Positions 1 through 40,655 of a stretch of 40,655 nucleotides of DNA are shown piece by piece. Below the pieces are notes generated by a model. That model did no database searches. It was not told the DNA's origin and saw nothing but the letters and a program-made list of their open reading frames with translations. Position 1 is the stretch's first letter; every line of letters begins with the position of its first letter. The stretch comes from Stramenopiles sp. TOSAG23-2 (lineage: Eukaryota). The DNA is taken from assembly GCA_900128395.1 (NCBI GenBank), contig LT649307.1, forward strand, positions 1 to 40,655, written 5' to 3'. Made by a program: the position numbers and the translations under genes.

Positions 1-1360
1 CATCCCAGTTGTATTCAGCACCTGCTTTGTATGGTCCTTTGTTGTATTCACCGTACACACGACCACCTCCAACATTTTCTTCTGCCTCATCCAAAAATGG
101 TGGGGGAATAGGAGGGTAGTTTCGAGGACCACCGACATTTGCATCTTCATCCCAGTTGTATTCAGCACCTGCTTTGTATGGTCCTTTGTTGTATTCGCCG
201 TATACACGTCCACCACCAACATTAGCTTCTTTCTCGTCCCAATAGTAACCCTTATTAGGCCTCCACGCGTGGTTTGAAGGCCTCAACGGTCTTGGGTTTG
301 AAATGCCAACTTGTTCATCCCAGTTGTATTCAGCACCTGCTTTGTATGGTCCTTTGTTGTATTCACCGTAAACACGACCACCTCCAATATTTTCGTTTCT
401 TTGTTGACGCTGACGGCATGCAACACAAGCCGGGCTCATTGACTGACAACACATTTCTGAATGTAATTCATCCCAGTTGTATTCACCACCTGCTTTGACT
501 GGTCCTCATCCCAGTTGTATTCAGCACCTGCTTTGTATGGTCCTTTGTTGTATTCACCGTAAACACGACCACCTCCAATATTTTCGTTTCTTTGTTGACG
601 CTGACGGCATGCAACACAAGCCGGGCTCATTGACTGACAACACATTTCTGAATGTAATTCATCCCAGTTGTATTCACCACCTGCTTTGACTGGTCCTTTG
701 TTGTATTCGCCATAAACTTTACCACCACCAACATCAACGAAAGCATCTTCATCCCAGTTGTATTCACCACCTGCTTTGACTGGTCCTTTGTTGTATTCGC
801 CGTAAACTTTACCACCACCAACCAAATTTTCTCCCAAGATGTCGTAACTTCCACCACATGCTTTCTTTGCATCGTTCACCACCTGCTTTGACTGGTCCTT
901 TGTTGTATTCGCCGTAAACTTTACCACCACCAACATTTTCTCCCAAGATGTCGTAACTTCCACCACATGCTTTCTTTGCATCGTTCATCCATCTTCTGTG
1001 AAGGCCATCGTTGTAGGTTGCCCATGGGCTCCATTTTCTACCATTACTAGATATACGTACAGCATTTTTAGCATTGCAGTTCTTATCATAAGCACAACTA
1101 TCGCTTACATCTCTATGCCAATAAGAATTGATTTGCCATAGACCACGGTCGTAACTGTTGGAGTTTTGACCACGTGCTTTGGTATCACCACGAGATTCTG
1201 CCCATGCTACAGCAACTGCTGTTGGACATGCGCTGGATGAACCACCGTTTCGTTTCCATACAGAAGCAACTCCACTCATTGATAAACGTTCTGCTCTTAC
1301 TCTTGACGATACAAACAATATGTATGCAATTGCAAATAAAATCATATCATAAATTTTCAT
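1..1360 (-). CDS. Secreted lysozyme-like (SLT/lysozyme-like fold) protein fused to a multi-core repeat peptide cassette; runs off the window; two frameshifting duplications in this assembly
   Basis: Hydrophobic N-terminal signal (MKIYDMILFAIAYILFVSSRVRA). Lysozyme-superfamily motifs AVAVAWAES (catalytic Glu position), DRGLWQINS and NAKNAVRISSNGRKWSPWATY. Repeats of VGGG(K/R)VYGEYNKGP(V/Y)KAG(G/A)EYNWDE follow. Bases 505..1 are open in the same frame as the ATG at 1360. Confidence 0.85.
315..697. repeat. Tandem duplication, period 191 bp (2 copies), frameshifts the CDS
   Basis: tcatcccagttgtattcagcacc... starts at 315 and again at 506; the copies look identical by eye. Confidence 0.9.
763..987. 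repeat. Tandem duplication, period ~112 bp (2 copies, one 3-nt indel), frameshifts the CDS
   Basis: ttcaccacctgctttgactgg...gcatcgttca starts at 763 and at 875; the first copy has accaaatttt where the second has acatttt. Confidence 0.9.
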
Positions 1361-1512
1361 CTTTGCTATCTTTTTTTTTTTTTTGTTTGGATATAAAAAA
1401 GTTCTGCTCTTACTCTTGACGATACAAACAATATGTATGCAATTGCAAATAAAATCATATCATAAATTTTCATCTTTGCTATCTTTTTTTTTTTTTGTTT
1501 GGATATAAAAAA
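1288..1512. repeat. Tandem duplication, period 113 bp, covering the start codon and signal peptide
   Basis: gttctgctcttactc...ggatataaaaaa at 1288-1400 and 1401-1512; the T-run is 14 nt in one copy and 13 nt in the other. Confidence 0.9.
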
Positions 1513-1846
1513 TTTCTTTATTTTCTTTTCTTTCTCTTGTTTTCTTTCCTGTTGTTTTAAATTTGTTAATATTCTTATTATATAAAATAAACTTTTGATT
1601 TATCTATAATGTACAATATATTGTCTTTTGTTTATATCTATTCTTTCGTACGCACGTACTATCTTCTTTATTTTAATATATTTACTATGGTATGTATATT
1701 GTATATATGTATATATTGTAAAAAAAATTTATTATGCTGCTATGGCGATGCTAATTTTTGGATCGATATTATTTTTTCAGTCCTCAACATTTCTAAAATA
1801 AGCATCGAAAAAAAAAATGCTGAAATGATGAAAAGACACGAAATTT

Positions 1847-1954
1847 GGCAATCCAGCAATCCAGCAATCTGGCAATCCAATCCGGCATCCGGCAATCCTG
1901 GCAATAGCAATCTGTGGCAAAATCTGCTGCTGCTGGCAATCCTCCTGGCAATCT
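1847..1954. repeat. Cluster of GCAATC(C/T) motifs in a divergent intergenic region
   Basis: About nine GCAAT copies; the first four are spaced 8 bp apart (gcaatcca). Confidence 0.8.
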
Positions 1955-2150
1955 TTCTCCATCAATTATTATTGCAACCATACGTAAATCTATATCATCT
2001 TTCATATTAGAACAACGGGATGGAGAATATATATGTATATATATATATATCTCAATGAATATATCATAAATAAAACATATAAAACGACACACGTAACACA
2101 CATACAAAAATAATAAAATAACAATTTAAAATCTATTTAACAAATTAATC

Positions 2151-3647
2151 ATGGCAACATTATCATACAATGAAACACAAGGGGCATTAAAAGCGAAAAT
2201 GGAAACATATGGGGAAGGACATGTATTTCAATATGCCACGGATGGACTTGAGTTACATACTTTATGTTCACAATTATCTGCAGTAGATATGGATAGACAA
2301 AAAGAATTATATCAAAAAGTGATCTGTGCAGCTGAATCTGGGTCAAGATTTGAAGGTGCTACTATTGAAGCTGTTAACAATCCAAATGCACTTACCTCTA
2401 CAGAAGAAGAGACCAAAAATCTATGGCATGATAATTATTACACGGCTTTATCACAAGGAAAGTTAGCTTTATTAATTCTTGCAGGTGGTGCTGGTACACG
2501 TTTAGGTTTTAATGGACCAAAAGGAAAATTTCGTGTAAACAGCCCGAGTAATAAATCATTATTTCAATTTCATTCTGAACGTGTTCGTAAATTGGAACTT
2601 TTAACCAAAGCGAAAAAAAATGTTGATGTGCGCATACCAGTATACATTATGACCAGTCCACAAAATAATGATGAAACTGTACTTTTTTTCGAGGAAAATA
2701 ATTATTTTGGTTTAGATTCAAGTTGTGTTACATTTTTTGCGCAAGGCACATTACCATGTTTCAGTAACGATGGTGGAAAATTGATGATGGAATCTCCGTC
2801 AAAACTTGCTGTTGCAGCTGATGGCAATGGTGGTCTTTACCCTGCAATGTACAACAATGGTATCTTGGATGATTTAAAAAATCGTGGTGTTGATTATATA
2901 CATACTATTTGTATTGATAATATTCTTGTACGTGCATTAGATCCTGCATTTATGGGATTAGTTGTTACATCAAAAGCAGAAGTTGGAAGTTTAACTGTTA
3001 AAAAACGTGCATGGCAAGAACCAATTGGCATGTTGGTGAAATTGAATGGCAAATATGCAATTGCTGAATATAGTGATGTTGATGATAAAATGAAACAGGA
3101 AACTACGAATGATGGTAAATTAAAATTTGAACAAGGTAATATTTGTATCCATGCATTTTCAACACAATTTTTAATTGAGAAAGTTGTACCACAATATGTG
3201 AAAAAAATTGTACCAGCAAACTATCACATAGCACGTAAACAAATCCCGGTTTACAATACGGAAACGAAAGAAACGGTCAAACCAAAAGAGAAAAATGGTG
3301 TAAAATTGGAAATGTTTATCTTTGATGTATTTGATTTCGCAGAATCAATGGCTATTTTACAAGTTCCACGAGAAGAACAATTTTCCCCAGTAAAAAATAA
3401 AGAAGGCCCAGGTGTAAAAGATTCACCTGGAACAGCTAGGGAAATGTTGTCTAATCTTCATAAAGAATGGTTAGTTGCTGCTGGTGCTACTATTAATGGA
3501 GATGGCCTTGTAGAAGTTTCGCCATTGGTATCATACAATGGCGAAGGCTTGGAAAGTTTTGCCGGAAAAACATTGCAAACACCATGTTTAATACAAGAAA
3601 AAGCACAAACAGATCCAAATGTATATTTTGTGGATAGTTCAATGTAA
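2151..3647 (+). CDS. UAP1: UDP-N-acetylglucosamine pyrophosphorylase
   Basis: 498 aa with LAGGAGTRLG..PKG, YIMTS, QGTLP, DGNGG, IDNIL, EYSD, GNICIH, KLEMFIFDVF, FSPVKN and EVSPLVSYNGEGL motifs. Confidence 0.95.
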   Translation: MATLSYNETQGALKAKMETYGEGHVFQYATDGLELHTLCSQLSAVDMDRQKELYQKVICAAESGSRFEGATIEAVNNPNALTSTEEETKNLWHDNYYTALSQGKLALLILAGGAGTRLGFNGPKGKFRVNSPSNKSLFQFHSERVRKLELLTKAKKNVDVRIPVYIMTSPQNNDETVLFFEENNYFGLDSSCVTFFAQGTLPCFSNDGGKLMMESPSKLAVAADGNGGLYPAMYNNGILDDLKNRGVDYIHTICIDNILVRALDPAFMGLVVTSKAEVGSLTVKKRAWQEPIGMLVKLNGKYAIAEYSDVDDKMKQETTNDGKLKFEQGNICIHAFSTQFLIEKVVPQYVKKIVPANYHIARKQIPVYNTETKETVKPKEKNGVKLEMFIFDVFDFAESMAILQVPREEQFSPVKNKEGPGVKDSPGTAREMLSNLHKEWLVAAGATINGDGLVEVSPLVSYNGEGLESFAGKTLQTPCLIQEKAQTDPNVYFVDSSM

Positions 3648-3762
3648 ATATCATCCCCCTCATTATGCATATGATACCACACAGTATGACACTTTTAAAT
3701 TAAAATGATGAGAGAAAAATAAAAAATAATACGTATTCTTTTTTTAATGATTATTATAATAA

Positions 3763-5712
3763 TTAATTATTCAATGGCTGTAATAATGATGGATATTCCA
3801 AATTTTCCATCATATGTTGATTTACATTTAATTGTTCATTTACACTAGAATCAAATCTATCCCATGTATTTGTTAATTGACTATTATATAATAAATTAGA
3901 CAATGTCCTTTTTTTTGCTTCACTTTGCCTAGCATGTTGTTGCACTTTTAAATTTGCATTTTGCAAAATATTATTTTGTAAATTTAAGCGTGCATTTTTG
4001 GCCAAAATAATATTTTCTGCATCATGTCGCCGTTGAAAATAGCTAGGATAATTAGATGGTAGTACGAATCCGCTATCGATAGCTGCTGCATTGTAACTTT
4101 TGGCGTATGGGTCTTCTTGTTGTTGTTGCTGTTGAAGATATTGTTCTTGTTGTGAATATGATGTTGGGAGCGGTTGTTCTTGCTGTATTTGATAATTATT
4201 GTTGTATAATGGTGTATTTCTACTTATTACGGATGGTGGATAAATAATATTGTCGTTGTTGTTATTCATCACCATATTATCAATGTAATATCCTTCATCA
4301 TGATCATCTCGTTGGTGGTAGTAGTTTTGTGTTGGTGTATTATTAATACGACTACGAATTGATAGGACACGATCATAAATTTCTTGTTCGCGATCTCGTT
4401 TAATATTTTCGTATTGTTCTGATGTAAATTCATTTTTTTTATTATTACTATTGCCAACTATTATCCGTTCACTCCCAGACCTACTATTTAATTGCATTAT
4501 TTGTACATTATTTCCAATAATTGTTTCATTTTCATTATGTTTTTCCTTGGTAATCTTTTTTCTTCGTTGATCAATTAAATAATTACGTTGTAGTGCTTGT
4601 CTACGTGAATAGGAGCCAACCTCTTTACGTAATTTTCTTACGATATTTCTACTCTTGCTATGACGTTTAGTATTTGTTTTATTTCCTCGTAAGTTTGGTA
4701 AACTATATGAATTTGTTAAAACATTTTTACCATACAATTTTGATTTCCTTTTCATTTCTTTTGCTAATGTTTGCATACGTTCTAAATGTTTACGTTCTCG
4801 TATTAAAATATTTTTTTGTCTATTTGTAGTAACATTTAAATAATTTCGTACAGGACTTTTGACTTTTATTTTATTGTCTTGCATAATTTCATTATTATTA
4901 TAATTATAATTATTATTATTATCTTTTTTTCCATTGTCAATATTATTATGATCAATTCCTTTTAAAGCATTTTTTAAAGAATTGAATGACTGTATAGGTT
5001 GTCCATCCGCATCATTTAACATTCCAGTCGTTCGTACTGACGGTATTTTCTCCTTTTTTTCCATTATTTGTTTTTCATTATTATTATTATTTACAGTATT
5101 TTTCATTAATTTAGATTGTTCGTCTTTCGTTAAATTTTGCAACGTATCTCCAGTTGTTTTCAAAAGATCATCTAAAATATCAATTGTATTCGTTGTTCCA
5201 TCGTAAATATTATTATCTTCAGCCTTTTCTTTTTTTTCAAAATGTTTACGTATATCAATATTTTTATCCACAAATTTATTCTGTGCCGTAATCAATTGAT
5301 CCGTTTCAGCTATTATATCGTTATCATCATTGTTTATTCGTCTTTTCTTTTCATCTTCATTATGGTTTACCGTTTGGTTTGCATTATTGTTATTATTGTC
5401 TTCTAAATTAGTATCAAAGTCAAAATTATTATCATTATTATTGCAATTTTCTTGCGTTATTGTAGATGTATATGTATTATGCATTACCTTATCTAAACTT
5501 GATTCGAAATTATCTGTAGTATCATATGTATCATTCAACTTTATATTGACATCGTCATCATTATAAAAGGCGTTATCTGTTATTATTGGATCCTCTTTAC
5601 TATCGAAAAACATATCTACCTCCATATTTAACTGTTGATTTTCCTCAACGACTATAGAAGCATTTCTTTCGTGCCATTCTTGAAAACTAGTACCACTTTC
5701 TGTCCGCTTCAT
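3763..5712 (-). CDS. Hypothetical Asn/Gln-rich low-complexity protein
   Basis: 649-aa uninterrupted ORF in AT-rich DNA; no domain recognised. Confidence 0.8.
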   Translation of the reverse strand: MKRTESGTSFQEWHERNASIVVEENQQLNMEVDMFFDSKEDPIITDNAFYNDDDVNIKLNDTYDTTDNFESSLDKVMHNTYTSTITQENCNNNDNNFDFDTNLEDNNNNNANQTVNHNEDEKKRRINNDDNDIIAETDQLITAQNKFVDKNIDIRKHFEKKEKAEDNNIYDGTTNTIDILDDLLKTTGDTLQNLTKDEQSKLMKNTVNNNNNEKQIMEKKEKIPSVRTTGMLNDADGQPIQSFNSLKNALKGIDHNNIDNGKKDNNNNYNYNNNEIMQDNKIKVKSPVRNYLNVTTNRQKNILIRERKHLERMQTLAKEMKRKSKLYGKNVLTNSYSLPNLRGNKTNTKRHSKSRNIVRKLRKEVGSYSRRQALQRNYLIDQRRKKITKEKHNENETIIGNNVQIMQLNSRSGSERIIVGNSNNKKNEFTSEQYENIKRDREQEIYDRVLSIRSRINNTPTQNYYHQRDDHDEGYYIDNMVMNNNNDNIIYPPSVISRNTPLYNNNYQIQQEQPLPTSYSQQEQYLQQQQQQEDPYAKSYNAAAIDSGFVLPSNYPSYFQRRHDAENIILAKNARLNLQNNILQNANLKVQQHARQSEAKKRTLSNLLYNSQLTNTWDRFDSSVNEQLNVNQHMMENLEYPSLLQPLNN

Positions 5713-5811
5713 TATTTAATTTTATCATTAAAAAAACGAATCAAGTAGACAAAGATTATGCTAAGATAACCATTCGGCGACTACGATGCAATAAAGTCTA
5801 ATGTAGAGATA

Positions 5812-5952
5812 ATGGATGAACAAGAGGTTTGTGAACACTGTTCAAATGGTAATAGTAATGTTGCTATATTATTGTTACGTGCTTACTGGATTAATAATGA
5901 CGAAGAGAGAAAAAAAGGCTGTTGTCGTCGTGTGTCGTGTGTCGTCGTTTGA
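5812..5952 (+). CDS. Candidate 46-aa micro-ORF ending in a CaaX-like motif
   Basis: Hand translation: MDEQEVCEHCSNGNSNVAILLLRAYWINNDEERKKGCCRRVSCVVV*. It is below the ORF-track cutoff. Confidence 0.2.
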   Translation: MDEQEVCEHCSNGNSNVAILLLRAYWINNDEERKKGCCRRVSCVVV

Positions 5953-6045
5953 CATTTGATAGGAAAAATAAAAACTGTATTAATACAATAATTCATACTC
6001 ATCAAATAGCGCAATCGCGATTTATCAAATTAAAAATTTTTAGCC

Positions 6046-6075
6046 AATAGAGTTATCTACATTAAAGATGGTGAA

Positions 6076-6106
<31 letters not shown>

Positions 6107-6397
6107 TTTTTTTTTTTTTTTTTTTTTTCAACTTTTTTTTTCCAGCCCTCTAGTATGGAAATAGCATTACTAGGATAGAAATACCATTACATGGACGATT
6201 TCAGGAGGATTTAAATTTTCACTCAAAACAACAAACACGCACAATGAAAAATTTAAATCCTTCCTGAAATCGTCCATGTAATGGTATTTCTATCCTAGTA
6301 ATGCTATTTCCATACTAGAGGGCTGGAAAAAAAAAGTTGAAAAAAAAAAAAAAAAAAAAAAATTCACCATCTTTAATGTAGATACTGTAACTCTATT
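6046..6397. repeat. Long imperfect inverted repeat (foldback/MITE-like or hairpin-RNA locus)
   Basis: Arms 6046-6221 and 6245-6397 are reverse complements with small indels and unequal poly-T/poly-A runs; 23-nt loop. Confidence 0.9.
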
Positions 6398-6571
6398 TTT
6401 TTATTAATTTTTTTTATAATATTATACGAAACACATCATATCTTCCAGGGATCTCCTCGTTTAAATCATCTGTCTCAATCTATGTGTATATTACATGCAT
6501 ATATATATATATATATATGATATATGTGCATGTAGGATACTGTTATATTAACACCATTTCATAAAATATAT

Positions 6572-7948
6572 TTAACGAAAACGACCTACAGCGCTTGTAC
6601 GAAAATCACTTGTTCCACCATAGGAACGTGATAAATCTAATGATTGTGCATAACTTGTGCGTGAATCCCAAGTTGATGTCGTTGGTTTATATCTTCTACT
6701 ATTATTACTACTACTATTACTATTTAAATTGGTACGAGTATTATTATTATTGTTATTATTTATTGAGCCATATGCATGTAATGGTGCATTCATATTTTTA
6801 CCTGAATATGTTTCAGTTGTCCACCAATCCATTTTATTTTCACCACGTCTATTTGATGGCCACCATCCTTGATGTCCAGGTGGACGTTCCCACCATTTAC
6901 GACCACTATTTGCACCACCATTTTCATCGATTCCACCAGGTGTACCCGGTGCTAACCATCTGGAACGTTCATCCAATGCTGTACCACGTGTCATGCGCAT
7001 GGATAATGTATCTATTGAACGCGTTGAAGAGCTTGCTACACTTACAATTCCTAAACGTTTCTCAATCTCAGTTCTTAATGAACCAACTTCAAAATATTTT
7101 GCTTCTCGATACAATTCTTTCATCGTGATTTTATCAACTGGTAATACACCATCACGTAAAAAATTCAACACATGACGAAATAATTTACCACTTCGATCAA
7201 TAAAGACCATACTTTGGTTACCATCTTCCGCATCTTCTTTGGCCTCTGCTTTCAATGGTGAATCTTCACGGCACAATGCAGCCAACATACTGTCTGGATC
7301 GCGTGAAAGCACAGATTCAAACGTCTCATAGACAATGCCGCCAACATTCAATTTGATACGTGCTTCATCTTGAAAAGGTACAACTTCCGAAATAATAACT
7401 TCGTTAAAACGTCTTTTTTCATCATCTAACCACGCACGTTCGTGTCTTAGTTTTGCCCAATCACTTCTTAACGCTAATTTCTTCCTTTGTAAATGCGTAG
7501 CATCTAATTGCAATTCTCTCCATTTTCGAGATATATCAGCTGCTTCCGTCGTCAATTGCATGTATGTCTCATCTACCATATCGTCAACGGTTGAGCCTCT
7601 TGTTTGACTCATAACACGGTGACGATTTGCATTATTATTATTACTGTTCATCATCATATTATTTGATTGCATCATATTAGTACTACTTGAACGCATCATT
7701 GGATTATTGATACTACCACCGGACGTCATCATTGATCCTCTGTTCATAGATACGTTTGTATTTCCCATCATAGATGGTGCCATAGATGCATTGAAACCAG
7801 TGCCCAAATTTGGTACAATTGGCATATTACCATATTGTTGTGGTGGGACAATTCCAGTTACAGTTGCTGAAGTAGGTTGTGTTGCACGCGCAAACATTTG
7901 ACTTCCTAAATTAGCAGTTGTCGTTGTATTTGCAAATTGTTTACTCAT
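6572..7948 (-). CDS. KCTD-type BTB/POZ (T1-like) domain protein with coiled coil
   Basis: RIKLNVGGIVYET..SVL...PDSML, FIDRSGKLFRHVLNFLRDG and LYREAKYFEV are typical of the BTB_2 domain. Confidence 0.92.
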   Translation of the reverse strand: MSKQFANTTTTANLGSQMFARATQPTSATVTGIVPPQQYGNMPIVPNLGTGFNASMAPSMMGNTNVSMNRGSMMTSGGSINNPMMRSSSTNMMQSNNMMMNSNNNNANRHRVMSQTRGSTVDDMVDETYMQLTTEAADISRKWRELQLDATHLQRKKLALRSDWAKLRHERAWLDDEKRRFNEVIISEVVPFQDEARIKLNVGGIVYETFESVLSRDPDSMLAALCREDSPLKAEAKEDAEDGNQSMVFIDRSGKLFRHVLNFLRDGVLPVDKITMKELYREAKYFEVGSLRTEIEKRLGIVSVASSSTRSIDTLSMRMTRGTALDERSRWLAPGTPGGIDENGGANSGRKWWERPPGHQGWWPSNRRGENKMDWWTTETYSGKNMNAPLHAYGSINNNNNNNTRTNLNSNSSSNNSRRYKPTTSTWDSRTSYAQSLDLSRSYGGTSDFRTSAVGRFR

Positions 7949-8170
7949 CTTTCTATTTGTAAGTTTTTATTTTTATCCTCCTTATCCCGTGTATTTTTAA
8001 AATGATATTCAATCAATATAAATATATGTGTATGTAATTATTATTGTATTTATCATACCAATTTGTTTGTCATTGTTCTATGTTGATACTTCTATTATTT
8101 TTGATAGAACATTATTATGGATATATATATTAATATTTGAAAAGCAACAAAAAGCAATTTATAACGGTAT

Positions 8171-8576
8171 TCAGAATACCTTAAAAATACACAAATCTGC
8201 AAATTGCATCCCCATAGAAATAGCACCAAATATACTAGCACGATAATAGTACTATACGGTATATAACACACGTTCAACCCGAACAAATGCAGTGTTTGTA
8301 CTTACAATCCATCGCAAACAACCTGGAATAACACCACTATAAGATTTGTATAGCGTTGCTACATAGTGTATAATAATAATACTGCACAATTCTCCGTAAT
8401 ACCGTAACAGTGTGTTTAACACTACTATATTAGAAGAGAAGGAAAATATATAGAGATATAGATAAAAAAGACTGTAATAATATAATAATAGTTCACAAAT
8501 AAAGAAACTAGTAATTGATACTAATTCAATAATTAACAGTAAAGAAATACATATATACGCACGTGCACGTAGCCAT
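8171..8576 (-). CDS. Candidate 4-exon micro-gene, 55 aa
   Basis: Exons 8576-8563, 8424-8383, 8336-8306 and 8251-8171, joined over GT..AG introns (donors GTGCGT, GTATTA, GTAAGT), give MATCTSVKHTVTVLRRIVHGVIPGCLRWIYYYRASIFGAISMGMQFADLCIFKVF*. The model is hand-built. Confidence 0.25.
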
Positions 8577-8642
8577 ATACATATACACACATAGTATATG
8601 ATATTAACAAATATATCATTAAACAAATTTTACAAATTAAAA

Positions 8643-8846
8643 ATGACAACATCTAAAATATCAGAAAAAGAAATGATACAATTGTTGGAAAATTATCCAT
8701 ATATACAGCAATTAAAAAGCAAAGTAAAAGAGAATCCATCGGTATTCCTGTCAATATTCTTAAAACGTCTGAAAGAAACCAACAAAGATTTATATATCTT
8801 ACTGTTACAAAATAGAAAAATGGTAGCAACTTATCTTTCGTTATAA
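8643..8846 (+). CDS. Small protein resembling a stand-alone Rad23 XPC-binding (STI1-like) domain, 67 aa
   Basis: LENYPYIQQLKSKVKENPSVFLSIFLKRLKETNKDLYILLLQNRKMVATYL follows the L..xP.FQQLR..V..NP..L..lL..l...Np.L..lI.QN pattern; the ATG is in an aaaaATG context. Confidence 0.6.
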   Translation: MTTSKISEKEMIQLLENYPYIQQLKSKVKENPSVFLSIFLKRLKETNKDLYILLLQNRKMVATYLSL

Positions 8847-9071
8847 TTTACAACTATATATATTATATTAGAGTACATTTATATGAGTAAAACAGCGAGA
8901 TAAAAATATTTTTTTAGATTTTATTACAATAACAGGCCTGGCAAGGAGAGATATTAAAAAATAAAGTTATACCGACGTATATTGGTACAAGGGTGACGTA
9001 AACAAAAAAAGTAAAAAAAGAGTATATAAAAATATATTTTATAGGAAGTTCGTACGCAAAGAACATTTTTA

Positions 9072-12017
9072 TCAAACTCTACGTTTAAATTTCTTTTTCT
9101 TTTTTGGTTTAGGTTCCTCAATAACTTTCCATAAATTTTCATATGAAGTGACTCTACTTTTAACATTTGTAATATGTGATATAGTAACTTCTTCCAATGC
9201 GTTTTTAACTTTTGTATCATAATTCTTTTTACGCAATAACCAACCTCTTGCCCTTGCTTGTAATGGTGTAATACATTTTGTTTTTTTAATAGTATCATGT
9301 CTAGTTGCCCCTAAATATTGACGCATAACAGATTGTATTTTGATTACAGAATAAATCTCGAAATCATTATATTCATACCACCTGCAAAATTTATTTTTCA
9401 CGTCGTGTAAATAGATACGCTGTGTTTCTGGTTCACGTAACACGTGGTATTTATGCAAATCAAATTGAAATTGAGCCAATTCGCTTAAATCATAATATTT
9501 CACATGCAATGGTTCTTTTTCACAAAATTTATTGAAACCCCAATATTTATGATGCCAATATTTCAATTTAGTTTGTGGATCTATATATGCAATCCAATAT
9601 TTCACACGTTTTGCTTCTGATGCTGCAAATGCAGCGTCTTGTATAGCTTTTAAACGTCTAGCTTCTTCTTTTCTTTTTCTTAATTTAGCCTTTTGTGCCT
9701 GCCATAATGCTTTTCTAGCAATATCTCTTAATTTTTTCTTCCTTGTCCTAGCCTCACGTGATATTAATGTTCTTACATCTTTCATATGATCTACAATTAA
9801 CGATAATCGCTCTTTCGCTTTTTCTTCTGATAGTTTTTTTGCTTCACGGTATAAACTTTGTGCTTTTTGTTCATCTGAGAAATCAACAGAACCAGACTTT
9901 AAGCGATCTTGCCAACTCTTCCGTAATTCTATACCTTTTGGATGTGCTTTCAAAAATTTTTCTTCAGCCCTACGTTTAACTTTTCGTACAAAGTTTCTTG
10001 CATCTTTCACAGGATCTACAATAACTCCTCCTGTCTTGCCACTTTTTTTTCTCCTCCTACGGCGATTTTCATCTTTTCGTATTATCTTTAATTTATCAAG
10101 TTTCAATACATTTGGTGCCACTTTTGTTTCCGGTGGTGCTGATCCAGGGGACAATGAAGATCCAGGTGGAGATGATAATGTTGCATTTGGATAATAGATT
10201 GATAAAATAGATTGATTGACTAAATCCACACGCCATTTTAATTCAGGTGATTGTTGTTCTTCTACAGGTGCATCACCGATAATATTATCAATTTTGTATA
10301 AAGTTTTGACACGAAATTTTTGCTCGTATTTGCTTATTAAATTATTTGATCTTTCCTTCTTCTGAGGCGATATGCTACGGCGTAAACGATCTGCTTTTTC
10401 CACAATTTTACGCTCACGTCTTCTTGATCTTCTCGAAACAAGTTGCAATTGATTTTTAAAGGATGGAGCTGTTGATAAATTGTCTCGTTCATTATCCCCA
10501 TAATGATAACCATTATGACTACCCATTGGAATTGTTGTATTCATCATCATCATACTATTTGTTGTTCCTGGTCTTCCATATGTATCATTTAAATTATACA
10601 ATGATGTTGGAGATGAATTCAACGGTAAAAATTGTTGTTGTTGTTCTAGCGTTGGGTATGGAATTGGAGTATGAACACGATGATATTTATTTGGTGTCAT
10701 CGACATTGAGGTTGCTGTTGTAGTAGCAGTTGTTGGTAGGGGTATGCAAGACAATTCGCCATTTTCTCCTTCTTGTTGTTGTTTTTGTAACATCATTTCT
10801 TGTTGCCTTGTATATAAGCGTCGCTTTTCCTCTCGCTCTTTTTTCTTTTTCTTTTTCCTTCTATTCAACAGTGCCGCCGTTTTTGCTCGTCTCTGCTTTA
10901 CCTTTTCTTTTTTCACTTTTTCTTTTTTCTCCATAATTTGATCCGTCAATATCGCCGTTTGTGCACGTTTTTTCTCCCGCTCTTTCTCCTGTAATTTCCA
11001 ATGGACAGGCTTATGTGTCGGGAATGATTTTATTGGTGACCGTGCATCAAGGAAATTAGCAGTTGCACATCCCCTAGCATATGTAACTGATTTTCCTATT
11101 TTAAAATCTGAAATGGTTTTAGGTCGTTTTCGCTTTGGTTTTGGTATTAAAGATTTATCAAATGGAAGTAAAAAATTTTCATCATCGTTTTTATAATTAT
11201 TATTATTGACATCAGTATCTACAATATGACTATTATCATCACGTGTAAACCATACATACACCGTGCCAAGTGGTGGATGTATATCAATAACATCATGAAT
11301 ACTATTAATATGACACATACCACCATCAAGCTTCACATGTGGTGGTCCTGGAGTTAACGTACTTGCATCCTCGTGCAACAGTTGCTTAAATACAGGTGTA
11401 ACGTATGGAAACAATTCATTCAACACATTCCAATTGGAAGATTCAAAACGAAACCTCATATCTATTAAATTTTTTACTTTCTTCTTTTGCAATTGAAATA
11501 ATTCATATAAATCTGACATGGAACCAGTATATACATGCGTTTTATGGTCTATGTCATTTGATACGGTTTCATTTGTCGATTTTAATTGCATCTTTGATTC
11601 CTTTAAAAATTTTAACATCGCATCTGGTATTGGATCTCGTAATATAATGCTTGCTTGCGTTTCTAACTTTTTAATATTATTTTTTTTCATTATTTTCTCG
11701 AATTTATCTTTATTAGGTGTTGGTTTCATACCACCTTTCGATAAACGTTTCTCTTTTTCAGCTTGTATTTCCATTTCCTTCTTACGGCGTGCAAAGTCCC
11801 TTTTCTGCCTTTCACTATCAACTTTGTACATCTTTTTTACATAAACCCCGCTTGAATATTTTACATCAATAGGAAATTCTCTCATACTTTTGTATTTAAC
11901 AGACTCATTTGGACCTTCCGGTGTAGCTTTTTCAGCATTTCCCCACGTTATTCCATCACATTGTTTACCCCAATCAACAAAAGATGACCAATGTGGTGGC
12001 GCAGATAAATTTGACAT
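9072..12017 (-). CDS. Basic coiled-coil protein with two WW-like modules and two IQ calmodulin-binding motifs at the C-terminus
   Basis: WW-like: WIAYIDPQTKLKYWHH and YHVLREPETQRIYLHDVKNKFCRW. IQ: IQSVMRQYLG and LQARARGWLLRK. 981-aa ORF. Confidence 0.8.
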   Translation of the reverse strand: MSNLSAPPHWSSFVDWGKQCDGITWGNAEKATPEGPNESVKYKSMREFPIDVKYSSGVYVKKMYKVDSERQKRDFARRKKEMEIQAEKEKRLSKGGMKPTPNKDKFEKIMKKNNIKKLETQASIILRDPIPDAMLKFLKESKMQLKSTNETVSNDIDHKTHVYTGSMSDLYELFQLQKKKVKNLIDMRFRFESSNWNVLNELFPYVTPVFKQLLHEDASTLTPGPPHVKLDGGMCHINSIHDVIDIHPPLGTVYVWFTRDDNSHIVDTDVNNNNYKNDDENFLLPFDKSLIPKPKRKRPKTISDFKIGKSVTYARGCATANFLDARSPIKSFPTHKPVHWKLQEKEREKKRAQTAILTDQIMEKKEKVKKEKVKQRRAKTAALLNRRKKKKKKEREEKRRLYTRQQEMMLQKQQQEGENGELSCIPLPTTATTTATSMSMTPNKYHRVHTPIPYPTLEQQQQFLPLNSSPTSLYNLNDTYGRPGTTNSMMMMNTTIPMGSHNGYHYGDNERDNLSTAPSFKNQLQLVSRRSRRRERKIVEKADRLRRSISPQKKERSNNLISKYEQKFRVKTLYKIDNIIGDAPVEEQQSPELKWRVDLVNQSILSIYYPNATLSSPPGSSLSPGSAPPETKVAPNVLKLDKLKIIRKDENRRRRRKKSGKTGGVIVDPVKDARNFVRKVKRRAEEKFLKAHPKGIELRKSWQDRLKSGSVDFSDEQKAQSLYREAKKLSEEKAKERLSLIVDHMKDVRTLISREARTRKKKLRDIARKALWQAQKAKLRKRKEEARRLKAIQDAAFAASEAKRVKYWIAYIDPQTKLKYWHHKYWGFNKFCEKEPLHVKYYDLSELAQFQFDLHKYHVLREPETQRIYLHDVKNKFCRWYEYNDFEIYSVIKIQSVMRQYLGATRHDTIKKTKCITPLQARARGWLLRKKNYDTKVKNALEEVTISHITNVKSRVTSYENLWKVIEEPKPKKKKKFKRRV

Positions 12018-12217
12018 AGTTGCTCTCTATCGTATGACGTAACTCAAGATGGAGTTGAACGGTTTCTTTGCTGAATTATTCTTTGATACGTTGTTGTTTT
12101 TATCTATGGTTTATTATTTTGTTTTTGTATGTGAAGATGTATAGGAATATGTATTAATTATTTAATAATAATACTACTAATAATAAAGAAGAAAACGGAA
12201 CTCTTTGCACCTTTCTG

Positions 12218-12263
12218 GCTTTCCAGCTTTCCAGCTTTCCAGCTTTCCAGGCTTTCCAGCTTT
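12218..12263. repeat. Tandem 8-mer (gctttcca) x5 in a divergent intergenic region
   Basis: ggctttccagctttccagctttccagctttccaggctttccagcttt read directly. Confidence 0.9.
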
Positions 12264-12625
12264 TCGGGGAAAAAGCGGAAACTCTGATGATGATACCTTA
12301 ATAGATAGCCAGGCCTACACCAAGAACCAAGAGCTATAACGTTCAATGCTATTTCCTGCTTATTAGCAGTAAACGGCGGTGAACAGGTTTACAAAAATAG
12401 GCACCCCACATATGTGGGCGGCCTAGTAGTAGACTTTTCTTTGAAAAGTCTAGGACCTAGATGAGCCTAGTAGTGGAGAGAGTAAAAGTAAATCATATAC
12501 TAAATAAATAAATAAATAAAAAAAAAAAACTTGATGGTAAAAAGAAAAGTAAACCAAACCATTAACATTCAAAACTCTTTGTATTCATTTATATATGAAC
12601 GAAAACGAAAGGTATTTTTTGTCAA

Positions 12626-14470
12626 ATGCAGCGTCGAACGAGAGCGGTCGTGTTCCTGGTATTGTGCTTCGTCACGAATGCAAAAGCCTTTCAACCAGCT
12701 AACAGAATTGAATTAAAAAGCGCTGTAGATGCATGTTTACAAATAGATGATACAGGAAGGACGTGTGAAAAAGATGGCGTGCATATATCACTGTGGGATA
12801 CCTCCAAAGTTACTGATATGAGCAACATGTTTCACAAATATTATAAGTTTAACGGAAATGTAACAAACTGGGACGTTTCAAAAGTAACAACGATGTTTAA
12901 GATGTTTTATATGAACCAAAAATTTCAAGGAGACGTATCTAATTGGAACGTGGGAAAAGTTACAATTATGAGTGGTATGTTTTACTACTGCCGCAAATTT
13001 AATTCAGATCTGTCGAGTTGGGATGTTGGAAAAGTAACTAATATGGAGTATATGTTCGCTACTGCTAACCCTACTACTAACGAACAATTTAATAGCGATC
13101 TATCGAGTTGGAATGTTGGAAACGTCACAATAATGTCACATATGTTTTCTCAATCCAATTTTAATGGAGATATTTCTAATTGGGACGTAGGAAAAGTAAC
13201 CGAAATGAAGTACATGTTTTCAGGCGCTTCAAATTTTAATGGAAATATATCCAAATGGAATATCAGTAAAGTTAAATATATGCAAGGTATGTTTCATAAT
13301 TGCAGAAGCTTCAGCGGCGATCAAATTTCAAATTGGGACGTCTCTAACGTTATTCTTGTAACGGCAATGTTTAAAGGAGCCACCAACTTCAACGGTGATA
13401 TATCGAGTTGGAACCTTGGTAGAGTAACCCAGATGAATGGAATGTTTACAGAAGCTTCAAAATTTAATGGGGATATTTCTAATTGGAACGTCGGAAAGGT
13501 GACTTATATGGATTATATGTTTTCAGGCGCTTCCAGTTTTAACGGAGATATTTCTAATTGGAACGTGGGAAAAGTTACAAGTATGAATTATATGTTTTCA
13601 GGCGCTTCCAACTTCAACGGAGATATTTCTAATTGGAACGTGGGAAAAGTTACAAGTATGACTGGTATGTTTCGTTCAACCAATTATAATGGAGATCTCT
13701 CGGATTGGAACGTTGGCAATGTTAAATACATGTGGGGAATGTTTGAAGATAATAAAAAATTTAACGGAGATTTATCAAATTGGAATGTAGAAAAAGTACA
13801 GTATATGTTCAACATGTTTTCAGGTGCTTCCAATTTCAACGGCAATATTTCAAATTGGGACGTGGGAAAAGTTACAAGGATGGATTCGATGTTTGAAAGT
13901 GCTTCCAACTTCAACGGAGATATTTCAAATTGGAACGTTGCTCGAGTTACTAAAATGAGAAACATGTTCAAAAAGGCTACCAGCTTTAGTCCTACATGTG
14001 GGCAATGGGATTGTCCATTTCCTAGCAGCACAACATGTGCCTGTGTCTGCGACGTCAACGAAACCACAAGACCGGTACTGGTAACAACCACAAGACCGGT
14101 ACTGGTAACAACCACAAAAAGACCACCAAATACGGAGGCACAGAATGTTCATAATAATGGTAATGACAGTACTGATAGCATGGACACGCTATTGAGGATT
14201 TTAATTTTATCATTCGTTGGTTTATGCATATGTAGCATGCTAGGTTTTTTTGTAAAAGTATGGTTTGCACCACGACCTGAAGGAAATTCATTGCAAAATA
14301 GAAATACATGGAACATGAATGCGGTCGAATTAAAGCAAAGAAACCAACCACAAAACAAACAACAAATTCAAAATATAGATCCAGCATTAAATACACAACA
14401 TAATATTAACGTATTAAATCCAGTACGCGAATCTGCAGTTGTTGCGTTTAAACATAAAAATGCAATTTGA
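12626..14470 (+). CDS. DUF285/BspA-like (PARCEL) 25-aa repeat type I membrane surface protein
   Basis: Signal peptide; about 16 repeats of FNGDISNWNVGKVTxMxxMF; Cys patch; Thr-rich stalk (TTRPVLVT x2); TM segment ILILSFVGLCICSMLGFFV; cytosolic tail. Confidence 0.92.
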   Translation: MQRRTRAVVFLVLCFVTNAKAFQPANRIELKSAVDACLQIDDTGRTCEKDGVHISLWDTSKVTDMSNMFHKYYKFNGNVTNWDVSKVTTMFKMFYMNQKFQGDVSNWNVGKVTIMSGMFYYCRKFNSDLSSWDVGKVTNMEYMFATANPTTNEQFNSDLSSWNVGNVTIMSHMFSQSNFNGDISNWDVGKVTEMKYMFSGASNFNGNISKWNISKVKYMQGMFHNCRSFSGDQISNWDVSNVILVTAMFKGATNFNGDISSWNLGRVTQMNGMFTEASKFNGDISNWNVGKVTYMDYMFSGASSFNGDISNWNVGKVTSMNYMFSGASNFNGDISNWNVGKVTSMTGMFRSTNYNGDLSDWNVGNVKYMWGMFEDNKKFNGDLSNWNVEKVQYMFNMFSGASNFNGNISNWDVGKVTRMDSMFESASNFNGDISNWNVARVTKMRNMFKKATSFSPTCGQWDCPFPSSTTCACVCDVNETTRPVLVTTTRPVLVTTTKRPPNTEAQNVHNNGNDSTDSMDTLLRILILSFVGLCICSMLGFFVKVWFAPRPEGNSLQNRNTWNMNAVELKQRNQPQNKQQIQNIDPALNTQHNINVLNPVRESAVVAFKHKNAI

Positions 14471-15031
14471 GAAAGTAGAGTGTGTGTTGTGTGTTGTGTG
14501 TTGAACAAAAAAAGAGAGAGAATGAAGTGTGAGAGTGTGTTTGGTAATGTATTAAATATTATCATATCATATCTCATATTAGCACACATTAAATATTAAA
14601 AATAAGAATTGGTTTATACAAATTAAAATCTTCTACGTTTTATTCGTATAAAAATACGAAACTCTCCGAAAAAAAAAAAGGTACTCGGTACACCTGGTAC
14701 TCCCGAATTTTTTTTTCTCGCGACTACTATATAACTATTATCACTAGTCTATTAATACTGGTGGTAGACTTCTTTACCTGGTATGCTGAGCTATTATAGT
14801 AGCAGCCTATTATAAGCTAGCCCTTTTTTTGGCTTGAGTTAAATACTATACTTATTCTTATTCTTCCCATAAATATACTATAACTATACATGTCAAAAGT
14901 AATATTGTCAGTTGTAAATAGTATATAATCGTCATAAATAAATCCAAGTAACTAAGATATTACTAGGAAATTTTATTTGTAAATATAATTGAAAATCATA
15001 TATAAAGAAAAAGAAGTATAATATAAACAAT

Positions 15032-16717
15032 ATGAATGAAGTGGATCGTTTTTCGGAAACGAAGGACGATGCCATAATGGTAGATCAAAAAAATGATAAC
15101 ATTGTAACAGCATCTTCAAAAATAAATGAACAACAAAAACTAACGGACGAACAAGAACAAGAGCAAATGGATAAAATATTAGAAGGTTCAGAAATCACAG
15201 ATAGTAGAATGCTAGGTAAATATACTGATCCGACACAAAATTTTGTAACTGATGCATTTTGTGCACAGATGTTAACTGGCGATATGGATCCAAACCGTGG
15301 TAGACAAGTTATTGAAGATTTACGTAAAGCTTTAGAAAGAAAACGTGCAAGGGAATTAGCTGAAGCAAGGGGAACCAAGGGAGGTGCAAAAGGGAAACGT
15401 AAATTGCAATTTGTAGGTCAATTAATAAATATTTTAGAGGAGATGTTTAAAGAATTAAATATGTTAGCAATAGTGCCAACAACTACTTTAAGAAAAGCAT
15501 GTAAAGAATTATTACAAAATAAAGGGTTTGAACGATATAACACCGTTTTTGCAACTAGTAAATGTCCTGAAAATCAAGTTGAAATATTTAGAAAAAATGA
15601 CTTTTTACCATTTGGTGGTCCAAAAGGTTATAAAATGGGCGGGCTTGGTGGCTTACCATCCTGTGGTGAAATGGGTATGTTTATGTTAAGCACATTAATT
15701 CCAGAGGATGATGGTAGAATTTTCATTGAATATGGATCTATATTTGGAATAGATGAATATGGTAAACCAGGAAAATCAGCACGTAAAGATGAAAGAAGTG
15801 CTTTGTTGGATGTTGTTAAATTACCAACATTTCCTGATATTGCTTTACGACGTTTGGAAAAAGAAATTATTGCGAAACGACAACAAAATTCAATATCAAC
15901 AGAAGCGCAAAGACGAATAATTCAAGCAAAGCAAAATAAGCAAGTGGAAAATTCAAAACGGGGAGATGGCAGTAATGATGATGATAATAATAATAATTTA
16001 AATGGTAGTGGCAAAGCACAAGCGGAAGGTAATAATGATGGGGAGGATGAAGAAGGTGATATTGATGAAATGAATGATGATAAATTGGAGCCTGATGAAT
16101 TTGATGAAGAATTAAATCATTTAAAGGAATCATTGGCATCGCATCTTAGAAATGTTAGGCGTTCGACACAGTCAGTGAAACGGGTGGCATATGGGTTATA
16201 CGATGAAATACGATCTGAAATTTCAAGTTTAGTGAAATATATTTTTGATAGTAAACGTGAAGAAGCTCAAGAATATTTAAATGAAAATGAACATAGATTT
16301 GAAAGGCAATATAAAAATGAATTGGCGTTAAGTATGACAAGAGAAGGTCGACGTGAATTGGAAAGTCGTGGTAGATTGCATTTGTACAGTAGAGATAGTA
16401 AAGATAGGCGAGAGAAAGACACATTGGAAAATAGAAATAGACATAGACTGAATGATTTATATCTTGATTTTGTAATACCAGTGGCTAGTTTAGGCTGTGT
16501 ACATATTGAAACACCCCCTTTGTTTCCAAATTTTGTTATTGTTCAACATTTTGAAATATTAATGAACGATGGTGATCGATTAGATTTAACACAAAAATTA
16601 TTTCGTAAAATACGTGAGGTAAGAGCTAAAGAGGAAGATGCATCATCAAGTGAAGAAGATGAAAATGAAGATGGAGAAGGTGATGATGGACATGGTGGTG
16701 ATGATGATTATGATTAA
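15032..16717 (+). CDS. LCIB/LCIC (theta carbonic anhydrase)-like protein, probably catalytically degenerate
   Basis: GFERYNTVFATSKCPEN, MGGLGGLPSCGEMG, IPEDDGRIFIEYGSIFGIDEYGKPG and C-terminal VASLGCVHIETP..NFVIVQHFEI occur in the order of LCIB-family motifs as I recall them. Confidence 0.72.
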   Translation: MNEVDRFSETKDDAIMVDQKNDNIVTASSKINEQQKLTDEQEQEQMDKILEGSEITDSRMLGKYTDPTQNFVTDAFCAQMLTGDMDPNRGRQVIEDLRKALERKRARELAEARGTKGGAKGKRKLQFVGQLINILEEMFKELNMLAIVPTTTLRKACKELLQNKGFERYNTVFATSKCPENQVEIFRKNDFLPFGGPKGYKMGGLGGLPSCGEMGMFMLSTLIPEDDGRIFIEYGSIFGIDEYGKPGKSARKDERSALLDVVKLPTFPDIALRRLEKEIIAKRQQNSISTEAQRRIIQAKQNKQVENSKRGDGSNDDDNNNNLNGSGKAQAEGNNDGEDEEGDIDEMNDDKLEPDEFDEELNHLKESLASHLRNVRRSTQSVKRVAYGLYDEIRSEISSLVKYIFDSKREEAQEYLNENEHRFERQYKNELALSMTREGRRELESRGRLHLYSRDSKDRREKDTLENRNRHRLNDLYLDFVIPVASLGCVHIETPPLFPNFVIVQHFEILMNDGDRLDLTQKLFRKIREVRAKEEDASSSEEDENEDGEGDDGHGGDDDYD

Positions 16718-16959
16718 TTTCAATCCGAGGGAGATAAGATTAAATTTATACAAAGACGACATATTTTTCTTACGCGAAGTATAATGATATCTTAATATTA
16801 ATATATTAAATATTCTACGAAGTATATGATATATTTTTTATAAATATTAATATATTTAATTAATGCATAACTTATTTTAAAATATATATTATCTCTCGCT
16901 TTATATTCGGTACATTGAAGAGTTCGTATCATATTTTTTTTCTTTTTTTTCTTTTTCTT

Positions 16960-17888
16960 TTATAATTTACTCAACTTTTCAATAAATTCAGGATCAAATC
17001 TAAAATTTGGTTTTTTCTTTAATAAAAATGCTACCGCACCATGATTCATTCCACCTGTATCGCCCAAGACCTTTTGAAATTTCCTTTCTTCTGCTAGTTG
17101 CTCATCATATGTATTGTTCAACGATTTATCCATTATACGCCTTACAGCATATTGAGCTGCTGTTGGGCCATCTGCTAAACGCATTGCAATATCGTGAACA
17201 GTTGACATAAGTTGCTCATCTGATACACATTTATATACAAGACCAATACGACCTGCTTCTTCACCAGATATGGTATCTCCCAATAATGATAATCCAATTG
17301 CACGTTGTCTTCCAATTAATCTTGGCAATTGAAATGTTGCGCCTAAATCTGGAACAAGTGATAAATTTGGTGTAAACGTCAACTTAAATTTTGCACTTTT
17401 ACAACAAACAGCAATATCACAAACTAAGCTTAAACCAACACCACCACCAGCAGCAGCTCCATTAATAGCACTGACCATAGGCCTTGGAAAATTATAAAAT
17501 GCTTTCATCATAGGATTCCATGAATTTAACATGGATACTGCTACTCCTTCCCCTTCACTTTTATATATTGGCTCTCCATCACCAGGCGGGCCCAATTGAG
17601 CCCCGGCACAAAATGCTCTACCTTCACCAGTAACAACTAACACTTTTAATGTTACATCTTTTGCAAGTTCTTCCAGTGCAAGTGTAATTTTTTCAACACA
17701 ATCAATATTCATAGCATTCATAACTTTTGGACGTGCTGTGGAGCGTAGCGTATGAAAGAATACGGAGTTAGAGAGGATATATCTTTCATAGGATTAGGGA
17801 AATAGAATTTATACTTACTTAATTTTAATATAGCAATTTTCCCATCATGTATACGTTTTATGTTGAAATATCCATGATTATTATTCAT
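16960..17888 (-). CDS. Enoyl-CoA hydratase/isomerase (crotonase), PaaG-like, peroxisomal (PTS1); 2 exons, 281 aa
   Basis: Exon 17888-17819, 83-nt intron GTAAGT..CACAG, exon 17735-16960; splicing restores KIAILKLTRPKVMNAM. Motifs VVTGEGRAFCAG, AINGAAAGGG and LVPDLG; C-terminal SKL. Confidence 0.92.
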
Positions 17889-17931
17889 TATTGTGTATAT
17901 GTATATATTTATATTGAAACGTTAATTTTCT

Positions 17932-18336
17932 TTTTTTGTATATAATGTAAAAATATAGATTACAAATTAAAATTGTTTTGTGTTGTTATGATATATATAG
18001 TTGAATTGAACTAGAGCTATTGTATGTATATTGTATATATATATACTAATATACGATTTCAGAGATTTTTTGTATATAATGTAAAAATATAGATTATAAA
18101 TTAAAATTGTTTTGTGTTGTTATGATATATATAGTTGAATTGAACTAGAGCTATTGTATGTATATTGTATATATATATACTAATATACGATTTCAGAGAT
18201 TTTTTGTATATAATGTAAAAATATAGATTATAAATTAAAATTGTTTTGTGTTGTTATGATATATATAGTTGAATTGAACTAGAGCTATTGTATGTATATT
18301 GTATATACATATATACTATAATACGTTTTTTCAGAG
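17932..18336. repeat. Three tandem copies of a 134-bp AT-rich unit
   Basis: gtatataatgtaaaaatatagat recurs at 17938, 18072 and 18206; minor differences in copies 1 and 3. Confidence 0.9.
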
Positions 18337-18910
18337 AAGATTTCCTACTGTTGTTTGTTGTGGTGTGCTGGTGTTTATTTTTTTTGGCACTTTGTAGTTG
18401 GACTGTACTGACTGTACCTGGTACCTTTGTGGCTTAATGGATAACACCCCCTGTGTCTATACTATAATGCTATAGAACTGCTATCAGAATCGCCAAGTTT
18501 TGTAGTACTGTGACTGTGGTGAGAAGCTCTTCGTATCAAAAAAGTACAGGTTCTATACGACGCTTATGTGCTTATTATTGAAATTTATACGTCATTAACA
18601 ATATTTTTGTTCTAAGTTCACTAGTCGAAACGGGAAAAATCTCCACAATCAAATGTAATTTCTAATTAAATTAATTTTGCACCAAAATAATTTGTAATAG
18701 CACGTACACAGCATTATTGAACACTTCAATCTCTAAAAACAAAATGAGAGATTTTTTATTAATTTATACTACGACAAAATAGATATATACACCAGCATAC
18801 ATTGAAGAAACAATATTATAACGTTAGTATACTATTATAACTTTTGTTTTATATATTTAGATAGTTTATATATTTAAATAAAAATAAGAAAGAAAGAAAG
18901 AAAGAAAAAC

Positions 18911-21900
18911 ATGGCGGAAGTGAAAGATTCTAAAGCTGGGTTACCAACAGTAACTACTGCGATCAATGCAGAAGCATCAACAGGGAAGAAAATTGTGGCA
19001 CAATTTGGTGCGTTAATGCGAAAAAATTTCTTAGTACAAAAACGAAATGTAGGTGCAACACTTGCACAACTATTTGTTGGTCCGTTGTTCCTAATTGTGC
19101 TATTCATCATATCCGAAGCTATCAAAATCAATCAAAGTGGCGTGCAAGAGATCCAATTTGTAGAGCATCCTAAACCAATTGAACCATCAACAGTTCCTAC
19201 TTGTACTCCATATGAGGGAAAAGAATGTTATGATTTTGCATACGCACCGAAGACCGCAGCTACAGATAAATTTGTTAAATCAATGCGAGAAGCAAGTGGC
19301 ATTCCTGAAGGGAAAGTGTTCGGAATTACTGGTAATGTAAACAAATGGCTGTTGGCAAATGAAAATAAGACTAGACTGGTATTGCACTTACCATCTGGCG
19401 ATGATTTATTTTCTACTAGTATGTTTGCACCTGGGGATGGGATCCCAACGAAAACGTTTGAATATACCATACAAATGAATCAAACTGGGGAACCAAATTT
19501 TTTCTCTGCTTTTGGTAGTGATCCAGAACCAATGGAAATTGAGTATCGTGCTCCAATGCAAATGTTAGTACAAACGGCGCTTTTAAGATATTACAATATG
19601 TCAGAAGCATATGTAAAAACAGAGTATAAAAATTTTCCTCATCCGGCGATATTAGTTGGATACGATGCTGTTCGTGATAGCGGTGCGACATTGCTATTTA
19701 TAGCAGCTGCATTTAATTTTGTAGTTCAAATGTATTTAATCGTCGAAGAGAAACAACATAAGTTAAGATATGCAATGGAAAAAGTTGGAATGTACGATTC
19801 GTTGTATTGGATAACATGGTATGTATTTGATTGCTTGGTAAATCTTGTAGTAGTTGGGAATTTAATGCTATTTGGCCTTATGTTTAATCTTGAATTATTT
19901 CATGAAACATCAGGTGGTTTAACGTTCTTGCATTTTTGGCTCAGTGCATGTTCATTTACTGCAGTTGGATTTTGCCTGGCATCTTTGTCATCGAAAGTCG
20001 AAACGGCGACATCATTTGGATTGCTTTACTTTTGCATTTGCTATTTATTTGGACCAATCTTGTTTACCATTTCATTTTCAAGTGGTGCAACGGATCCCGT
20101 GAAAATTATTCGTGATACCCTTTTAATCGTCCCTGCATTTGGACCAGCTGCACTTTTCTTCGGCGGATTAGAGAAGCTTATTGATGCCTCATCGGGGCAA
20201 AGTAATACTGGAATGGAATGGGTTGATCGATTCAACAATGTTTTGCCACCATCCGAAGATGCAAATGAATGGAGCTTTGAAAATTTCTTCACATATCAAC
20301 TAATCATGATAGTATATCATTTATTACTCGCATGGTATTTCGACAATGTCTTGCCAAACGCATATGGCCGCAGAAAATCACTTGTGTTCTTCTTGAATCC
20401 ACGATATTGGTGTGGACAACGTGCAGTCATTCCAAAACAAACTGACGCGACTTATATACCAAAAGAGGGCGAAGATGAAGATGTAACAAAAGAGGCAAAT
20501 CGCATAATGAACCGAGATTGGGAAGAGGGTTCTGCACCTGCTATTATATTAGAAGGCTTTTCGAAAACCTTCTTTGCTGGTATGTGTAATTCTGGTGAGG
20601 GATTCAAAGCGGTTGATGAAATTACGTATGGAGTAGAACAAGATTCCGCATTTGTACTGCTTGGTCACAATGGAGCAGGAAAAACGACTACGATTAATAT
20701 GTTAGTTGGCAATTTAGAAATTACAAAAGGAACCGGGTTAGTCGTTGGTTACAATGCCAAGACACAAATGAGATCAATTAATCAAATTATGGGAGTTTGT
20801 CCACAACACGATATTTTATGGCCAGGTTTAACGGGAGCGGAGCATTTAGAACTTTTTTGTCGTTTGCGTGGAATGAGCGAGGAGGAAGTTGCAAAGGAGA
20901 CACAGCAAAGGCTCAAAGATGTGTTATTAGATGATCCAAAAGTTCGCAATACGCCTGCTCGTGCATATAGTGGTGGTATGCAAAGGCGTTTATCAATTGC
21001 TATCTCATTGATCGGTAACCCCAAAGTTGTTTACCTAGATGAACCAACGACTGGAATGGACCCTGTCACACGCCGTGAAGTATGGGATATGATTCAAAGA
21101 GCAAAGAAAGGTCGAGTTATTGTCCTAACAACTCACAGTATGGAAGAAGCTGATGTTCTTGGTGACAATATTGGTGTTATGAGCCATGGGAAAATACAAG
21201 CATTTGGTTCATCGACGAGATTGAAAAAACGTTTTGGCTCTGGTTACAAAATGACGGTTTTCATTGACAATCCGCTGAAAGAGAAAGAAGCAACAGAATT
21301 TTTAAAAAATTTTGAAGACAGTAATCTTGGCTTAAAAGTTAGTTGCACAGTTGAAAGTCGTGTGCCTCGTGGAGAAAACCAAGGCCCTGTTCTTTTCTTA
21401 TCACTTCCAAAAGTGGAAAATGAATTGACAATGACACCTTTTTTCAAGGCATTGGAAGAACGCAAGGAAGAATTTGGTATTGGTGATTTTTCAGTTGGGC
21501 TTTCAACTCTTGAAGAGGTCTTCTTGGAACTTTCAAAACGTGATCATTTTATTCCAGGTGTGACTAAGCAATATATTACACAACAATGTTCAATTGCTGG
21601 CTTAGAAGTAACTGCAGGCGCTGTTATTGCTACTCCAGATCAATGGGGCCGTACTCATAATTTGACGATTACTGATGAGCATATTAAAGCGGGTGTGATC
21701 AATTTTCAAGTTGAAATTCCAAAAGAGGAAGGAAAAAATGAAGCAGCGACTGACGCTAATAAATTGGAGGTTGATGTGAAAGAAAGGATACGTGGCACAA
21801 GGGTTCCCGTCTCGTTTCAAGCCAAAGCTTTATGCATTAAAACATTACAATGGCAAAGAAAACACAAATGCCAATTGTTAGCTAATATTTGTTTCCCTAT

Positions 21901-24900
21901 TTTCATCTGCTTAGTTGCTTTTCTAATTGAAGTACTTTTAGTTTCATTAATTCGAGAAGAAACTCTTTGTGGTACCGGTGTGAAATACAAAGATTGCAAA
22001 GAAAAAGGTTACAATTTGACGTGCGTTGAAAAACGTTTAATGGACCAATATGAATTTAAACAATCTGTTCCATTAACAGTTGGTGAAATTGATTATTACG
22101 GCTTTGGTGGTATTGGCATTAATCCAAATTGTGGTACTGACGAATCTGGAGATCGTACTTGTTTCGACGGAATTGAGAAACCAAGATTTGATAAAATCTT
22201 ATCAACTTCAGCTGGTACTGGACCAACGCGAACAATCACTGAGGATCCAGAAGTCAAATCAGTGTACCAAAAATTTCGAACTTTAATTGCATCCAGCAAA
22301 TGTGTACAAGAATACAATGCTGCTTTACGATGCCAAGCTCAAGGACGTGGGGCAAGCAACTCGTATTGCTCTGAGCGACGAGGTGATAACAAATGCCAGA
22401 AGGAATGCCGTGAAGTAAATAAAGTAAAAGCAAAAGCTGAAGCGGCTGATGAAGCAAGTTTAGCTCAGCAATCGAACCCATTATCTTCATGTTTGCCAGA
22501 AGAAGGAACACGACGTCGATTACAAACACATGAGCGCTATGGTGATAGCAAAGGTAGGAGAATGCTAGAATTGACAAAAGAGGAACAAGAATATTATGAT
22601 ATATATTTGAAAATTAAAGATAAAAAAATTGCATGTGACAAAGAATTTATGGTAGAGATTGCAAAGATACTTGATAACAACGGAAAAAATATAGCAGGCA
22701 AAATAGCAACAGCGAAGGGAACCATAAAAGCAACTGGTGTCTATGAAAATATGAGAGCAACAAATCCTCCAGGTTCTTCGTATGGTCAAATGTTTTCTGA
22801 GGAGCCAATTTTAGATGAAGGTGTTAGCCAGTTCTTAGGTGCAATTAAAGATCAATTGAACAAAGCAGGGTTGACTATAGTAATAGAGGAACATCCTGTA
22901 GGATATAATACAACAACTAATAAAACAACATATGAGAATTTTACACGCTATCAAACTGGTGCACCAGGTGGTCCAGTAGCATTTTGTAGATCCATTCGAC
23001 GAGAAGAAATGTCAGTGTTTCAAAAATTAGTTTTTGGTGATAAGCATTTAAAATCAAACATAACAAAAATATTTTCAAAAGATACGACTTCTCCAACTGA
23101 CTTTGCAATTGATAATTTCTGTTCATTAATGTTAAACCTGGATGTTGCTCGAGGTCTATCGTTTGAAAATGTTGCTAACACGGAAGCACTAGATGATGCT
23201 TTGTATAAACGTTGGAATGGAAGAGAAGTAGGCCCTGAATATGATGAATTGGTTAAAAAACAGAAGACACTTGGGTACCGCTGGCATTATTATGATGCGG
23301 ATTATGCTGCAATTGACTGGAAGAAATACGACGATGCCAAAGGCCAATATTCTTACACACTTTATCACAATACAACTGCAACAGAAAGAGTTGATACCCA
23401 AAATTGGATGGCTTTAAGTCAATGGGTCAATAATGCAATTTTAAGAAAACAAAAAGACATACAATCTTCTATGATGACACAAAGATTTCCAGTGAAATTC
23501 AAATGTAATCGCGATGAGTGGCTAGATGATAGAGAAAGTGGTAAGACTCCGTTGGATTGTCCAGCGTTGCTTTTTAGTTTCTTGAGATTGAGTATTGTAG
23601 ATTTTTTCATGGAATCATTTATGCCATTTTTCATGATTGTTTACGGATATTCTATGACAGTTTTATTAGCGTATGAAAAAGAGCAAAAGTTAAAAATCAT
23701 AATGAAAATGCAAGGTTTAAAGATGTCGGTTTACTTCTGGGTGAATTACTTTTATTTCCTTGGGCAATTTATGTTACTTTGCTTCATAATTTCTCTTTTT
23801 GGATATATTGCGAAAACAAATTTGTTCCGTTTGCACGATTATGGAGTGATGTTAACTTTTTTCTTCGTATGGGGAAACGTTTTAGTAGCATTTTTCATGA
23901 CTTTGGCAACATGCTTTAAAACAACTCGAATGGCTCAAACTATGACATTTATGTTTATCTTGATTTGTATTTACATTGGATCGACTGTCATTTATTCCAT
24001 TGTAGGGAACCCAAATGCCACAGAATCTTCGTATACGCTTATGATGATGGTGCCGCCATTTGTCATGATTCGATTATCGAATACACTAACTTTAGCTGCT
24101 GCAACCAATACTAAAATATCGATGGAGACTATGACTCAGATTAATAATGGTACGATAGGAATTGGATTGAACTATTTAATTGGGCATTGGTTTGTATGGA
24201 TGTTTTTGCGATGGTACTTGGAGCAAGTTTTAGCCGTGGGATTTGGTACTACTCGCCATCCATTATTCATATTTACTAAACAATTTTGGATGGAAGATGT
24301 GTTTGGCAATGAACAAGAGAAAAAGAAAGATGCTTTAAATATTGATAAACTTGAAAAGCTACCAGCCAGTGAAATCGAAAGTGGTCTCGAGTTACCACCA
24401 GATGTTGAAGCAGAACATCAAAGAATCATTGGTACCATGAGAAATGGCGAAGATACTTCTGACGCACTTCGAGTTGTTAACTTACATAAAAAGTTTGCTC
24501 CAATTGGAAATGCGCCAGCAAAAACGGCAGTTCGTTCTGTCTCATTTGGAGTAAAGCGACGTGAATGCTTTGGGTTGTTGGGTCATAATGGTGCAGGTAA
24601 GACGACCGTTATCAATATGATGACAGGGCTGTTTCCACCTACCTCTGGTACTGGACTAGTTGGTCAATACAATATTCAGAACAATATGGAAAATATATAT
24701 TCTGAGATGGGTATTTGTCCGCAGCATAATATAATATGGGGAGAGTTGACGGCGGAGAGTCATCAATACTTTTTCGGTCGTTTAAAAGGACAGAAAGGTG
24801 CAGCTTTGAAAAATGAAGTGAAACGCAATTTGGAAGCAGTCAATCTCGCAATGCCTAGTTTGAAAAATCGTGGTGCTGCTGGATTTAGCGGGGGGATGCA

Positions 24901-25537
24901 ACGGCGTCTATCGGTTGCAAATTCAATTGTAGGAAATCCTTCAGTTGTTTATATGGATGAACCATCAACGGGACTTGACCCAGCATCAAGACGGCAGTTA
25001 TGGGATGTCATTAGTAAAGCAAAAAGAGATAAATCTGTTATCTTGACTACTCATAGTATGGAAGAGGCTGATGTATTGTGTGACCATCTTGGAATTATGT
25101 CAGGCGGTAGATTGTTGTGCTTAGGACCTGCTTATGATTTAAAACGAAGATTTGGAAAAGGTTATACGTGTGTTGTTTCAACAAAAATTAAAAATCTTTC
25201 AAATCGTGATGAAATTCACAGCTGGATGACAGGAATGTTTCCTAGTGCAACCTTATTGGAAGAACCAATTAGTGGTACATTTAAATATGAAATTTCTCGT
25301 AAAGATGTCATTGTAAGTGATGCATTCGAAAAAATTGTTACTCAAAAAGATAGTGTTGGCGTAACGGATTGGGGATTTACAGAAACAACGTTGGAAGAGG
25401 TATTTTTAAAATTATCTCATTTACATGGAAATGAAAATCCACAAGATATGATAAGCGATAAAAAAGTTAAAAGTTCAAGTGACAATGTGAAAGAAGTAGA
25501 AATGACGGAGCAAAAACAAGACGACGTTGAAGCGTAA
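18911..25537 (+). CDS. Full-length ABC transporter, subfamily A
   Basis: 2208 aa with two TMD-NBD halves; LLGHNGAGKTT, GVCPQ/GICPQ, SGGMQRRLS, LDEPTTG/MDEPSTG, LTTHSMEEAD and TLEEVFL each occur twice. Confidence 0.97.
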   Translation: MAEVKDSKAGLPTVTTAINAEASTGKKIVAQFGALMRKNFLVQKRNVGATLAQLFVGPLFLIVLFIISEAIKINQSGVQEIQFVEHPKPIEPSTVPTCTPYEGKECYDFAYAPKTAATDKFVKSMREASGIPEGKVFGITGNVNKWLLANENKTRLVLHLPSGDDLFSTSMFAPGDGIPTKTFEYTIQMNQTGEPNFFSAFGSDPEPMEIEYRAPMQMLVQTALLRYYNMSEAYVKTEYKNFPHPAILVGYDAVRDSGATLLFIAAAFNFVVQMYLIVEEKQHKLRYAMEKVGMYDSLYWITWYVFDCLVNLVVVGNLMLFGLMFNLELFHETSGGLTFLHFWLSACSFTAVGFCLASLSSKVETATSFGLLYFCICYLFGPILFTISFSSGATDPVKIIRDTLLIVPAFGPAALFFGGLEKLIDASSGQSNTGMEWVDRFNNVLPPSEDANEWSFENFFTYQLIMIVYHLLLAWYFDNVLPNAYGRRKSLVFFLNPRYWCGQRAVIPKQTDATYIPKEGEDEDVTKEANRIMNRDWEEGSAPAIILEGFSKTFFAGMCNSGEGFKAVDEITYGVEQDSAFVLLGHNGAGKTTTINMLVGNLEITKGTGLVVGYNAKTQMRSINQIMGVCPQHDILWPGLTGAEHLELFCRLRGMSEEEVAKETQQRLKDVLLDDPKVRNTPARAYSGGMQRRLSIAISLIGNPKVVYLDEPTTGMDPVTRREVWDMIQRAKKGRVIVLTTHSMEEADVLGDNIGVMSHGKIQAFGSSTRLKKRFGSGYKMTVFIDNPLKEKEATEFLKNFEDSNLGLKVSCTVESRVPRGENQGPVLFLSLPKVENELTMTPFFKALEERKEEFGIGDFSVGLSTLEEVFLELSKRDHFIPGVTKQYITQQCSIAGLEVTAGAVIATPDQWGRTHNLTITDEHIKAGVINFQVEIPKEEGKNEAATDANKLEVDVKERIRGTRVPVSFQAKALCIKTLQWQRKHKCQLLANICFPIFICLVAFLIEVLLVSLIREETLCGTGVKYKDCKEKGYNLTCVEKRLMDQYEFKQSVPLTVGEIDYYGFGGIGINPNCGTDESGDRTCFDGIEKPRFDKILSTSAGTGPTRTITEDPEVKSVYQKFRTLIASSKCVQEYNAALRCQAQGRGASNSYCSERRGDNKCQKECREVNKVKAKAEAADEASLAQQSNPLSSCLPEEGTRRRLQTHERYGDSKGRRMLELTKEEQEYYDIYLKIKDKKIACDKEFMVEIAKILDNNGKNIAGKIATAKGTIKATGVYENMRATNPPGSSYGQMFSEEPILDEGVSQFLGAIKDQLNKAGLTIVIEEHPVGYNTTTNKTTYENFTRYQTGAPGGPVAFCRSIRREEMSVFQKLVFGDKHLKSNITKIFSKDTTSPTDFAIDNFCSLMLNLDVARGLSFENVANTEALDDALYKRWNGREVGPEYDELVKKQKTLGYRWHYYDADYAAIDWKKYDDAKGQYSYTLYHNTTATERVDTQNWMALSQWVNNAILRKQKDIQSSMMTQRFPVKFKCNRDEWLDDRESGKTPLDCPALLFSFLRLSIVDFFMESFMPFFMIVYGYSMTVLLAYEKEQKLKIIMKMQGLKMSVYFWVNYFYFLGQFMLLCFIISLFGYIAKTNLFRLHDYGVMLTFFFVWGNVLVAFFMTLATCFKTTRMAQTMTFMFILICIYIGSTVIYSIVGNPNATESSYTLMMMVPPFVMIRLSNTLTLAAATNTKISMETMTQINNGTIGIGLNYLIGHWFVWMFLRWYLEQVLAVGFGTTRHPLFIFTKQFWMEDVFGNEQEKKKDALNIDKLEKLPASEIESGLELPPDVEAEHQRIIGTMRNGEDTSDALRVVNLHKKFAPIGNAPAKTAVRSVSFGVKRRECFGLLGHNGAGKTTVINMMTGLFPPTSGTGLVGQYNIQNNMENIYSEMGICPQHNIIWGELTAESHQYFFGRLKGQKGAALKNEVKRNLEAVNLAMPSLKNRGAAGFSGGMQRRLSVANSIVGNPSVVYMDEPSTGLDPASRRQLWDVISKAKRDKSVILTTHSMEEADVLCDHLGIMSGGRLLCLGPAYDLKRRFGKGYTCVVSTKIKNLSNRDEIHSWMTGMFPSATLLEEPISGTFKYEISRKDVIVSDAFEKIVTQKDSVGVTDWGFTETTLEEVFLKLSHLHGNENPQDMISDKKVKSSSDNVKEVEMTEQKQDDVEA

Positions 25538-25869
25538 AAAACGTTAACACACATACATATATCACATGGTGTACGAATTGTGAATATTCTTGTATGATAT
25601 GATATTGTATCATTATGTGTTCGTATTATCGTATCATACAAAGTATCATATTGATATTCTTTTGAAGAGTAGGAATTATCATGAGTAAATTAAAACAATA
25701 AATTATGCGTAAATTAAATTATAACCAACAAATATTTTTTAAAACAGCATTATGATTACTACGAAGCCGTACGAACCATCTTGTAATGACATGATACGTA
25801 TATATTCTCCAGAGTAAATTCTCATCATAACATGCGTGACCACGTTCGTATCTCTCTTTCCAAATAAAT

Positions 25870-28800
25870 TTACCAAACATTTGATCCACCTGTTAATGAC
25901 CAACTCGAATTGGTTGCGCCGTTTGATCCGTTGTCGTTGCTTCCTGGATTATTATCACCCCACAAAGAAGTCGATATAGTATTTCCAACTCCACCCAACG
26001 GTAATTGCTGCTCCTGATGTTGTATAATACGATTGTCATTACTCGAGATACCACCATAATTGTTATTGCTACTATTATTCATCATATTATCGCCAATATT
26101 TGAACTAGCCATGGGAATTACCATGTTATTGCCACTAAAACCACTGCCACCAATTGGCGTTTGTGTTAAAGGTATTTGCTGCCTCTGCTGCATTTCCATA
26201 GTTGTGGAAACCGATACGTTTCCATATCCAGGCGGTGGACGATTTTTTGCATTTAAATTACCTCGTGTGTTAAGATGTGGTTGTTGATGTTGTTGCTGTT
26301 GCCACATTATATTTTGTGTACTATTCGTATTTACCATAGTTTGGTGTTGCAGATTTCTCGGAATATTATTACCTCCTCCATTATCACTTAAATTACTCCA
26401 ATTATTATTACCGTTTGAATTCATAACATTTTCCATTTGCTGCTGTTGTAACGCTTGCGGTCGCTGCAATGGCTCGGATACACTTCGTTGCATATTTGAA
26501 TTATTGATTCTACTATTTATATTACCAGGGTAAAATTGTTGTTGCTGTTGAATTGGCATTCTTTGCATGTTTTGTTGCATCATTTGTCGCTGCTGCATTG
26601 GCATTTGAGTAGATGAAATATTATTCCAATTACCATTTCCTTGTGAAGACAAGCTTGCATTATTGCTACGACGTACTTGTTGCCGTTGCATAGATGGTGG
26701 AATGTTGTGACCATTGTAATTTCTATGGTGGTGGTGCTGAGAGGAAGCTTCTTGTTGCCGTTGGTGCTGATGTTGTTGCTTATTAATTGATGAATGATTA
26801 CGATCCATATAGTCCATTTGCTGTTGAGAAACTTGTGAAGTCATATGCATCATTTGCGATGGCACATCGTTGTTCGCATTGTTACGATTTTGCTGTTGTA
26901 ACATTATGCGTCTACTTTGATCAAAATCATTATTACCACGTCTATGCTGATGTGGTTCTTGATGCTGTTGTTCTTGCTGCTGCTGTTGTTCTTGCCTTAA
27001 CCGTCCACTGAAATATTGTTGATGCTGTTGCTGTTGCTCCAGTTGCATTTGTTGCATGTTATTTGATTGCATGCTCTGTTGTTGCTGTGGATGCTGCATT
27101 TCTCCAACACCTGGATCTCCACTATTACTAAGCATATTACTTTCGATAGCTTGAAGTGTTTGAAATTGTTGTTCTTGCGACGGCTGCTGTCGTTTCCTGA
27201 TGCTATTATTGTGATATTGTGCTTGTCGTTGTTTCGGATTTGTTTCCACGTGTTGTTGTCTTGAGACTTTTCTATCAGAATTGTTAATTGACATTACATC
27301 CTTATTACTTCTAATGCCTGATGACTCAGGCAAAAACACAGAAGAAGACGCTATTGGGGATGTAACATTATCCTCTTCTTTGGAATCTTCATCTAATGTT
27401 AGTGGTTCACGAACACTTCGCTTGGTTATTTTCAGCTTCCGCGTTTGGTGCTCTTTTTTTCGAGACTCCGCGTATTTAATACTGCTTTCTCTTTCGTTCG
27501 TATTGCCTGCACGCTGCTTTAAGTTTTGCTGTGGAGGTGAATTAGGTGCAGATTGTACCAAAGAGGTTGGGGATGAATATGGAGAAGATTGTTTGCTGCT
27601 GTGCGGACTGCGATTCTTTCGTTGGTCGTTACCGCTCTCATACTTATTATTATTACCACCGGAAGATCTTGTACTCGTTTGCCGTTCAACATATCTATTT
27701 TTTGGATTCCTGTCGTCATATCTATTATGACTATTGAAACTATTATTGCGATTAGATGGCCTGCTGTTACTATTGTATTTATTATTATGATATTTCGATC
27801 TATTACTATAGGATGAACGATTATCGTGTGCATTATTCCCACTGTTTGTCTTAAATGTGTTTCTACCGCTAAATGACGTTGCATTACTTCGTTTGTGCGC
27901 GTGTTGTTGCACATCTGTCGAAGATGCTGCTTCATTTGGATCAAACGAAGCATTAAAAGAATGCCATAAATTAACACGGTTCGTATCAACAACCCGGCGG
28001 TTGTTCACATTAAATAATTCTATCTTTTCACCAGCAGGCTGAAGCCTGACTGTTGCGCCCAATTTTTCCAATGTTAAATTACAATATTGAAATGCATGTG
28101 AAGACATTTTTTTGTTTGATAATAGCTTTAATCTACCACCGTTCACACCACCTAACAATATTTCAAGACCCTTTTCTTGATCCTCGTCTTCATCATCGAC
28201 ATCAACTAAGATTTTTGTTGTTTGTGAAATTTCAAAATGTTTCAAATATAAACCTCCAGGACCTTCATACGTTTGCCGATCATATAAAGCATTGACTAAG
28301 TAATCCGTTTCATTGTCTAACTCAAGATGAAAGTTTTTACGATCTGGCGAATTTGGAACATTACTTTTCTTCGCTTTCGACGAATTCTTTTTCGACGTAC
28401 CTTTCTTGCTATTCGCTTTATTCGATGCCCATCCAGCTAGTGCCATGATATCATCATCATCGTCGTCCTCGTCGTCGTCATCATCATCTCCATCGAAATC
28501 ACTTTTGCCACCACCATCATCATTTTGTAAGTTGCTTCTACTATTGTTTTTCACCTTCGTATTTTTCTTTGTTTCTCCAACCTTACTTGACGCTACTTTG
28601 GTATTTGATTTTTGTTCCTCGACATGTTTGACTTTTCCTTTATTTTTTTTATTTGTTCCATTCCCTTCCCCTGCCGTTGTTGGCTCCTTCTGTACTTTAC
28701 CACCATCACTTCTGTTTTTCGTTGTTTTGTTCGTATCATTTGCATTCGACTTATTTTTGTTATTGCTAACATCGTTTTTATTCCCATCATCTTTCTTTTT

Positions 28801-30798
28801 CTTTTTCTTTTTCTTCTTTTTCTTTTTCTTTTTTCTTTCTGCTTTTGCATCTTCTTCATCTAATTCTTTGATTAGCTCATCTGCATTTTGCCTTGCAATA
28901 TCATCAAATCTTTTTACCATATCCTTTGCCATATCTTGATACGGTTTTGGTAAATGAAATTTTACGCCTTTGATCGAAACATCTGGACCACCATCTTCTG
29001 GAAACGATTCCTTTTCATCATCTTTCGAGCCATTTCCTCTTAAAATTTTCCTGTTTCCACTACGTCGATCATTGCTATTTCTTTTTCTCCCACCTTGAAA
29101 TGGTTCGTCTTCTTCATCTTCATCCTCCTCGTATACCTCTTCAATCTCCACATTATCATAATGTGTCGTTACTTTACGTATGCCCCGTTTCTTTTTCCCT
29201 TTTAAACCCATATCCACGCTTTGCAGCACCTGTTCTAGATTCGATATATCTTTAGAAATAATTTCACACGCTTCAATAGGGAAGAACCTCACTCCATTCC
29301 CCGTTTCGACTTTCACCATCGTATCATCTTTAGCAGGTTTTTTGAGTACAAAACCATCCCAATCATTGTGTTTATTTCGAACGTGCTTACCCTCTGTTAA
29401 TAGGTCCAACATATTACTATTCTTCTTTTTACTCTTTTTTTTGCTTCTCTTTTTTGCATTATTCGCAGGAGCAGTGACATGCTTCTGAAGCTCGGGGTCG
29501 ATCAATAATCCTTGAATGATATCTTCTTTTGTTAATATACTATTACTGTTGCTATCGTCTTCGTTTTCATTTTTATTCTCTACCACCACTGCACCATTAT
29601 TGTTACCATTTTTCCTCTTATTCTTCTTATTTTTATTGCTACTTTTTGGTAATGATGCTAATTCAATGTATTGCATGACACGTGCTGCTTCTTTGCCAGC
29701 TTCTTTTTCTATTTCCAATGCCTTTTTACTAAATCTAGTATGACCAAGATTAGCATGTTTTCTCATCGCATTAAATTTTCCACCTTTTTTAATTAATAAT
29801 TTAGCCATTTCAATTTCATTCCAAATAATAGCCATGTCTAACGGTGTCAACATGTGTGATGAAAAGTGGCCACCACAATTATCATTTGTTTGTGCATTCA
29901 AAAACCCATAAGATAACTTGTTTCTATTTAATAGCCGTTTGAACAATTTCATTGGCTGCAATGTGATGTTGCTATCGCCTTCGCCATTATCATCCTCATT
30001 CACATTGCGAAGTGCATTTCGCTGACTTGCCCCACGGCAAGTTATTAATAAGTGCAATGCATTTCGTCCATTTTTTAATTTAACATCTATTTTCGCACCA
30101 TGAGATAATAAATATTCACCTAGCTTTGCATTGCCATGATAACATGCTATTAGAAACGGCGTATATCCATCCAGGTGGCTTTGATAATGGACATTGGCAC
30201 CAGCATTTACAAGAATTTCAGTTATATCCATATGTTTTTGATCAATAGCTGTCATTAAACATGTTTCAAACTTCGTATTATTAATTTGCAATTCATGCTT
30301 TTTATTCTCATCAATCGTGGCAATACCTTTAGATTTTTTTTGTTCAAATTGAAATGAAACATCTTCAAAATCGTGGATGTAATTTACATCAGCATTGGTC
30401 GTTTCAAGGATCTTTTTCATGCCATCAAGATTATGTATTTTAACAGATGCATAAAGTCTTAAATTTAATACTTTTTGTTTCTCACTGATACTTTTCTTTT
30501 TACTTGTATTCTTTTTTTTCTTTTTTTTCCTCGACGTATTATTATTTCCAGATGCATTTGATGTTTTCTTTGTCCCTGATATTCCATAAGCATTGCCATT
30601 GTTGATTTGTATACTAATACCTTCAACATGTTTCTTCAACCCAGCAAGCGAAGTAATGGAACTAAGCATATCAATACTAGAACTATCAAGGTTTTCAGAA
30701 TGTAAATAACTTTCTTTTAATAAATTTGATAGTTCGACTGGTAAATAATCCATCACATCTTCGGTGATTTCAATATGATGTCCTCGATCATTTGACAT
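25870..30798 (-). CDS. Ankyrin-repeat protein with poly-Lys segment, putative KH domain and Q/N-rich tail (~1642 aa)
   Basis: Ankyrin motifs (TCLMTA, GYTPFLIAC, GRNALHL, TPLDMAI) and KH-like GPGGLYLKHFEISQTTKILV. Start moved to the ATG at 30798 because the upstream 48 codons are TA/TG microsatellite. Confidence 0.85.
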   Translation of the reverse strand: MSNDRGHHIEITEDVMDYLPVELSNLLKESYLHSENLDSSSIDMLSSITSLAGLKKHVEGISIQINNGNAYGISGTKKTSNASGNNNTSRKKKKKKNTSKKKSISEKQKVLNLRLYASVKIHNLDGMKKILETTNADVNYIHDFEDVSFQFEQKKSKGIATIDENKKHELQINNTKFETCLMTAIDQKHMDITEILVNAGANVHYQSHLDGYTPFLIACYHGNAKLGEYLLSHGAKIDVKLKNGRNALHLLITCRGASQRNALRNVNEDDNGEGDSNITLQPMKLFKRLLNRNKLSYGFLNAQTNDNCGGHFSSHMLTPLDMAIIWNEIEMAKLLIKKGGKFNAMRKHANLGHTRFSKKALEIEKEAGKEAARVMQYIELASLPKSSNKNKKNKRKNGNNNGAVVVENKNENEDDSNSNSILTKEDIIQGLLIDPELQKHVTAPANNAKKRSKKKSKKKNSNMLDLLTEGKHVRNKHNDWDGFVLKKPAKDDTMVKVETGNGVRFFPIEACEIISKDISNLEQVLQSVDMGLKGKKKRGIRKVTTHYDNVEIEEVYEEDEDEEDEPFQGGRKRNSNDRRSGNRKILRGNGSKDDEKESFPEDGGPDVSIKGVKFHLPKPYQDMAKDMVKRFDDIARQNADELIKELDEEDAKAERKKKKKKKKKKKKKKDDGNKNDVSNNKNKSNANDTNKTTKNRSDGGKVQKEPTTAGEGNGTNKKNKGKVKHVEEQKSNTKVASSKVGETKKNTKVKNNSRSNLQNDDGGGKSDFDGDDDDDDEDDDDDDIMALAGWASNKANSKKGTSKKNSSKAKKSNVPNSPDRKNFHLELDNETDYLVNALYDRQTYEGPGGLYLKHFEISQTTKILVDVDDEDEDQEKGLEILLGGVNGGRLKLLSNKKMSSHAFQYCNLTLEKLGATVRLQPAGEKIELFNVNNRRVVDTNRVNLWHSFNASFDPNEAASSTDVQQHAHKRSNATSFSGRNTFKTNSGNNAHDNRSSYSNRSKYHNNKYNSNSRPSNRNNSFNSHNRYDDRNPKNRYVERQTSTRSSGGNNNKYESGNDQRKNRSPHSSKQSSPYSSPTSLVQSAPNSPPQQNLKQRAGNTNERESSIKYAESRKKEHQTRKLKITKRSVREPLTLDEDSKEEDNVTSPIASSSVFLPESSGIRSNKDVMSINNSDRKVSRQQHVETNPKQRQAQYHNNSIRKRQQPSQEQQFQTLQAIESNMLSNSGDPGVGEMQHPQQQQSMQSNNMQQMQLEQQQQHQQYFSGRLRQEQQQQQEQQHQEPHQHRRGNNDFDQSRRIMLQQQNRNNANNDVPSQMMHMTSQVSQQQMDYMDRNHSSINKQQHQHQRQQEASSQHHHHRNYNGHNIPPSMQRQQVRRSNNASLSSQGNGNWNNISSTQMPMQQRQMMQQNMQRMPIQQQQQFYPGNINSRINNSNMQRSVSEPLQRPQALQQQQMENVMNSNGNNNWSNLSDNGGGNNIPRNLQHQTMVNTNSTQNIMWQQQQHQQPHLNTRGNLNAKNRPPPGYGNVSVSTTMEMQQRQQIPLTQTPIGGSGFSGNNMVIPMASSNIGDNMMNNSSNNNYGGISSNDNRIIQHQEQQLPLGGVGNTISTSLWGDNNPGSNDNGSNGATNSSWSLTGGSNVW

Positions 30799-31549
30799 CT
30801 TTTTGTTTGTTTGTGAGCTTCTTTTTGTTGTCGTTACCAAAAAAAGAAAACACACACACACACACACGTACAAACCAATTAACGAATATATATATATATA
30901 TATATATAAGTATATATAGTAAATGAAAGGGTTAATGTTCACAAGCCATACTATATTAAAATATTAAATATTTGTATTAATGCACTAAATAATAATAATT
31001 TTAATTTTTTTTTATTTCTTCTTCTTCGATTTTTTCGTTCTTCCAGGATTTTAATTTTATAATTTGTCCACTAATTTCTAATGGTACATAGGCCTACAAT
31101 AACACTAAAAACTAAAAAAATTGCTATATAAAATTGCAAAACTATAAAATATAATATCATAATTAGAAAAATATCTCCGAATCTAAATCACCGATCACCT
31201 ATTTATATTCTCCTATTCTTTATAATATTATAGTACAGATTATGAATACTGTATTTGATCGAGGACTACACCACTACACCATCCGCTGCTTTATTAGCGT
31301 GAGTTCGTGAGTTTGTGAGTTCTTATGTTTAGTATAGTCTTTTAATTAAATCTAGAATGACTCCCTTATTAGACTTACTATTATTCTATTAGACAAAGCC
31401 AGAAAGCTGGAAAGCCTCGGCTCGGGAAAGCCATGGTAATGGCCAGGAATTTAGATTAAGCCCTCCTCCCGACTAATACAGTACAGTACAGTCTACAAAC
31501 TGTGCGCCCTCGTCGATATTCAGAAAACCTTAATGTTTCTGTGCTGTGT

Positions 31550-33722
31550 CCCCTACCTCCAAATTTCGGGCTCTCACGCGTTTACGATAGTATTACGCTT
31601 GCGGACAAAACTCCTCTAGGGAGACTATATGTAGGTAGAAGAGGCCCACCAGTGCTGTACGTATCAGGGGGGCATCGCTGGCAGGTATCAGCGCTGCAAA
31701 TACATTGATTCTCTTTACTACATAGAATTGGCCTTTGAATCGATCGCGTCCTTTGGAGGTTGTCTCCCTTGCCAGGAGGGTCTTTAAATACATATTTCTG
31801 TAAATGCTTTATGTAGGTACAGCCATAAGGAATATTTTTATATATAGTATGGCTAAAGCCCGTATTGTTATCTTTCGCTCTGTTTTGCCACGCTGCATCA
31901 ATACACACTTCTTTAGTTGGAATAGGCTCAACGCAAGGCCACGGATGTCGGATATAATATCTAAAATAATCCAACCGTTCCTGCCTCGTATGGGACGTTT
32001 TATGTTTTCCAGCACTGCCATATATAGCACGTCCCTCCTCACATCGCTTGGTATTCTTTTTATGTACACATGATGAAATGGATTGTGATGGTTGGTTAGT
32101 GATTGTAAAAGGTCTCTCTTCAGGGCATATAGTACAGGCTGCTCCAACTCCTCCTTTGCTATAAGTTCCATAAGGACATTTAGTGCACGCTTTATTCCTG
32201 TCTGGTTTACAAATACATTGAAATGTTTCAGTACACAAAGCTCGGCTTGTGAGAGCTTCGTTATACACAAATGCTTGTAAATGTCTGAGATAAAGACACC
32301 CGGTCGGATATGCAGTCGTTTTAATAGCATTGTCTCGAAAACGCACATCCATCTTAAGCGTGTCTTTCATTTCTTGTACATATTTTTTGCATTCGTTGAA
32401 GGAGTCAACTAACTTTTTTTTTTCACATGTTCCATCGATTCGAATGCCAGTATCATAACCGGATCCAGGTGGACATGGAGGACCTACATGCTTCTCCTTT
32501 TTGTTTATTGTAGCCCCAGATGCACCTGTCATTGTACCTATTCCAGTTGAACTACTAGCACTAATTGCATTGTTCCTTCCTAACATTTCTATGGAATCAA
32601 ATACACCGGGATCCTGTCTGTGGTTCCTGAATATAATCCCACGTGTACTTATAAAACGCCTTTCGTTGCCAATAGCAATGGCGTGAAACAGCCCACATAA
32701 AACAATCAAAGACGTACATATCAATTTCATTCCCCGGATGGTATAATCGTTCTACTTGTTCTTTGTGCTTTTGTAAAAAGAAAATGAAAACAAATACAAT
32801 ACAACCGAATTTTCTCAAACTTCTTGAATTATTATTATTTCAAAGTATTGTTTACTATTCTATCTATACGTAGCTGGTGCTTGGTTACAAACAAAATACT
32901 TGCTCGTCCCGATCAAAACTATTCTCAAACTACGTTGAAAATATCCTCTTACTTTTTTAAAATACCGCGCACGTGAATGTCAACACCGCAGTAGATTCTA
33001 TATCTATTCGTTGGTTGTTTTATTTCTTCTTTCACTTTTCTTTGTCTGTTTTGACGTTTCTGCTTTAGTTAGTTTGTTTCTTGTGTAACTATATATATTG
33101 TATTGTTGTTAGTTAGAACACTGTAAACCAACAGGGTGCCCTCCCACTTTTTTAAATATCCTTTTTCCTTCCAGCCACTTTCCTCGTTTAACGGTATGCC
33201 CCTGTATGTTTCAGACATCAAACCATATAGCATTGCCACACCATCCAGAATCCTAACACATAGGGAAACAGACTACAGCCTTCCCATAGTCTCGCCTCTC
33301 CTCCAAGAAACAAAAACATGAACTTGCTTAGACTCTTTGCTCGTCTAACAGCGGGTAGTCTAGCAACGCACGCGCACATAGGCCGCAGGTTTCTTGACTC
33401 TAGGTAATATGTTACTTGAGCGGCATATTCTTATCGAATGCGGATTCTTTTTCACCGATTCGGATACAATAGTATAGTCGTATTGCTATGGTAATGTGAA
33501 AGCTATTTTTGGCATCCTCCCGACCGAATAAAAAAACAACCGATACTGTGTACCTGCTAATGAACCAGTTGCGGATATTTTTAAGCGGTCCAATATGATA
33601 GGCAAACCGGTGTGGTGAATGCTACGGTACATTTTCGTACTTATTTTACCTGTTTTAGGAGTTTTGTCCGCAAGCGTAATACTATCGTAAACGCGTGAGA
33701 GCCCGAAATTTGGAGGTAGGGG
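31550..33722. repeat. Perfect 66-bp inverted repeat pair (31550-31615 and 33657-33722)
   Basis: cccctacctccaaatttcggg...gcggacaaaactcct is the exact reverse complement of 33657-33722; no target-site duplication is visible. Confidence 0.92.
31582..32730 (-). CDS. Secreted Cys-rich repeat protein with CxxCPxGTYS modules; C-terminus probably truncated
   Basis: Signal peptide; two copies of a C..EC...(Y/I)P.GC.Y..HLQ..V...LC....QCIC module, each followed by CxxCPxxTYSxGG; the stop codon lies inside the 66-bp inverted repeat. Confidence 0.8.
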   Translation of the reverse strand: MKLICTSLIVLCGLFHAIAIGNERRFISTRGIIFRNHRQDPGVFDSIEMLGRNNAISASSSTGIGTMTGASGATINKKEKHVGPPCPPGSGYDTGIRIDGTCEKKKLVDSFNECKKYVQEMKDTLKMDVRFRDNAIKTTAYPTGCLYLRHLQAFVYNEALTSRALCTETFQCICKPDRNKACTKCPYGTYSKGGVGAACTICPEERPFTITNQPSQSISSCVHKKNTKRCEEGRAIYGSAGKHKTSHTRQERLDYFRYYIRHPWPCVEPIPTKEVCIDAAWQNRAKDNNTGFSHTIYKNIPYGCTYIKHLQKYVFKDPPGKGDNLQRTRSIQRPILCSKENQCICSADTCQRCPPDTYSTGGPLLPTYSLPRGVLSASVILS

Positions 33723-33782
33723 TTATGAGTAAATTTTAAAAAAATAAATTATTCTCGTATAATATATATATGCTAAAAATTT

Positions 33783-35837
33783 TTAATCCCACTGATTTGC
33801 TTTCTTATATGCTTCAGCAGCTTTGATGATAGCATCTTTACCTGCACTATTGATTCGTATCATTTTGTCGTTATGCCCATCTCTCATGTTACTAAAATAT
33901 GTTTGCCGACGACCTCCTCCAACAAATGGTGCTTGCATTGCATGGGCATTCATTTTTTGTTTCTGTGCGACACGCATCCATTTTTCATATTCTGCTAAAG
34001 CAGTAGTATTGTTACCTGATTTGTTGTTATTATTATTATTATTAGTTGGCGATCTTGGGGACGTTGTTGTTGTTCTGCTATAATTATTACTATTATTAGT
34101 TGGCGATCTTGGAGACTTTCTTGATCTTGGAGAAGTTCTTGTTGATCGTTTTGCACTTTCAGTTTGAACTTCATCCATATACCTAGTGCTCCACCACGCT
34201 CCTTGACCAACATGAGGTTTAAATTTTGCCTCTAATGGAACATTGCCTTCACTTGATGATGCTTGATTAATTTTTCGACGAATAATTTTCTTAACAGTTT
34301 TTAAATCTTTACCAGAATCTAATATATTGGTAAAACGTTTCTTTCCAACTAAATCAATAACTAATTTCAAAGCCTTTTCCTTCTCCTTTCTTTCACGAGC
34401 TAATGCCTTTTTTAATGATTCAACATTGCTATTATCACTCGGTGATCCTGTCAATGTTATGGCATTACTATTATTGTTATTATTACCACTCTTTAATGAT
34501 TTTAATTCTCGCTCATATTTTCTAATTTTATGTTGCATTTCTTTCACTTTCTCCTCATCAACATCATTATCATCATTACCTGTTTCCCAATCATCATCAT
34601 CGCTATCACTATTGTCATCTGTATTTTTACTTGCTGAAGATGATGTAGAAGCACTTTTCAATTTCTCAATTTCTTCCATTTGTTCAGTAACTTTTTTCTT
34701 CTCATCCTTTAAATCATCATCTAATATTTGTTTTTCCTTTTTCAACAATTCGTTTTGCTTTTTGGTTTGCTTTAATTCTAAATCTTTTGCCTTCATTTCT
34801 TTTTCTAATTGTTCAATACGTCGTTTCAATGACCCGGCATTGTCATTATTATTATTATCGTTATTATTATCATTATTTTCATCATCGACAGCTACAGTTT
34901 TCTTCGTAAAAGTTTTTGTTGGTGATGAAGACTTTTTAAAAGATGATGATGTTGTTGGTGTTTTTTTTACATTTGTTATTGGTGATGATGTTATTATTTT
35001 TTTACCTGATGTTTTTCTCTTTAACTCAGCAAGAAAATCTGCTTTGTTTGGTTTGGGAGGTGGTGGTCTTGCCATTTGTGGTGGTGGTCTTGGTGCAGGT
35101 GGACGTGCCGGCGGCGGTGCTGGTGGTCTAGGTGGATTGTTGTTGTTGTTTATTGATGGTGGTCTAGGTGAATTGTTGTTGTTTTTTATCGCTGGTGGTC
35201 TTGGTGGATTGTTGTTGTATTTTATCGCTGGTGGCAATGATGTTGGTACAAGCGGTGGCCTTGGCAGATTGTTGTTGTTGCTTTTTATTGCAGGTGGCAC
35301 AGATCCTGGTGGAGCAGGAGGTGCTGGTGGTCTTGGTGGACTATCGTTTTTTATTGCAGGTGGCACAGATGCTGGCGGTGCTGGCGGTCTTGGCGGCCTA
35401 TTGTTTATCATTTCTGGCGACATAGATGGTGGTGGAGCCGGCGGTCGTGGTGGCGGTGCAGCTTTAGGTGGACCTGGAGGTGGTGGTAAACCTGGTGGGG
35501 ATGCCATTTTTAGTCCAGGCGGTTGATTTCCACCTCGTCCAGCCCTTGATGGTAATTTTTTCCTCATAGGTGGAGGACGTGTGTCGCTTATGCTAATCTT
35601 TCTCGATGTTCCTGGTGGTGATGGCGGCGGACCTGGTGGACCCGGTGGCGGCGGCGGAGGTGGAGTATCATTATCTTCATCAGGTGCATACGATGGTCTA
35701 TTTGTTGAAGGTGGACCAATATTTAATGCTGAGTTTCTTATCGTTGCTGGTGGTGGTGGTGGTGGTGCTGTTAAATCATCCAATGTACTGTTATTAAAAT
35801 TACCAGGTGGTGGAGGCGGCGGTGGTGGTGCATCCAT
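33783..35837 (-). CDS. Proline-rich protein with WH2-like motif and coiled coil (candidate actin regulator)
   Basis: ~260-aa polyproline region with PPRPPAPP repeats, then KADFLAELKRK and heptad coiled coils; 684 aa. Confidence 0.75.
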   Translation of the reverse strand: MDAPPPPPPPPGNFNNSTLDDLTAPPPPPPATIRNSALNIGPPSTNRPSYAPDEDNDTPPPPPPPGPPGPPPSPPGTSRKISISDTRPPPMRKKLPSRAGRGGNQPPGLKMASPPGLPPPPGPPKAAPPPRPPAPPPSMSPEMINNRPPRPPAPPASVPPAIKNDSPPRPPAPPAPPGSVPPAIKSNNNNLPRPPLVPTSLPPAIKYNNNPPRPPAIKNNNNSPRPPSINNNNNPPRPPAPPPARPPAPRPPPQMARPPPPKPNKADFLAELKRKTSGKKIITSSPITNVKKTPTTSSSFKKSSSPTKTFTKKTVAVDDENNDNNNDNNNNDNAGSLKRRIEQLEKEMKAKDLELKQTKKQNELLKKEKQILDDDLKDEKKKVTEQMEEIEKLKSASTSSSASKNTDDNSDSDDDDWETGNDDNDVDEEKVKEMQHKIRKYERELKSLKSGNNNNNSNAITLTGSPSDNSNVESLKKALARERKEKEKALKLVIDLVGKKRFTNILDSGKDLKTVKKIIRRKINQASSSEGNVPLEAKFKPHVGQGAWWSTRYMDEVQTESAKRSTRTSPRSRKSPRSPTNNSNNYSRTTTTSPRSPTNNNNNNNKSGNNTTALAEYEKWMRVAQKQKMNAHAMQAPFVGGGRRQTYFSNMRDGHNDKMIRINSAGKDAIIKAAEAYKKANQWD

Positions 35838-36287
35838 TCTTTCTAATATTCTTCTTCTTCTATCTTAATCTATATATAAATCTTAATCTCTTTATTTTTT
35901 TTTTAATCTTCTTTGTTAAAACTCTTGTTCCCCATGCCAGTGCATGCACTCTCTCTAAGTGTATAAATATAATTATAAATATAAAGAACTTTCCAATAAT
36001 TAAAAAAAGAAAGTATAAGTTATTATTATGATGAACGTATAAATCGATTCCTTTTTTTGGGTGTTCACTTCGTACTTACCTGGTATTATATTATATATTA
36101 AATAATATAAAATACCTATCAAATATATCATCTACAAGCTCCTTCAGAGTCCATGTTATCGGAAAGAGCTTAAAAATATGTAGAAATAGCATATAAATAC
36201 CATTAAAAATACACTCTATAGTACGTAATGTTAAATATATATAGCTTTTTACGTTTTAGTACCCTGAAATAAAAAGGTCTAAAAATA

Positions 36288-36518
36288 CCCGATATAATTG
36301 TTATTACTGTGCCGGCCAGTAGAAAATTTTCGGTACAAATTTTTTAGTATACTTAAACATTATATTACCTATCAAATACACAAATTAATCGGTTTTCAAT
36401 AATTTCGTGTGTGAGGTTTTGATTAGTTTGTGCATTTGATAGGTAATATAATGTTTAAAGTATATTAAAAAAATTTGTACCGAAAATTTTCTACCGGCAC
36501 AGTAAAAATTATATCGGG
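36288..36518. repeat. Imperfect inverted repeat, arms ~100 bp, 30-nt loop
   Basis: 36288-36390 pairs with 36421-36518, with a few transitions and indels; the termini are ccc...ggg. Confidence 0.9.
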
Positions 36519-36815
36519 ATATAGACGGTAAATTGAACTACCACCACGTGGTAATCGTTAATCGTTATAATAATTATTATAATATAATAATATGAACATG
36601 AATGTGTGTGATGCGAGATGTTATATATATTATTGTAATGCATGCATGTGCGTGAATTAATTATTGAATGCGTGTGCACGTGTATATAGCGTATATAGTT
36701 TTGCTGTGATTTTTTTGTTTGCTTGCTTTGACCCTAACTTTAAATGCATATAGTGCGATACGTATTGTACAGGATCTAATCTATCTTTTTTTTTTACGTA
36801 AAAAAAAAACAAAAC

Positions 36816-36956
36816 ATGAATTGTTGGTATTGTTCATCTGACGAAAGTTATTTTCTACGTGCCGTATTATTATCGCTGGTATTGGCGTTTGTAATACTAC
36901 CATCGTATTGTGTACATGGTGCAATGACGAAGACCTTCTTTCTTTCTCCATATTAA
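36816..36956 (+). CDS. Candidate 46-aa single-TM micro-ORF
   Basis: MNCWYCSSDESYFLRAVLLSLVLAFVILPSYCVHGAMTKTFFLSPY*; the aaaacATG context matches that of the ABCA gene. Confidence 0.22.
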   Translation: MNCWYCSSDESYFLRAVLLSLVLAFVILPSYCVHGAMTKTFFLSPY

Positions 36957-37344
36957 TATCTTTGGTGTTTTGATTTGTTGTACTAATGCAAAACATGGCC
37001 CTCCTATCAAAAATATCAAAAATATGAACTACCGTAGGCAAATAAATATAACCTCACATCATGTGTTAAATGTACCAATTAGGTTCCACCAAATGTTGCA
37101 CACTACCTGGCATTTTTGGTAGTCTAAAGCGGAAACAAATCCATAAATCCCTTAAAACGTCCTAAAATCCCTTAAAAATCCCAATATGTCGTTAAAAAAA
37201 AATGACTAAAAAACAACTAGTTGAATTGATGGTGATAAATGAAAGAAACGATGTGATATAGATCTATCGACGAAGTGTAAACAAGAGATAATACGGATCA
37301 ATACATATATATAGTACATATATAGTATATATATTATTATCATC

Positions 37345-37953
37345 ATGGCGGACAATGCATTTACAGGACAGATGGATACGGGAACCTCGCGTGGGGAAAC
37401 TTTAGGATCATCTGTTGGTTCCTTGGACGAACCAGTATCGGAAACAATTATGCGGGATTTACGTAAAATATATGTGAAATTACGTGTTGTCTTGCGGCCA
37501 CAAACGAATCAAGAGGAAACGTTACGCGAGTTAAGGCAATGGGATCTATGGGGTCCGTTGCTATTGTGCTTACTCCTATCAATCGTGTTAAGTGTAGGTG
37601 CGCCTACAGGGCAAGAGATGCTATTGTTTGCCTCTGTATTTTTCATATTCTGGGTCGGTAGTGCGGTAGTTACATTTAATGCACAATTACTTGGTGGTAA
37701 AATTTCATTTTTTCAAAGTGTCTGCGTCTTAGGCTATTGCATGTTTCCATTGAACATCGGCAGTATACTTTGTTACCTATGGTCCAACTGGATCTGGCGA
37801 GTTACAGTTACAAGCGTATGTTTGTTTTGGTCAACACGCGCATCGATAGTTTTTATTTCACAAATGATAGATGAAAAACGAAAAACATTAGCTGTTTATC
37901 CTGTAGTACTATTTTATTTGGTAATCTCATGGATGATTTTAATTTCTGGTTAA
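37345..37953 (+). CDS. YIPF6: Yip1-domain Golgi membrane protein, YIPF6-like
   Basis: LDEPVSETIMRDL, LRQWDLWGPL, LLGGKISFFQSVCVLGYC and LAVYPV.LFY motifs; 5 TM segments. Confidence 0.93.
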   Translation: MADNAFTGQMDTGTSRGETLGSSVGSLDEPVSETIMRDLRKIYVKLRVVLRPQTNQEETLRELRQWDLWGPLLLCLLLSIVLSVGAPTGQEMLLFASVFFIFWVGSAVVTFNAQLLGGKISFFQSVCVLGYCMFPLNIGSILCYLWSNWIWRVTVTSVCLFWSTRASIVFISQMIDEKRKTLAVYPVVLFYLVISWMILISG

Positions 37954-38353
37954 GAATAATATATTAGCAACTGCTATATGCAGGGAAACATACTTTATAT
38001 TTTTTAACATATATATATATAAAAAATAAAAAATGTAATGTCACAGAACGCAAAAACAAATATAAAAAGAAAGAGACTTATGTGTGTGTGCGTGTTTTGC
38101 ATAAATAGAGAAAAAGAGAACAAGAAAGAAATAGTCGGGAGAGATTGAGTATATATAAATAATATATGATATATTAATGTATCTGATATTTAATATTTAA
38201 AATTACCTGTATGATATTATAAAAAATACATATACATCTAATGAGTAAAAAAAATTAAAAAATGTATGGTACCTCTCTCGCACTCTCCATCCTCTTAATA
38301 CTTTAATCCGGACTACCACATGCGCGCGTTTTCTTTCTCTTTTAAATAATAAA

Positions 38354-39597
38354 TTACACACTTGATGCTTCTTCTAATAAATCTTCCACACCGTCATCAT
38401 CATCATCATCTTCTTCTTGTACCTCATTACCATCATCTTCCTCCACAATTCCTTGATTTTGTTCTTCATTATTTAATAAATATTTCTCCAACGTCAATTC
38501 ATTACTTAATATTTTCACTTCACCTTCACCTCTCACGGCATTTGCATCTAAATATACCGCATTTACATCTGGTGTACTTGGAACATCAAACATCGTATCT
38601 ACTAAACAATTTTCCATGATTGATCTTAATCCACGTGCACCTGTTCGCTTTGTGATTGCAATTTGTGCACATTCCCTCAATGCATCATCAGTCGCATGAA
38701 AATCAACATTTTGCAAACTAAACAATTCTTTATATTGTTTAATCAATGCATTTTTAGGTTCACATAATATACGTACAAATTGATCCTCCGTCAATGCTTT
38801 GGTGCTGGTAACTAATGGAAAACGCCCAACAAATTCAGGTATTAAACCATATGAACTCAAATCAGATGGTTCTAGCATATCTAACAATGTATTCATTTCC
38901 TTCGTAATTTCCTCCGTTGCTTTTTTCTTTTCAGCAACACTTTTATTATGAAGACTACTACTATGACTATTATCATCATTATATGGATTTGCAGCTACTG
39001 TAGCATTAAATCCAATACCGCGTTCTACAGTACGTTTTGCGATTAAATCTGTTATTCCACTAAATGCACCACCGCATATGAACAAGATATTTTTCGTATC
39101 TATTTGTACTACTTCTGCATTTGGTTGACGGCGTTTTAATGGTACATTGACAATCGAACCTTCTAACATTTTTAACAATGCTTGTTGTACACCTTCTCCA
39201 GACACATCACGAGATAAATTAGCACTTCTTCCACGCTTTCCAATTTTATCAATTTCATCGATGTACACAATACCTTGCTCTGCTTTTGCTACATCTTGAT
39301 CAGCTTCTTGCAATAATTTATACAAAATAGATTCCACATCTTCCCCAACATATCCAGCTTGTGTTAATGATGTTGCATCTGCAATGACCAATGGAACATT
39401 TGCCATTTTTGCCAATGTTTTAGCCATCAGCGTTTTGCCAGTACCAGTAGGGCCGCAAATTAATACATTTGGTTTATCCAATTCGAAAAATGATTTACGT
39501 GCCTCTTCTTTCGCTTTTTGCTCGGACAATATTAAACTTGGTCTACGCATCATTTCATCGTATTTATCTTGTTGTGGTTGAAATGCTCCTGCGTTAC

Positions 39598-39628
<31 letters not shown>

Positions 39629-40543
39629 TTTCGATGCATAAGTTAAAGATTGTTGTTGTTGTGCTTGCATATCACTACGTTTACTGTTGTAATAATCTTT
39701 TCTCCCTTTATCCAAATGATTCACACCATTCATATGATCATTTAACCATTTTTCTCGCTCCTCATTCCATTCGTTGCATGTAATACCCAATCTAGAATGT
39801 GCTTCAAATCGTCGTTTTAAATCATATAAACGTTTATCATCCATATATTTTTCTTCCTCCAAAACCCATTTCTCCCCATATCCATCACCACCATTTTTAA
39901 ATCCAAAGAAATTATCATAAGAATCATCTGTAGCTGTAATATCCTCTTCCTCTTCCCCAGCACTATCATCAATACTTTCATTCACTTTTTGCGTCTTGTT
40001 GCTTTTCTTCTTATTCTTCTTCATTATTTTCGTTTTACTACTACTACTACTACTACTTGTACTGCTACTTTTCCTCTTCTTCTCCGTTGTATATAAATGT
40101 TTATAATCACTTAATTTTACATCTTTCAATTCTTCATCAGTTATACGTTGCATTTCAATATATATTTGCTCTGCATATTGCCGATCTTGAAATCGTTGTT
40201 CTGCCCAATTTTCCTCTTGTAAACGGCTATATTCCAAACGTTGAAAATGATTATGCATACTAACGCTAAGAACTTTCTTCACACGTTCTTGCCCAATAAC
40301 AAATTCTTCTAACCCATCATAAATATCAGCTGGAGTTAACATAGATGCAGGTGTTCTACTAGCTGTTGTTGAGGATGATGATGATTTTGCCCTTGCATTA
40401 TGACTATTTACCAACCGTCGATGTTCCGCACGTCGCCGTTGGTCTATATCTTTCAATATACCAACTGTTTTCGTCTGCCCTTCTTGTAACAATAATTTCT
40501 CCGTAGGAGGTGACAACAAGGGTGCTGGTGCAGTATATTTCAT
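38354..40543 (-). CDS. clpX: ClpX AAA+ unfoldase (probably organellar/mitochondrial); N-terminus likely incomplete
   Basis: [61 protein letters not shown] and TGARGLR. The frame stays open upstream to the window end. Confidence 0.95.
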
Positions 40544-40651
40544 TTCTATTGGTTTCCGTTTTTTGTTTTGTTTGTAAATATTATTATTATGAATAATATT
40601 TTTTTTTCTTAATGGTGGTGATGGATATGGGGAGAAATGGGTTTTGGAGGA
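39855..40651. repeat. Perfect 41-bp inverted copy (39855-39895 vs 40611-40651) at the window end
   Basis: tcctccaaaacccatttctccccatatccatcaccaccatt is the exact reverse complement of 40611-40651. Confidence 0.9.
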
Positions 40652-40655
40652 CCAT

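What the first reader, a model, noticed from the sequence alone, without database searches (positions are those of the whole stretch)
2..934. Repeated 23-mer looks like a porin beta-hairpin ending in a beta-signal
Seen: VGGGRVYGEY-NKGP-YKAGAEYNW is two short Gly/aromatic strands around an NKGP turn, present five times after de-duplication. Its last 8 residues, K-A-G-A-E-Y-N-W, fit the beta-signal consensus polar-x-G-x-x-hydrophobic-x-hydrophobic with a terminal aromatic. Known: BamA and Sam50 recognise such C-terminal strands; darobactin kills Gram-negatives by mimicking one; Gly-rich insect AMPs (diptericin, hymenoptaecin) end in similar G-x-x-[YF]-x-F strands. Inference: the released hairpin could jam BamA or oligomerise into a beta-barrel or amyloid-like pore, giving the lysozyme access through an outer membrane.
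Basis: inference. Interest (0 to 1): 0.7.

Follow-up and report, generated by a model that had tools for sequence, protein, structure and literature searches.

The report
Conserved hairpin cassette in lysozyme polyprotein
The repeated 23-residue peptide is real and strongly conserved, but it looks like the constant building block of a modular secreted lysozyme-plus-peptides precursor of a marine protist rather than a proven mimic of the bacterial outer-membrane insertion signal.

Summary
The minus strand of window 5-934 encodes 6 full and 1 truncated 23-mer, 5 after removing tandem duplications that a 96-99% identical contig carries once. They follow a signal peptide and an SLT_3 lysozyme domain. 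The unit VGGG[KR]VYGEYNKGP.K.G.E.N[WF] occurs in 74 of 129 retrieved proteins, 1-6 copies each. It matched no Pfam family at the gathering score and nothing in two paper searches. Copies of one peptide differ only at third codon positions.

The unit is one cassette among many: cationic amphipathic, Pro-rich, His-rich and Cys-rich. All share a junction: hydrophobic residue, D-E, acidic run, V-G. RRL, a known diatom processing motif, is enriched 13-fold.

My best reading (0.45) is a proteolytically processed antibacterial polyprotein.

The beta-signal motif fits 60 of 75 units, but three things weaken it:
- The terminal aromatic is a general cassette boundary.
- No protein ends at the unit.
- BamA binding could not be tested, because the tool was lost.

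Only weak, unreplicated matches to Porin_4 and to a designed transmembrane barrel support a porin-like hairpin.

The parts
1292..1360 (-). Start codon and 23-residue hydrophobic N-terminus (MKIYDMILFAIAYILFVSSRVRA), read as a signal peptide
   Evidence: Translation and ORF. The signal-peptide reading is an inference from the sequence; no predictor was run.
1016..1246 (-). SLT_3 (PF18896) lysozyme-like domain with the AESRG Glu-Ser motif
   Evidence: E 1.5e-24, 86.7 bits against a cut-off of 27, residues 39-115 of ORF 809-1360(-). E55 and S56 are nearly invariant in alignment A1.
754..822 (-). Unit A1: VGGGKVYGEYNKGPVKAGGEYNW
875..934 (-). Truncated second copy of unit A1 (20 residues), inside a ~112-nt tandem duplication that shifts the frame
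   Evidence: The stretch is single-copy in L001.
733..753 (-). Acidic spacer DEDAFVD
   Evidence: The same spacer between two A units is seen in P0035.
664..732 (-). Unit A2: VGGGKVYGEYNKGPVKAGGEYNW
   Evidence: It differs from A1 by 1 synonymous codon.
580..663 (-). DE + four-Cys cassette LHSEMCCQSMSPACVACRQRQQR + NEN. A duplicate copy lies at 389-472.
   Evidence: Related MCCQ-type cassettes occur in P0013, P0040, P0042 and P0125.
511..579 (-). Unit B1: IGGGRVYGEYNKGPYKAGAEYNW. An exact duplicate copy lies at 320-388.
315..696 (.). Exact 191-nt tandem duplication (315-505 = 506-696), most likely an assembly artefact; it shifts the frame
   Evidence: 100% identity. Single-copy in L001.
221..319 (-). 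DE + Pro/Arg-rich cassette QVGISNPRPLRPSNHAWRPNKGYYW + spacer DEKEAN
   Evidence: L001 has a different Gly/Pro-rich cassette at this place.
152..220 (-). Unit B2: VGGGRVYGEYNKGPYKAGAEYNW
74..151 (-). Spacer DEDAN + Pro-rich cassette VGGPRNYPPIPPPFL + spacer DEAEEN
   Evidence: The same cassette occurs in P0001 and P0028.
5..73 (-). Unit B3: VGGGRVYGEYNKGPYKAGAEYNW. The gene then runs off the left end of the window.
   Evidence: It differs from B2 by 4 synonymous and 0 non-synonymous codons. In L001/P0001 a further ~300 residues follow.
1284..1517 (.). 113-nt tandem duplication (97%) covering the 5' end of the gene and its upstream T-run
   Evidence: Single-copy in L001.

Best explanation
The 23-mer is the constant cassette of a lineage-specific family of secreted, modular pro-proteins of a marine eukaryote (protist).

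In this gene the order is: signal peptide, an SLT_3 (GH23-like) lysozyme domain, then five units alternating with unrelated short cassettes (four-Cys, Pro/Arg-rich, Pro-rich). By the intact relative, a ~300-residue C-terminal domain of unknown family follows.

Every cassette, the unit included, is framed the same way. It starts with V/I-G after an acidic run. It ends with a hydrophobic, mostly aromatic residue followed by D-E.

I read these frames, together with the RRL sites, as proteolytic junctions. After secretion or delivery to a digestive vacuole the precursor would be cut. That would yield free lysozyme, variable cationic, Pro-rich and Cys-rich peptides, and several copies of a near-neutral Gly/Tyr-rich peptide.

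That peptide most likely folds as an amphipathic beta-hairpin, with two cross-strand salt bridges and a Tyr-on-Gly pair. The W-D-E end is therefore a junction signature, not a beta-signal as such.

Shown: the repeat, its conservation, the cassette architecture, the shared junction signature, the RRL enrichment and the lysozyme domain.

Inferred: the cleavage, the hairpin fold and the antibacterial purpose.

Open: whether the freed hairpin peptide is itself active. I lean to yes, because pure tandem arrays of it exist and it is as conserved as the enzyme.
For: Spread of the unit:
- An exhaustive HMMER search of 1.84 billion representatives gave 42 hits at E<=1e-3.
- No Pfam family reaches the gathering score.

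Frame of the unit:
- Of 75 units in the first 69 proteins, the residue before is N in 54.
- The next residue is D in 73 of 75, and the one after is E in 72 of 75.
- The regex fixed positions 2, 3, 13 and 14 and restricted others.

The same frame on unrelated cassettes:
- 71 of 126 cassettes that follow an acidic spacer are not the unit.
- 20 of 27 distinct short ones end in W/F/L/M/I/V before D[EQD].
- Outside units, 70 of 100 acidic-run starts follow a hydrophobic residue, against a background of 26%.
- 68 of 131 [VI]G follow at least 2 acidic residues, against a background of 13%.

Cassette content differs between near-identical sequences:
- The window and L001 (96-99.6% identical) differ by one extra unit and one swapped cassette.
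- P0002, P0005, P0071 and P0119 carry 4, 1, 5 and 6 units.

Purifying selection:
- 9 copies of one peptide are encoded by 6 DNA versions. All 10 variable sites are third codon positions.
- Unit identity to P0001 across relatives is 76-97%, against 76-98% for the lysozyme domain.

Processing motif:
- RRL occurs 39 times against 3.0 +/- 1.7 in 200 shuffles, and 18 of 62 proteins end in RL.
- RRL/RXL is described as a proteolytically removed motif of diatom secretory proteins (PMC5525289, passages).

Charge pattern:
- The variable cassettes of P0002 and P0003 carry +5 with a helical moment of 0.33-0.35. The spacers are acidic.

Precedent:
- An ant hymenoptaecin precursor has seven repeated hymenoptaecin-type domains; each hymenoptaecin domain is flanked by an acidic EAEP spacer and an RR site (PMC3415428, abstract).
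Against: No cleavage product has been seen, and no proteomic data were available.

The residue before V-G-G is not fixed. It is N in 54 of 75 units, Q throughout P0119, and D in P0120. So no single known protease specificity fits.

The unit also lies in proteins that do not look like peptide precursors:
- before a transmembrane stretch in P0053;
- next to an ephrin-receptor-like Cys-rich region in P0120;
- next to ankyrin repeats in P0124.
That distribution would suit an uncleaved module as well.

The counts come from related sequences, many of them fragments of metagenome or transcript contigs, so they are not independent.

Copy-number differences between short contigs may partly be assembly collapse.
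Confidence: 0.45

Rival explanations
1. The unit is an uncleaved structural or binding repeat. It would be a small aromatic-faced beta-hairpin that stays in the mature protein and either tethers lysozyme and other secreted domains to a surface (peptidoglycan or another glycan) or simply spaces domains. In that case the acidic runs are plain linkers.
For: One face of the modelled hairpin carries Y10, Y/V15, Y/W21 and W/F23.

Copy number varies from 1 to 6, and the unit is attached to many different domains. Wall-binding repeats behave this way (recalled knowledge of LysM and choline-binding repeats).

Pure tandem arrays lie between the lysozyme and the C-terminal domain in P0119 and P0074.
Against: No match to any binding-repeat family in Pfam at E<=0.1, and none in the PDB with the unit profile.

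Unrelated cassettes share the same start and end signature, which plain linkers would not need.

The cassettes between units look like classic cationic amphipathic peptides flanked by acidic pieces.

AlphaFold2 gave no packed repeat domain, though at low confidence.
Confidence: 0.22
2. The hairpins insert into membranes as a beta-barrel. Either 4-6 units of one chain form an 8-12-stranded OMP-like barrel with the variable cassettes as loops, or freed or single hairpins assemble into a pore in the bacterial envelope.
For: The hairpin model is amphipathic. It has aromatic residues at both ends of the apolar face, small residues in the middle, and a polar face with a Y-G-E network.

The tandem period is 29-31 residues.

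Porin_4 (PF13609) scored 17.6, 16.9 and 15.9 bits (E 0.0035-0.012) in P0119, P0116 and P0037.

The only PDB match of the six-unit array is 6X9Z, a de novo eight-stranded transmembrane barrel (E 0.0017, 20.9 bits). Its design rules are glycine kinks, Tyr-Gly-Asp/Glu 'mortise-tenon' motifs and aromatic girdles (bioRxiv 10.1101/2020.10.22.346965, passages).
Against: All the Porin_4 scores are below the cut-off of 27. They are absent in 4 of the 7 array proteins and in all other unit-bearing proteins scanned.

The 6X9Z match appeared in 1 of 6 PDB searches with a low-accuracy alignment.

Three to four of the ten residues on the apolar face are Gly.

Copy number is not fixed.

AlphaFold2 predicted no strands in a four-unit array, though at low confidence.

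In such a barrel the lysozyme would stay on the side of the loops.
Confidence: 0.1
3. The unit is only a pro-piece. It would be a constant spacer that aids folding, sorting or charge masking of the neighbouring cassettes and is discarded after cleavage, with no activity of its own.
For: It usually alternates with variable cassettes, as in P0002, P0071, P0001 and the window.

Unit plus spacer is acidic overall, while neighbouring cassettes are cationic.

The junction signature also works without the unit, as in the P0010/P0080 lineage.
Against: Pure arrays of 4-6 units with nothing to mask exist.

The unit is as conserved as the catalytic domain, and differences between copies of one peptide are all synonymous. 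That is unusual for a throw-away spacer.
Confidence: 0.12
4. The freed hairpin ends in a beta-signal mimic that pairs with strand beta-1 of BamA and blocks outer-membrane protein assembly.
For: The last 8 residues fit the consensus in 60 of 75 units and in 30 of 38 distinct sequences. The background is 0.41% of 8-mers.

Inhibition of BamA by beta-signal mimicry is real biology for darobactin and for the C-terminal peptides of lectin-like bacteriocins (PMC10945584, passages; bioRxiv 10.64898/2026.09.25.754295, abstract).
Against: The terminal aromatic followed by D-E is common to unrelated cassettes, none of which fits the motif (0 of 27).

12 of 75 units have His at the third-last place.

No protein ends at the unit (0 of 74).

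The known protein mimics use a receptor-binding domain to deliver the peptide (abstract), and nothing comparable is seen here.

The motif is what any Gly-containing amphipathic strand with an aromatic end would give.
Confidence: 0.03

Closest known systems
Multipeptide antimicrobial precursors (ant hymenoptaecin, PMC3415428 abstract; honeybee apidaecin and Impatiens Ib-AMP polyproteins, recalled)
   Same: A signal peptide is followed by repeated peptide units separated by short acidic spacers with conserved junction residues. Copy number varies. The presumed purpose is to amplify antibacterial peptides.
   Different: Here the precursor is headed by a lysozyme domain and mixes one constant unit with unrelated cassettes and whole domains. 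The junctions are hydrophobic/D-E and acidic/V-G plus RRL, not RR/KR with EAEP. The organism is a marine protist. Processing is not shown.
Beta-signal of outer-membrane proteins and its mimics (darobactin; C-terminal peptide of lectin-like bacteriocins and L-type pyocins)
   Same: The eight-residue pattern polar-x-G-x-x-aromatic-x-aromatic at the end of an amphipathic strand.
   Different: The pattern is not at a free C-terminus in any of 74 proteins. It is broken in 15 of 75 units. No delivery domain is present. No binding test could be run.
Transmembrane beta-barrel hairpins (Pfam Porin_4; designed barrel TMB2.17, PDB 6X9Z)
   Same: A ~30-residue hairpin period, a GGG stretch in a strand, Tyr opposite Gly with a nearby Glu, and aromatic residues at both ends of the apolar face.
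   Different: The scores are below threshold and not replicated. The apolar face is Gly/Ala-rich. Copy number varies from 1 to 6. The setting is a secreted eukaryotic protein. No barrel was predicted.
Diatom RXL/RRL-processed secretory proteins (silaffins, silicanin; PMC5525289 passages)
   Same: A signal peptide, RRL tripeptides enriched at domain borders, and a polyprotein-like build.
   Different: No Lys/Ser-rich silaffin composition. A lysozyme and peptide cassettes take the place of silica-forming regions.
Cell-wall-binding repeats of lysins (LysM, choline-binding repeats; recalled)
   Same: Short aromatic-rich repeats in variable number attached to peptidoglycan hydrolases.
   Different: No profile match. 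The units are separated by unrelated peptide-like cassettes with a shared junction signature.

Membership tests
OMP beta-signal / beta-signal mimic | Eight-residue motif polar-x-G-x-x-[aromatic/hydrophobic]-x-[aromatic/hydrophobic] (PMC10945584) | tested here: met
   The motif fits all 5 distinct window copies. It fits 60 of 75 units and 30 of 38 distinct sequences. Background is 40 of 9818 8-mers.
OMP beta-signal / beta-signal mimic | The motif lies at the free C-terminus of the chain | tested here: not met
   0 of 74 unit-bearing proteins end at the unit. D-E follows in 72-73 of 75. Exposure would need an unproven cleavage.
OMP beta-signal / beta-signal mimic | Pairs with BamA strand beta-1 or inhibits BAM | not testable with these tools
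Transmembrane beta-barrel (Porin_4 and similar) | Profile match at or above the family's gathering score | tested here: not met
   15.9-17.6 bits against a cut-off of 27 in 3 of 7 array proteins. No match in the other unit-bearing proteins scanned.
Transmembrane beta-barrel (Porin_4 and similar) | A closed barrel of amphipathic strands in a structure model | tested here: inconclusive
   AlphaFold2 models had mean pLDDT 38.1 and 41.6, with the repeats as coil. Even the lysozyme domain was poorly modelled because the alignments were shallow.
Multipeptide antimicrobial precursor | Signal peptide plus repeated peptide units with conserved spacers and junctions | tested here: met
Multipeptide antimicrobial precursor | Recognised processing sites (dibasic, RR/KR, or a lineage-specific equivalent) | tested here: inconclusive
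   There are no dibasic sites at unit borders. RRL is enriched, at 39 occurrences against 3.0 +/- 1.7, and is known as a cleaved motif in diatoms. However, it lies at only some borders.
Multipeptide antimicrobial precursor | Peptides are released and kill microbes | not testable with these tools
   This needs peptidomics and activity assays.
SLT_3 / GH23-type lysozyme-like domain (the head of the protein) | Profile match above the cut-off, with the catalytic Glu in an E-S motif | tested here: met
   PF18896 at E 1.5e-24, 86.7 bits against 27. E55 and S56 are nearly invariant in A1.
Known cell-wall-binding repeats (LysM, CW_binding_1, SH3b, PG_binding) | Profile match to the repeat family | tested here: not met
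   No Pfam family at E<=0.1 for the repeat ORFs. The unit profile found nothing in the PDB at E<=10.
Cationic disulfide-stabilised beta-hairpin peptides (protegrin and tachyplesin type; recalled definition) | Strong positive charge and Cys bridges across the hairpin | tested here: not met
   Net charge is 0 to +1 and the unit has no Cys.

The most novel reading that the evidence does not exclude
Arrays of the unit, or assemblies of freed units, form an outer-membrane-protein-like transmembrane beta-barrel in the envelope of prey or competitor bacteria. The hypervariable cationic cassettes would be its surface loops. On this reading a eukaryote encodes a 'porin mimic' fused to a lysozyme, possibly entering through or jamming the BAM pathway.
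Probability: 0.1. Interest if true: 0.9.

Novelty: new variant of a known kind. Interest (0 to 1): 0.5.

Why it matters
If the cassette reading is right, a marine protist makes a lysozyme and a changeable set of antibacterial-looking peptides from one precursor. One highly conserved 23-residue hairpin would be the most abundant product. That gives:
- a natural counterpart to engineered lysozyme-peptide fusions;
- a source of new peptide scaffolds;
- a way to annotate a family of marine metagenome and metatranscriptome ORFs that currently has no name.

The shared junction signature also points to an unknown processing protease. If instead the hairpins prove to be membrane-inserting, this would be a new class of eukaryotic weapon aimed at the Gram-negative outer membrane.

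Tried and rejected
**Complex prediction.** The job was lost on the remote machine. There is no result, so neither BamA pairing nor self-assembly was tested.

**AlphaFold2.** I modelled P0001 with 13 sequences and P0007 with 12 sequences. Mean pLDDT was 38.1 and 41.6, and the repeats came out as coil. This is too weak to use either way.

**Protein Atlas.** There was no usable hit for the C-terminal domain. The second call was closed.

- The run search alone shows 20 of 24 listed runs holding part of window 1-2200.
- 3 runs hold half or more of the sampled words.
- 6 runs on record as RNA hold shares of 0.35-0.37.
- Because nothing was laid, I do not know which part they hold and do not count it as proof of expression.

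**Genome look-ups.** No genome is held for this window.

**Earlier findings of the scan.** Nothing was found.

**PDB sequence searches.**
- Window repeats: best hit E 0.0072, to a light-harvesting polyprotein, over the Pro/Arg cassette and not the unit.
- Unit profile: 0 hits.
- P0039, P0074 and P0120: nothing relevant.

**Literature.**
- 'YGEYNKGP' and 'PF18896': 0 papers each.
- diatom/lysozyme/antimicrobial peptide/phycosphere: none of the 12 listed titles concerns such a protein.

**Ideas considered and dropped.**
- Legumain-type cleavage after Asn as the universal junction. The residue before V-G-G is Q or D in whole lineages.
- Charge covariation as proof of the hairpin. The one unit with K16E also has E20Q and is not compensated.
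- Plastid targeting of the neighbouring LCIB-like protein as a clue to taxonomy. No presequence was seen.

Full report
**What is in the sequence.**
Window 1-1360 carries, on the minus strand, the 5' two-thirds of one gene. It starts at 1360 with a 23-residue hydrophobic N-terminus, which I read as a signal peptide from the sequence alone. A lysozyme-like SLT_3 domain follows (PF18896, E 1.5e-24, 86.7 bits against a cut-off of 27).

Full 23-residue copies sit at 754-822, 664-732, 511-579, 320-388, 152-220 and 5-73. A truncated copy sits at 875-934. A degenerate DNA pattern for the central YGEYNKGP finds 7 sites, all in 33-916, against none in 100 shuffles.

**Tandem duplications.**
The raw window holds three tandem duplications:
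- 315-505 = 506-696, 100% identical, 191 nt;
- about 112 nt within 763-987, 97% identical;
- 113 nt within 1284-1517, 97% identical.

The first two, which lie inside the coding region, shift the reading frame, which is why the gene appears as three overlapping ORFs.

Locus L001 comes from a 27.9-kb contig. It is syntenic with the window (same UDP-sugar pyrophosphorylase neighbour) and 96-99.6% identical. It carries each duplicated stretch once and holds an intact 662-residue ORF, P0001.

There are five distinct units:
- two read VGGGKVYGEYNKGPVKAGGEYNW;
- three read [VI]GGGRVYGEYNKGPYKAGAEYNW.

I could not confirm the artefact with reads, because the read-laying run was stopped by a filter.

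**The unit is a conserved, selected element.**
- B2 and B3 encode the same peptide with 4 synonymous and 0 non-synonymous codon differences.
- Across the window and six loci, 9 copies of that peptide are encoded by 6 DNA versions. All 10 variable sites are third codon positions.
- A search of 1.84 billion representative proteins with the window's 151-residue repeat ORF gave 42 hits at E<=1e-3.
The split is 39 with one, 21 with two, 5 with three, 6 with four, 2 with five and 1 with six. Many are fragments.
- Relative to P0001, units in six relatives are 76-97% identical. The lysozyme domain is 76-98% identical.
- The unit matches no Pfam family at the gathering score. The unit profile finds nothing in the PDB.
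- Two full-text searches, for the motif and for the Pfam accession, returned no paper.

**Context: a modular precursor.**
The intact relatives show what lies beyond the window's left end. After the last unit comes a ~300-residue domain with no Pfam match, containing an RRL site and ending in RL.

Between units lie unrelated short cassettes.
- In the window these are a four-Cys piece, a Pro/Arg-rich piece and VGGPRNYPPIPPPFL.
- In close relatives they include cationic amphipathic pieces with net charge +5 and a helical moment of 0.33-0.35. The unit has charge 0 to +1 and a helical moment of 0.18-0.23.
- Other relatives carry His-rich, Gly/Pro-rich and Cys-rich pieces.

The window and L001, although nearly identical in DNA, differ by one extra unit and one swapped cassette. 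P0119 has six pure tandem units. P0074 has four. P0005 has one.

The unit also occurs without the lysozyme:
- before Cys-rich cationic domains (P0028, P0034, P0120);
- before an amidase-like tail (P0042);
- after a homologue of the C-terminal domain (P0128);
- in front of a transmembrane stretch (P0053).

**The junction signature.**
Of 75 units found by a regular expression in the first 69 proteins:
- the residue before is N in 54;
- the next residue is D in 73 of 75, and the one after is E in 72 of 75;
- the last residue is W in 46 and F in 26.

The expression fixed positions 2, 3, 13 and 14 and restricted some others, so invariance there is partly by construction.

The same frame surrounds cassettes that are not the unit.
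- 71 of 126 cassettes following an acidic spacer are not the unit.
- Of 27 distinct short ones, 20 end in W/F/L/M/I/V before D[EQD]. In that count P0058 and P0018 were left out as unrelated hits.
- Outside units, 70 of 100 distinct acidic-run starts follow a hydrophobic residue, against a background of 26%.
- 68 of 131 distinct [VI]G follow at least two acidic residues, against a background of 13%.
- RRL occurs 39 times against 3.0 +/- 1.7 in 200 shuffles, and 18 of 62 proteins end in RL. Seven unrelated hits were dropped for that count.

RRL is described as a motif typical of diatom secretory proteins whose N-terminal piece is removed by an unknown protease (PMC5525289, passages read). These counts come from related sequences and are not independent. 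Still, the pattern is what a polyprotein with common processing junctions would show. The ant hymenoptaecin precursor is a precedent: repeated domains flanked by acidic EAEP spacers and RR sites (PMC3415428, abstract).

**The beta-signal claim.**
The published consensus is polar-x-G-x-x-[aromatic/hydrophobic]-x-[aromatic/hydrophobic] (PMC10945584, passages). The last eight residues fit it in all five window copies, in 60 of 75 units and in 30 of 38 distinct sequences. The motif fits 0.41% of 8-mers in 13 other ORFs of the window. So the literal fit is real.

Three results weaken its meaning:
1. The terminal aromatic followed by D-E is the general cassette boundary, and none of the 27 other cassettes fits the full motif.
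2. 12 of 75 units carry His at the third-last place, in sequences that are otherwise just as constrained.
3. None of 74 unit-bearing proteins ends at the unit. Natural C-termini in the family are ...RL. A free Trp depends on a cleavage exactly after it, which my junction reading makes plausible but does not show.

The known protein mimics of the beta-signal deliver their C-terminal peptide with a lectin domain bound to BamA (bioRxiv 10.64898/2026.09.25.754295, abstract). Nothing equivalent is visible here.

**The hairpin and 'porin-like' claim.**
I took N11-K12-G13-P14 as the loop. Under that register:
- E9 faces K16 and K/R5 faces E20;
- in 48 distinct units, 82 of 84 charged cross-strand pairs have opposite sign, while the two neighbouring registers give almost no charged pairs;
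- Y7 faces G18 in 45 of 48 units;
- I6 always faces G19, in 10 of 10 units.

One face is V/I6, G8, Y10, V/Y15, A/V17, G/A19, Y/W21, W/F23. The other is K/R5, Y7, E9, K16, G18, E20, N22. This is a consistent model, not a demonstration. The pairs hardly vary, and the one unit with K16E is not compensated.

Late in the work two weak similarities to membrane barrels appeared.
- Pfam Porin_4 scored 17.6, 16.9 and 15.9 bits (E 0.0035-0.012, cut-off 27) in three proteins with pure tandem arrays. It did not appear in four other array proteins, nor in any other unit-bearing protein scanned.
- The six-unit array of L002 found a single PDB sequence, 6X9Z (E 0.0017, 20.9 bits). This is the designed eight-stranded transmembrane barrel TMB2.17. 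Its design used glycine kinks, Tyr-Gly-Asp/Glu motifs and aromatic girdles (bioRxiv 10.1101/2020.10.22.346965, passages).
- The other five PDB searches found no barrel.

I take this as a lead that the unit shares the 'grammar' of membrane beta-hairpins. It is not evidence of a barrel. AlphaFold2 gave no strands for the repeats, but at pLDDT 21-42 and with a poorly modelled lysozyme domain, so that result is uninformative.

**Organism and setting.**
The window is eukaryotic.
- GC content is 29-39%.
- It has long ORFs without stops.
- Its neighbours include an ABCA transporter, BTB_2, Yip1, ankyrin, a ClpX-like ATPase, a DUF285 protein and an LCIB-like carbonic anhydrase.
- No genome is held for it.
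- Relatives come from marine metagenome and metatranscriptome collections.

The RRL motif hints at a stramenopile, but I did not establish the taxon.

**Verdict.**
The best-supported reading (0.45) is that the 23-mer is the constant cassette of a processed, lysozyme-headed antibacterial polyprotein, and that its W-D-E end is a junction signature.

Rivals:
- an uncleaved structural or binding repeat (0.22);
- a discarded pro-piece (0.12);
- a membrane-inserting barrel or pore (0.10);
- a BamA-jamming beta-signal mimic (0.03).

The family is unnamed, and my searches found nothing on it in print. I class it as a new variant of a known kind, the multipeptide antimicrobial precursor.

Noticed in passing
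window 315-696, 763-987, 1284-1517: Three tandem duplications (191 nt exact; ~112 and 113 nt at 97%) within 1.5 kb. The first two, inside the coding region, break the reading frame. They are single-copy in the near-identical contig L001, so they look like assembly artefacts, perhaps merged alleles (one copy reads GEN-VGGG, the other GENL-VGGG).
   Followed up: yes
window 221-319 versus L001:3652-3873: Two sequences 96-99.6% identical in DNA carry different cassettes at the same place. The window has a Pro/Arg-rich 25-mer and L001 has a ~75-residue Gly/Pro-rich stretch. The window also has one extra unit. Cassette turnover is therefore fast while the unit stays fixed.
   Followed up: partly
window 580-663 (copy at 389-472): A four-Cys cassette of the type MCCQ[SA]M.P.C..C recurs in P0001, P0013, P0040, P0042 and P0125 with different flanks. 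It is a second conserved cassette family.
   Followed up: no
L001:4150-4986 (beyond the left end of the window): A ~280-residue C-terminal domain with no Pfam match is shared with P0020, P0021 (lysozyme without units) and P0128 (domain first, units last). It has an RRL site near its start and ends in ESPFRL.
   Followed up: partly
family proteins P0001-P0069: RRL occurs 39 times against 3.0 expected, and 18 of 62 proteins end in RL. 6 of those 18 end in the same peptide ...GNWINFRL, preceded by QPSHT[KR]PHMPD.
   Followed up: partly
P0036 (relative, not in window): The same signal peptide and first residues as the window's gene are joined directly to cassettes, with the lysozyme domain missing. 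This may be a paralogue, a splice form or an assembly product.
   Followed up: no
P0010, P0012, P0042, P0080 (relatives): A ~150-residue C-terminal domain with a Cys...His...Asp-like pattern and no Pfam match follows an RRL site. It may be a second cell-wall hydrolase.
   Followed up: no
window 1847-1953: All five GGCAATC words of the 40.6-kb window lie within 107 bp of the divergent intergenic region between the lysozyme gene and the UDP-sugar pyrophosphorylase gene. The total count (5) is what chance gives (4.15), but the clustering is not.
   Followed up: no
window 12626-14470 and 15032-16717: A 614-residue protein made of DUF285 repeats (E 1.9e-150, 5 stretches) lies next to an LCIB-like beta-carbonic-anhydrase-domain protein (E 4.8e-18) that has no obvious targeting peptide.
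   Followed up: no
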